Both the position numbers and the translations under genes were made by a program. DNA of 64,000 nt from Pseudogymnoascus verrucosus (taxonomy: Eukaryota), in the NCBI GenBank assembly GCA_001662655.1, contig KV460206.1. One strand, given 5' to 3'. Below are positions 1 to 64,000 of this stretch, in pieces. The notes under the pieces were generated by a model that saw nothing but the letters and a program-made list of their open reading frames with translations, had not been told where the DNA came from and searched no databases. How positions within the stretch are numbered: the first letter of the stretch is position 1; each line of letters begins with the position of its first letter.

Positions 1-297
1 AAAGTAAGCAATCAATCTGGTCATTAGGGCCCGCAAAACGCCTTCCCAAACCGTCCAGGCCATGAGCCTAATTGTACTAGCCTTTCCCATGCGCCAGGGC
101 CGTCCCACCGTACGAAATCTTATATATGCACCCGCCGTTTCATGAGCCGACAACCCGACGCCACCACGCCATCCTCGTGGTGTCAGCTGCCGCATGCGCA
201 ATCTACACCAAAATCAAACCCCTAAACTGTCCATTCACCCCAATGCAGCCGTACCTGAAAAAGGAAAGTTTAATTTCGAGAAGGTGAGTGCTTTGGC

Positions 298-1938
298 TTA
301 GGGCCTTGGCGGGGCTTCTTCACTTGTCGCATTGGGACCTGGTCCACTAGACCTCGTGGTTGTCGTATTGGCGGTTGTTTCCGTCGCGCTTGTCGCTGGT
401 GCAGATGTTTCATCCTGCGCATTACTCGACCTCGTACGGACCGAGAACCTATCTCTCAGCCTATCGGCCAGACTTAATCTATTTCGCGACCCCTCGGCAG
501 AAACGGCTGATGAGGCAGGCTCTGTCGGCTGGTGCTGACCGGATTCCCTGGCTAGCTGCCTCAGAATGGCCATGCGTTCATGGACAGGCGCGTGGCGCGT
601 AGCCAGGATCCTTTGGACCCGAGACTGGTGGACAGCTTCAGCGGGTACAGCTGGCGTTTGGTCGGCATCCGTTGGGGAAGAGGGCTCGCCGGCACTCAAA
701 TTACTGCGCACAGGCCGAAGATCAACGCGGCTGGGGAAGATTAGAGTGAGCATGAAACAAGCGGTGGGGTATCTACTTACCATAAGGGGCACGTTCCGGA
801 GACATTCAGTAGCCAAGGGTCAATACATGCTGGGTGATATTGATGGTTACAGGGTAAGACCCTGACATTCTCCCCTTTTGTAAAATCCTCTGTGCAAATA
901 GAGCATCCAAGGTGTTCGTCCGGGGTCTCAGGGTTTGGTTGAGGAGTTGAACCCACTTCATTAGATTCGGAGGAAGATGTCGCAATATCCGCTTCAACAG
1001 GGATTGCATCCTGCTGCGGGCTACCCTTCTTATCGCTGTCAGTTGCCACGTGTGCTGCTTTAGGTTCTTCTGATGTGTTTGCGTCGTCAAGTTCTATATC
1101 CCGGTTCCCCGCCTTTGGTGGTAGGGGGTCTCCAAACTTCACAATTGGAAGGGTCTCAAGCATTGCTTTGGCAAGCCCCTTCGCCCGACTCTGCCTCGGA
1201 CGGCCGGCAAAGCCAGTCCTTGGACCATATCTTGCCGGATTGTTGTGAGCGCGCCAGGCGCCTGTGGTGATGATGACGAGGAAGAGCACTGTGACAATGC
1301 CAGTAACAGCATATAGTACGCTCATAGCCACTGCCGGAGTTTGATTTCGTTGTGTCGGCTGGTTTTCGCCCTGGGCTGTTTCAGGTCGAATCGTTGCAGT
1401 CGCCGATGTCGACGACGACACCAACATTTGCATAGCATTCGCTGAGACGTTCCTCAGTGTGTAGTAGTCTGCGAACGAGCCGACGTCCTTGACGCTACAG
1501 TGGGCGGACGCGAGGCTGTATAACACAATGGCGCCTGGGTTCTTGGGGACGATTAAGTCGATGACGGCGTCTTGAGTTAGGAAGGATGAGTTTGTTGAGT
1601 CGCACGATACCAATGCAATATCGCCCTTATTGACCTCTCCTGCACCAGCACCATTCGTAGTCACGGACTTGAAGCTCCCTTGAATATTGGTCTGTTACAT
1701 TAGCTGGCATACAATGGAAAGAGTTTATTATGGAGTTACGAACACTGGCTCTGATACTCCCGCCCCTACCGGCCTGTGCCGTCAAGGGCTCAACCAGAGG
1801 AGTCAGGGTTCCTTGTGGGGACTCCCATACCAACGTCAGTTGCGTGGCTTGCTTTGATAATGCGGCGTCCGAGCCAAATACGTCGACAGCACCGACCATC
1901 GAGGTGAACAGGAGGAAGAGAAGGGCGTGGATAGCCAT
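298..1938 (-). CDS. PA-TM-RING-H2 type membrane E3 ubiquitin ligase (RNF13/GRAIL-like); exons 1938-1744, 1691-781, 730-298
   Basis: Signal peptide MAIHALLFLLFTSMVGA, a luminal PA-like region and a TM helix (VAMSVLYAVTGIVTVLFLVIIITGAW-like). RING-H2 motif CSICTEDF...LPCNHQYHPACIDPWLLNVSGTCPLC, whose last Cys is rebuilt across a GTAAGT..CTAAT..CAG intron. Both introns keep frame. Confidence 0.88.
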
Positions 1939-2964
1939 GGTAGGCGAAACGATTTGGGTGCCCTCCCAGCGTCTGTCTGTCTGTATATGCTCAAGCAGCC
2001 TGTCGCCTTTCACACTCCGCCTCTTCACATCTGGGGAGACCTTGGCCGCGAGGTGTGAATCTTATAGATTTCGAATGCCAAAGTGTATTTGGAAGGTGAT
2101 TGCGTGGACGGTGCGGCTCACCATCCTTGGTATGAATTTGGAATAAGTTTGGTCGAGGTATGACGGAAACGAATGATATTGAGAGAGCTGGGCGGCAGTG
2201 CCGGCACCGCTGGTAGTGGTCGTAGTAGTGTCTTTTGGTGGCAGAGTCGTGGATGGTCTATCTCTATTGGTAGTGTTGGTAGTATTGGTACAGCTGGAAA
2301 TGTGACAGGTGGGGAATTGTGGGTGGTGCACTCCGATGTCCATGGAGTGGAGTGAGCAAAGTGCGGGCGGCGGTCGGCGATAAGGATAAGCGCCTCTTTG
2401 CATAGCCTCCACAACCCCTTCGGCAGTGGAATTCGAGACGGTTTCAACGTAGCCTCACCATACAAATATCAACAACTAGGCTCAAATCGCGGCTAGGCTC
2501 GTCGTGAGTACGGATACGATCTATCCGGTCGTATTTAACCACACTTTCACTGGCAAAGCTTACTCAGACGCGGCGTAGAGCTCCGACACCGCGCGTAGTT
2601 AATCCGCAGCACGGTCGGCTCAAGCGGAGAGACTTGATTACTCTATACTCTTGTCTAGGTGATTGGATTCAGATTTGGAATCATACAAACAATTGAATAG
2701 TATTTTCCTGAATAATCTCTGCCGGCGCAGCCGCCCAGTAGGTCACGAGCAGCCTTGCAGCATCTATCATGTCATCGGCAGTTACCCGACTTGCACAGTG
2801 GTTGTAATAGGGCAATCTTGTGGCTGTGGCTTCCAGACGGGAGGCTGGGCCTTGCCCATATCAACGCCATCCATGGTATTGACTAAACAACTGTCACGCC
2901 TACTGGAGCTTCTAAACTTCACTGAGCTAGGTGGCGTGCATCTTGAGCGTAATGTGTGACCTAC

Positions 2965-3836
2965 TCAGATCTCCTCCATATCATCTAAATCGTCAACGGG
3001 TTCCCAGTCGCCGACCTCCACCCGCTCTGGCCTCACAAACACTCCATGCTTGGGTCCCCCCTCCTCCCCCCAGTATCTGGTGCCACCGACACTGCCATCA
3101 TTCTTTCCCACCGGTTCATCCAATCTCACGCCCACCCAAGAACCCAATGATCCTGGAATCTCCTCCACATCCCCAACGTACATGATCTCGCCCCGGCGAC
3201 TGTCGTCCCCCCCCACACGGCACCTCTTACCAACGGCAATGCCCCTCGAATCGATTTCGGTCTGGTAGGCCTTGATCTTGGCTTCCTCGATAGTAGGTGC
3301 GTCGGGATTGAAGCGTCCGAGCTTCTGTGCCTTCTTCCATGCAAGCACGCTGTCGCTCTTCTGCTCGTATTCCTCAGCAGGCATCACATACTTCTCGACG
3401 GTGGAGGCATCGGTGAAGTTTGGGCGTGCGCCGGGAGGGCGAGTGTCGGCAACCTGGATCGTATTAGATTTATTTTTCGAGTAATGACAGTGCAATGAAT
3501 GAATACGATTCCGTAACCAGTGCATTTGACCATATAGCTATCAAATGAAAGGCTCCTTCAGGATTGTGCATCACGTGACGGACATAGACTCACGTGTAGC
3601 TCGGCGTAAGGGGCCAAGGGGAAGGAAGCAAGTTGAGTGTTCTCTTCATCCGCGGCTTCAACGGGAATGCCCTGTTGGTTGACACGGAGTGTGATCTTCT
3701 GCGACAACGGAGGTACGCCTGTGACGGCCTCGAGCTTCGACTTCAGCTGGCCGATGGTCCATGAGGGTGTGATTCGGCGCTCCGATGAAGAGTTATCCGA
3801 AGTAATGAGAAGGGGGATATCTCCTGCGGTCTGCAT
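2965..3836 (-). CDS. ALF1: Tubulin-folding cofactor B (Ubl + CAP-Gly; Alf1/Alp11-like); exons 3836-3594, 3453-2965
   Basis: N-terminal Ubl domain (SERRITPSWTIGQLKSKLEAVTGVP) and CAP-Gly motif WVGVRLDEPVGKNDGSVGGTRYW...GVFVRP. C-terminus is EEI. Intron GTGAGT..CTAAT..CAG. Confidence 0.93.
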
Positions 3837-6800
3837 TGTGACGACTTTGATCCTGTGGGAGTCTAGGCGTTAGAGTGATGAGATTTGGGAGCCTTTCTGT
3901 TGTATTCGGTGTATATAGAATAAATAATATTGACACGAGTAGTAGGGATATAAGGCACCTCTCTTCTTTCATCCGAACGGCAGTGCTAGCGTCCCTCCAC
4001 AATTGGGAGCTCCAGACCCTCGTCCTCTATAATTTGTAAGCTCTCAACGCATATACCCCCCAACCCTAAATAGCCATTGGGCATCGTCGAAAAGCCTCAA
4101 TGCGAGCCGAATCGGGGTATTCATAAATTATCCGGTCTTTTTTCATCTGATCTTCGGGATGCTTGATCGCTCCCATGGTTTGTGCTTTCTACCCCTCCTG
4201 TTGCCTCATCTTATTATAACACGGAGACACGGGTCACACACAGTACAGTGCTATAATAAAATGCCAATTCTAACCCCTCCTTTACAACAGCTAGCTCTTT
4301 GAGTACATTCGCAGGCAAGTACCTCCAACAGGCCACCCATCCACGACCAGTTTGAGGAGACGCCTTGGCTTTTCTCGGGTCGTGCGCAGTCCGGACGTGC
4401 TGCTATTCTTGCGCGCAATGGGTGTCGTCGTCCTGTATCTGATGTCGCCGTTGGCTTGGAGGCGTTTGCAGATCAAGCTTGGATGTGGTCCTTCATCTAT
4501 CATACCCCCCATCATCCCTCCACCCCTCCTCCACCACCACCAACAAAGACCTTTTTTTGTCGTCATCAGCATGGGGCCATCATTCCACCTCGGTCTCTAA
4601 GCCTCCAATACGGAGGTAAGGTTTGCGTACCATGCTGGCCCTTGTCGCATCACCCTGTCACCCACATACACCGCTCAAACATGGGCTCGCTCGATCTGAG
4701 ACGTCCCTCATTTTAGCCTCCTTTCTTGCCGTTCGGGGCAGGTTGCAGGCGCCACAGGTCACAATCCGTTGTGGATTTCTCCATGGAACAAGCTGAGCTG
4801 CAACATCCATGTCTAGACCGCCCAAACCGTACGGCATGAATCCCTTCGGCACAGTTCCGGGGGCTTATGTATGGGACTGGCGGTGGGGTTGATATCCTAT
4901 ACCGTTTTCCCCCTTGTGCAACTCGCCGACACGACGCAAACGCCGCAAGAAGGCTAGGCCAACCACATTACAATACGTTCGAATTGTCTTTGAATTGTCA
5001 TTACGACCGACAACAATCCAGCCTCCCGTGTCACAATGCCCTTCTTCGGCATGCAGGAATCCATCCCGAACGTCTTCCGCGCGACATCTAATAGCGGGTC
5101 TATCCCATGGTGAAGTACCATATGCCCTGTCCAAGTCCGTGCGCTGATTGGATTCGTCTGATTTTATACCTCACCAAGAAGCGCTCACTATGCTATCAAT
5201 GCATTGTTGGCCGCCAATACTTATAGCTTCAAACCATTGTGGTCGAGGAAAAGGTGCCTTTTGAGGCCCAGAACACACCTACTAGAGAGTCTCAGACGTC
5301 GGCCGGCGGCTTAGAGGTGGTATCAAACTCGGACTGTCGATTATCGTCTTAGAAAATCTTCCGAGGTATCATTGAAGCCGCACACCGCCAAATGTAATAT
5401 CCCGTCGCATCAAATTCCAGATCAAGCAAACTTTTAATAGAGTCATGCGTAATTGGAGGCGTTGATCATCTCTGGCCGACTTTGCAAACGGTTACCTTGC
5501 TTGGCGTGGGTTCCTGCTTGGAAAAGGCTCCCAACTCGACATGGAGCCATATTGAGGCGGCTCATATCGTGGCATCGGAACCTGTTCCTCGGATTTTCCG
5601 GGGCTCTTGGAATTTGCCCTGTCGGTAGCTGAGTACTGCAAGTCATGGATCCAAAGCGGACTCGCGCCTCGCGGCCCAGGGAGAGGCACGCGCATTGATG
5701 CAAGTCAATGCACGCAATTCAGATCTTGCCTGGATTGAAGGCCCCTGACCTTGCCTACCTTGCAGGCCAGACCGCCAGTTCTCTCCTCCAAGCGCCCAAA
5801 GTGGAATCCTAAAGCCCCAGAACTCGTGCCTGGGGTAAGCTACTCCACCCGAACAATTCTATTGTAACTATCCTATACAGTGTCAAAATACGAATGCTCC
5901 ACCCACCATGCGTACGTACTGATACTACAAGATCCCTGACGCTACCATGCACTACTATGCTAGAGTGCAGTAACGCGATATATCCATCTAGGAATACGCA
6001 CAGACGCCCGCCGCTTTCCCCAATCTTAAAGAAGACACTCATGAGGTCGCAGCTGTGTCGTGGGAGAGCATCCGTATTCCTTAGAAGGAGATTTTATTCT
6101 CCGAGCCCTGTTGCAACTACCACCAAGGGCCCCTGGAGGGTTCGTCCCAACCATTCTCAGCCACCACTTCGTGAGCCCTATGCGCTGCCGAGGGCGTTCT
6201 GCCACCAAAATTACAAGGTAGCTGGGGTACAACACCTGCACAGCTGGCCATTTTTGGAGTATAGATGGACTTGTTCATGCACGAATTCGTGGCATGATGC
6301 TCCGTAAGTCACCACTCTACCCTTTCCCCTACGCCCGCACCAACGTCGGTCATCCCTGCCCACATGCCCCTCCATATCTGATCAGCGCTACTCTATATGC
6401 ACTGTGCATCTTCCCGGACATCTCCCCTCAGACCCATTGTGATCCATGTTACCGCCGCCTGAGATCGTGGATTTCGATCTACCTTCTGATGCCACTGGTG
6501 GTCCTCTTTTCCTTCCTGTCTCATCTTATTGGTCCAGCATTACATCTTGACACTGCCAATCATGCTATCAGCAAATTAACCTAGGCGAGCTCCCCCGCCG
6601 TCCTGGGAGCTTGCTAACATAAAGTCATAGCCTCCTTCAAGTACTAGAGAACTGCCGTTGAATTTATCCCCCTCTACCCCAACCTGTCATTCTATTCTTC
6701 CAGAGATAGGAACCCTGACCCAGCCGGTTTTGTCCTTTACTGTCGCTACCCAGGCAAAGTTTAGCACGACTCATCAAGCTTTGGCCTCCAATTCGTCTCC

Positions 6801-6915
6801 ACGGCGCCGTCGATAAGAGAGCAGGCTGAATTATAGCAACATTTCCGGATACGGGTATTCAGAAGACGTGGCAGGAACGTCAGCCGTGACGGCTCTCGCC
6901 ATCAGAACCGTCAAG

Positions 6916-8076
6916 GTGGATATCTCCCACCTTCTCGGGGCCTCGGACTCGAATGAGCCCCCTCCTCCAGCCAGGCCGGCGACCACGAGCCCGACTTCTC
7001 TGCCAGCAATAACAACGGTTGAAAGCGTTCATCCATATTCAACAGCACAAACCAGTGGCGCTGGAGGGAAACGCAGCATGCCTGCACATCCGTCAGAGAC
7101 GCCAGCTAAGAAGCAAAGCAAGTGGTCGCCGGAAGAAGACGCCCTGATTATTGACCTGAGAGGAGGTGGCATGAAATGGGAAGATATATCAAAGCGTTTA
7201 CCAGGGCGAAGTGCTATAAGTTGCAGGTTGCACTATCAAAATTACCTCGAGAGGAGAAGTGAGTGGGATGAGGAGCGGAAAAATAAGTTGGCGAGACTTT
7301 ACGAGAGGTATGTACATGACCTCCACATTCCTGGGACTTGCCAGATTGTCATAATTGTGATCCTGGGATACAAGCTATGAGCTTCACCCCACTCCCCCCC
7401 CCCCAGCCTCCGAGCACACAGCTGATGACTTTACTTTAGGTTTAAACCAGAAATGTGGGCCAAGGTCGCCGAAGAGATGGGCGTTCCATGGCGGGCAGCG
7501 GAGGCCATGCATTGGCAGCTTGGAGAGGCCGACATGGCACGCCGCGCAGGCGTTGTCCCATTCTCACTTTCAAGCGCTCCCGTCGACACCCCCGCCCATG
7601 GGCACGCGAGACCACTATCATCACGCGGCCACTCGCACTCACAATCCCTCTCATCCCCAACTGCATCTACGATGGGCAGTTCAGTACCCTCTTCCCGATA
7701 TTATCGTGAGGGACCCGCTACACGTTCGATAGCTGCACGGCGGCAGAGCATGCCGAGAGGTGGGTTGTCCACTTCCCCATCAGATGGGTACATATATGGC
7801 GGAATCGGAATGGGGCAGGGCATGGGGATGCCAATGACGGGACCCCCGCCCATGCTGCCCAGCGTAGCAGAGATGACAACAGGAATGAGCCCATACAGCA
7901 CACCAGCATACTCAGTATCAGCATCCATGGCTGGCGGACAACCACGTTCTAGCCCGGGCTCTACTTTGCCCTCCATAGGCTATGCTTTACCTCCAAATTT
8001 ACCACCGATGCCAGAAGGAAAGAGTCGCAGCCCTGACCCAGGTCAAGGGGGAACTAGAAGACGGCAGGACCGATAG
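6916..8076 (+). CDS. Myb/SANT DNA-binding transcription factor; exons 6916 (putative GUG; first in-frame AUG 7078)-7307, 7440-8076
   Basis: Myb repeat KWSPEEDALIIDLRGGGMKWEDISKRLPGRSAISCRLHYQNYL, followed by a second repeat (WDEERKNKLARLYER|FKPEMWAKVAEEMGVPWRAAEAMHWQL). Intron 7308-7439 GTATGT..GCTGAT..TAG. The start codon is uncertain. Confidence 0.88.
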
Positions 8077-8769
8077 ACACAGAAGAACGCAAACACAATT
8101 CACTAATACAGCTAAGCGCACTACATGGGAGGATCAGAATATCGCACCGCTGTGTGCGACTTGACTACGATTGAAAAAAATGATGCATGGGTTGGTTTGG
8201 CGCAAAATGCATAGCGTGGCCTGGGGAAATGAATAGAAGACGACTTGATGACAACTTTGGATGGACTTTGGTGGACACGGAGATTTAACATGGAGATGCT
8301 TCTGATTCCTTCGATTCTTTTACTTCTTTTTATCCTTCTTCTGGCAAGATTGGACTTTTTATTTTATTTTTTACTTCTATTCCTTTTTTGTCTATTCACC
8401 ACACTTGGCAATAATGTATTACTAGATTATCGTTATTTCATAGAATGACTCAATATAGAGCCATGTTCCTTCAAACCTAGCCCTACAGTCGCTGACAGCA
8501 TCCATACCATCCCCAGTGCCCGATGGGTTTTGAGCAAGAGGCACCCAATGCCTGGTGTGTGAATGTAGCCTTGGCTTGGCACACATTTGACGCACATTCC
8601 TGTGCAAACTGTTTCATACCGGTGACGAAGCACAGGTGACGCCTTGGACACGTGGCGGTCGCCTTGTCCAACACTATAGTATAATGCGATATGAATTATA
8701 TAGCATAGGGCTATACCCGCTGACTCGAGGCCAGAATCTCTCGTGGACGGTTCTTTCCGCATAAGATTC

Positions 8770-9489
8770 TCAGGTAGGTGCGCTGTTTGGTGTCGCAATT
8801 GCCCACCAGTTGTCCTTCTCATAACCAGATTTAACGACCTGTCCTCCAGCCGAACGGATGTTTTCTTCAAGCTCGCCCGACTTATATAAGTGGTAATACC
8901 TCTGATACGTCGTTTCTTTGGGCTCGGAAACTTCTCCATCTGGAAGCTGCTGCTTCCCCGTCTTCATCACCCAAGGCACCATAACATCCTGTTCGTGGCC
9001 TTCATCCCATCCTCTCCTGCTCGTCTTCTGCTCCAGTGCCCAGACGTAGATTAGTGCCTGGCCCCCAGCCTTTAAACACTCTAGGATTGCGCCAATGGCC
9101 GCTGTCCGCCTCTCGGGGGTCGACAGGTGGTGCACTACGGCAATGCTAATCGCAAAGTCAAAGCGTCCAGCGCCCGCACCACCGCCATGTGGCAAGGAAA
9201 GGTTATCTGCCACGACGGCAGAATGTGGCTGGTGCTGGGCCGCGATCTTGGCCAGGTTGGTAGAGCGATCGCTGGCAACTATGAAGACGTCTTGGTTGAC
9301 TGTCAGGTATTTGCCGTTGCCGCATCCGACATCCAGTCCCACGGACCCAGCCTCAAGACCGAGCAGAAATTCATTGACGATGGGCCATGGCTTGTAGCGA
9401 GTTTGCGAGAAGTGGCTTGCGATTTGCTCATACACCTCGTGAACATGCTGCTCCTCATAGGCCTCGGGTTTGAGGGTTGGCTCCGCCAT
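8770..9489 (-). CDS. TRM9: tRNA (carboxymethyluridine-34) methyltransferase Trm9
   Basis: Motifs EEQHVHEVYEQIASHFSQTRYKPWP, LDVGCGNGKY, DFAISIAVVHHLST, YVWALEQ, RYYHLY and YEKDNW. Single exon, 239 aa. Confidence 0.95.
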   Translation of the reverse strand: MAEPTLKPEAYEEQHVHEVYEQIASHFSQTRYKPWPIVNEFLLGLEAGSVGLDVGCGNGKYLTVNQDVFIVASDRSTNLAKIAAQHQPHSAVVADNLSLPHGGGAGAGRFDFAISIAVVHHLSTPERRTAAIGAILECLKAGGQALIYVWALEQKTSRRGWDEGHEQDVMVPWVMKTGKQQLPDGEVSEPKETTYQRYYHLYKSGELEENIRSAGGQVVKSGYEKDNWWAIATPNSAPT

Positions 9490-10590
9490 TTCGGTTTGGA
9501 AAAGGCTGACGTTATATCAAGGTAGCGGCAGGGTGAGACATGGCACACTCGCTGTATATAAAAAGTACTTTGTGAGATGGTGTCTCTGTGGTTTGGTGGG
9601 GGAATTTGTGTTTTCAAATTCCGCGTTTCGTGATATGTGAGCGCAATCGCTCCGTCGTTTAGCACGTGACTTTTCTCCAATTGAGCGATAAGTACTGCAG
9701 GATTAATGTCACACCGCCTGCTGGATAGAGTTTAGTGGGCAACCCGACCGCGTAAAAGTTTTGGTGGGAAGCTGTGTGGGGAAAGGTCGGTTCAAACATT
9801 GGAGGGCTATCGCCACGACTTTTCTGCGAGCGCTTCACCGTTGAGCGTCCTGTATCGCCTCAATAATTTGCTGAGCGTTTGAGCATCGTGAGAACTCTAT
9901 CGCATCATTATTCTGGAGCGACGCGCCTGATCCGACCACCGCAAAACTCCCGGGGCGCATGTTCTCGCTTGTACTCGCTCTTTCCATCTACCCCAAACGA
10001 TAATCGCAGAATCTTCGAAGAAAGCCTCGAGCCGAGAATATTTCTCATATTTCACCTGAAATATATGCTACATACTACTATACGTATATACGAACAACTC
10101 CCGAAAGACCACACCTTCGTTTTGCCCGTCTCGATGTTTATTGAAGCACTTTGCGCTGGAAGACTCAATCGCTGGTGTCTTAACCTCCTCCAAATATTCA
10201 ATAAAGGCTCAGGCGACCACCAGAGACTGTATTGAGCGGGCTAGTGCAAAGGCTGCCCGTTGGTGCTTTATTATTGCATTGAGCGTTGCTATTGTTCGCC
10301 TATCGAATTCTATTATCGGTGGGAAGATTCCCATTGTCGCTAGATAGCTCCATTGGCGACTGGCATTTTATTCTTGGATAAAGATCACAAGGATAAAGAT
10401 CAAGAGCGATAATATGAACTAAAGAGGTGCGTATATATATGAGATCCTCTTATGGACTCGCCACTTCTTCCTTTCCGACTTTCTCACCTTCAAACTTCCG
10501 TTGGCTCATACAATATCAGCTTCTGAAATTCCAACAAAAGCAAGACGAGTTTGAACTACAACAAAATCCTTCCTCAAAAAATACATTGCT

Positions 10591-12049
10591 ATGGCTACAG
10601 TAGCCATTCAACAGCCTATCCCTCCTCGGTCCCCAATGATCCGAAAGCGGACCTTTTCGTCGTCCAGCGACGGGATGCACTACGGGCCGAGAGTAAGCAA
10701 ACAACCCAAAACTGCCCGACGGCAATCCAGCCCGCAGCGCAGCCCGCAGCGTAGCCCACAGCGCAAACGGAAGCTGCCGGTCCCTGAAGAGAAGAAGAAG
10801 CTTGACTCTGCCTTTGTGGGAGGCGCAAAGGTGGACCTGGAATATGGCTTTGTACCACCAACTGCCAGTAACCGTGATCGTCACTCAGCGGCGAAGGAAG
10901 CTCAAGCTGGCCTTGAGAAGAAATGTGCCGAGCGTCAGGCAATGGTAAGCAACCCGGTCGGTAGAGACTCTGTATATGCTTCTGACACAAGATCAGGCGG
11001 CGACCGTGTCCGAGGAGTGGATGGAAAGGATCTCTATGAAGCAGCCTGGGTTTGATAACATCAAGATGTCCAGGTGTTATCGCCATAGCTTGCTGCAGGC
11101 CTTACTGCATATCCCTAAGCTTGTGAATTGGCTATTAGAGTTTCACAAACTCGGCGAATGTAAATTCACCGTATTCCTTCTCTCGTTTTAGGTTCTAACC
11201 TGCTACAGGCTGCAGTCATCGCCCAGCGGTTTGCATCGCGTGCAAGTTGAGAGATCTTGCTACCCTTTATTGGGTCCAAAACTCTTCACGCCAAGAGATC
11301 TATGCGCTATTGAAGGACATAGATCGCACTCTGGCCATTCGTAAGTAGCGCTGGCTACCTTTCCCTTACGTAGGGCTAACATGGCTCTTTCAGGCGGCTG
11401 GGCAACAGACAATCCGGAGGAATATGGTGACCCGGATGACCAGTTTACGGCAATGCTGGAGATGATGTCGGAGGACATGGGGGCGATGGGCCACACTAGG
11501 TTCCAAGCCATTCATAGTACTCTGCTCACCTCTAGTATCCGTTGCTCCTCGTGTGGTCATACCACCGATCCCCACCACTCCGCGGAACGGACTCTCTCAG
11601 TGCCTCTTGAGTCCTCCCTCAGTGGATCCAGCCTCGAGGTTTTCGTTGCCGCTTTCCTTCGAGACAAGATCTCGGGTTACAGATGTGAGGGATGCCAGAA
11701 GCCCGTCAATGTGACCCGAGATGTCAAAATCGCATCGCCAGCAGACGTGATCTCTGTTCAGCTCAAGAGGGCAGGATGGAATGGGACCATCAAGACCAAG
11801 GTTGGGATCACGCGGGTGCTCGACCTGACGAAGCACGCCGTGGACGGTTCTACCGAACTCCGATACGAGCTGGTCTCGACGGTGTCTCATCAGGGGAATA
11901 GCCGGTTCGGACACTATATCGCCCACGCTGTTGGTCCTGATGGGAAGTGGACGGAGTTTAACGACGAGTGCACACGAAAAGTGAGCCCAAAGGCTGTGCT
12001 CATGCCGGCTGGCTTCAAACCCGTCTTATTATACTATAAGCGGGTGTAG
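10591..12049 (+). CDS. Divergent USP/peptidase C19 deubiquitinase-like protein; exons 10591-10944, 10997-11159, 11209-11340, 11394-12049
   Basis: Cys box-like GFDNIKMSRCYRHSLLQALLHIP, zinc-ribbon CxxC pairs (CSSC, CEGC) and VISVQLKR. His box YELVSTVSHQGNSRFGHYIAHA..WTEFNDE. Three canonical introns splice in frame. Confidence 0.82.
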
Positions 12050-13137
12050 AAGTTCGAATCCCTTCGGTGGCTGGCGTCTGTCTATGGTGTTTAGGGGTGG
12101 CTTGGTTGTTTGATGGATAGTGGTGGTTTTGTTTTGGACCTGATCCGATGAGATCGGCCATTTATGTACATATGGGAGACGCAATTAGGAAGCGCGGATT
12201 GTGGAGGCATAGCGACGGAGTTTTATCGAGTTACAGATATCAAAAGAGTTACAGATATCAAAATCGAGGTCTAGTCAACGTACCTAGCCCATCTGATAAG
12301 ATAATCTCATACACTATGAAGTCTTACTGGTGCAAGCGGCGGGTGTGTCTACTGGATGGTAGCACTTGTGCTCACTTAAATTGAGCCGCCCCATTACATA
12401 AGGTAGAATACAATTAGTTGTCGTTTTAGAATATGAGCTATCATCTTAAAGTATCAATTATCAGACTATTAGTATAAATATACTCGACAGGCTCGGCATG
12501 CTCGGCATGAGTACCAACTCTATATCCATTGCCAACTATTTATTCATGCCTCAGGCATCCAATCTGCGCCAACAAAACGATGGCCCGGTAATGAAGTCAT
12601 CGAGCACGGTCCAGCCAGCCGTTGTCCAGCGTTATCTTGTGCCTAGCCCACTATTGGACTTCCTAGTCCTTATGATGTAGATTTGCACCCTTTTGCACCC
12701 TTTCCCACCCAGTTTTATGTGGTCATGGTACTGATGGGGTACCTGGCAGACCACACTAGTGCAGCCGCACTACCTCCACCTGCATGTCCACAACTCACAC
12801 TCCATCGCGCTCTTCACTCCATCAAGTTTTACAAGTATATTATTGCCTCCCTCCCATTTATCCCATTACAAATCGCCATTCTAGGCCTTTAATCCCCCTG
12901 ACGCACAACCCCCATCGCTCTCTTATTTCATCAACTCATCGCAACGTATTTAGGACCCCTACTTGCCTTCACCGGGGGACATCTACGGCACCGATCGCAA
13001 CGGCGGCAAGAAATGCGAGGGGGCCTGCGGTCAGCGCCGAATCCTAATGCAACACGCTCCTGAAAGCCCGATCCTTCCTCGCTCGCAAATCTATCGAGAC
13101 CATCGAATATTCGAACTTCGGCAATAACACGCAAACC

Positions 13138-15834
13138 ATGAAGGCGGCGGCAAGACCGCCCCTGCGGTCGACTCGGTCCCATTCTCATAGACCGAAGACC
13201 CCATCGTCAGCCGGAGGCAGTCCGTTGATCCAGGCTATTAGAGCACCATCATCAGCTGCACCACCTACAATACCTGCATCTTTCTCTCCGATACGCACGC
13301 CAGGGGGCAGAGAACAGGCGCGGCCGTCAAGCCCCAATTATTTTGGGCTTGTCGTTGATTCTGGCAACAATGCAAGAGAGTCCGGCAGTGGCTCCAAAGA
13401 TAATCGCAGCCCGACTGCTTCTTTGGTACAATCTTATATCGAGCAAACGCCCAGGAATATTCCGATAGAAAACAGTGCAGATTTTGACGCTTTCCGGAAA
13501 CAGAGCGAAGCCAACCAGTCGTTCAGCTTGGGCCATGGCAATTTATCCCATTTTGCCTCAGCACCTGTCCTCCCAGCCCAGGCCCATGGATATAAGAGTG
13601 TAGCTGGCCATGATAGGAACACCGAGGCGAAAAGGACGAACAGCGCAGTCACCATCAGCAGTGATGCGTGGTTGTCGCCGGCGCGTCACTCCAACACCTT
13701 CCCGACTGAATCATCGCCAGTTTTTGGCCTCCCAATGCAGGAGTCGCCTATGACTGCAGAGTTATCTCAACCGCTGGCACCGGTTCGAGAACATATGCTC
13801 TCTCAATTAGGTGATAGGCACCCACGGTTGTCTCTGCCTGGTGATAGGCCTAGCCCGTCCACACCACATACAAGCCAACAAAATGATATCCCCCGGGCAG
13901 AGACGCTACCACCAGTGTTACAAGATGGCCCTGCGTTTATTTCTGCTTCAGACCTAAGGGATTTTTTGAAAACCCAGAGTTCTTCGGATTACTTACTTTT
14001 AGACCTTCGAGTTGCCCCGCAGTATTCCCAATCAAGGATTCGCAACGCCCTCAATCTGTGCATTCCTACAACATTATTGAAGAGACCGTCGTTCAATTTG
14101 GCGAAGCTCACCGATACATTCAAGGTTCCGGAGGAGAAGACTCAGTTCTCAAGGTGGGGCGAATGCAGGTATATTATCGTTTACGATTCCCACTCTTCAG
14201 AGAAGAAAGACGCAGTTGCACCTCTGAACACCATCAAGAAGTTCACAAATGAAGGTTGGAATGGGAGGGCATATATACTAAAGGGTGGATATAAGGCATT
14301 TTCTGCAATCCAGAGCGATGCCATTGACCAGAAGCCAACGAACGATACACAAAACTCCAAGAATCTTTCATTGGGCTCCCTATTTCCCAACGCTGCTGAT
14401 GTCGCTGGCGGCTGCGAAATGCCAAAGACAAAAAGTGTCGCGAACCCCTTTTTCAGCAATATTCGACAGAACATGGACCTCGTTGGTGGCGTGGGTCAAA
14501 TCGATGTCAGGCGTCCGGACGATGTAGATCAATTGGCGGATGACTTCCTCCCGTCGTGGCTTCGGAGCGCCACTGCCAAGGAAGACCACGGCAAGACAGT
14601 TTCTGATAAGTTCTTACATATAGAACAAATCGAGCAGTCCAGAATGCAAAACGCCTTGTCGTCTCGAGTTTCTTATGGAACGCCCACAGCCAGATCTGAC
14701 AATGACGTTCAAATCGCCGGATTTGAAAAAGGGGGGAAAAACCGATACAACAACATTTGGCCTTTCGAGCATTCCCGAGTCAGACTACAAGGGAGAGCTG
14801 AAGGCGTCTGTGATTATGTAAATGCGACTCATATCAAGCCTTTGTGGAGCAATAAGCGATATATTGCGTCCCAGGGCCCTCTACCTGCTACCTTTGAGGT
14901 GCGTTCGCCTCTCATAATTGTTAACGCGTATACTGATTTTTGATAGGATTTCTGGAGCGTTATCTGGGATCATGATGTACGAGTTATTGTCATGCTGACA
15001 GCAGAATCTGAGGGCGGGCAAGTCAAGTGCCATCCGTACTGGTCTGCTCAAGAATATGGCAGATTCAAAATAACCTCATCCACGGAAAAGAAGGCCCCTC
15101 TAGAACCCATTAAGCATGTCCGCTCCATACGGAAAGAGTCCTTTGGGAGGCGCCGTGCGAACACTGTGATGGAATCAACAATCCCAGAGGCCAGCCCTGG
15201 TGACAATCCAGATGTTGTGGTTCGAACCATTACGCTGTCCTGCTCGACACAACCCCACGTGCCCGCCAGGCAGATAATGCAGGTACAGTATAGTTCTTGG
15301 CCGGATTTCGGGACCACAGCCCGGCCCAGCCAGCTTCTGGGAATAATCGAGCTTTCCAACTCACTCCAACATGCGGCGTTACCACCAGCCGTCGCTAAGC
15401 AAATAAACTCGGAGGAACCAGATCCAGACCAGTCTTTGCCACCGATCCTAGTTCACTGCAGCGCAGGATGTGGTCGGACTGGGACATTCTGCACCGTGGA
15501 CTCGGTCATCGACATACTCAAACGCCAACGAAAAGAGACTCTCAGTGGCGTCACGCCGATGGATATCTCGGCAGCGGAAGAAACAGACTATTTAACAACA
15601 AAACACGCATCCAAGGATATGGAGAGCGACTGGCTCTTCAACCCAAAGATAGATCTTATAGAGCGCACTGTAGCCGACCTCCGAAAACAGCGAATCAGCA
15701 TGGTCCAAAGTTTAAGGCAGTATGTCCTTTGCTACGAGACTGTCCTGGAGTGGATTGTCCAGCAATATCAGGCACCACCGAAGAGGGAACGAAGCGGGAG
15801 CGAATCATTGGCATCGGATGACAGACGGGGTTAA
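13138..15834 (+). CDS. MAPK-directed protein tyrosine phosphatase (rhodanese + PTP; Ptp2/Ptp3/Pyp1-like); exons 13138-14898, 14947-15834
   Basis: Rhodanese-like LLLDLRV..YSQSRIRNALNLCIPTTLLKRPSF. PTP motifs KNRYNNIWPFEHSRV, DYVNA, YIASQGPL, WPDFG, VHCSAGCGRTG and QRISMVQSLRQY. Confidence 0.94.
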
Positions 15835-16220
15835 TTTTGCATGTGCGGGACGGTTGGAGGCACTACGACATAGATGATTTGTGAATATGCATACTTCTTT
15901 GGTTTGATTCATAGGAGGCGTGTTTTGGACAAGTGGTATCACTTTGGATATCCTTGTCACTGGTTTGGCATCGCGATGGCGTCAGGCATTGCTAATGAAC
16001 TTAATGTGTTGGGCGATTGATTTGCATGGGTAGCAGGCGGGGGAATGATTTAGACTGGAAAGCATAGGCAAATTGGAATAGAGATACATTTGTCTAAAAA
16101 TTCAATTGTCTCCAATCACCATCAGTGATGGTGGTGATATTATTTCGGGTTCTATTGTATTGTACACAAGCGCATCCTCATTGTTCCTATCCGTAGCAAA
16201 ATTGCGCCAACCTCCCTCGC

Positions 16221-17496
16221 TCACTTCCATAACTTGCCCAAACTAACCTCCTTATCATCGTGCTTGTTCAAGACCTTCGCTGTGGCGAGGTCAAAGTCCT
16301 CTTGTGTGACGTGCACTCGCCTCTCTCGTAATGCGAACATACCAGCCTCCGTGCATACACCCTTGAGCTCGGCTCCTGAGCATCCGTTCATCTTCTCGGC
16401 GATCTTGGTCAGGTTGATGCCTCTTGTCAGGTTCATCTTGCGGCTGTGGATGCGGAGAATATCTGCTCTGGCCTCAACGGTTGGCGGGGGGAACTCAATC
16501 TTCCTATCGATACGTCCTGGTCGTAATAATGCAGGATCCAAGATATCGAGCCTATTTGTCGCCATAATGACCTTAATATTCTTTGTCGGCTCGAAACCAT
16601 CAAGTTGGTTGAGAAGCTCCAACATCGTGCGCTGTACTTCCGAATCACCGCCAGACGAGCCCTCGACACGGGAGGATCCAATGGAATCGATTTCGTCCAT
16701 GAAGATGATAGACGGAGCATGCTCACGCGCCATGACGAAAAGCTCACGGACCATCCGCGAACCCTCTCCGATGTATTTCTGGACCAACTCGGATCCGGAC
16801 ACCCTGATGAACTTGCAGTCTGTGTGGTGAGCAACAGCTCTCGCGAGCAGAGTCTTCCCCGTTCCGGGAGGGCCGTAGAGCAGCACACCCTTTGGCTGTG
16901 CTATCCCCAACGATTCAAACAGTTCCGGATGCTTGAGGCCTAGTTCGATAACTTCCTTAATCTCCTTAATCTGTTGGTCCAGCCCTCCAATCATATCGTA
17001 TGTGCTGTCGGGCACCTTCTCAACCATCATCAGCGACACAAGAGGGTCGACGGATGACGGAAGCATCTTCTCCAGTTTGTATGAGTCGGAGAGGAGGGTG
17101 ACGCGCTTCCCAACGGTAAGCTTGGCAATGTCGACGTTATCGGAGATGTCCACAACTGAAGTCGAGTTAGTCTTTTGCCTATGTGGTATTCACTTCACAA
17201 GGGCGACGAACCGTATTTCCCTTCTGGATGAACCTTCACTAAGACCTTCTTGGTGCCCATCACCTTCACGACTTCTCCAACATATGAACCAGGCTGTTGC
17301 AGCAGCCCCAACTCTTCTCTCAGCAGACGAACTGTGGGCGGTTAGTATATACCCTTCAAACCTGCTGCAGAGACCAAATACCTCTTGAATTGTAATCGTT
17401 TCGTTGCGCTTCAAGTCTCCGGAGGACCGCCTGGCCCTGGATGATCTCGAGCTTCATGCTCTCGATCTTGTTGTGAAAGAAGCTGTCGAGCGCCAT
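16221..17496 (-). CDS. RPT6: 26S proteasome AAA-ATPase subunit Rpt6; exons 17496-17382, 17331-17212, 17155-16221
   Basis: Motifs [18 protein letters not shown], Walker [26 protein letters not shown] and C-terminal KLWK. Two canonical introns. Confidence 0.97.
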
Positions 17497-18317
17497 CTTG
17501 AATGACTTGGCGACGAATATATGGGTGTAGGAAGTGCGATGTTATGCCAGTCGACAGAGAGTACTGGTGGCGATGATGGTGCGACGGGTTGTTGTGTTGA
17601 CAACGTTGGGGTTCGATGTTTGATAAGGTAAGAAGGCGAGGTAAGCTTCAAGAAGTACGTGAAGCCTTGGGGCCTTGGGCACGGACCACGTGCTTGGCTC
17701 GCGTTTATACTTACATACCATACATTTTGTATGTACACTCTGAACCCCAGTAGGAGAAACCAATAGCTACAGTTCTCCTACGCGCATGAAATCTAACTAT
17801 GAAGTATCACAGAACCTGGGACAGAATGTTCTGTAAGTGTTAACTGTCTCCGATTTCAAAAAGACATATATGTAAGGACAACACTCGGTAGTGTATAGTT
17901 CTGTTTGGCGTATGGAGTACTTATCTATTAACCCTGGCAGCTTGTACCAAGCTAAAGCACTCTTCGTCATTTCAAGGTAAACAGCATCCATCTCTAATCT
18001 TCATTGCTTCCTTCGTTATACAACAACAGGTTTATCGACACGCATACAGCGTACAGACCTGCACTGTAACAAACGCATCTTTGGTGCATTTATCATTGCT
18101 CTATTTGCTTGTATATCCACACCTTGCTCTGCTTCAGGAACTGGAGCGGCCGAGGCTGTAGTTAGCAATTTCGACAATGATCCACAAGCCATATCCTTTA
18201 TAAACCTCCTTTTCGTTGGTTTCATAATCTCGCAACTGAATTTTCAGTCGCTATTTACTGTCGACAGTCGAGGCCATAGCTATATATCGAAGGACCTAGA
18301 TCCTAAAGGTCTTCGTT

Positions 18318-21300
18318 ATGTCTTCCAAGGACTCCAGCACCGGGAAGGCGAAAGCCTCTGAAGGAGCCTCTCAAGCTCAAGAACAAGAGTCAGGTCCTTC
18401 ACAGACACCAGTTGGCTCCAGCACCCTTACCGGCACAGAGGCTGGGCATCCTCTGCATCGGTCCCAGTCGATCACAAAGGAATCCGAAGATTTGCTTAGC
18501 TCAAGCGTCAAGTCTACTGATACAGTACGCCGCAGACCCGAAGCCGGCACCAGCGGATATGGTATGTTATATTATCCTCATGAAGTCCCCAGCTTTGCCA
18601 CAGTTCGGAAACAAGTGCAAGAAAGGCGGCAGGCTGACCCAAGACTATTAGGATCCATATCGGGACCCTCGAACCCTAATCCCTCGCAAGGATCTGAACG
18701 ACCAACCCCGCGAAAGATTGACTCGGCGCGCTCTATACAATCTGCACAGTCTCCAGTCCTAGGCCCAGAACGTGGAAGATATCAACGAGGCCAGAAACCC
18801 GCAATGACACGTCGAGTCTCATCCACTCCACAAGGCCCGCATCGCGGCCAGGAATTTTCGGTCGACGATGATGCAAATGAGATCGAAGGGGACAAAGCAC
18901 TTCGACATGGGGGTATAGGAGGGTCCGTATCTGGGTTTGGGACAACCAAATCATCGCTCAGAAGGCGTCCCACTGCTACAGGGGCTGTTCCTCGAGAAGA
19001 CTCGAACCGCGAGGAGGATCTACGCGCAACAGGATCAGGTTTTACTGGCCGTAGCGATGGAATTGCGGAGGAGGGTTCTGCCTCTGACGAGAGCCAAGAG
19101 ACGATACGCAAAAACGACAATATGGATCCGGATACGACCAACCTCGACGGCGACGACGACAATGATGATGACGAGGATGGTGACATTAGCGACACCGAGA
19201 GCTTTACTTTGAAGGACAGACAGGAAGCCATCAACGAGACTCATCCCTTTGGTATTCGTATATGGAAGCCTGCGCTCTACAAAAAGGATAGATCGGTTCA
19301 AAAAATAGCAGAGGGAGACATACATTCTGCTCCTGGGGGGCTGGTAAGTAGGTGGCTTCTACTTTTTAACATCGCCTGGACTATATTGTTTGGATGGTGG
19401 CTAGCGCTTGCTGCACTAGCTGGTGCACTTGTGTGTTTTGTATTTGGCGCCGCGCCGGGTGCACTTGAGTATGGAAGAGTCCTTTGGGGGCTATCGGGCT
19501 ACATATTCTACCCATTTGGCAAGTTCGTACGACTGGAGCAAGACGAAGCATACGCAAACGAGGATGAGGGAGAAGGCAGAAGTGTCACGGAATACGAACG
19601 ATGGCAATCCGGCGACCTTGAGGATGGGAGACTATTCTTTGGGCCTGATGGCGGGAATAGGTCAATAGTCGGACGCAGGCGAGGAAGTTTGGACTCTGTG
19701 GCTACCGAGACGGATAGTCTCCTTGGCAGAACGAGACGTGGAGGTGATAGAGACTCTTCCGTCCCTCGAATGAAGAGGAGACTGTTTGGTCGAGGCCAGT
19801 GGAATCTTGGACGCGTAATCTTTTTCATCTTCTTTTACGGATTGATTACGCCGCTGCTCTTTATTGTCTCTGGAATCTGCTGGATCATGGTCTTTTCGAT
19901 TCCGATGGGCAAAGTAACTCTACTTCTGATCTATCACCTTCGCCGCCATCCATTGGCACTCTCGTTTCAATCAGACACTTCATACTCACGAGGTGGACCC
20001 AACTCATCCATACTCCTGTGCACGTACCGTGCTGTGGGCCTCAAGTATTGGAAGTATACTGTTGACGGTACCAACATATTCTTCATCAACCTCATGGCAG
20101 TCGTCATGTTCGTCATACTCGACTACTGGGTGTTGCGCGAAATGATGGAGCTTGACTTGGCAATCACCCAGCCAGCCTTCCTTTTTGTGGGTGCACTTCT
20201 GTCTATCATCCCACTTGCATACTTCATTGGACAAGCCGTCGCGTCCATTTCCGCGCAATCCTCCATGGGACTGGGAGCGGCAATCAATGCCTTCTTCTCT
20301 ACGCTGGTCGAGGTTTACTTGTACTGCGTTGCTTTAAACCAAGGCAAGGGGCAACTTGTCGAGGGAAGCATTATCGGCAGTATATTTGCTGGAATTCTGT
20401 TCCTTCCCGGGCTATCGATGTGCTTTGGGGCCATAAAGCGGAAGACACAGAGGTTCAATGCTAAGTCCGCTGGTGTTACGTCTACAATGCTACTGTTTGC
20501 AGTCATTGCTGCTTTCGGTCCCACCCTGTTCTACCAGATATACGGCACTGTAAGTCTAATCCAAATCCGAAACTGAAAGTCAGCTAACAAGGCATCCAGC
20601 ATGAACTCTCTTGTCTGTCATGCATCGACACCGAGAGTGAGGGTCCAAGCCGCGACTGTCGCCGCTGCTACTTCTCTCAAACCCCATCCTTCGACGACAG
20701 GTTCTACATTGAGGCGGTGCGGCCTTACTGTTGGTTTGCCGCCACACTTTTATTTCTATCATATATCATCGGGCTATGGTTTACTCTCCGGACACATGCT
20801 GCAGTCATCTGGAACATTGAGGTCGACGAGAAGAAAATCCACGCCCAAGACGCAAGCCACCTTTTAGCTACACAGCAGGCCGCCGACAGGGCTCTACGTA
20901 GCCACCAGCTGAACATTAGCCCGGATACTGCCCGCACTGCTGAGATCCGTGATTCTCCAATGTACAAGAAATTCGTTGGCCAGCCATTAAAACAAGGGGC
21001 AACGCCAGCTGATTCACCAGGGACAAGTCACAACGGCCCTGTCACCACACCTCACATGGTACCACCTAGAGCCAGTCTCGACAATGCCTCCAGCCCACTT
21101 ACGGAGGGCGCAACAGATCCAACCGTGGATACTGCCCAACATACGGACGGTGGCAAGAAGGTCGCGTCTCACAAGGCATCACCTCTCCCAGCTATGGATG
21201 TAGAGGTGGCCGCCGTTGACGTGGCTGTGACTGGTGCCCACGATGCGCCCAACTGGAGTAGAACGAAGAGTTCCGTCATATTAATGAGCGCTACGATCTT

Positions 21301-21901
21301 ATACGCCCTTATTGCTGAAATACTTGTCGATACTGTCGATGTTGTATTGCAAGGATTCGCTGTTGACGAGAAATTCCTTGGCATAACGCTCTTCGCACTT
21401 GTTCCCAACACTACCGAGTTCCTTGTAAGTCTACCACTACCCTGTCCATCCACACAACTAACGTACTTGTAGAACGCAATATCCTTCGCCATGAATGGAA
21501 ATATTGCACTTTCCATGGAGATTGGTTCTGCATATGCGCTTCAAGTGTGCCTTTTACAGATCCCCGCACTCGTTCTATTCAGTGCGGTTACCGCTGCATA
21601 TGTGGAAGGAGGTGATGCTGTTGAGAAGACCTTTAACCTCATATTCCCTCAGTGGGATATGGTTACAGTCATCTTGTGCGTCTTTCTGTTGAGTTACATG
21701 TACGGAGAAGGCAAAAGCAATTACTTCAAGGGGTCGATTCTAATCCTCAGCTACTTTGTTGTCATTGTCGGCTTCTGGTTCTCCAGTATGGCCGATACGG
21801 ACTCCATGGGTATGAGCAGATTCGATGTTATTAGGGACGGCGCTGTATTCGCGACGGTGGGAAGGGGGAAATCGGGTGTGGCGTTTCAGCGACACGCATA
21901 A
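18318..21901 (+). CDS. VNX1: Vacuolar cation/H+ exchanger, CaCA family with YccF-like domain (Vnx1-like); exons 18318-18561, 18652-20549, 20600-21424, 21473-21901
   Basis: Motifs RQEAINETHPFGIRIWKPALYKK, IGQAVASISAQSSMGLGAAINAFF, ALVPNTTEFL|NAISFAMNGNIALSMEIGSAYALQV and EGKSNYFKGSILI. Intron 1 is inferred because the ORF also reads through it. Confidence 0.93.
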
Positions 21902-22242
21902 TTGGACGAAATGTCCCTCATTCATTTTTGTAGCAAAGATTTTTGTGTGGTTTAGGCTGGAGTTGGGAAGCGTTGCATGTCCAGTACACAGATGGATCCT
22001 CTTGGGACTGATTAATAATTTGATTTTGTAAATTATTCATTTACCGTTGCAGCTCATGCAAGTATCCAACCAATTTCTATCATCCCGTTTAAAACACTGT
22101 GCCCAACTCATCACAGTCCCAAACGCCCTTAGCCATGGCGGAGAGCCGCGAGGAGGCACTTTTTAACGCAATCTACGCCATAATTCCAAAGACCAATATG
22201 CATCCATAGCAAATCTTCAAATAAAATCGTATCAGAGAGATT

Positions 22243-23316
22243 TCAGGCACTAATCCTAGCCGTATAAGCCTCCCACCCCTTCCTCCTGTATCGCTCCGCC
22301 TCCGTAACCGGATCCGCCGCCCCAATAATGCCCCTACCGACAATAATGATATCCACGCTCTTCTCTCCAATCAGTTTTTTCGGGGTGTTATACTGCTGCC
22401 CAAGACCGTCACTGTTGGCACGCTGCTCCTCGCCCGAGGGCAATTGGCAGCCAGGAGTCATCGTGATGAACTGGTCGTCAGCGGCCGTGTTTTGCGTTTC
22501 CTGCGCAATGAAGCCCATCACAAAGTCCTTGTTATTCCTCGCGATCTCTACACAAGCCTTCGCATATGCCTCGTCGAGCAGGTTCCCAGCGCTGGACATC
22601 TGGGCCAGGAGAAGCAGACCGCGATCGAGCGGCGCCTCCTCAATCTTGGAGAAGATGACGTCCTCCTCGCACTCTGGGATAGGCGCGCGTGGTGAGTTCG
22701 CGGGTTCGTAAGACTGCGAAACGGTAGTGATCGAGACAATGCTCGCCTTGCGACGTGCCTGAAGCGCCTTCAAATTCTTGATGTCCTCGTCATCCTTGCC
22801 CTCATCGTCCTCGGACAGACTCTCTGGCCTTGGTGTTCCGACCGTAATATCCGTCTTGACCTCGTACTTCTTCTTCTCGCGCCACGCGCTCGCGGCATCG
22901 GCCAGCGCAGACACAATCGCTGCGCCGGGCAGGATATGCGCATTCGTGATGTGCGCCCACTCGACCGCCTTCCCCGGTCCGTCGGTATACTGCTTCTGCA
23001 CCGTCGATCCGATGTCGCTGAACTTCCTGTCCTCGAAGATGAGGAAGCCGTGCTTAGCGGCCAGCGCCGCCAGTTGTGCGCCGGTGCCGGTCTCGACGTC
23101 CGAGTCCCAGTCGCTGACAATGTCGTAGTGCGTCTTGAGGACCACGATCGATGGGCCGATCGAGTTCGCTAGGCGCAGCAGGGTGCGCGCGCTCGAGACA
23201 TCGGCGGAGAGACAGAGGTTGCTCTCCTTGACGACCATGAGACGGTACAGGTACGCGCTCAAGGGGTGAGTCGATTGCCGCTCCTCGTACGGGGTCTGGG
23301 CAATGCTCCGAGACAT
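22243..23316 (-). CDS. URA3: Orotidine-5'-phosphate decarboxylase (pyrG/pyr-4), long form with internal insertion
   Basis: Motifs [58 protein letters not shown] and DIIIVGRGI. Confidence 0.97.
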
Positions 23317-23914
23317 GGCCGGTAATTGGCAGTCGGGGACTGCGCTGTGCGTGTCGGCGGGGTGTTCCAGTGCTCCGGGCTAGTCGTGGGATGTTGAGAT
23401 GCGAGGGGTCGTTATAAAATCAAACTCTGCGGTTCGAGTTCCCCATGGATTTAAACTGGGGTCGGGTTTGATCTGGTATGGTGTGCCGAGCCCGATAATG
23501 ATAATTGATAAAAAGTACTTGTTATCGTCTGATGCGCCTGGCCGCTTCCCGTAGCGACCAAGACAGATTTTAAAGGCAAGGAAAAGTCAACGTTATTAAT
23601 ATACTACACATTTTTTTTTATGATTGGCTACATATCACGATTTGCTTATATTAAGTACAGCTCTCCCAGGGTCGTGCATGATCGGTGGCTGAACAGGGCG
23701 CTTTGGGGTCCAACCAGCTACGGAGAAGAGTCGACGAATCACCACAACTTTACGATTGAACAGTGTGATGTTATATTTTGAACATGTGTGAAATTGCTAA
23801 CCCGCTTGCCGTTACTTGAGTAAAGGGAAATTCTATTTACATGAACGCCATACATCGCTTCTAATGGCTCATGATTACAACAGCTAGTATTCTTGCCCCG
23901 CAAGTCCAGCCCAC

Positions 23915-25324
23915 CTAATATCCACTATCCCAGAGATCGTCTGTGTCCTTCACCATCTCCATAACAGGAGATTTAGGCTCCATCCTCCTCATCGCCTTGC
24001 GATCTTCCCGCGTGATCAGCCGCGGTGTGATTGGCACCAAAGGAGTGAACGGCTGGTAGGGGCTATATGGTGTTGCTCCAGCAGACCACGGGGTTTTTAA
24101 CCCTGGCGACAGCGGCGTGGTCCGTTCCAGGACCGTTGTCTTGGTAGAATGTGAGAATGACGGCGAAGAGAGTCCTGGGGGTGGATCAAATGCTCTGAAG
24201 GGAAGCTGTCGTGTGGATGAGGTTGCCGATGAGGGGTTCACGGAAACGGGACCGGGGATAGTTAAGTTCAAAGGACGGTTTGTAGCAACCGATCTGTTGT
24301 TAGGTGGTGGCCCCATCGAAACTGAAGCGAGGTTTTCTGCAATTGATCTTGTCGGCGAGATGGGTGACGGATCTGCAGTTTGCACGCTGGAGTTGTTGCG
24401 GGAATGGTACTGATATGGCATTTGACCTTCAGGAACCGGAGGTGGAGGTGGAGGCTGGTAGTGGCGAGGGCTAAGTGGCTCTTCATCCGACGCATATGTT
24501 GCGGGGAAGGTTGTAGAGAGAGGCGTGGCCATTGGAGAGCTGATCTTCAAGCCACGGATGCCCTTTCGTTTTGGCGACTTGAGGGACGAGATCAAGGACG
24601 ATGTGCGCGAGTGTGTTTTCTCGGTGCTGCCCAGGTTGGCTGGCTTGATTTTCTCCAGGCGCTTGCTGGAGGCGGTGCTCTGCCTCTGAGGTGAGGCAGA
24701 TGGAAGAGGGGTTGGGGCAGGCATATCTGCTATGTTGAGTCCGGCGGCTTTGGCTTCCTCCTGTTCCATAACATGCGCGTATAGGTCCTCGAGTCCGCGG
24801 TTCAAAATCTCACGATCTGCTTGTATAATTCGCGAATCGACTCCTGGGTTGGTCCCGGGCGAGACGGGAGAGCAGTTTTGAGAGGGAAAGACGTAGGGGT
24901 TCTGGGTCTTCTCGGCAGTTGGCCACGCAGCGGTGCGGAAAGCTGTGGCGGCCGAGGTGGGCGAGATTGGAGATGGATAATATGCAGCGGGGTTTATAAC
25001 GTGTCCAACTAGCATCTCAACATCATTCTGTGCTGCGAGTTCTCTTGCTTTGCGAAGTCGACGTCCAACGAAGAATAGGGCGAGGAGGATGGTGATCACC
25101 ACGAATACGTATGCGCCGACGATTCCACCGATTTCCGCAGGAAGGTAAGACTTGTCGCGAAGAGCTCCAGCTGATAAGGGAGGGCCGTCTTCTGGAGATG
25201 GCGCTGGGTCCCAGTCGAGATTTAGGGGGTTGCTACGAGCATTTATAACGTTCTCGACGACTTGTGGAGCCTTGCGGGCGATTCGTGTAACAAGAGCTGG
25301 GAGACCAGTGAAAGCTTCCCGCAT
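23915..25324 (-). CDS. Hypothetical single-pass membrane protein with Pro/Ser-rich cytoplasmic tail
   Basis: Intronless ~469 aa ORF. The first AUG is at 25324; the ORF-track start at 25336 is GTG. One strong TM segment (IGGIVGAYVFVVITILLALFFVG) is followed by basic RRLRK. Confidence 0.75.
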   Translation of the reverse strand: MREAFTGLPALVTRIARKAPQVVENVINARSNPLNLDWDPAPSPEDGPPLSAGALRDKSYLPAEIGGIVGAYVFVVITILLALFFVGRRLRKARELAAQNDVEMLVGHVINPAAYYPSPISPTSAATAFRTAAWPTAEKTQNPYVFPSQNCSPVSPGTNPGVDSRIIQADREILNRGLEDLYAHVMEQEEAKAAGLNIADMPAPTPLPSASPQRQSTASSKRLEKIKPANLGSTEKTHSRTSSLISSLKSPKRKGIRGLKISSPMATPLSTTFPATYASDEEPLSPRHYQPPPPPPVPEGQMPYQYHSRNNSSVQTADPSPISPTRSIAENLASVSMGPPPNNRSVATNRPLNLTIPGPVSVNPSSATSSTRQLPFRAFDPPPGLSSPSFSHSTKTTVLERTTPLSPGLKTPWSAGATPYSPYQPFTPLVPITPRLITREDRKAMRRMEPKSPVMEMVKDTDDLWDSGY

Positions 25325-26375
25325 GGCTATTCTCACTCCTATGAAGCGATAGTCGAGTGGGGAGAGATCATCGGCACCTGAAGGGCGAAACGTCTCAAGG
25401 TGAGAAGCTATTCATGGGGTTGCGAATGTGATGAAGTGCAACGGATCAGATGTGGGCGCAAGGGGGAGAAAGAGGGCGGTAGGTGTTGCACTCGAGATAT
25501 ATACATAGCCTTCAGCGACATGGTAGGCTGGACGGGATGCAAGGCGGACGCAAGGTGACAGGAAGCTGTGCACCTCGGAATTGAGGGAGAGGCAGCCATT
25601 GGGTAGAGAGGGACGGCAGGTGTCGAATTGAAGAGCCTACCAAAGTACTGTAAGCAGACGCATTAAGGTACCTTTTGTGATAGTGCAGTCAATATCAGTT
25701 TGGTAGCGCCGGGAGATGTGAGCGACGACGATATGGAGAAGTTTAGTGGAGGAGAAGTTGACGTCCCGCAGTTGATATGCGTACTGGGGGAGGACCCTGT
25801 CATGTTTGGATGGCTGGTGTCCAGTAGTTCTGAGCTGTTAAGCGCTGATGTGAATCTGTGTGTGCCTGGGCTAAAATGGGTGGTGGTGATTGGTGGGGCC
25901 TGACCGCGGGCCTGACCGCGAATTGGGGGGGAAGTAATGTGACGGTAGGGATGTATTTCTGCACTCGATATTCAATGCATGTGTCGGTGACTGGTGTACC
26001 GACAGTTCTATCACCTCTCCACAGTCAGGGTAGCATCACTTTCTCCTGTCAGACCAAGGTTCGGTATAGTCACTGGAGTATGATATTGATCGTCACGGAG
26101 GTAATAAGCTGAAGTGACACTGTGATGTGACCCGGCGATCAAATGTGACGAGAAACCCGCAGTGACGGCTCGCTCTCTTCCCGTGATCTCGGCGCCAACT
26201 GTATCATCAATCATCATGCCCAGAAATCTCTGTGGTAATACAATGTCATAGTATTCGCTAGGTATGTACAGTACAGTGCCCAGACATACTTCTATTTCAG
26301 GATCCCGGGATCACGGTATCCCTGCCCTGCCCTGCCATTATTGAAGCGGGAGGGCCAACCTCACACCACCTAGAT

Positions 26376-27795
26376 CTAGAACTTATCGCCATTCAATATC
26401 GGCTTCGCGGCCTCGCTCTTCCACCAGCTTCCCTCCACTCCTGGGAAGCCAAACTCCACCATGCTCGCCTCCTTCATCTGCACCGAGTATCCCGGCTCGG
26501 TGGGCGTGACGTAGTGACCATTCTCCACCTTGCTGGGGTGCTCGAAGTGATCGTGCAAGTGGTCAACGTACTCCAGGACGCTCTTCTTTCCACTGACAAC
26601 GACGTAGTCGATGGTGCTGAGATGCTGGGTGTACTCTGGGAGTCCCACACCGCCCGAGTGGGGCACAATCGGGACGCCAAACTTCTTCGCCATGAGGAGC
26701 ACGCAGAGCACCTCGTTCACGCCACCCAGACGGCATGCATCGATCTGGCAGATATCAATGGCACCATATTGCAGCATCTGCTTGAAGATGACTCTGTTTT
26801 GGCACATCTCACCAGTAGCAACGCCAATGTTGTATTTCTTCAGCGCGTTGCGGATAGCGGCATGTCCGAGAATGTCATCAGGCGAGGTGGGCTCCTCAAT
26901 AAACCACGGCTTGAACTCCTTCAGGTGCTCCATGTACTCGATGGCCTCCGGCACGGACCAGACCTGGTTCGCATCGATCATCAGAATGTTGCCCTTATCG
27001 TATCCAATCACCTCACGGGCGATCGAAAGTCTCTTCCTGTCCTGCTCCACACTCGTTCCGACCTTGAGCTTGAAATGCTTGTAGCCCTGGGCCAGGGTCT
27101 CCTGGAGCAGCCCCTTCATCTTCTCCTCTCCGTATCCCAACCATCCCGCACTAGTAGTATACGCTGGGACAGCGGTGTTCTTAAGTGCCTCTTGTAGTCT
27201 CTCCGCCTTTCCTGCCTCCATCTCCTTGAGCATTGCTATCGACTCCTCGGGCGTAATGGCATCAGTAAGGTATCGGAAATCGATGCAGCGAGTGAACTCC
27301 TCAGGCGTCATCTCCGCCACAACCTGCCACACTGGCTTGCCCAGCGTCTTAGCCCAGAGATCCCACAGCGCATTGACGACGGAACCGAGAGCAAGGTGAA
27401 TAACTCCCTTCTCGGGACCGATCCATCTCAGCTGCGAATCCGACACCAGGTAGCGCCAGGTCTCACCCATGTTGGCGACCAGGGAGGACAGCGTCCTGCC
27501 CTTTAGGCGCTCAGCAACATGTGCAATGGCGTGGCAGACTGTGTCATTTCCGCGACCAATAGTGAAAGTCTATTGAGTGTTAGGGAACCTGCTGCGGGGT
27601 AATAATGGCGGGTGGGGGATTGGAGGGAAAACAACGCACCATTCCATGACCAGAGTACTCAGAATCGGTCTGGAGAATGCAGTATGCAGCCGAATAATCA
27701 CCAGCAGCGTTCATGGCATCCGAGCCAGTCTTGTCAAGGGAAGTTGGAAACCTAACATCGCGGGTCGTCCAGTCGGTGATGGTAATTTCCGCCAT
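26376..27795 (-). CDS. gaaB: L-galactonate dehydratase (enolase superfamily, D-galacturonate pathway; GaaB/LGD1); exons 27795-27640, 27569-26376
   Basis: Motifs [86 protein letters not shown] and [11 protein letters not shown]. The promoter carries GARE motifs. Confidence 0.9.
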
Positions 27796-28082
27796 TGTGA
27801 GTTAACGCGTCGCTTTAAGAGGGGAATGAGAAGCGAATTGGAGGGAGAAGAGGCAAAAGGCTATGTAGAAAACACAATGGAGAAAATTATTTTCTGCTCA
27901 AGATGGAGGCCAAAGGAGAGACTTATAACGGAGAAATCGGTTTAATGGGTCGGTCATATGTGGAAAACATCCACCGTTCTCGGTCCCTCTGTCTCCATTC
28001 TCAAATACTTCCCCGCTCTTACTGCCGGGCGGTGAGTGTCTCGACAGCTGCAACAGCGCGGAAACAGCGGGCAAAACTTCTG

Positions 28083-28172
28083 ATTGGTGGGATAATCCTG
28101 GGCGGAAAGGCACAGGAAACGGAAGGCGGCAGTGAACTTTACCCGGCTGCTGACTAAGCTGGAATTGGTGGA
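28083..28172 (-). promoter_or_regulatory. Two galacturonate-responsive elements (YCCNCCAAT) upstream of gaaB
   Basis: Minus-strand CCCACCAAT at 28091-28083 and TCCACCAAT at 28172-28164, about 290-380 bp upstream of the ATG. CGG triplets and SYGGRG (CreA-type) hexamers lie nearby, e.g. GTGGGG/GCGGGG around 28194-28218. Confidence 0.75.
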
Positions 28173-28789
28173 CCCGCCCCTGGAGACCCCAACCCCCACG
28201 CTTCCCCGCCACCCCCACGTCAACGTTGGATACAGACCCACCGACAACTTCTCAGTTGTTGAGCTGTAAAGTCACGACACGCCATCAGCATCCACTTCAT
28301 TCTTTCCTTATTCGGGATTCATAGGATGAACGAGACTCAAAAATTTGGTTTAATCTTATTATCTATTGTTTGATAATTTTTTGCTATAACGGTGGTTTTT
28401 GAGGCGCTCCAAACCGAGCCCCAGAGTTGCCTCCCAATCCCAAAACCAATCTACGATAACAAGTAAAAGTGCAACGCGTGAATAGCCCTCTCTAGCCAGA
28501 GAGGCCTCTAAATGCAACGCCATATAAGTCAATCTCCGTATTCTCTTCGTACCCTCCTCCCTCGTCCAACCTCTCAATTAAGTTGTCCCCGGCCCTGCCA
28601 GAGTCGTGTTGGACCATTATTAACCTGCCAAACATTCTCCAGTAAAGTCTGCTTTTGCGAATTCCGATGATGTGAAAGTCATGCTTTTCCTTGACGCGTT
28701 TTGAAATGCTGCCTGGGCGAAATCAAGCGGAGAGGCTGAGCAGTGAATCGATCGAGGCATCGTCTTGTGAATGCCATCCGTCGGACAAA

Positions 28790-29926
28790 CTAAAGGCTCC
28801 TCTCCAGAGACACCAGCTCCTTGAACATGTTTGTCCACCTTTGGCCCTCCTCCTTGGTTGGCTGAGGCAGAGGGCTTCTCGCATATCCTCCATAGCCGAA
28901 GCAGCCCTGCATGCCAGCCTTGGTGCCAACAATTCCCCCTTGAATGGCGGCCCAGTCGCCCTTGGCTACGACCTCTTGCATGGCCTGAGCCTCAGTAATG
29001 TTACCTGATTTGTAAAGATCGATGGTCTTAATGCAAGCCTTGGGAGAGATGTTTGCGAGCCCAGCAAGGATACCGTGTCCACCGCCAATCATAGTCTGAA
29101 GGGTGAAGTCCGCTGAGCCTCCGAGGACAAGGAATGATGGAACGTTCGAGGAAGGTTTGGCCGACTTGGTTGCTGCAACGATGCGGTTCAACTTTCCAGT
29201 GTTGCCGCAGGTAAGTTTAACGCCGACGATGTTTGAATGCTTGGAGAGCTCAATGATGATATCCGAGCTCAAGTCGAGACCCGAAACAGCGCCAGGGTAG
29301 TTGTAGATGATGAGTGGGATTGGCGAAGAGTCTGCGACATCGTTGAAGAACTTCAGAACTGACTTGGAGCTTGGTGCAAACAGAGGTGCGTAGTAGGATG
29401 GTGGTAGAACCAGGGCGTAGTCTCCTCCTGAGCGGTGTGCCTCTCTGCATAATTGGATAGCCTCACGAGTAGACTGTGCGCCACAACCAACAATGATTGG
29501 CAGGTCACTGTAGCCGGCATCGGCGAGGGCCTTCCTGGTCGTGGATGTCACTTGTTGGCGCTCGGTGTGTGATAGATGCACAGCCTCTCCGTTGGAGCCT
29601 TGGGTTGCAATGCCGGCAACGCCTGCTCGTGCCAAGCGGACAGCATGGGTGGCGATGGTCTCGTGGTCGAGATCCTCAGAGCCCTCGTGGAAGAAGCAGA
29701 CGGTGGGGACATAAACTCCTGGAACAAGAGGCCGTGAGACGTGCTCGGCCATTTCTAAGGATGATGCGGTGGTAGAGGTGCTTTCAAATGAGCTACTGTA
29801 GTGTACTTCGGAGTCTGAGTAAACGTTCCTTGGAATTTGAGATTGTGAGGCAGTGATCCTAATTGGCATACCATGAGATTGTGTGTAGCTCCCAGAAGGT
29901 GATGGGGCGTCGCTGTGAGGAGACAT
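28790..29926 (-). CDS. DHDPS/NAL-family class I aldolase related to L-threo-3-deoxy-hexulosonate aldolase (LGA1/GaaC), probably a paralogue; alternative start 29752
   Basis: Motifs PGVYVPT, QGSNGEAVHL, LVLPPSYY, IPLIIYNYP, Schiff-base Lys in NIVGVKLTCGNTGKL and GYGGYARSPL. Intronless. Confidence 0.88.
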   Translation of the reverse strand: MSPHSDAPSPSGSYTQSHGMPIRITASQSQIPRNVYSDSEVHYSSSFESTSTTASSLEMAEHVSRPLVPGVYVPTVCFFHEGSEDLDHETIATHAVRLARAGVAGIATQGSNGEAVHLSHTERQQVTSTTRKALADAGYSDLPIIVGCGAQSTREAIQLCREAHRSGGDYALVLPPSYYAPLFAPSSKSVLKFFNDVADSSPIPLIIYNYPGAVSGLDLSSDIIIELSKHSNIVGVKLTCGNTGKLNRIVAATKSAKPSSNVPSFLVLGGSADFTLQTMIGGGHGILAGLANISPKACIKTIDLYKSGNITEAQAMQEVVAKGDWAAIQGGIVGTKAGMQGCFGYGGYARSPLPQPTKEEGQRWTNMFKELVSLERSL

Positions 29927-32900
29927 GATTTAAGTTTAATGGCAGGCACCCTTAAATAATGATTCAGGTGGCAGTGACGATGTGCAAATGGGACAATGGG
30001 TCTTCAAATGCGGTGGAATGTGAAATCAAATGGCAAGAACTAGATAGTTGCGTGCTTTGATACTGAAGTGAGAACGGGAAGATGAATGCAGGAAGGAATG
30101 AAGGAAGACGGAACGATAGTCAAAGAAAAGGAGGAAAAGAAGGGGGAAGTCTCTGCGACTTATATGTGAATTTTTCGGATTCAGTTGGAAAAGTGGCTTG
30201 GCGATCGGAAGGCACGATGATGGGTCGAGATCCAAGAAAATGGGCTGGGGGGCGTGAGGGGGGAAGGATGGGGGGGAAGGGGCTGTGGGGGTTAGCCTTG
30301 TCAGGTGTGGACGGGGTCGTCAATAGCGGAGATGGAGATGGGTGTGAGGGGCGGGTGAGGGGCGGCGGCAGACACAAAGGGCATAGGAAAGACCACGAAA
30401 GACCAGAACAACGGGCCCATGAAGGCCCATATAGCCCATATAGCCCATATAGCCCATTATACTCCTCAGTACTGTACATACATACTAGAGTAACACGGAA
30501 CTATACCGTACAGTACAGTATAGTACAATATGTTGCAAGGGTATCAAGAATTCGCTCATATGTTCAATTGTTTGACAGTTTTCTGGCCACCATTATTATC
30601 GGCGTTGGCATTGGATTCGTAGAATATATATTTTAGTGATGCTATTGACATGATTTCGTCTTGGGCAGTCACAGACATCGGAGACACCGGGTGGCGGGCA
30701 AATAATCATCCTCAGTGCAAGCCAATGCAAAACCGACGACGTCGCCCAAAAACACACGACTCGCACACGGCTCAGGTATCATAACAAGGCCTCAGGGTTA
30801 CCCAAGTGGTCAATTTCGAGGCATGAGACCTCCAAGACAGAGTATTCGACTATTAGAAGCCGTGTATACGATATATGATGCATGAAATGCAATGCTGGAG
30901 AACCGGCGATCTTGGAAGACCCCTCACGAGACCATCTCGTGAACGTCCTTTTACGGGCCAGACACATAAACCGCACGAGAGCCCAGATGCCCTAGATGCC
31001 AGAGCCCAGCCAGAGCTTGCCGGCTTGTCGTCTTGGCTCGTAGGCATGTTTTCAGGTTTTGCCCCAGCCTTGTTCTTACAATACAGTCAGCTTCCCACAG
31101 GAACTACTGTAAATCCTGTCAAACTTGCGAGAACAGCATGCGCTGTAAAGTGGCTGGATTGAAAATAGAGTACCATGTAAGGTAGGTACTATACTTACCG
31201 TTGACAGGTATGGCAAGGCTCGTGTCCATGCTCCGATGACCGCGTGTGAAGCGTCTTGTGATGGGGGGGGGTGAAGGGGGTGATGCCCTCGTCTACGCCG
31301 TCGTCGTCGCCTCCCCCTCGTCGCCCCCCCCCCATTCCATCCACCTCCACGTCCAGTACCAATGACCCTTGCTGCAATGACAACGAAGATACTTCTAATG
31401 CAGTAGCATGCATAGTACCCAATCCCAGTACCTCTAAGTACCAGATGCACACTGGCCGCGTACTCGAGGTGCACAGGATCCACAAAGGCTCGTGCTTCCG
31501 TGGGGGTCAACAACGATCGACCCTTGAACGACAGGGCGAGAACGAGGCCCCCAGGCGCTTCTCTCCTCTTCCCCTTGACGAATTTCCCAACATCCACATT
31601 TTGAACTATAGTACAGTAACTACGACTACACTACTATCGTAAGTAACCTTCCATTCTTGGTATGCTGCTCTGCTCTTTCCGCACTTCCAACTTTCCAACT
31701 TCCCCCCAACTGACGGCCGTTGTAGCTGAACCCCATACTAGTCTCACTGGTCTGCTGCTCCAAAACCGACCTACTGCACTCACTTCCGTTATCATCATCG
31801 GTCTTTCTCTCCGTGTCTACTTCCGTCTGCCGTCTCGGCTCCCCGCATAATCGTCCTGGGTGACAGTACTCCGTGTTGTACATCTGCCCAATCCAGATGC
31901 AACCTCTCCTCTCCCCAAGAGAACAAACAGCGCCAAATCGACAGGGAGAGACAGGCATACACCAGCTGCAGCCGGTCCCGTGCTGGAAAACAAAGGCTGG
32001 GACATCATCTAGAGGGGAGAGCTCCAGCGCCACGCCAGCAATCCACACAGCTGGAATCGCCATATAATTGGCGAAGCGTGGGTGGTAAGCAGCGTTACGG
32101 AGGCGCCAAAAGGCAACCCCAACCTCGCGAGAGTTCCTACCCGATCGTCTCATGTGATGGGAGTCAAATGGGACGCATTTGGTTGGCGCTGCATCCCCCG
32201 CACGTCGAGCTAGAGCATCTTGACGCTCAGCTGCATTTCAGCTGCAGATCGACCTTTGGCGAGACGATCAATCAGTCGGGGGGGTTGCGACTGCCCAAAC
32301 TGCGCGAGGCATCCACTGATTCTTTGACCGGTGATACTCTACTCCTGTTGTTTCTGCTGCTGTGCTGTTACTGCCGCGCAGTTCCTGCACCGTTGCTGCA
32401 CTCGTGAACCCAACAGCCACGAAACATCCTCTCCCCGCCGTTGAACTCTCCATATATCATCTCCATCTGCGTTTCCTTTTTGTCTCATCTGCATCACGCG
32501 CTTGCGCAAACTGCCCTCGTGCTCTCCCACGACCGCCCACTTAAGCATTCACGGCAAAATAGTGATTCGCTCCAACACTCGCTGCACTGTCGTGTACCCC
32601 CTTCTCCAAGGCCCAACTCCACATTCTGGACGCTGACACTGCACCGCACATCTCCTTACACAGCCTCGTCTTCCTGTCTAGAGCACCATAGAGCACCACC
32701 GGACTCGGCCGCCTACAGTAACAAATGCGCTCTTAAAACAGTCTACAACAGTACAGCATAGTACTCCTCACTACCCTTCACTACCACCCCTCCTCTCGCC
32801 CCAGTCCCGCGTCCCAATATTTAATAATAGTGTGGGGGTCCATCACCACCCCTGCAGTCTCGCCCCTTCTCCCACGCCACCCCACAAACCATCCCCCATC

Positions 32901-33994
32901 CCGCCCATCCCCAACGGCAAACAACCGCCAACACCTACCTCCAGCATCCCATCCCCAACCCATCCCACGCTCTCCAAAACCCGCCGACCACGGAGTGCCC
33001 ATCGCCCGTACCTGACATCGCGGCCACCCCGGCCCCCAACTTACCACACCCAGCGACCAAAAAAGAGAAGAAAGCCACTAAGCGCCCCTACCCTCTAGCT
33101 CGCTCCTACCCCACAAAGCCACACAGACGCTGCACAGCCACAGCACACACACATTCAGCGAAAATCATAACAGGGGGAGGGATGGAAGCGGCGCTAGGGC
33201 GTAAGCCACACCACTATACGTAGGAGGCACGTGCCGCGAAGAGCTAACCCCGCAATTCCCGTTTTGGGGAGGGAGTGCAGAAGGGATGGGGAGGGGGAGG
33301 GGGTGTTGTTTACAAGGGCTGGATGCGCCGTTCTGCATTCTTTGATGGTTGGTGTTGGGATTGTTGATGTTGTGAGGTGATGGAGGGGGATGGGGATGGG
33401 ATGAGGATGTTTCGTTTCCTGCGAGGTGGGTGTGTTTGTTGGGAGGGAGTTGGTTTGTTTACATCGGAAGTTCGGAGTCGCTCGCACATGGGTGGACGTC
33501 ACTGTTTCCCTCAGTTTAACCTCGGAGTCGAGACAGTGCGAGACGAAGACTACACTCAATAACAACGACCTACTCTCACGACCATCAAATACATCAACTG
33601 GGAAGGTGCCAACGATCACGAAAGACCGACATGCCCATCCCTCAAACCGCGCACATACCCTTCCTCCTCGCACGCCATCTCGCACCATAAACCACAACAC
33701 AGACGTCACAAGCAAAAAATCATGGGAAATAAAGGAAGATATTTCTTCAATTCTTCATAAAACTCCGGCAAAGCCCTAACGGCGGCAATGCCAGATCTCT
33801 AGTTGCTTCACTATTCTGTTCTTTGGGGGGATATCAAACGCCGCGCTAAATAAAAACACACACCTCCGAGCCAGCCCAGCCAGCCGCCTTTTCGTTTTCA
33901 TCCGGGACGCGCCCACCATTTTCATAAAACACATGTCTCGGGAGGAGCAATCTCACTGCCCCGCACCCTTGCCGGGCGTGGAAACGCCCTCTCC

Positions 33995-36431
33995 TCACCG
34001 CCCGCTGCTCTCCCGTCCCTGTGGATGCGCCGCCATGAAAGCCTCAAAACCCTGGCTCACCTCCACCGAGCTGGTGCTATCACTAGGACTCGCCAGCCCA
34101 CTATCCACATCCCCCGACCCGGCCTGGCCATCGCTCATTCCAAAGCCGAAGCCGTACCCGCCACCGCCGCTGCGCGCACTGGAGCTCATCATCCCGCCTA
34201 GGCTTATTAAGCTGGCGGAGTGAGAACTGCCTAGCCCGACCTCGCTATTGTCTCGCGAGAGCAGAGGCTTCTCGGGGAGAGCCTTCAGGAGGCCAGTGCT
34301 GGTATCCAGCATGCCAAGCGCGAACTCAGTTAGGCCCTTCACGCCGCGCCCTTCACCATCCGCGCCGACTCCGGCGCGCGCACTGACTCCAAGCGTCCAG
34401 CGGTACTCCTTCAGGCGCATGCGGTAGAAGTCGGCCTCTTCCTTTCCAGGGGCAGTTGCCCATAGCAGAGACCCAAAGGTTCCGATGAGGGCGAAGTTGG
34501 TCTTGGACGAGAAGTACCAGAAGGCGCGGAGATGGCTTGGTGTCAACCTATTCACAAAATCCATTGCGCTGATCAACCGAGTTTTCGCGGCGGATCGGCA
34601 AATGTGGAGAATATAGGGGTCGACAGGAGGGAGGTTTGGTCCGGCCGGCGTGAGAGAGCGCACGATGCGGCGATGAAGCGTAATTTCAGTCGCGAAATAT
34701 GAGAGGTGCAAGAAGCCGGTAGATGACAGCCTGCTACCCTGGCTTCCATTGCTGAGTGGCGACGGCGAGGATGCCAGATTGGTGTGGCTATTCTCCATTT
34801 TCAGGCACACCGGCAGCGCAGCAAACCATTCTTTCAGCTTCAGCTGCACGGGCTTCGCCAAGGAGAGAACCATGTGGGTACCAGAAGTGCCGGCACGCGT
34901 CACATTATCCATGGCAGCAAGTGTATAGAAGGTTTCCAGGACTTCAGCTAGAAGTTGCGACAAGGATACCATCTCCGTGAAGAGGAGCCTACCACGCTCG
35001 TGTTCCAGCACCTCTCCATCCTCACGGTCATTATCATCGCCCGGGTCGCTATGGTCGTCAGGGAAATCGTTCCATGTGAGAGATCGCACTGCCCAGTTGG
35101 ATGCGAAGATATGCGATGGCCGTCCGTGTATGAGCGACCCCCATTTATCCTGCATATACAACGCCCAGGCCAAACGCTTGCGGAGACCGCGCTCCCAAAG
35201 TGGAATCTTCCAGGTCGAACAATCGAGATGAAGGCCTAGCTCTTGGCCAATGGCGACAAGCTGTGCCGTCGGCGCCCATTGGTCTCCCTCCGGACGTTGT
35301 GATAGGAGTAGGCCGGCTTGTATTGTCGACAACTTTGGCCGATACATGGCATCTGCCAATGACGTACGTACGAGCCGCTCAAGCTCTCTGACATTCGGTC
35401 TCGGGGACTTGGCCAGCTGTTCGCTGTGGTCCCACCAGTTGATTGCTAGAATATACATTGCAGCTAACAGTGCAGGCGAAAACTCTTGATATGACCTCGC
35501 ATATTTCTCTAGAAATACGGTCTTTTGGATTATAGGAAAGCTTGGGTGAATAACATGAAAGTACAGATCTATCAGGGCCGGGCCGTGAGGAGTGACGATT
35601 GCCTCGACGGCATCCGAGTCCTCTATGACATGCTCATATCCAGGGGTGTTGTAGTCTGGGAGCATCAAGAAGGTATCAACATCGCTGACCTTCCTCAGCG
35701 TGCCTCTTGAGAGAAGACTCTCATCTTGAGGATCAAAATGCGACAAGTCGAGAAGGGAGGGCTCGAAGTCTGTTGTCGGCCCTATATATTGACTGTAACG
35801 ATCGTTCTGTAAGCCGAGCGTGCGTTTCAGCATCGCTGGCCCGCCAATGTTGGCCATATCTTCGATGAGAGAGCCGGCGCAGGTGCTGGAATTGCTCGAC
35901 TCAGGCTGCCTCCGCTTGGATGGTTCTTCGGGCCTGTCTGGAGACCTAGAAGGAAGTCGGATGCGTTAGCATGAGTCCGACTTACGCAATCTAAATACAG
36001 GATACAGGTAGGTGGATACAGGTAGGCGCGCATCTCTCTAGCGCTATATCGGGGACGAAAACGAGAAATACATACCTCCTCTTGGCACCGGAGTCCTCTT
36101 TTACCTCCTTTCCTTCTTCGGGAACAAGCTTTCTCTTGCGCGGCTGCGGACTCTGGACAAACGTGCAATCCTGCTTGTGGAATTTGCACAAGACACACGC
36201 AACCTGGCCCTCGTGTATAACGCACTTACTCTTGCGCCTTCTGCAGGCATCACACGGCCGGTCCTTCCGGGTACGTGTGTTGGGTAGGTCACCGTCTACT
36301 ATCAAGCTTCTCATGCTCGAGGAGGCCTTTGGTTTTATACTCTCCTTCGCAGGCGTGTCGTTCTTGGCATGGTTGGGTTTGGCAGCAATGGGGATGGGAG
36401 CCGTCCGAGGGATAGAAATGGGGGTCGACAT
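33995..36431 (-). CDS. Zn(II)2Cys6 transcription factor with fungal TF middle-homology domain, DAL81/TamA-like family; exons 36431-36076, 35945-33995
   Basis: Binuclear cluster CDACRRRKSKC-x7-CVLCKFHKQDC. Motifs LYFHVIHPSFPII and ELGLHLDCSTWKIPLWERGLRKRLAWALYMQDKWGSL. The GTATGT..GCTAAC..TAG intron splices in frame. The family assignment is from recall. Confidence 0.92.
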
Positions 36432-39400
36432 GGCTTCGAGGCCGCCGGGTGAGAAGTGCGCAGGGGACGGGGTGGTGGCGCGCCGATTGAACCCCACAGA
36501 AGAGTCCCCCGCGGACCGATCCCACGACACAGACACTGGGTGCCAGGGGCAAAGAACCAACCGTAGGTAATTGGGAAGATCTCCCCGGGATGTGAACTTT
36601 TTTGGGTACGGGGTACCAAGAGCAGTCCGTTAGACAATGGATTTGATTTTGCTTATGCTTCTTTTTTGGTCAAACGGGTTATCAGATACCGACACGTATG
36701 AGGACGTTCGGCGGGCCGGCGAGGGATGTGCAAGGACGCCTGATATGCCAAATGGGCATGGTATCGAGAGCTGCGCCGGGTACTCTAGAAGCGCTCTACT
36801 GGCCCTGAACAGGATAGCTCGAGGCAGAAGGCGAATGGGGTATCCGGGGAAGGCTTATCGTGTGTTCTGCAGTGAGACTGGCGCAGGTTTTTGCTTTGCC
36901 TTGGGAGGTGGGTGGGTGGTGCAGAGGCGCAGAGGTGCAGCAAGTGCAGATAGATGGCGGCGATAGATAAGAGAGTAGTTTCCCTAGGGCCGCAGTGGAT
37001 TCTCGGGAATATGGGGTATTGTGTGATTTGAGTATAGTATGGGTGTAAATGGTAGTGTTTGTGTGGTGGAAAGTGTTTTTTCGAGGTTTGGATGTCGGGT
37101 GTTGACGGTATGGAGGGTATGCAGAGATAGAGTGTGTGGTGGTTGTTGGATAGATAGGGAAGATAGGTATTTCGTATATTTCTGGGACTAAAGATAGCGA
37201 GGAAGAGTTGTAAGAGAGTAGTACCATAAGAGGTAAGAGGGTTAGAGGATAAAATGTATGGAAAGGGTAAGGTGATGTAAGGTAAGGTAAGGTAGGGTAA
37301 GTAGGATAAAAGGCGCGGCGGAGTAGACGCACGGGCTGCGGATGAGATAAGGCAGGACCGGGAGTAGGACAGGACGATGATGGGTCCTTGAAGTTGTTCT
37401 AGTTAGTTGCAGCTAGTCCTAGTTGGTGCTAGTTAGAAAAGTATGGGTGGTAGTGGTGGTGGTGGTGGTCCCTAGTTCGGAGTACGTACTGTGTTCTTGA
37501 AATGTATGGGTTGAGTATGGGTTGAGTCACGAGACCAACCAATCAAGCAAGGGAGAAATGGGGCCCGGGAGTTGGAGCCGAAGGGGACTTGCGCAACGAT
37601 ATAAAAGGTACGGACGACGGCACAGTAACGGCGTACAGTTACAGGCAGGACCAACGACAAATATCTGGCAATCTGGCAATCTGGCAATGACCCGTCCTCG
37701 TAGTAGGTAGGTGGGCTGTGTAGGGCGGCTGATTGATTTGCTATAGCTGTTCTGTAGCTGTAGCTGTTTTAGATGTGTCGAAACGGTCGATGTGGTGGGC
37801 GTGTGGCGATGTAAATCCCTGGGTACGTACCGACGGCGATAGACGATGACGATGGTGATGACGATGCCGACGATAGCACACTGGGGAGAGACCGAGGTGA
37901 TGTGCAGTCTCAGATGACCACAACGCGGCAAGTGCTGGGGTTTATTTCGGTATTTGGCGATAGAGGAACGGAGAGAGAAGACTCTAAGAGGAGGGGACGA
38001 AGGGGGGTAAAAGGGAAAAAGGAAGGAAGGAACTGTGGACTGTGGCCAGTTTGTATGTAGTAATGCCGACCGCTGACTGGGGAGTTGAGATGAGATTTTT
38101 GTCTGGGACGGACGGGGGAGACTACTACCTACTACTATGACGGCGCCCTGTCTGTGGCAAAAAAAATATGTACTGTATGTATGTGTGTGCAAGGGGGTGA
38201 AAGGAAGCCAACGAGCCTCTTTTCCCTTCGTTTGTCCCGTTTTGAAGCTCAACCAACGCCATCATCGGTATTACTAGAGAAGGGGTACAGCTACCCCCAG
38301 CTAAAAAGTACCGCCGCAACGTCCCATCCCTCCTGTAACGTGCAAAGAGCGTACAAAATGCTACTTCACCCCATGCACTCCCCTGTCTCTCGTCTCATTA
38401 ATCCTGTATCCTCCCGCTCCTTGAGGCGCAGAGGTCAAAGGGGACGAGGTTGGAAGAGGATATCTGTGTGTCAAGAACAACCAGGGGTCGCGGACAATAC
38501 ATGGAGCAAATGTGTCTTACCTTACCAGTATAAACGGGAAGGAGAAAGGCGATGACCAACAGACCGAGCCTTGCCATGCAATTCGGACAGCCGCTTGAGG
38601 TGAAAAATATGATAGCTCTCCTTCTCTGTTCACTCACAAACAACCATATGGGATGACTACAGTACTATGGCTCTCACAATTGGATACGGCTGGGTGGAGA
38701 TTGGTGGTGGGATGGTGGATACGCCATGCAAGCGCCGTCGGCTCGAACAGGCATTTCCTCGGTCCTCCCCGCCGAATTCTCCGCCCGCCGACGACTTGAG
38801 AAAGAAAGCCTGTGCGCGCACGCGTGGGTGACAGTTGGGTCAAGAGTGACTTTGCAAACACACCCAGAAGCAGTGGGATGAGCAAGTACCTCGCATCAAG
38901 TGTGCTCCGTCGGCTCCGCGGTCGCAACAGCTTACAGCAGTCGCATCCGCATGGAAATTCTCACCCGCTCAGTGCAAGCAGAACTCGCAGAATTCTCACC
39001 TTCCGCCCTCGGTGTTTCTTTTTGGGGGGGTGTGGGCAAAGCTGGACGTAATGAAAACGTGATGAGTGGTCGTGGAGGCCTGGCAGACAATTTCCATGAC
39101 CACGACGTCCATTTATTGTTGATTAAAAAGAGAAGGTAACCATTTGGCTTAGTATGGTATACGGGGGTGGGAAGTGTGGGTGTGTCTCGAGTCGAGGGAT
39201 GGGAAGAGATAAGTTCGGAATACCGTAAAGAAAATGTATGGGAAAGATAAGGGAAATATGGGGAGTGAGCCGACCAATGAGGAGGGGGTATTGGAAGAGG
39301 TGTAGGTGCCAGGAGTGAGGGAGAGTTTGGGTGGGTAGTGGATGGGTATTGGATGGGAAAGAGCGAGGTCGGCGAAGGTGGGTGTTCCTGCTTTCTCCGG

Positions 39401-39930
39401 AGGCGACAAAGGCCGACAAAGGGCGTAGAGTGGGACGTGCCTCTTAAAGATTACCTAATGATGCCGTCTGACATCTGCCTGTGGCCTGTGGGTGGGCTGC
39501 GCCTGGGCTCAATGCGATCGGTGCGGTCGTCGGTGGGTGGTCGGTGCGCTTGGTGGGGGATTGCCACTGCCGATGGATGGACTTAGGTAAAAGATGTGTG
39601 TAAAAGGAATTTGCGAGAGATTGGAACAACTCCCAAGCCAGAAAAAAAAAAAAACTACTGCGTACGAATGGTACGCGATGTTCTCACAAGAAACTTGAGG
39701 TCTAAGTACTCCAGGTACCCCCGTATACAGATTATGCGTATGATGTACATGTTCGGTACGTATTGGTCCGTTGTTCTATATGTGAGAAAGAACCCTGAAG
39801 AGGCGAAGTGCGGGGTACAGTTATGAGATCCATGGTCAAATTCAATACCAAGGAACGATCGAGGGGATCGTGGGAATCGTATCGTGGGAATCGAGAGCAG
39901 CAATGAGAGCGAGGTCTCGTGATCAAATGG

Positions 39931-40115
39931 CGTGATTAGATTAGATTGAGTTGGTCTCATTTTTATCACGTGACATTCAACTCAGACTAAAACCGGGGAC
40001 GTGATTAGATTAGATTGTCCTTCTAGCATCGTATCACGTGACATTTAAACCAGATTGAAACTAAGGACGTGGTAGATTAGATTGTCCTTCCGTGTTGTAT
40101 CATGTGATATTAGAC
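39931..40115. repeat. Degenerate tandem repeat, 68-69 bp unit x ~2.7
   Basis: Units start at 39931, 40000 and 40068. Each carries (T)AGATTAGATTG and TATCACGTGACATT; the third copy reads TATCATGTGATATT. Confidence 0.85.
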
Positions 40116-40363
40116 GGGTTATTTGGGTACTATAAGAGAGAGAGGGGGAACAGGGATTCGACAAAACGACACGTGATATCTATCACTCTCTCAACTCTCT
40201 CCAGTCCTTTCCCAGCTTATATACTCAGCTCTAACCAGTCATGATCTTGTGGCCATAGATCATATCTCTTATCTAATCTGCTTCCTATATACACCTATAT
40301 CTCCTAATCCAACACTATGTACCATCCTCAACTATATATCACCAACCATATATGACACCAACT

Positions 40364-40440
40364 ACATACCCTCCATGCTAAATGTGAAAATATAACAACC
40401 CCACATCCCTCCATGCTAAATGTAGAACATACTACCCCCC
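40364..40440. repeat. ~39 bp imperfect tandem duplication in a 3' UTR
   Basis: ACAT(A)CCCTCCATGCTAAATGT..AA.ATA..AC(A)ACCCC occurs twice, immediately downstream of the 40449 stop. Confidence 0.75.
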
Positions 40441-40448
40441 AGTCACAC

Positions 40449-42295
40449 TCACCACAGCTCCCAGACCTTCCCCGGCACAACAGTCCTCATCACATTCCAA
40501 TGTCCCACCGCGCTCTTCCTCTGCGTCTCCTCCAACGTCGCCGTATCATTCGCCCTCAACACATCCCTCATATCCTCCAAATCAAACTGCCCGCGCAGAA
40601 TCTCATGTTTCGGTACCAAATACGCCTTCCGCGCCCCGCTGCGCAGGAAGTCCCGTTCCACGGGCTCGCGGAAGGTAATCGCCGCGTCTGACCTCGCGCG
40701 GCAGAAGAGAACCATGTTGGTGAAGTCCTGGCCCGCGGCGAGGAGTTCGGCGGCTGTGGGTGTCGCTGTCTCGCGGTAGATGCGGCAGGAGGGGAAGATG
40801 GCGAGGACGGTGCGGATGATGAGGTGGGTGCTTGGCTGGAGGAGGTCGGAGGCGTAGTTCTGTGACGGTTAGTCCTGATGGAGACAGGAATGGAGAAACT
40901 GGACTTACAATTGCAATGACGCCGTCGGGTTTCAGGGCGCGGTGGAGGTTACGCAGGAACTCGTCGGTGAAGAGGGCGATGGGTTCGGCGCCGCCGGTGA
41001 AGACGTCGTGGATGATGTAGTCGTAGCGTTGGGTGGTGTCGTTGGCAACTTGCGCCGCGTAGTGGACAGCGTCGTCGATTACGGCGTGGTGGTTGGGTGC
41101 GAGGTCGAAGTACTTTACAGCGTACTCCAGGACGACGGGATCGATCTCGACGATCGTCGTGTTGATGCCGTGGGCCATGAGGGCACCAGGACTCGTGCCA
41201 ATGCCCGCGCCGCTATACGAATGTTAGTCTGGTGAACAGATTCAGGGTGAAAAATGCTTACATGACTAGAGCGTGTGCCTCGCTGTCAGGGACAGAAACG
41301 GGCGCTTCAATCAACCGAACCGCCTCCAGCATGGTGAATATAGCATACACAGGCTCGCCAACAACCGGATTGTGGCTCTGGTCCATCGTCCATACTCCCC
41401 CAAGCAAGCTGTGATCGCACCGCAAGACGCGAAACTGGTTGCTGACACTCTCCAGAACGGAGATATAGCCGGTATTCGAGTCTTGGCGAGCGATGAGCCT
41501 ATAACCCTCAGCTTGCAGACTCGAGTTCAGGGCCTGCGTCGCCCAGGGGGTCTGGGCGTGCGCATTGAAGATGGCTGTGTGGAGTAGAGCCGGCACTGCG
41601 TATAGCAGCAGCTTCGACGGCGCGAGGAGGGCGTAGGACGCCGCGAGCTGGACCTGCCAGGACACACGCGACAGGAGTACGGACTTGTAGCTGGTGCTCT
41701 GGATAACATTCGCAGACCAGGCTGATGTTATCTTCAGGAAGACAAATGATGCTATTCCTGGCACCGACTGCCACTTCCCCGTGATTCCGAACTCCTCCAA
41801 TACTAACCCCACAGCTGATGCTGAGAATAGAAGAAGCGGCGCCACAGTCAACAACTCTGTAATAAGCGGCCCATATGTAGCACCAAACGTATTACTGTAG
41901 TTGAAGAGGAAGTATTGGACCGCCGGGATGTAGAATGCAATCAACGGCAGCAGATCAATCAGCCTCCATCGCACATTCCTCCTCAACCAAAAGCTCCCCG
42001 ACCACCCCAGGAAACACGCAGCATTAACAAGCTTATCGTGCCATATCGACGCCGGAATCGCGCCATACACAGGCGACAGCGTAAGTTGTGAAACCGACGA
42101 AGACGCTGCCGCCAGGGCGAGTATCACCACAGCCCTGACGGTGGTCCCAACCCAGTCAACGGCATGATTGAAGAAAGTCTCCTCCTTCGCCTTCTTGGCC
42201 AGTTCCTTCAGCTCTTTCTCGAAGTTCTCTTGCGTCAGCGGCGGGCTGGCATTGCTGACGTTCGCCTCGCGCTTTTGCGACTTTGGCTTGGCCAT
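40449..42295 (-). CDS. Multi-TM spermidine-synthase-like SAM methyltransferase-fold protein; exons 42295-41262, 41212-40909, 40859-40449
   Basis: N-terminal TM region. Motifs SNTGYISVLE..FRVLRCDHSLLGG, ALV|IGAGIGT, TIVEIDPVV, YDYIIHDVFTGGAEP and LKPDGVIAI|NYA. The first AUG is 42295; the ORF-track start at 42349 is GTG. Confidence 0.88.
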
Positions 42296-42872
42296 GGTCT
42301 GGTGGTTTTTTGTACGGGACACGTATTTGGGATTTTGACGGGATGCCACGCTTGACCAGCTGGTGATGCGCCCGATTGACCACTTTCCTCACTCTTTCAA
42401 ACTTTAGGGTATATTTTCTTCAGCTGTAATCCATGTTACGTATAGCTTGTATGAAGCTATCGCAATATATGTTCGATTCTAGAGATTCTGAAACATTTCG
42501 GCAGAATGTACGTAGCAATGTCGTCGATGAAACGAGCGCTTTGGCTCTCGGACCGGTGGCCGGAACGGTTATTCAGTGACCGTTCTTTTATAAATGTGAT
42601 AATATATTATTCACCGGCGCTCTTTCTACTTTCGTGTCATTCACAGACTAATAATATATGCTCTTGCCTTTAAGTTGGCTATAGACTCTACATAATTAAA
42701 TTGGCTGCAAGACAGGGTAATTATTTCTATCGCTCGTCCATTACATGTTAAACCCAGCGTTGCTCTCTGCCACCCAAGAGGCGTTAAGAATAATATACTT
42801 TTAATCGGCTCTGGTCAATTATATTTACGTGTAACTAATATATCCATAGGGCTTCAACCCAAAAATAACCAT

Positions 42873-44066
42873 TTAACTTGCCTCGGTATACACAGCAGTG
42901 TTACTGAGGGCCTCAGCAGGAAGCCAATGCCCAGCAACCGTATTGTTATACGAGAGCTGAGCAAGTGCAAACGTGTGAAGCTGGGACACCAAAACCGTGG
43001 ATTCCATGGGCACCACGCGATGCACCATGGCATTCTGCGTAAGCATGGAAATATACTCCTCGCCAGTAATCTTTGTGACGGCCTCGTCAAAAGTCACGAG
43101 GATCAGAGCATCTGGCGAGTTAGTGCTGAGCAGCGACGTCGACAAAAGCCACAAAGCCGGGCCGCCTGCAACGGTTGACGCGTCGGCGATATGCAACAAA
43201 CCAGCATTGGTGCCCAGATATGGCTTCTTAAGCTTAAAGAATCGCATCTCGCCAGTGGATGCGATGTGGCCAAAGGAACCAGAGCCGCCGGTTGCATTGC
43301 CAGCGAGACTAAACCAGACTCCATTCATGGGACCGTGGGCAGTGGCCATTCCGACAGGCGTGCTCCCGACATTTGGTGGAATCGGCAGCTGTGATGTCTC
43401 GCCGCTGGTGGCATTGATGCGCATGATCGACGACTCTGTGTCTTGGGTGACATAGATTAACTTGGTGGCTGGCTCCTCCTTGATAAACACAGGGCTTTTG
43501 AGGCACGGGTACAGCTTCTTGTCGGTGGAGTTAGAGATATCTGCTGAGAAGACATAGTACTGGCCAGTTTGCTTGGACGCATCCTTAAGGCCAGCCCAGA
43601 CGCGATTGCCAATCTCAAAGATGCAATGCGGGCCGTTTCCTGGCTCCGGGATATCAATGGTCTTGATGATGGACGGGACGGCCGAGAGATTCTGTCCTGG
43701 ATCGACAAGCACCAACTTGTTTTCCCACTGTAGCGATAGCCACATCTTCCCAGGGTATACCTCCGAAGGCCACACGCCATGGAGTCCTGACTTGCTGTTT
43801 TTTCCCATAGGAAATGATTGGAAAGCGATGGGTTCTTCGGTGATCGGATTCAGCTCGATCTTGATAAGCTGGCTGTCAGACATCTGCGACAGCAGTACAA
43901 AATTCGTGCCCGGCACGCGGGCAAACTCGTGAGTCTCAGAGGCAGCCGGCATTAGATACTCGGTGAGGCGACGGCTCACGAGCGAATTTGATGAACTCTG
44001 GGACGACACGGTGCCAGCGCTGAACGCCAGCACCACAACGAGCGACTTCAAAACATGAGATAACAT
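42873..44066 (-). CDS. Secreted, intronless beta-propeller-like protein (Vgb/NHL-like repeats), function unknown
   Basis: Signal peptide MLSHVLKSLVVVLAFSAGTVSS. Repeated blade-like segments (GLHGVW..GKMWLSLQ, GPHCI..RVWAG, PVGMA..GVWFSL) and many N-x-S/T sites. TATA-like TATATAA at ~44119-44113. Confidence 0.8.
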   Translation of the reverse strand: MLSHVLKSLVVVLAFSAGTVSSQSSSNSLVSRRLTEYLMPAASETHEFARVPGTNFVLLSQMSDSQLIKIELNPITEEPIAFQSFPMGKNSKSGLHGVWPSEVYPGKMWLSLQWENKLVLVDPGQNLSAVPSIIKTIDIPEPGNGPHCIFEIGNRVWAGLKDASKQTGQYYVFSADISNSTDKKLYPCLKSPVFIKEEPATKLIYVTQDTESSIMRINATSGETSQLPIPPNVGSTPVGMATAHGPMNGVWFSLAGNATGGSGSFGHIASTGEMRFFKLKKPYLGTNAGLLHIADASTVAGGPALWLLSTSLLSTNSPDALILVTFDEAVTKITGEEYISMLTQNAMVHRVVPMESTVLVSQLHTFALAQLSYNNTVAGHWLPAEALSNTAVYTEAS

Positions 44067-44871
44067 TGTCGGCATTCTCTGCTCAACATTTCTGCCCATA
44101 GGCGGGATGTGCTTATATACATTTTGTCTGACTATTTCTGGGTTTGTTCCTTGAGCCAAAGCATTCTGTAATAGGGGGTGGGTGGTGCCCACTGCGTTTT
44201 ATTAGTTAAAGACACGGCCCGGGCCTATTGCCCACTTAGTTCGCCAACACAACATGGCTGACGCCACGAATGATATACGGACGATCGTTAAACCATGTAA
44301 AACCACTTAATGCATCTTGTCTCTCATAGTTATAGATAGAGTACAGTGTATGGTACCGCGATGTAAGTTTCCGTATGTACGGAAACTTATTGCGCCGTAC
44401 TGTATAGCTAGCTGGGTGAGAACCACGTGTAATGATAAAGCCGCTATAGCTAATGTGGCAGTGATCTCAGCATCATTGAAGTAGAGTCCCACTGTCTGCT
44501 CTTGGTAGACAAGCCACGCCCAGGGGCTTTAAGATGGGCGTCCGTAATAGGGCGTTGTATTCTGCTGATCCCCGGCACATTGTCCATTGTATCGTATTTC
44601 TCAGCTAAGCAGGCCATACACTAGTAACTCCTACCTTTCATTCCGTAATATAAGGCTGTGTATGATAGAGTGGCCGCGGGGAATATTACTTGAAAGAAGC
44701 AGCCGTTGGCAGTGACGTCGTGATAGGTCCACCATCGCCAATGCCTTGTCAACGTGCTAGCAATATGAATTTGAACTCGAATCTTCACTGAAAATCCCAC
44801 GAAAGTACTGTACAAGATAGGCGTCTTATTTTGTGCAGTTATAGTATTACATATTGCCACAATGTCGCGTC

Positions 44872-46047
44872 TTATCCCCTACTGTTAAAGCTTCCACCCT
44901 GTCTCTCCCGTTCAATCTGCTCGTCGAACTCTCGCTGAGCAACCTCCCTAGCAGACATCTGGCGTCCCTCTGATGCCTGGGAGCTACTGGCCGTATCGGC
45001 ACCATTACCCCATCCATTTTGAGCAGGGGCATCAGCTCGAGGCTGCCGACTAGATTGTGATGAGGACCCTTGCTGCCGAAGGCGCTCCCAAGCTGATCCG
45101 CCCGACGGCATCTCATCTGTAACTCCCACGCCGCCGGTTGGAGATGCATCATCAAAATATGACGGTTCTTTCTCTGCAGCAGGTGCAGGCTGAGCACGTC
45201 TTTGAGGTGCGGCACCTACGGGACGTTGTGCTGGGACTTGTGACTCTCTCGCAGTATCCGCACCTAGAAGTCCCCCGTCCACTGGGCCCTCTTCGTTGCT
45301 TGTCCCCCAGTATGAGTCGCTATTGGGGCTGGCGTCATCTCCGATGACCTGCTCTATTGGCCTCGTTTGATTCCCGTAAGGAACTGGTGGCACTGGTTGT
45401 TGTGAACGGCCCCGCGCTGAACCGGGGGCATTTTCTGCCTTTGACTTGACATGTGCCAAAAAATCCTTTAACCTTGGATCCGCGACCATACCAACTGTCG
45501 CCACGGAGGAAGAGTAGACACCAAACACCATTGTCCCAACAAGCATCCCAACAGTGCTATATGCAGACACCCTCGCTACGTGCCAAAAAGGAATGGCCTC
45601 CACGCCCGTCACCAAGGCGAGTCTAGCAGATGGAAAGACTTTGGGGTTGAACGTCTCGGGATTGGGCTTGACGAATGGAAATTTGAACGACGGTGCTGTT
45701 CTGTACGCTTGCATCATCCCACCAGCAAACCCAGCGACGGGTCCATATGAGAATAACGACAAATGTTTCGCTGCCCAATATGCCAAGGCGGAAGCTTCCT
45801 CTTCTGTTGGCGGCCTTCCGAGGGTTTTCTGAGCACTGACGATGGCTTGGTCGACGGATGAAGCTACCTTCGCATCGTTGAGCCCTAGAATCCGCGCCCC
45901 TATGAATGGCCTTGGGAGGTATGTCCCTTCAAACCTTCTCAGGTTCGGAGGCTCCTTGAATTCGTCATAGCGATCGCTGTCGGATTGGGGAGTAGCGTCT
46001 TGGAATCCCCGGTCGGGTTTGGGGTTATCGCTGTCGTTGTATACCAT
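44872..46047 (-). CDS. Hypothetical protein with two hydrophobic segments and acidic/low-complexity C-terminus
   Basis: Intronless 391 aa ORF with a good start context. Motifs GRPPTEEEASALAY, FKFPF, DPRL and GSAWERLR..AQREFDEQIERER look conserved-like. Confidence 0.78.
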   Translation of the reverse strand: MVYNDSDNPKPDRGFQDATPQSDSDRYDEFKEPPNLRRFEGTYLPRPFIGARILGLNDAKVASSVDQAIVSAQKTLGRPPTEEEASALAYWAAKHLSLFSYGPVAGFAGGMMQAYRTAPSFKFPFVKPNPETFNPKVFPSARLALVTGVEAIPFWHVARVSAYSTVGMLVGTMVFGVYSSSVATVGMVADPRLKDFLAHVKSKAENAPGSARGRSQQPVPPVPYGNQTRPIEQVIGDDASPNSDSYWGTSNEEGPVDGGLLGADTARESQVPAQRPVGAAPQRRAQPAPAAEKEPSYFDDASPTGGVGVTDEMPSGGSAWERLRQQGSSSQSSRQPRADAPAQNGWGNGADTASSSQASEGRQMSAREVAQREFDEQIERERQGGSFNSRG

Positions 46048-46645
46048 TGCGGGCTAATGGAGTCGTAAAGCTCCAGGTAGACGTGGTGTTCCGGTAGTTG
46101 ATGCAATGTAGCAAGGCCTGAAGGTTTGTATGGGAGCGCGAACTGTCGACTTGGGAGGTTTGGTGGGATAGAATAAGTTCTGAAGCTCCAACCGGCGGGT
46201 AAAACTGGAGACAGCGGAGATACTGACGTAGCCCGATAGCTCAGTCCAGGGTCACCCATAATCGCGCTAACACTTTTCGGTAGCAACTACAGCTCCCTTG
46301 AGATTATTATAGCTTACCATGACAATTATAAGGTTTTTAAGATGTACGATATCGAAGAAAGGTCTCTAAGTTGGTACCTGGGAAATGAGGAGTTTTGGTT
46401 ATGAAATTACATGCTAAATCTGTGGGGGCTATCTATGCGTATTGTGGCATATGGGAAGACTGCAACAAAGTAATTTATAATTTATACATATGCATTGGGC
46501 TTCCTCTTAAACCTGAAACTAATGGGTATATCTGCTTTACTAAAAAAAAATCCAGACCGCACATACCAATGTACACTGTCATAATATGATTTACAGCAGC
46601 CGCATTGCCAGATGCTGGCCATTGCTGATCCATGGTCAACCTGAC

Positions 46646-48529
46646 TCACCTGTACGGCTCCTGTTCCCTCGTCCTGTTGGGAGAACCGCCCTTTGCTATC
46701 CGTCCAGTAACACGGTCGACCACCCTGTCAACGCGCTTGGCCACTGCAGTTCCGGCCCCTACCAACACGCGGCTAAACATGAATAGTGCAACGAATGACA
46801 GGACCATGACGACAGCAAACGTAACCCAGTACGTTTTGACTGTATACACGCCGTCCAGTTCCTTGATTTGCACCGAGAAATAGCTAGTCATGAGACTGAC
46901 GGGGAGAAATAGCACGCCTAGTTTCGAAAGCAGTGTCGCGCTCGAATTAAGCTTCGCTGTAGCCATCGAGTCCTTTTGGGTTGTGATGTTGAAGTACTAT
47001 TGCAAGTTAATACAGCGGAAGATGAAACAAACAGGGAAATCATGCTAGACTTACTGTATTTTGCAGTCCATCTATCTCGCCGATCGCCTCATCCACATAA
47101 TTAAGTACGAGAAATTTGATGTTGTCCCGCAAACGTTCGAAGCGATGGCGTGCAGTTTGAACCACCAAGACACGCTCGTCAATGCGACCATGTGAAGGTT
47201 CCTTTTCCTTGTCTTCTTCGTATTTTAGTATTCGAGAGATCAAATTTTCATAGCCACTAAATAAATGCTGATTTGACCGCAGTAGTTTTCCAACCTCATA
47301 GAGTTTTGGGATGATCTCTTTTGCGAGTGCATCAGGCTGATTTTCGCCCTATTAAAATTAGCTCTACCCAGAAATTGTACTCGGGCTAATGACATACTAG
47401 GCCGGCCATAATCTTCTGGCGCTGTTTGTGTCGTTAGTGAGGGAAGTTAAGTTTAGATTCGCAAACTTACCAGTTTCTCTATGTTCCCCTGAAGAACCAT
47501 CAACAGCGTATAGGTCGCCGTCCAATCGTCGAACAGATAATAGAATAAATTACTGGCACCTTCGACACCAGTGAGTTCCGAAGTGTCATTGGACTCCGCA
47601 GGTTGTCGCAGAGAGATGAGCTCAACGCCGTCAGCTGACCCAATTGCCGAAAGCTGACTTAAAACACTCAACGTGTTCTTGCGAACTGTTTCGATATATT
47701 TCGAGACCACCCCTTTGGGCGTTGGATTTTCATGGAACGAAATAACAGTGGCTGCTTTGGATCAGCGATAACTCGAAACAGAAGCATATAGAGAAGCAAA
47801 CCGTCATGACAGAGGACAAGCCAAGACCACAATCTCTCTGGTTCAATTATTCCGGAGTCGCTCTCTATAGGATGCATCCAATTGGCACCTATGCAGATAA
47901 CTTTGAAAAATGTTAGAGGGGTACATAGACATAACGATCTCCAGCACATAGACTGTACCCACATTTGTCTCCGATATCAATTGACTGGTAGCTTGAGAAA
48001 TTTGCCGCAATTTTGAAGAAATTTGTGGTTTTCGACTTCCCTACTTTCAAAGCGTTGAGGTGGATGGAGCGGGCAGGAGGCGCCTTTTCGATATCGGCGC
48101 TAGGGGAGTCGAGCTCGTTATCAGGCGTCCAGTTCTCCGCTGGGGCTTCTCTCGAACTCGGTGGAGGAGTGGTGAGTAGTAGGGCCACAAGCCTCTTGCT
48201 GAAGCCATACCGATCACCAATAACCTTTACAACATCAGGTTGCGAGTCCGGTGCCCAAATATTTCTGGGGATATCAGTGATTTGCCAGCGAACCGTGACG
48301 GCGTGGTTGACACTTACATCCACCGTGTTGGAGCTCCTTTGGTCCTGGGCGCAGCACCCTCTGTCATAAGTGTCTTGAAACCACTTGGCGGGACGTTGGA
48401 AGCAATCCTAGACATGCGTGACCCGAAGTCTACAACAAAATTCTTCGCATCTCCTTTCGCGGCGCACTCACGCGCGTCCCTGTAGACACGAGCGTCGTCG
48501 TAATCACCGAACAAATCGAAAGTTGACAT
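46646..48529 (-). CDS. CorA-like (two C-terminal TM) fungal protein; exons 48529-48318, 48264-47963, 47900-47802, 47751-47471, 47421-47398, 47348-47055, 46996-46646
   Basis: Six canonical introns give a continuous frame (RWINIWAP, FICIGANWMH, RLWSWLVLCHDATVISFHE, ASNLFYYLFDDW). C-terminal LSKLGVLFLPVSLMTSYFSVQI plus a second TM. The 3' end may be further spliced. Confidence 0.8.
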
Positions 48530-49089
48530 ATCTTTTGTATGGAGTCTCGCTCCCAGTGCTAGAAATTATGAAAATTAAAGTCGTGAGGTCGTTCTGGCAT
48601 GATGAATTATAAATATATAAGAGAAGGCGCTGGGGGGGGGTGAAGGGGGCGGTTGGACACAAGGCTGCGGCTCCCAGCTCCTTCATCGTCAGGAAGCGCC
48701 TGGATGGATAAGACAGGGGTTGTTGTGGGCAATGGCGGTGGTACGGGCGTGGTACGGGTGGGTAGAGTGACCAACGCCAGGCTCAGCTCAGGCGGACGGG
48801 GCGCTTGATCACTCGCTTGATCACTCGACGCGCTCCCGCACGTCACGGCCCTGGTTACCTTGCAAGGGACCCCTGCACACCGTGTTTTCCATATATCACG
48901 TGCAGACATGTGCTCAACCAACCTATCAGCTTAGTCACCCCGTTCCTGTTATCTTATCTGTGATCCATCTGTACGTCACTAATGAATGCCCTTTGAAGCT
49001 CTGAGCTGAGCTTGGAGTCCAACGAAGCTCCCCTCACACGCGCATGTAACGCTCATTGAACTGCCGACGCGCAATGGTATATACTCTCA

Positions 49090-50446
49090 ATGGTAAGGCG
49101 TGACATCTAACAGTCGGGAGATTGATGCCTTGGCTGAAAATGCCCAATAATCTATCTAACACTTCATAGGACTTAATATTGAGACCCATCAGACTCGCGT
49201 CGTCCAGATCCGCGAGGAAAGCCTATCTTAACACGGCACTGTTTCTAGCAACCTCTGCTACGCTATTTGGCCTGGCCGTCGTCGCTTATGTCCTATTCTA
49301 TGCGAATTATATTCCAAAGATTGGAATTGAGCGGGAGGTCCATCTTCAATATGGGTATGTGCCAGCTCCACCTGGCTCCCCAAACACACTTCAGGACTGA
49401 TATAGCGGTCTAGGGGCGATGCATCCAGCCCTTATGGGCTTGTATCTCTAGATAATTCTGTTATGCCACAACAGGCGTACGATATACTGGTCGAAATTGA
49501 TCTCCCAACATCACCAGCAAACAGCGAGCTTGGGAATTTCATGGTGGACATGGTAATGTTGTCGTCTGAATACAAGGACTCAAGCCGACCTGGGACATCG
49601 ACAAGCCGGCCATCTGATCTCCATAGCTGGATACCAGCTGGGTCTATCTTATTCTCATCTCGACGCCCTGCCATTCTCACGTTCCGATCTGATGTCGTGA
49701 GCCTCGGTAAACAACTCGCTGGCCTTCCACTATATATCCTGGGCTTGCATCGTGAGTCCGAAAGGCTGCGGATTCCGATGGCCGAAGGGATCGTCTTTGA
49801 AAAGGGGCATAAGAATGCACCGAGGAAGGTGTACCTTGATATACAGTGTCGCCATCAGCAGGCCCTTCAAGTTTACAGCATGCGTCTGCTACTGCGGGCA
49901 AAGTTCTCGGGCCTTAGGTGGCTTATGTACAACCATCGGATCTTCTCTTTTGTGGTATTCACAACCGCATTCTGGGCTGCAGAAGTCTTTTTTGCTCTAG
50001 TGGCCTGGATTCTATTGCAATCAACATTCAATGCCACCGAGGATCAAACTTCAGTCGTGGAACAAAAACTGCAGGGTGGCAGCTCAAAAGTCAAGACTGA
50101 GCCCTTCGACGATGATATTCTAGATACGGATGACTCAGATGTATATGATGGGCCACGAAGGTATTCGAAATATGACAGATGGGCACCTGTGCGACACGAA
50201 CCACAGATAAAGAAGGAAGATGACGAGAAGAAAACCCTATTTTCAGTCGACGCTCGCGTTTATCCTAAAACAGAGGAGGCTGATGATGAGTCTGATGAGC
50301 CAACCTATACGAGTGGCATGTTCAAGGAGGGAAGGTCAGCTTCTAGGGTTGAGACAAGCTTCAGCGAAAGCAAGGGTGGGGCTGCGGCCACAGCAGCTCA
50401 GAGAAGGAGGTCCAGAACCGCAAGGGAACCTAGTCCAGAATATTGA
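49090..50446 (+). CDS. Seipin (lipid-droplet biogenesis; Sei1/Fld1/BSCL2 family); exons 49090-49092, 49170-49354, 49414-50446
   Basis: TM1 ends at FYANYIP. Motifs VHLQYG, QAYDILVEIDLPTSPANSELGNFMV and FSGLRWLMYNHRIFSFVVFT (TM2). The first coding exon is inferred to be the ATG only. Confidence 0.9.
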
Positions 50447-50603
50447 TGTCAGAGTTGATTGTGGCGAGGCTGGCGTTGATTCATTATACCCCAACTATTC
50501 CAATAATATTTTGTACAATTAGCATAACCAATGAAATTAATAGCGGACAAACATACTGTGCCAGGTGCGAAATTATCGAACAGTTTTATACATTCTACAG
50601 ACC

Positions 50604-52217
50604 CTATCCTTTACGCCGCAAACCAAGTATATCTGAAAGCTTCACTTCTCCTTTGCCACCCCATCCCGCAGCGCCACTCTCTACCTCTGGCCTGACTTGA
50701 ACATACCACGACCATGCTCTCGTATCTAGCTCGTCAGCGCCAATATGCTCGACCCATGAACCAAACAGAAGTTCCAACGCCCCAAATAGAAGTCCTAGGT
50801 TTCGCTCTTTCTCTCTCTCCAAGGCAACTCCGGTTTTTTTCTTGGTGGTTGAATCCCCAGATGGTGCAAAGGCTTTCATGATATATGACCTAGCGCCGTC
50901 AGGCTGATGAATCGGCAAACCAGCGCCTATGCTTCCTCCAGAAGAATTTGTAGACCTCATAGCCTCAAGGTCTAAGCCCCATAGCGCTTCGTTTCCAATG
51001 GTTCCTGCGACACGAAGACGCTGCGACAGTGCGTCATGACACACTTGTGTCATCAGCTTCCATCGATCAGTTCCAAGCATAATCCCACCATACCATCGCG
51101 TAACTACCACTAGAATACCAACGAGATCCATAGATTGCAAGATCCCAAGGATGTGACGGCCTCCGCCGCTCTCACCATCGTCATGACTTTCTTCTATGAT
51201 ACCGCCATGGTCGCCTTGTACGCGCCATGCCGTGATGTTATGACTCGCATCTCGCAGCTCGGGGTTGCCCGATATGAGTTCCTGCTTCAGAGACCTAGCG
51301 TCGGAAGGCGACTTTATCCCAATAGCTCGGGCACTAAAGGTTGACTTTTTGAGAGTAACGCTTTGGGATACAGCCCAGCGTGAACCATCCATAGTGGCAT
51401 TATCTCTTTCATCAGGGGCGGCATTTGTGGAATCAGGGCCTTCACCAGACCCTGGGATCTCTACCCCACTGTTTGCTGCCGAGCTCTCTTGATTGCTGTT
51501 ACTTCCACCGGAATCTCCTACATAGTACCCATCCCGTTTCAAAACGTGTACTTCCCGTCCCATAACCCTCACTTTGGGCTGTCCCTGTCCCCATCCATCA
51601 TCTTCAGCGCTAGTACCTTTCGTAATTCCAATGCTGACTGCCTTACTCCTCGAGTTGGCGCTGACAACCGCTTGTGCGAGGCTCAGTCTGCTTGATAGTG
51701 GTTGCTCTGGTTTGGTAAACTTCAACAGCGCGACTGCGAACGCTAGAACCAGTGGCGCACGGTTGGTCACTATGGTCGTTTTGCTGATCTCCTCTTCATC
51801 AGATGAAGGAGCGGGAAGCTCGAGCTTTGCCTCGAGCTCTTCTGGAGTTTGCGGCTCATGATCGAGCTCATATGCGGATTTATTGCGCTTTGCTTGGGTA
51901 GAGAGGAGGCCCTCGGGCGCCGCACGTTTCTTGGACGGATCTTTGATGCTATTTTTAGCCGCTGTATGTAACTGCTTCGCTGCTTTATCGTCACCGATGG
52001 CCTCTGTCACCTGTGCGAGATCACATTTCGCAATATCGGCAATGCTAGGACAAAGTTAGTAAATAGCCAGTGTTTATGTGCATCACATGGCTCAGTACCT
52101 CCGGATATTGGCGGCTTGCAAGGACTTGACGCGTCCCATGGCAGCCATCATAGGCACCTTATTGCGACCGGTGGTCATAAGCCGTAGTAGGTCCCGAAGA
52201 TCTTCTTGAGACGCCAT
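50604..52217 (-). CDS. IMPACT/UPF0029 (YigZ-like) domain protein without RWD; exons 52217-52099, 52044-50604
   Basis: Motifs KKSTFSARA, DASHNITAWR, HDDGESGGGRHIL and VVVTRWYGGIMLGTDRW. The intron splices in frame. Confidence 0.88.
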
Positions 52218-52634
52218 AACAGGAGATGCTTGGATTGTACAAGTGTAAACTACGTATAATCCTCCCGTTTGAAGTTCTTTGAAGTTCCAACGATCACCAG
52301 TCCAGCTGACCTGACTGATAAGATAACACACGTACTGAGCACTCTTCTGCCTTGTCTGAACTATAAGATGGTATGCTTATACTATTACCACTGAAGTGCC
52401 TCGTACTGTACAGTTCGGACTTGGAGTAGTTGCTGTTAATTATATTTATCACAGTATCATCACAATGACCAACAAACCCAGCCCACTACAAGATCTGGGT
52501 CAGGTATATCACGTGCAACATTTATCAGCCTTCTTTCATCACCACGTAAAAGACTTTTAACTATTATTCCGTACATCTAGGACCTGCAAACATATTCCGT
52601 GCCACATCGCTATAGAAGTCCATTTTCCGTCTCA

Positions 52635-55600
52635 TTATTCCGCTGCAATCCTCGCCAACAGGTCATTCACCCACGGCGGAAGGCGGTACTTGAGAAATCC
52701 GGCGTACATTGTTAAATCCTTTGCTTTCCGCTTCAAGTCCTCAATCATGTGGCGCCGAGTGCCATCATTGCTGTTATATTGAGAGTTTGCAAGTCGGGAC
52801 CGCTGTTCCTCACAGCTGCGGCCAGTCCACATAATGAGATTCGGAATGTTTCTCGTGATGGTTTCTGGGAACGCCGCGTACTTGCCCGCAAACTGGCGGA
52901 TGATATTCGAATCTCCATGTGCCTCAAGGGGGAGTATCTGGAGACTCGCAATAATCTATATTGTCAGTATCGATCTGTACATTTAATACTGGGTTGACAA
53001 CTTACATCGAGAGCGCCTGTCCAATTCTGCGCCTCCACTTTACTCTTCGCTTCATTCATTCTCAGAAGAACGCGACACGTTTCTTTGTTGATCGGGGTGA
53101 TCTTCTCATGGTACATCGGCTTGCCATTGTAGATGGCTGTGATAGTCTGCGCAAGTTTAACAGGATCTTCCACGGATGTTAGACTTAGGCTGCCACGTTG
53201 ACCCGGGATGCCCTGATCTGGACCAGGTCGGAACGATGGTAGAGACGATTTTTCTTCGCCAATTTCGACAGCCACAGCCTCACTTAGGGCTCTGTTGGTG
53301 ATGGTAATAACATTGTCGTACTCTCCGGCCAGATCATACAACAAAACAGCATCTGTAACTCTTCCACTATCATCTGCAATGCTAGCGGCTTGCATGATGA
53401 CGGTACGCATAAAATCATCAGTATCGACCAAGTGAAGAAGCTTCATTCGCTCTTCAATAGCACCCGTAATTCGTTGGCCGTCCAATCGCATATCTCCTAA
53501 TAATTTGGCAAACTCTCGACTCTCCAAGACAAGGCCGCGGAGGCTTTCATGGCACGCTAATACTTGTTGGCTCCCGATGCCACCTGGTAGATCGCCATTT
53601 AGGCAGATCAGTGTGAGGTAATCGACAGCTGCCGTAACATTTGCTGCACGGAAATCTCTCGTGTACCACCCGATCATTTGAGCGAAGTTAATTTGCGGCC
53701 GGTCAGTGACGCTGGTTGTAAGTAATCGGCCTTCCGATGCGATAGGATCCGAGACATTAAGCAAGCCATAGTAACCCAGACCTATTGCGAAGTGTAGAGC
53801 GGCTGCGTAATCCATCTCGTACAGGGATTGAATGGCGTACTCGAAACGGCCACAGATAATCTGAAGATAAAAGTAAACTCCGGAGGATGCCTTCTGTTCA
53901 ACTGGGCCCTTGGCAGCAAGAAGGTCCCCGAGATCCTTTACCGACTTTTGAACATTCGTAAGAGTGAATACATCGCCGGCATGCTCCTCTGCAAGGTTGA
54001 CCTCCCTTGCAACCACGAAGTGCAGCCAGGCCCAGTCCATTAGATCCTGATGGAGACCCGCAAATGTCATTTCTGTGAGTCCACATCTTCCGATGACCTT
54101 GTAGCATGACATGCGGAACGGATCAACCGAATTCTCGGGGGCAATCCGAAATCTCTGGCCGTATTCATTGTTGATTCGGTTGTGCATATCAGGTGGAAGG
54201 CGTCTGTCTGCGTTGCCGTTGTACTCGGAGATGTAATGTGGAAAGTAGCGGTCGATTGCACGGAAAGCGTTTTTATTCGCATGTACATAGTCTGCGGCTT
54301 CTTGGACGTGACCAGTGCGTAACAAATAGAAGATAATTGCCCACACTGCCTCGCCATCCAAAGTCTGTAGGCCAGTGCTATCTGGAGCAAGGTCTTTGCG
54401 TGATGCTCGTAGTCGGACGTACGCCTTCACTTTGCTCAGGACATTTGGAATACCGCCAAGATTGGCTTCCCTGGGGTTCTTAGCAAGCAAAACTTCCATT
54501 GTTTGAAAGCACTGCTTCTCCAGGTGACGAGCAGTTCCTCTCAATATCCTCTTCCTTAGGTCAATTGCGGCCACAGAATTTGGGGCCTCATCGGTCCAAG
54601 CACTGGCAAACTGGCGCTCCTTTACCACATTAGGCTCAGAAAAACTTCGTAGATCCGGATGCTCTCCGACAATCTCGACGACTGCTTTATAGGCATTCAG
54701 AACCTGCTCGGTATGGTCGCCGGGGTTTTGAGCTTCTACTGCTCCGAATTCGTGCAGTAGTGGGTAGGCACTCTTGTGCAACCTTGATTCGTTAAGATGG
54801 TTGATCTTCTCAGCAAACTTGATTTCTTTCTCTCTCAGCAGACGACCCGACGGCATTGAAGAAGTTGTATATGCTGGGGCCTTGCCATCCGAATCTGTGG
54901 CCAGTGACTTCTGTAATGAACCGACAGGGCCGACAGTACCAATGACTGATCTTTGCATAGACTGTCTCTGATAAGCACTACCGCTCAAACTGTCAAAGTT
55001 TCGGTTTTCTTCGGAGCGTGTGCTTTTGTTTCGCCGAGAACGCCCAAACCCACCACTGCCATTTGTAGTCGATTCTCCGTTCTTCGTCGCTCGTTCCTCT
55101 GCTCTTGATTTGATTCCAAAGTGTTGGTAAATGCGATTCCTTTGCGAGTCCCACTCCATTGACGCATTTTCCTCCAGGAACCTATCAAAGTCGCGTGCGG
55201 ATCTAGAAAGCCCTTCAGCTATCATGCTCAAAGTTGTTTGGGTCTGGAGTTTCGTAATATAACTGTCCACGTCCGTATCAGCGTCAGCTGGTTGAGAGGC
55301 CCAGTCCTGACGCTTTGCCTGAGAGTCGAATTGGCTTAGATCTCGAACGGCTGAGCCAGGCTCCACACCCGATGCGGCCAGAAGATAATGAGCCCTCCCA
55401 TCGGCCCCGTTTGTCATAGATGGCGGAGCAAGCCTCTTGATGCGATCTCTCAAATCGCCGAGCCCAAGCTGTAAGCTTGGGAGTTCTTCAAGGCTGTTAT
55501 CGCCATGTGTTCTCTTGCGACTCTTCTGTAATAGGGTGTCGAAATAAGCTCCGGTTTGTTGGTTTGGGCCTTGGGATTGCCGTCCACTATCGGTTGGCTG

Positions 55601-55867
55601 CTGGGTATTCAAAGCTCCATTGGTATTTTGCTGGCCGCCGGTATTTAATGTGGAACCAAACAAAGACTGTGTTGCTTGTGGCTGTGACTGGCCCGCGGTT
55701 GTAGATCCAAACAGAGATGATGTAGGTTGTTGCGCTTGCTGGGGGTTGCCAAAGGGGCTTGAGGCAGGTTGAGCTGGTTTGGGCGCATTAAGTCCGCTGA
55801 AGAAATTGGTTCCTTGCGAAGGAGCAGGCTGGTTCGCTGAACTCGCAGTTTGACCGAATAAAGACAT
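52635..55867 (-). CDS. NIC96: Nucleoporin Nic96/Nup93; exons 55867-53006, 52955-52635
   Basis: FG-like N-terminus (SLFG). Motifs LPSLQLGLGDL, AHYLLAASG, WAIIFYLLRTG, DPFRM..YKVIGRC and YAGFLKYRLPP. Confidence 0.94.
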
Positions 55868-56379
55868 GTTCACTACGGCTACTCTTGAGAGCTGTAGCCC
55901 TCGGGACAGATGCGCAGGATGTTTGTGAAGTTCAGGTGAGGGAAGTGCGTTTCGTTTGCTCTAAAGCTTTTCTCGTCGTTAACTTTGTTTATACAGTCGC
56001 GCCGCTCAATAAGTTATGCCCCAGGCACCAAATTCCAGCCTGGGAGAGAGCCAGGGTTCTTCTATCCTTTATGCCTATAGATCCACTCCTAGACTTCAAA
56101 ATGACGGCGGGTTATAAACTACGATATCATCTGAAGATGTTTGATTTCTATATTGTATTAAATATAGTGCTGCGCACAATGAATTCAATTGAGGTTTCTG
56201 GCGACCAACTCTCATAGCCTGTAGTGTAATTAAGCTTAAGTGTAGCTTATCCGATTAGGCCTCTAATGGGTCCATCAGGTTCCCTCGAGAACCCCCTCTC
56301 ATAACACCTGCTCTACTCGTAGCTTCCAACGTATCGCCGACGCACTCCCTCAATCCAGTCAATCCTTTTGGCATCAACC

Positions 56380-57020
56380 ATGAGGCTCTCCGCCCTCCTG
56401 GTGCTTTGTACGTCTGCGATTGTCGCTCATGGTCAAAGCGATACCGATCATCCATCTTCGACAGTTGTGTCCATTCAACCCATCGAAGCCTCCACATCCT
56501 CAATCGACTCCCTTGCGCAGATACAATACGACCCGACCACCCTCGAAGCTGTGATTGCCTCATACGATGCTCCCGATGTAGCACCAGGTGCTGGTCTGGC
56601 TCGAGTGGGAATTTACGACAAGGCCGCGAACGCATGGGCGTCCTCGACTTCTATTTTGTCTCTGGAAAACTTCACAAAGGGATATGCGCCGGTCATAACG
56701 CTTTCTCTTGGTCCAGACGGCAACGTTATTGGGGTTAGCTGCAAGAGCGAAAAGATAGATGCAGGGCATACGAGGGATTTTGGTCCAAAGGTGACGGTTA
56801 GGAGGACGGCTGGTGGGAAAAAGCCAAATCTCAACAGGCCGATTGCACTATCGAAGGAGGGCAAGGTTGAGGAAGAAGAACCCGAGAAGACATTCCTTCA
56901 AAAGTAAGTTTGTTCGACCAGTTGTCGTAAAGCCACTTCGCTAATATTTTTGCCAGATACTGGATGTTCGGGATGGGTATCCTCCTGGTACTTGTGTTGA
57001 GCGGCGGGGGAGATAAATAG
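56380..57020 (+). CDS. EMC10: ER membrane protein complex subunit 10-like; exons 56380-56903, 56957-57020
   Basis: Signal peptide MRLSALLVLCTSAIVAHG, then P-x-LNRP...EPEKTFLQK|YWMFGMGILLVLVLSGGGDK C-terminal TM. Confidence 0.8.
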
Positions 57021-57336
57021 GCACATTAGACGCTGGATTGAGAGAGTTTTATAAGCGATATTCAATGTGATTCCTGCTCTCGAAAATAATAACCCGAGTT
57101 TAAGTAGAGCAACATTTGCTGCCTGTGGGTGAAATGCTCGAATCAGTACGCGAAGTTATTGATGTATTTAACAACTAATTAGACTACTCTTAGACATCAC
57201 AATAGCATCTTCAGGGGACAAATAATTCTAGAATTTCTGGTGCATGAGCATAACAGCTTCATCGCCCAGCTTTAGGAACGTTGTAAGAACTTCTCCTATG
57301 CTCACTACTTAACAACTTAGTTTACACCTCACCGTG

Positions 57337-59841
57337 CTATCTCACAAGCTCCGAATGGACGCCATTGTCAACAATTTGAGAACTCGAGGCAGTACCATTG
57401 ATTACTTGCCCATTCTGACCGAGTCTCTCCAGTGCGGCGTGATACTAGAAACTGTTAGCATGTTGTATCAACCTAACTAGGGATCACGGCTTCAACCGTA
57501 CTCCCGCTCCTTTCGTGAGAAGTCCATACCTTAAAGCCAAAGTTCAACAACAGAGCAACCAGCAAGGCAAAGCTGACAACCAACGGGCCTACAAAATTGT
57601 CGAAGTCCTTTCCACTCCGCGCGATGATCATGTTGCGTCGGACGAAATGGATGTAGTAACCCCAAAATCCAGCAAAGGCTGCGATAATGATGTAGGCAAT
57701 ACCCATGTACTCTGCAAGCTTATTTTCGCCCGCAGCTGAATAGAGGCTTACAGCGAGAGCACCCAGTAATATACAAATGTGCTGCCATTTCAAGAACGTC
57801 CGTTCGTTTGCGAGCCACACCTTTGGCTCCACTTGTAATGGGCCTGAATCTTTGATTAGGACTCCGGGTTTGGTGACTCCGGGGGGCAGGGCCGCTTTAT
57901 GCTGCCTGCGCGATTGTGCATATCTTGAGAGCGAGAAAGAAGGGAATACAGATGATGTGGTACCATATCCACCACTGATAGTCCCAATGTCTTGGTCTCC
58001 ACTCTCATTATCCTGGGCTCTCCCCTTTCCTTTCCCCTTGCTGGCGGCATCGGCCATGGCCCGAGATTTTGTAGCTGCCTCTAAAGCGAGTCTGTCCGTC
58101 ATATATGATTTGCCCAAGGGTGATCCTACGGCCGCCTTATAACTATCTTTTCGGTTGCTGGCCGAGGCCATGTAGCTTCCCACAAGTAGTTCACCTTCAG
58201 CCTTTTGCGCCTTCGCCAGCTCTTCTTCTGCAAAGGCGTCATGCGGATCCTTTCGAATATCCGTCTCCACGTCACTTAGCCAGAAAGGAAGGCTGTTCAC
58301 ATAATCCTCGAACAAGGATGCAACGCCATGCACGAACTTCGAGAAGCGTGGTGCCTTGTGCACGAGATGCGAAGCCATCAAGTCCTCGACCCATTGGGGG
58401 GATTTTTTCCCGGAATTTTCCTTGACCTTTATTTCGAGAACAGCGTATGGAAATCTAGATATTTCACCCTGGTTGACGTTTGGAAACGGGAATTCCATCT
58501 GTGTGTTATCAATATCGGTTCGATGCCAGCTGTCTGGGTTTCGGCACGGTCGATCAGGGTCTAGAGAATCCTCCCGAATGAAAGCTAATTCGGTATCAAT
58601 GGAAATCCTCACCCGATCATCCAATGGTTTTTGAAACGCCGTACGAGTGTAATTGGCTCTCACTACCGGATGGAGGTTTCGCTCTTTGATAAATTCTTGG
58701 ATCTCGTTCACGGATCGCTGATAATCGGCTACCTTCTCTTCTGGTTGGCCTTGTCTTTCAAGCTTCTCCACATGCTTCCCCATCTTATATTCGCCAGTGA
58801 TGAAAGGCTGGACATATTTCTCCTTGATCGGGAAGCGCTTTTCCTCACTATTCCCATCATTGTAGATCGTCTTCTGTTCAAGTAACAGCTCTGGCTTGTC
58901 GGTCAATTTGCCATACCAACGAACCCTGAGCGAAGAGGCATCAACGGTTCCGTCTACCTTCTGTGAATATAAACCGAACTGGGAGTTGTCGAAATATAAA
59001 GATGTGATAGTGGGGTCCCCCTGGGAGGCATCGGCCTGGTTTGCGGACTGCTCACTGTATACAAGCACAGGTAGGCGGCGTAGGATGTATGTTTTGACCT
59101 CCAAAAGATTATCAGGGTGGACCCAAACTTTGAAAATGTGTTAGTATTTCGGATTCAAATTCAAATGGCTTCGGGAAACTTACATTTGTATGCCATATAC
59201 TTCTCGCGGTTCTGGGGATGTGGTTGCGGTGGCATGTCTGCAGTCGACGCGGTTGTTTTGTCCCCAATATTAGGCAGTCCTTTATCCGCCCTGTCCTCAA
59301 GGTTTTGCCGAACAATAAAATACATTACCGACAATTTGTTGATCATGGGAGTGTATGCTTGCTCTGAGTTGAAAGGCCTCTTTGATAGGTTGATTTGCAG
59401 CATTGGGCGGACTTTATATTTGTTCCCTCTTTTCCGGTCGTGTTTTTTAACAATCTTTAAGAACCCAGTGTAGTTCAAAGCGCTGTACTTTTTGAGTTGG
59501 TTGGCCTCATTGGTAATGCTATCTAGTTCATTTTTGATCTCCTTGAACTTGGCAATGTCGGCGGTATCGGCACCCTGGGGTGCCAAATCTTTCAGTCGCT
59601 CACTGACATCATTGGCACGCTCCTCGAGCTTTTGGAATGTCGACTCCTGGAAGGCAGCAACCTTTCCGAGCTGCGTATTGAGTATTTCCTCGCAAAAGCG
59701 AGACTCATCGTCCTCCGTCCACGGCTTGTTGTCTCCTCCAGTGCCATCCTCTCTCAAGAGCCGCTTCAACTTTGCATAGTCAAGGTACTGTTCTTTCCAC
59801 GGCTCGTGAACAGAGTTCGCCAATGTCTGTCCAAACCGCAT
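57337..59841 (-). CDS. Vacuolar transporter chaperone (polyphosphate polymerase complex) subunit Vtc2/Vtc3-like, SPX-VTC-DUF202; exons 59841-59184, 59127-57530, 57444-57337
   Basis: SPX motifs MRFGQTL..YLDYAKLK and LNYTGFLKIVKKHD. YK|FWVHPDNLLEVKTYILRRLPVL is the Vtc2/3-type motif. Also RTAFQ, FPYAVLEIK and VEPKVWLANERTF. Confidence 0.93.
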
Positions 59842-59915
59842 CTTGATGTCGAGCCTTTGAAAAGAGAGCCTTTCTTGTGGCTCTTATTCCTATGTGACAG
59901 GTTTTATGTGCGGGA

Positions 59916-60070
59916 CACGTTCGGATGTCGTCAATTGAGGCTTGTGTCGATTTACGGTAACCAAGTATTATAGCTATCGCGATAAGAGCTGCGTCTGGGC
60001 ATAGTTTTAGCCGCCACCACGTTGTTCATTGGCCCGGAACGTCACTTGGCAAGCTCCATTGGAGCACGTG
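59916..60070. promoter_or_regulatory. Candidate Pho4/NUC-1-type sites upstream of the VTC gene
   Basis: CACGTT at 59916-59921 and 60018-60023, and CACGTG at 60065-60070, all within 230 bp of the ATG. VTC genes are established PHO-regulon members in yeast. Confidence 0.5.
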
Positions 60071-60755
60071 TCTGATGTATTGGCTACGACCTATAAGGAC
60101 CACAATAAAGTGGGTAATTTCTTCTTTTGCTAACTGAGAACTCCAATATTTGCTATATTTGCTATATTTGGATAAGTTCAGCGATCCTGACAGCTGCATG
60201 TGCTACAGAGTAATACTCTTTACTGTGCGGGACTGACTGAGACAAATGCTTGGCATGTTTATCCACGCATAATCCAGGGAATAATAACCAGAGCAATAGG
60301 CTACTGAAGTACAGATCATGTGAGAGCTCTATGTACAAAACATATCGTATGAAGACGCTATCCATATATTTGGTATACCGCTTGTTGTCAAAGGAGCTGG
60401 CCAGGGATTAGATGTACTATCTCTTCGAGAATATGGATGTAAGGAATATATCGTGAGCTATTTTTTTATGTAATTACTGGTAGAATATATAAAGTTATCT
60501 CAGCATACTTATTTGACGTCACTACACTCAAAAACACACGAGTCCAATAAAAGGCATAGCTCATACAACACAGTAATGCAAGTGCCACCAATAATACCAC
60601 AGCCGTTAGCCATGTCTCGGTGTAATATATTTGAGATCATATCAAAAAAGGACATACGACACATGGTCTAAAGCCTATAGTGTCATTTTGCTCATATTCG
60701 CTATATCTATCTACGAAAACTCAAGATACCGCCGCCACCCCTATTTTAAACCGGT

Positions 60756-63700
60756 CTAGGCGCTGACGCTCAGTCCGGAAGATGACTGTAAAATCTCATG
60801 TGCGCTCCGTTTCACGATCCCGCCCGTCACCGGGAGAAGGGACGAATTTTCCAAAAACATATCACACTCCCGTGCACAACTTCTGCCTTCGTTTATTCCC
60901 TAGATATTACCGTTAGTTGCCAGGCTTCATTGAAAAGATATTGGGTTCACTTACCCAAACGATTAGCGACTGCCCACGACGACAATCACCGGCAGCAAAA
61001 ATGCCCTCTACATTCGTGCTGTATTTACCAGGGGGCGTCTTGACGTTCTTGCGTGCGTCCTTCTCTATTTCGTCTCCAAGAACACGATCCTCAGGGCCCA
61101 GGAAACCCATTGAGAGAAGCACCAACTCAGCTGGGAAGAATTGCTGCGACCCTTCGATCTTCTTCATGTCCCATCCGCCAGTCGCAGACTTGGTCCATTC
61201 CACGCGGATAGTATTGATTCCCTTGACAGTTCCATTGCCATCATCAACAAAATCCTCGGACATGACACAGAACTCACGTGGGTCCTTGCCCATGTGTTGC
61301 TTTACTTCTGTATGGCCATAGTCAACCCGGTAGATCCTTGGCCACTGAGGCCATGGGTTGTCACGGGCACGCTCAGGAGGCGGTTGGGGCAGCAGCTCGA
61401 AGTTTGTGACGGACTTAGCACCATGACGGAGTGATGTACCGATGCAGTCATTTCCTGTATCTCCGCCGCCAATAACAACTACATTCTTTCCCTTGGCAGA
61501 AATGTATGAGCCGTCATCAAGGTTAGAATCGAGAAGGGATTTGGTATTTTTGTGCAAGAATTGCATAGCAAAGTGAATACCTTCCAGGTTTCGATTCTTT
61601 ATTGGAAGATCACGCGCAACCGTGGCCCCGGTAGCAATGACAACTGCATCGTTCTCTTTCTTGAGGTCCAAGAGCTCAACATCCTCACCCACAGCGACTC
61701 CGGTTTTGAAAATAATGCCTTCGGATGCCATGAAGTCCGTGCGGCGCTTCACAATCATCTTGTCGAGTTTCATATTTGGGATGCCATACATCAGCAGGCC
61801 ACCGGGTCGGTCTGCACGCTCATAAACAGTCACCAGATGACCGGCCTTGTTGAGCTGGTCGGCGCAGGCAAGACCGGCGGGTCCGGATCCTATAATTGCA
61901 ACCTTCTTTCCGGTGCGTACCTTGGGTGGTTGAGGCACCATCCAACCCATATCAAACCCTCTATCTATGATAGCACATTCGATAGATTTGATACCGACCG
62001 GATCTTCGTTGATACCGAGCACGCAGGCTCCCTCGCACGGTGCTGGGCAAACACGGCCTGTAAACTCAGGGAAGTTGTTTGTCATGATAAGCCTGTTCAA
62101 AGCATCCTTCCATTGGTTCTGGAAAACGAGCTCATTCCACTTTGGAATGATGTTCGATATAGGACATCCCGAGTCAGACTGGCAGAAGGGCACGCCACAA
62201 TCCATGCAGCGAGCGGCTTGGTACTTGAGCTCATCCTCATCGAGACGTTTAGAAAGTTCAGCCCAATCACGAGTTCTTGTTTTCGCCGAACGGTACTTTT
62301 CCGAGCGCCGTTGGTATTTCATGAATCCCTTTGTTTTATCAAGGACCAAGGACCGTTTTTTCTCTGCGGCAGCATCGCCAACTGTCTCTTCTATATCTTG
62401 AAGATCCTGTTTCTTTCCATGTGCATGATTGCCCGAGGCACCTTCACGCGACCCTCGGTCTTCAGCTTTATGCAAGAGAGGTAACTGAAATTCGGCTTGT
62501 TTTGCCTCAGCTGCTTTCGCGGCTTCTTCAGCAAGAACTCTCTTATAGTCGACGGGCAGTACTTTTATGAAGCGCTTAAGTGCGCGATTGAAGTCTAGCA
62601 GAATGCGGGCGGCAAGTTCGGACCCAGTGTAGTGATGGTGATCTTCTACCAGTCCACGGACAAACGCTATTTCCGCAGGATCGTCGATGGCAGAAGCTTC
62701 AACCATCTCCATATTGAGTTTGGACATGAAGTCTTGGTGTATATCCAAAACGTAAGCAATACCGCCAGACATTCCAGCAGCAAAGTTGCGTCCTGTACTT
62801 CCGAGAATGAGAACTCGGCCACCAGTCATGTATTCGCAGCCGTGGTCACCAACGCCCTCAACAACAGCTGTAACACCTGAGTTACGCACTGCGAAGCGCT
62901 CTGCAGCCATGCCTCGAAAAAAGACGGACCCGCCTGTGGCACCATAGAGGCAAACATTCCCGACAATCACATTTTCCTCGGCTTTGAAGACAGCTGCCCG
63001 GGAAGGATAGATAATCAAGCGACCGCCAGAGAGGCCTTTCCCGACATAGTCGTTGGCATCGCCCTCGAGCTCCAACGTAATACCAGGGGCAAGGAAAGCA
63101 CCAAATGACTGCCCGGCAGACCCCTTAATGTTCACGTGAACAGTATCCATCGGTAGGCCCTCCTCGCCATACCGTTTCGACACCTGATAGGACAGCGAAG
63201 TCCCCATAGCACGGTCAGTGTTAATGACATCGCACTCGATGCGTGATGGTAGGCCCTTATCTAGCGTCAATTCAGCTTCGGAAATGAGCTTATTATCAAG
63301 CCTAACATAAAGGCGGTGATCTTGTTTGCGCACATTGAATGTCGCGACACCAGGGCGTAACTGGTGGGCTGGTGTTAAAATCAGCGACAGATCTATGTTG
63401 GCTGTTTTGGGAGTCCGTAAGTCATCGCGGACACGGAGGACCTCTGCATGCCCAACCATTTCATTGATCGTTCGGAATCCAAGCTTGGCCATGATGGCAC
63501 GAAGCTCGTTGGCGATATAGTAGAAGAAATTGATCACATCTTCTGGTGCACCCTTGAATTTCTTACGAAGCTCTGGATCTTGAGTGGCAATGCCGACGGG
63601 GCAAGTATTCAGATGACATTTGCGCATGAAAATACACCCCATTGCAATGAGAGGTGTTGTAGCAAATCCCCATTCTTCGGCGCCGAGAAGACAGGCAATA

Positions 63701-64000
63701 GCGACGTCTCTGCCAGTTCGCAGCTGCCCATCGGTTTGTACAACGACACGTCCTCGAAGGTCATTGAGCACTAGAGTCTGATGAGTCTCTGCCAGCCCAA
63801 GCTCCCATGGTAAGCCGGCATATTTGATACCAGTCCACCTAGATGCTCCGGTACCACCGTCATGTCCGGAGATCAAAATATGATCTGCTTTGGCTTTTGC
63901 AACCCCTGAAGCAACAATGCCAACCCCGGTTTCAGATACCAGCTTCACCGATACTCTGGCTCGAGGGTTTGAACACTTTAAGTCGTAAATCAGTTGTTTG
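60756..64000 (-). CDS. GLT1: NADH-dependent glutamate synthase (GOGAT), 3' portion; exons >64000-60955, 60899-60756
   Basis: Motifs [54 protein letters not shown] and [20 protein letters not shown]. The fused alpha-beta chain is 5'-truncated by the window. Confidence 0.97.

Follow-up and report, generated by a model that had tools for sequence, protein, structure and literature searches.

A conserved GUG codon as the probable start of a full-length Myb-like transcription factor in Pezizomycotina

The Myb-like gene at positions 6,801 to 8,076 of the Pseudogymnoascus verrucosus contig KV460206.1 raises the question of where its protein begins, since the reading frame of the DNA-binding domain stays open well upstream of the annotated AUG. 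All coordinates given here are positions within the 64,000-nt stretch of this contig that was analysed, hereafter the window. The first-pass annotation had proposed that translation initiates at GUG 6916 and that gene predictors miss the resulting long form. We assign a probability of about 0.8 to the reading that codon 6916 is the conserved GUG start of a full-length Myb-like transcription factor; the annotated protein, which starts at a later AUG, most likely lacks a conserved 54-residue head. That ribosomes start at this GUG, that Met is the first residue, and what is said below about the ratio of the forms and the function of the head is what we infer. The gene is made up of the following elements.

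6814..6816, + strand: in-frame TAA that ends the Myb frame upstream, read from the sequence and spliced out by no RNA contig of a relative
6916..6918, + strand: GUG at which the long isoform is proposed to start (would be read as Met), from the orthologue codon census, its context and codon controls
7078..7080, + strand: in-frame AUG, annotated start of the short isoform (288 aa), by identity to P. verrucosus VE01_00482
7120..7248, + strand: Myb-like DNA-binding repeat (Pfam PF00249, residues 69-111 of the translation from 6916; also PF13921)
7308..7439, + strand: coding intron of 132 nt (GTATGT...TAG), skipped by the relative's RNA contigs in 4/4 runs
7440..8076, + strand: second coding exon including the TAG stop, from reading of the sequence

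The TAA at 6814-6816 closes the Myb frame on the 5' side, which is thus open from 6817 as claimed. The GTG at 6916-6918 lies in this frame 33 codons past the TAA, is followed by D-I-S-H-L-L-G, and has the strong context described for it (ACCGTCAAG GTG G, with A at -3 and G at +4). An in-frame ATG first appears at 7078-7080, with A at -3 (CGCAGC ATG C), and the extension between the two codons measures 54 codons (6916-7077), the length originally given. The reported lack of AUG between 6648 and 6915 extends over an even longer stretch, 6565-6952 in all frames, and the sole ATG within 6563-7077 is indeed that at 6953, in frame +1 with C at -3. Besides GTG 6916, nine in-frame near-cognate codons occur within 6817-6915 (AGG 6823, CTG 6826, ATT 6841, GTG 6868, ACG 6877, GTG 6886, ACG 6889, ATC 6901, and AAG 6913); for this reason the window sequence alone cannot pick out 6916, whereas the comparison of orthologues does.

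The translation of 6916-7305 scored 45.0 bits with PF00249 (cut-off 24.4) and 31.3 bits with PF13921 (cut-off 22.9), and the 288-aa form 54.1 and 37.9 bits, respectively; with scores above the gathering thresholds the protein belongs to the Myb/SANT DNA-binding family. Exon joining across 7308-7439 restores the sequence ...LARLYER followed by FKPEMW..., which matches the orthologues. As foreseen, gene prediction has missed the long form in this species: the model VE01_00482 (288 aa) is the window protein read from ATG 7078. The N-termini of public models for this locus are widely discordant; models of Pseudogymnoascus proteins at least 90% identical range from 286 to 579 aa, those of the N. 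crassa orthologue measure 438, 504 and 520 aa, and some Colletotrichum models are marked 'partial'. The Myb-like factor occurs across Pezizomycotina, with orthologues including P. verrucosus VE01_00482, B. cinerea BCIN_02g02300, N. crassa XP_956912, and A. niger An07g10190. We found no link from this gene to the studied Myb proteins MybA, MylA or FlbD; the accessible text of the MylA paper names Afu2g02350 without its sequence (PMC13630534). A literature search on five orthologue locus tags or accessions returned one match, a transcription-factor catalogue, in the text open to search (PMC8637145).

Transcript evidence comes from RNA contigs of four runs from four studies, all of a close relative of the window's organism, which we regard as RNA because they skip the coding intron. 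They define two elements upstream of the GUG.

6304..6630, + strand: 5'-UTR intron of 327 nt with a GTAAGT donor, a CTAAC branch-like site at 6614 and a TAG acceptor, from the contig of run X8
6631..6915, + strand: second exon of the 5' leader as far as the GUG, free of AUG and covered by the relative's RNA contigs without a joint

The X8 contig starts at 6631, and its preceding 30 letters are exactly positions 6274-6303 of the window. The contigs of runs X1, X2 and X12 pass through part of the 6304-6630 intron, which suggests intron retention or an alternative transcript. A transcription start downstream of 6916 had been named beforehand as an observation that would speak against the GUG; in the close relative the spliced contigs extend without a break from 6631, or from 6365 in some runs, to 7305, a record of coverage rather than of transcript starts, and a second, shorter transcript may start 3' of 6916. 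Reading that starts at an AUG farther upstream is excluded unless splicing intervenes.

For the comparison, 80 orthologous loci were taken from metagenomes, of which 72 extend to the GTG position and are informative; codons and contexts were counted over 40 clusters at 85% nucleotide identity, a sample from which Dothideomycetes, Pezizomycetes and Orbiliomycetes are absent. The alignment of orthologues proposed beforehand as a check gave GTG in 69/72 loci, with one ATG (L027), one CTG (L029) and one TTA (L080). By cluster, GTG is found in 39/40 and CTG in 1/40, and none of the 40 carries a synonymous valine codon (GTA, GTC or GTT) at this position. Valine is thus encoded by GTG in 39/39 cases, compared with 45/127 for other Val codons of the same ORFs. 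As a control we used those 44 columns of the Myb domain in which the amino acid is invariant and its codon degenerate. The commonest codon takes a median share of 0.57 there and never more than 0.88; for the 20 columns with four- or six-fold degeneracy the corresponding figures are 0.405 and 0.60. The constancy of GTG at 6916 is far above chance, although binomial figures overstate independence because the clusters share descent, a point that the Myb-column control answers only empirically. The TTA of L080 is not a near-cognate codon and is accompanied by a drifted motif, and counts against a GUG start; the Erysiphe and Blumeria proteins have Leu at the position of codon 6916. Four proteins beginning MDIS... 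or MDIA... (P0006, P0019, P0160, and P0192) had first been taken as possible ATG cases and were rejected, since they come from metagenome gene calling (Logan, ENA and JGI) that lacks eukaryotic annotation and are no evidence for ATG.

The sequence on both sides of the codon is constrained as well, and the downstream part comprises the following features.

6919..6924, + strand: GATATC (Asp-Ile) directly after the start, synonymous sites fixed (GAT in 39/39 Asp, ATC in 40/40 Ile)
6916..7077, + strand: 54-codon extension with the motif (M/V)DISHLLGASDSNE and then a Ser/Thr/Pro-rich linker, from protein alignments
6953..7012, + strand: +1-frame AUG (C at -3) opening a 19-codon ORF within the extension, from the sequence, its stop ending at 7012

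Position -3 is A and position +4 is G in 40/40 clusters, and GATATC follows the start codon in 39/40; the commonest codon reaches only 57-62% in conserved Asp columns and 62-75% in conserved Ile columns of the Myb domain. Protein conservation (V-D-I-S-x-L-L-K..D-S-x-E-S) starts exactly at codon 6916, so that a near-cognate codon in strong context stands at the 5' edge of conservation. Downstream of it the motif DI[SA]xLLK..DSxES is kept across orthologues, in agreement with the original proposal, and in-frame stops and frame shifts occur just upstream. From codon 4 on the third codon positions vary, a conservation at the protein level, and in 72/72 informative loci no stop interrupts the frame between the motif and the Myb domain, at a spacing of 85 to 199 codons. 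These alignments show that selection acts on the codon, on its context and on the extension's coding signature. An AlphaFold2 model of the long-form orthologue P0006 (29 aligned rows) is confident solely in the Myb domain (pLDDT 90-95); the extension has a pLDDT of 40-50, consistent with disorder, its head (pLDDT about 50) does not dock, and the model therefore offers no functional clue. A search of the ESM Atlas for look-alikes of the 54-residue head, bearing on the original suggestion that many fungal transcription factors may begin with M-[DS]-I-x-x-L-L, gave no usable hit. An ATG equivalent to the +1-frame AUG 6953 lies at +31 or +37 in 29/40 clusters, where it arises from an AAT-GAG or GAT-GAG codon pair.

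The upstream boundary of the frame differs between clades. In 17/40 clusters an in-frame stop lies 5-14 codons 5' of the GTG with no in-frame ATG between, and six of these 17 are also without any near-cognate codon between stop and GTG. Back to the nearest stop, no in-frame ATG occurs in 26/37 clusters with enough upstream sequence, nor in the window, where the frame is open upstream of the annotated AUG and free of in-frame AUG over 6817-7077. Ten Eurotiomycete-like clusters have an in-frame ATG 11-21 codons upstream of the GTG, and L049 has one 47 codons upstream; the Val of these loci could therefore be internal, and the GTG is still invariant (12/12). Pseudogymnoascus-clade loci have an open frame of 33-88 codons 5' of the GTG with other in-frame near-cognate codons, and longer forms may occur there.

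The last part of the leader is itself conserved.

6876..6915, + strand: leader element conserved at the nucleotide level, with the start context as its 3' end, from the leader alignment

It contains inverted repeats (CGTCA 6878-6882, TGACGG 6887-6892, and CCGTCA 6908-6913) and is not coding, because its frame relation to the GTG differs in Helotiales-like loci, in which the TGA is an in-frame stop. In the relative's contig piece 6365-7305, none of the 38 substitutions listed, of 39, falls within 6747-6936. In the ATG locus L027 the coding sequence is 88-89% identical to L003, L009 and L013, and the leader (-60..-1) only 63-65%; GTG pairs of similar coding identity have leaders about 93% identical, and pairs at 67-72% coding identity have leaders 78-87% identical. 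The otherwise conserved leader has decayed in the single locus with ATG. RNAalifold on 22 Leotiomycete-like sequences predicted two hairpins, TGACGG/CCGTCA and a small GACUC/GAGUC at +30, with essentially no compensatory changes (1/14 pairs) and with the 3'-arm variants CCGCCA and CCTTCA of the leader hairpin uncompensated; only 10 weak pairs were predicted for 17 Sordariomycete-like sequences. The fold of positions 6860-6990 is not exceptional (z = -1.38), and Rfam matched nothing in 5500-8500 at E <= 1.

Most orthologous leaders also carry an upstream AUG. A weak-context uAUG is located at -33 to -63 from the GTG in 34/38 informative clusters, with a pyrimidine at -3 in 34/34; in most loci of Helotiales- and Sordariomycete-like type it opens a uORF of 5-6 codons, and the uORF stop lies at a near-constant 24-27 nt 5' of the GUG. 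This conserved uAUG is absent from the window and from the related loci L001, L002 and L021, which thus have no uORF of the GCN4/cpc-1 type; the window has unrelated uAUGs only, in leader exon 1.

The downstream AUG bears on the original proposal of two isoforms, the balance of which may be tuned by start-codon stringency. AUG 7078 is kept in 26/28 Leotiomycete/Sordariomycete-like clusters, with a purine at -3 in 26/26, and the Ser codon before it is AGC or AGT in 19/19 cases compared with 32% AGY among other Ser codons. This conservation, as read from the alignment, supports the predicted pair of isoforms indirectly. Eurotiomycete-like clusters have no downstream Met (0/12), and their protein therefore starts at or 5' of the GUG.

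In the mechanism that we propose, 43S complexes would scan the AUG-free leader 6631-6915 once the 5'-UTR intron 6304-6630 has been removed, and would meet the GUG in an optimal, nucleotide-fixed context (...ACCGTCAAG GUG GAUAUC, with A at -3 and G at +4). A fraction would start there with initiator Met-tRNA and yield a 342-residue protein beginning M-D-I-S-H-L-L, which would consist of the conserved acidic-hydrophobic head and a disordered linker ahead of the remainder. Complexes passing the GUG would reach either the weak +1-frame AUG 6953 with its 19-codon ORF or AUG 7078 (A at -3), and a start at the latter would give the annotated 288-residue form, in which the Myb domain is kept and the head is absent. 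We further suggest, tentatively and with clearly more doubt than belief, a three-start switch kept across Pezizomycotina, composed of a weak uAUG, the optimal GUG and, in Leotiomycetes and Sordariomycetes, a strong downstream AUG as well; the inverted repeats of the leader might set GUG use, and the ratio of head-bearing to head-less forms (activator and competitor) might report start-codon stringency or eIF2 status. On this view, the decay of the whole leader module where GUG became AUG (L027) would suggest that the module serves the GUG alone.

Three other explanations were weighed. The one that survives best, quite unlikely in our estimate, holds that only AUG 7078 is used in P. verrucosus, the 6916 region being an RNA-level leader element and the open frame a relic. 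It would account for the start at 7078 that RefSeq gives to the identical P. verrucosus gene, for the conserved strong context of that AUG, for the nucleotide conservation of the leader element 5' of the GTG, and for the linker substitutions relative to the close relative, which are mostly at first codon positions. However, the motif VDISHLLGASDSNE is kept as protein in all Pseudogymnoascus-like sequences seen, the frame remains open at variable in-frame lengths in every informative locus, the free third positions and constant amino acids downstream are the pattern of translated sequence, and the Eurotiomycete-like orthologues have no downstream Met to use.

A second explanation, which we consider very unlikely, is that the long form in Pseudogymnoascus starts mainly at a near-cognate codon 5' of 6916 (CTG 6826, GTG 6868 or GTG 6886) and has a longer head. 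The open frame reaches 33 codons upstream in the window and L001, 88 in L002 and 75 in L021, near-cognate codons recur across these loci at -16 (GTG/CTG), -10 (GTG/TTG) and -30 (CTG), and GTG 6868 has G at both -3 and +4; yet these are four related loci only, in which an open frame may be due to chance, codon 6916 alone is conserved across classes, and the conservation of the leader element is not of the coding kind, given the in-frame TGA and the frame shift of the Helotiales-like element relative to the window. The weakest explanation, that Val is an ordinary internal residue behind an upstream AUG exon spliced just before 6916 (e.g., at the CAG ending 6905), an arrangement built into several public gene models, seems to us hardly credible: many annotated orthologues do add N-terminal sequence joined to ...TVKVDIS and a YAG lies 9-15 nt 5' of the GTG in many loci, but the relative's RNA has no joint within 6631-7305 in four runs although splicing does remove the coding intron and, in run X8, the leader intron as well, the added N-termini differ among models of near-identical genes (the Pseudogymnoascus and N. 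crassa lengths given above), the distance from candidate acceptor to GTG is 9, 10 or 15 nt depending on the clade, so that phase is lost, the synonymous variation expected of an internal Val is nil, and conservation 5' of the putative acceptor exceeds that of the coding sequence, which would be odd for an intron.

A GUG start at 6916 would have relatives among known systems. The mRNA of eIF4G2/DAP5/NAT1 is translated from a conserved GUG. The likeness to the Myb gene lies in a GUG start that is long conserved, with flanks conserved beyond -3/+4; the differences are that eIF4G2/DAP5/NAT1 is metazoan, has another context and no homology to the Myb gene, and that we know of no alternative downstream AUG form of it. 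A 'NAT1 motif' that enhances non-AUG starts is named in the accessible text of a further article (PMC13754004). The N. crassa gene cpc-1 has uORFs followed by conserved N-terminal extensions with near-cognate starts (Ivanov et al. 2017, PMC5487733); the accessible text of that article covers cpc-1 only as a case of this kind, with no occurrence of 'Myb'. According to the same text, cpc-1 resembles the Myb gene in being a Pezizomycotina transcription factor with a frame conserved 5' of the main AUG and conserved in-frame near-cognate codons, and in having short leader uORFs in most orthologues and long and short forms expected from one mRNA. In contrast to cpc-1, which has several candidate near-cognate codons in an open leader of >700 nt (PMC5487733, accessible text), the Myb gene has one GUG fixed across classes with protein conservation starting exactly there; the families differ (bZIP and Myb), the Myb case is known from comparison of sequences, and its conserved uORF is lost in the window's own clade.

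The LAP/LIP isoform pairs of C/EBP-alpha/beta are made by alternative starts, according to the text cited above (PMC5487733). As would be expected for the Myb gene, one mRNA gives two forms, the long one bearing an N-terminal regulatory head and the short one keeping only the part that binds DNA, in a ratio set by the choice of start site; start codons and families differ, and opposing activities of the Myb forms are pure conjecture on our part. Near-cognate starts are also described, in the accessible parts of the respective articles, for the dual-localised ArgRS and LeuRS of Cryptococcus (cccaccAUU and gccaccACG; PMC7049704) and for fungal dual-localised 6-phosphogluconate dehydrogenase (PMC7214817), and a CUG start for Podospora IDI-4 (PMC5487733). 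As in ArgRS and LeuRS, a non-AUG start in strong context would make an N-terminal extension, and Myb orthologues often read cgucaccGUG. The extensions of the dual-localised enzymes are organelle-targeting signals, whereas the Myb factor, a DNA-binding protein of nuclear type, would carry a short acidic-hydrophobic motif with far wider conservation.

Among the literature searched, to which subscription journals and the supplementary tables of ribosome profiling did not belong, no report of a non-AUG start of this Myb gene was found. If the GUG start is true, nearly every public model of this Myb factor has a wrong N-terminus, being truncated, furnished with invented upstream exons, or 'partial', and tagging, deletion and complementation constructs designed on such models would omit or disrupt the best-conserved motif outside the DNA-binding domain. 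Few comparative cases of obligate near-cognate initiation in fungi would then be as clear as this locus, because the codon is invariant over several classes, its flanks are synonymously fixed, and a natural swap of GUG to AUG coincides with loss of leader constraint. The locus would provide a compact system for asking which sequence beyond -3/+4 makes a GUG efficient and, in line with a question posed about cpc-1 in the text cited above (PMC5487733), whether near-cognate initiation is primed by short uORFs. A valine codon without synonymous variation at the edge of conservation can serve as a search criterion for more such cases.

The Myb frame of the window opens at 6817, next to TAA 6814-6816, and contains GTG 6916 (ACCGTCAAG GTG G); its first in-frame ATG lies at 7078 (CGCAGC ATG C). 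The product from ATG 7078 has 288 residues, is identical to P. verrucosus VE01_00482 and gives an above-threshold Pfam match to the Myb-like DNA-binding domain; read from 6916, it would have 342 residues. The sole ATG within 6563-7077 is found at 6953 (+1 frame, C at -3) and opens a 19-codon ORF with its stop ending at 7012. The first-pass annotation had described this frame, GTG and ATGs accurately, as rechecking showed; nine other in-frame near-cognates occur within 6817-6915, and thus GTG 6916 is not singled out by the sequence alone. The gene structure is as follows:

6304-6630, 5'-UTR intron (X8 RNA junction; signals GTAAGT, CTAAC, TAG)
up to 7307, coding exon 1
7308-7439, intron, GT..AG, 132 nt
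7440-8076, coding exon 2

Convergent with the 3' end of the gene, the ORF list contains a 248-codon open frame (8770-9516, minus strand), whose motif ...VGLDVGCGNGKYL... looks like that of a SAM-dependent methyltransferase.

The first-pass proposal of GUG initiation implied conservation at this codon among orthologues, which was borne out: in one scan of metagenome contigs we identified 80 orthologous loci, 8 of which stop short of the motif, and among the 72 informative loci a conserved D-I head is preceded by GTG in 69, ATG in one (L027), CTG in one (L029), and TTA in one (L080). The 69 anchored loci and the window gave 56 distinct sequences in 40 clusters (85% nucleotide identity), which share descent, so that counts over them are not independent; the start-position codon is GTG in 39/40 and CTG in 1/40, A occupies -3 in all 40, and the next two codons are invariably GAT for Asp (39/39) and ATC for Ile (40/40). 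As a control, GTG accounts for 45 of the 127 remaining Val codons of the same ORFs. Third-codon positions vary freely from codon 4 on. Among 44 amino-acid-invariant degenerate columns of the Myb domain, the commonest codon accounts for a median share of 0.57 and for at most 0.88; for the 20 four- or six-fold columns among them, the corresponding values are 0.405 (median) and 0.60 (maximum). A valine that shows no synonymous change and is swapped only for ATG or CTG is what a start codon predicts, rather than an ordinary residue. Locus L080 contradicts a universal start-codon rule, since it has TTA in a drifted motif (ALDFAALLKASGSHEAP) before D-F-A-A-L-L-K, with 87 upstream codons lacking an in-frame ATG; it may represent a paralogue or a lineage that gave up the long form.

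The natural GTG to ATG replacement in L027 is accompanied by changes in the leader. The coding sequence of this locus is 88-89% identical to those of L003, L009, and L013, yet its leader (-60 to -1) shares merely 63-65% identity with theirs, the uAUG is absent, and GATATC has become GATATA. GTG pairs of similar coding identity have leaders of ~93% identity, and even at 67-72% coding identity the leaders of GTG pairs retain 78-87%. From this single lineage, it would seem that the leader is kept under constraint for the sake of the GUG.

Initiation at an upstream in-frame ATG was considered from both genomic and RNA sequences. An in-frame stop lies 5-14 codons 5' of GTG, with no in-frame ATG between, in 17/40 clusters, 6 of which also lack any intervening near-cognate; in 26 of the 37 clusters having enough upstream sequence, the stretch back to the nearest stop is free of in-frame ATGs. 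Loci of the Pseudogymnoascus clade have 33-88 open codons upstream in this frame, more near-cognates among them, so longer minor forms are possible there. In a close relative (90-95% identical), RNA contigs from four runs, belonging to four studies, all skip 7308-7439, and hence represent spliced RNA; they continue without a joint to 7305 from 6365 (X1, X2, X12) or 6631 (X8), which places the GUG within the relative's transcript and means that no intron brings an upstream ATG exon to it. The X8 contig joins 6274-6303 straight to 6631, and the 5'-UTR intron is spliced in this one contig, with contigs of the three other runs traversing part of it. Among several short uORFs of leader exon 1 is MMLPSFKY, which extends across the splice junction (stop ending at 6647). 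For 38 of the 39 substitutions in the 6365-7305 contig piece, the tally is none in 6747-6936 and 12 in 6937-7077.

The 30-40 nt 5' of GTG show strong nucleotide conservation in differing frames relative to GTG, thus the conservation of this element is not coding. For example, Helotiales-like loci have the counterpart of TGACGG 6887-6892 one base farther from GTG, and there its TGA serves as the in-frame stop. A uAUG at -33 to -63 was identified in 34 of 38 informative clusters, with a pyrimidine at -3 in 34/34, and was lost in the clade of the window (also L001, L002, and L021). In most Helotiales-like loci (L003, L008, L022, L028 etc., -45 to -27) this uAUG starts a uORF of 5 codons, MIRQx, and in most Sordariomycete-like loci (L036, L050, L072 etc., -47 to -26) one of 6 codons, Mxx(L/P)(P/A)(F/L); the spacing is nearly constant in both, the stop ending 24-29 nt 5' of GTG. 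In Eurotiomycete-like loci the same uAUG, in weak context, is in frame without a stop (MIALQN..PPAK-V-DISLLLK), so that in these loci the GUG is possibly a second start or else an internal Val. The leader of the window also has short repeats, CGTCA 6878-6882, TGACGG 6887-6892, and CCGTCA 6908-6913, which could form two mutually exclusive hairpins with a putative structural role; no covariation or compensatory changes were found in the leader structure predictions. In Helotiales-like loci the first repeat arm is within the uORF and the middle arm holds its stop codon.

The downstream start is also conserved. Met 7078 (KRS-M) is ATG in 26/28 Leotiomycete/Sordariomycete-like clusters, with a purine at -3 in 26/26, and the preceding Ser codon is AGC/AGT in 19/19, versus 32% AGY among other Ser codons. 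Selection for context thus seems to act on both starts in the class of the window, which supports, without proving, two isoforms, long and short. Eurotiomycete-like clusters have Gln, Ala, Ser, or Leu at this position (ATG in 0/12), so their protein must start at or before the GUG. Between the two starts, a +1-frame ATG equivalent to 6953 (at +31/+37, loci L001-L078) is present in 29/40 clusters and arises from an AAT-GAG or GAT-GAG codon pair of the DSNES/QDEE motif. In Leotiomycete/Sordariomycete-like loci this ATG occupies the loop between the arms of a short, invariant inverted repeat, GACUC/GAGUC; the synonymous sites paired in the arms (GAC, GAG) show no change, whereas the third position of the Ser codon in the loop does vary.

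When longer proteins were searched with the translation of 6916-7305, 660 relatives were obtained, 120 of which were listed. The whole extension is alignable in the 24 that we fetched and read (Leotiomycetes, Sordariomycetes, and Eurotiomycetes); 12 further proteins include those of lichen-forming fungi and other classes. All share V-D-I-[SA]-x-L-L-K..D-S-x-E-S, after which come a Ser/Thr/Pro-rich linker that varies and then ...KRSMPxHxxESPAKKQSKW; N-terminal of the Val, annotated sequence is shared only among close relatives. Public models of near-identical genes disagree widely: lengths run from 286 to 579 aa in Pseudogymnoascus and from 311 to 566 aa in Colletotrichum, where several models carry a 'partial' flag, and N. 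crassa has models of 438, 504, and 520 aa. Those of Candelaria, Pycnora, and Xylona start at the internal Met of VDISLLL-M-PKE.... 'MDIS' N-termini were rejected as evidence for ATG, since they come from metagenome gene callers rather than eukaryotic annotation. Prokaryotic-type callers, which accept GTG starts, placed the start of four relatives from metagenome or Logan assemblies (P0006, P0019, P0160, and P0192) exactly at the orthologous GTG, where eukaryotic pipelines do not put it; the P0006 contig is intron-less and so derives from a transcript. The Peltigera leucophlebia model P0008 has several tandem Myb units, each after AK-M-D-[LP]-S-x-I-M-N, which resembles the AK-V-D-I-S-L-L-L head with Met replacing Val; the units may represent paralogues that expanded locally and start at ATG.

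Comparison among loci shows selection on the GUG, its extended context, and the coding capacity of the extension, and on the same grounds an unspliced AUG-initiated reading of the extension is excluded. We propose that ribosomes would use initiator tRNA to start at the GUG, so that the protein would begin M-D-I-S-H-L-L, and that leaky scanning past this codon would supply AUG 7078. The head would be a regulatory motif attached to a disordered linker (confidence in the AlphaFold model is confined to the Myb domain), and the ratio of long to short forms would answer to start-codon stringency. The literature searched held no published non-AUG start for this Myb gene; the closest described case is N. 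crassa cpc-1 (PMC5487733). The Myb gene would join the known conserved non-AUG N-terminal extensions, with an unusually clean comparative signature, and its three-start arrangement is possibly new.
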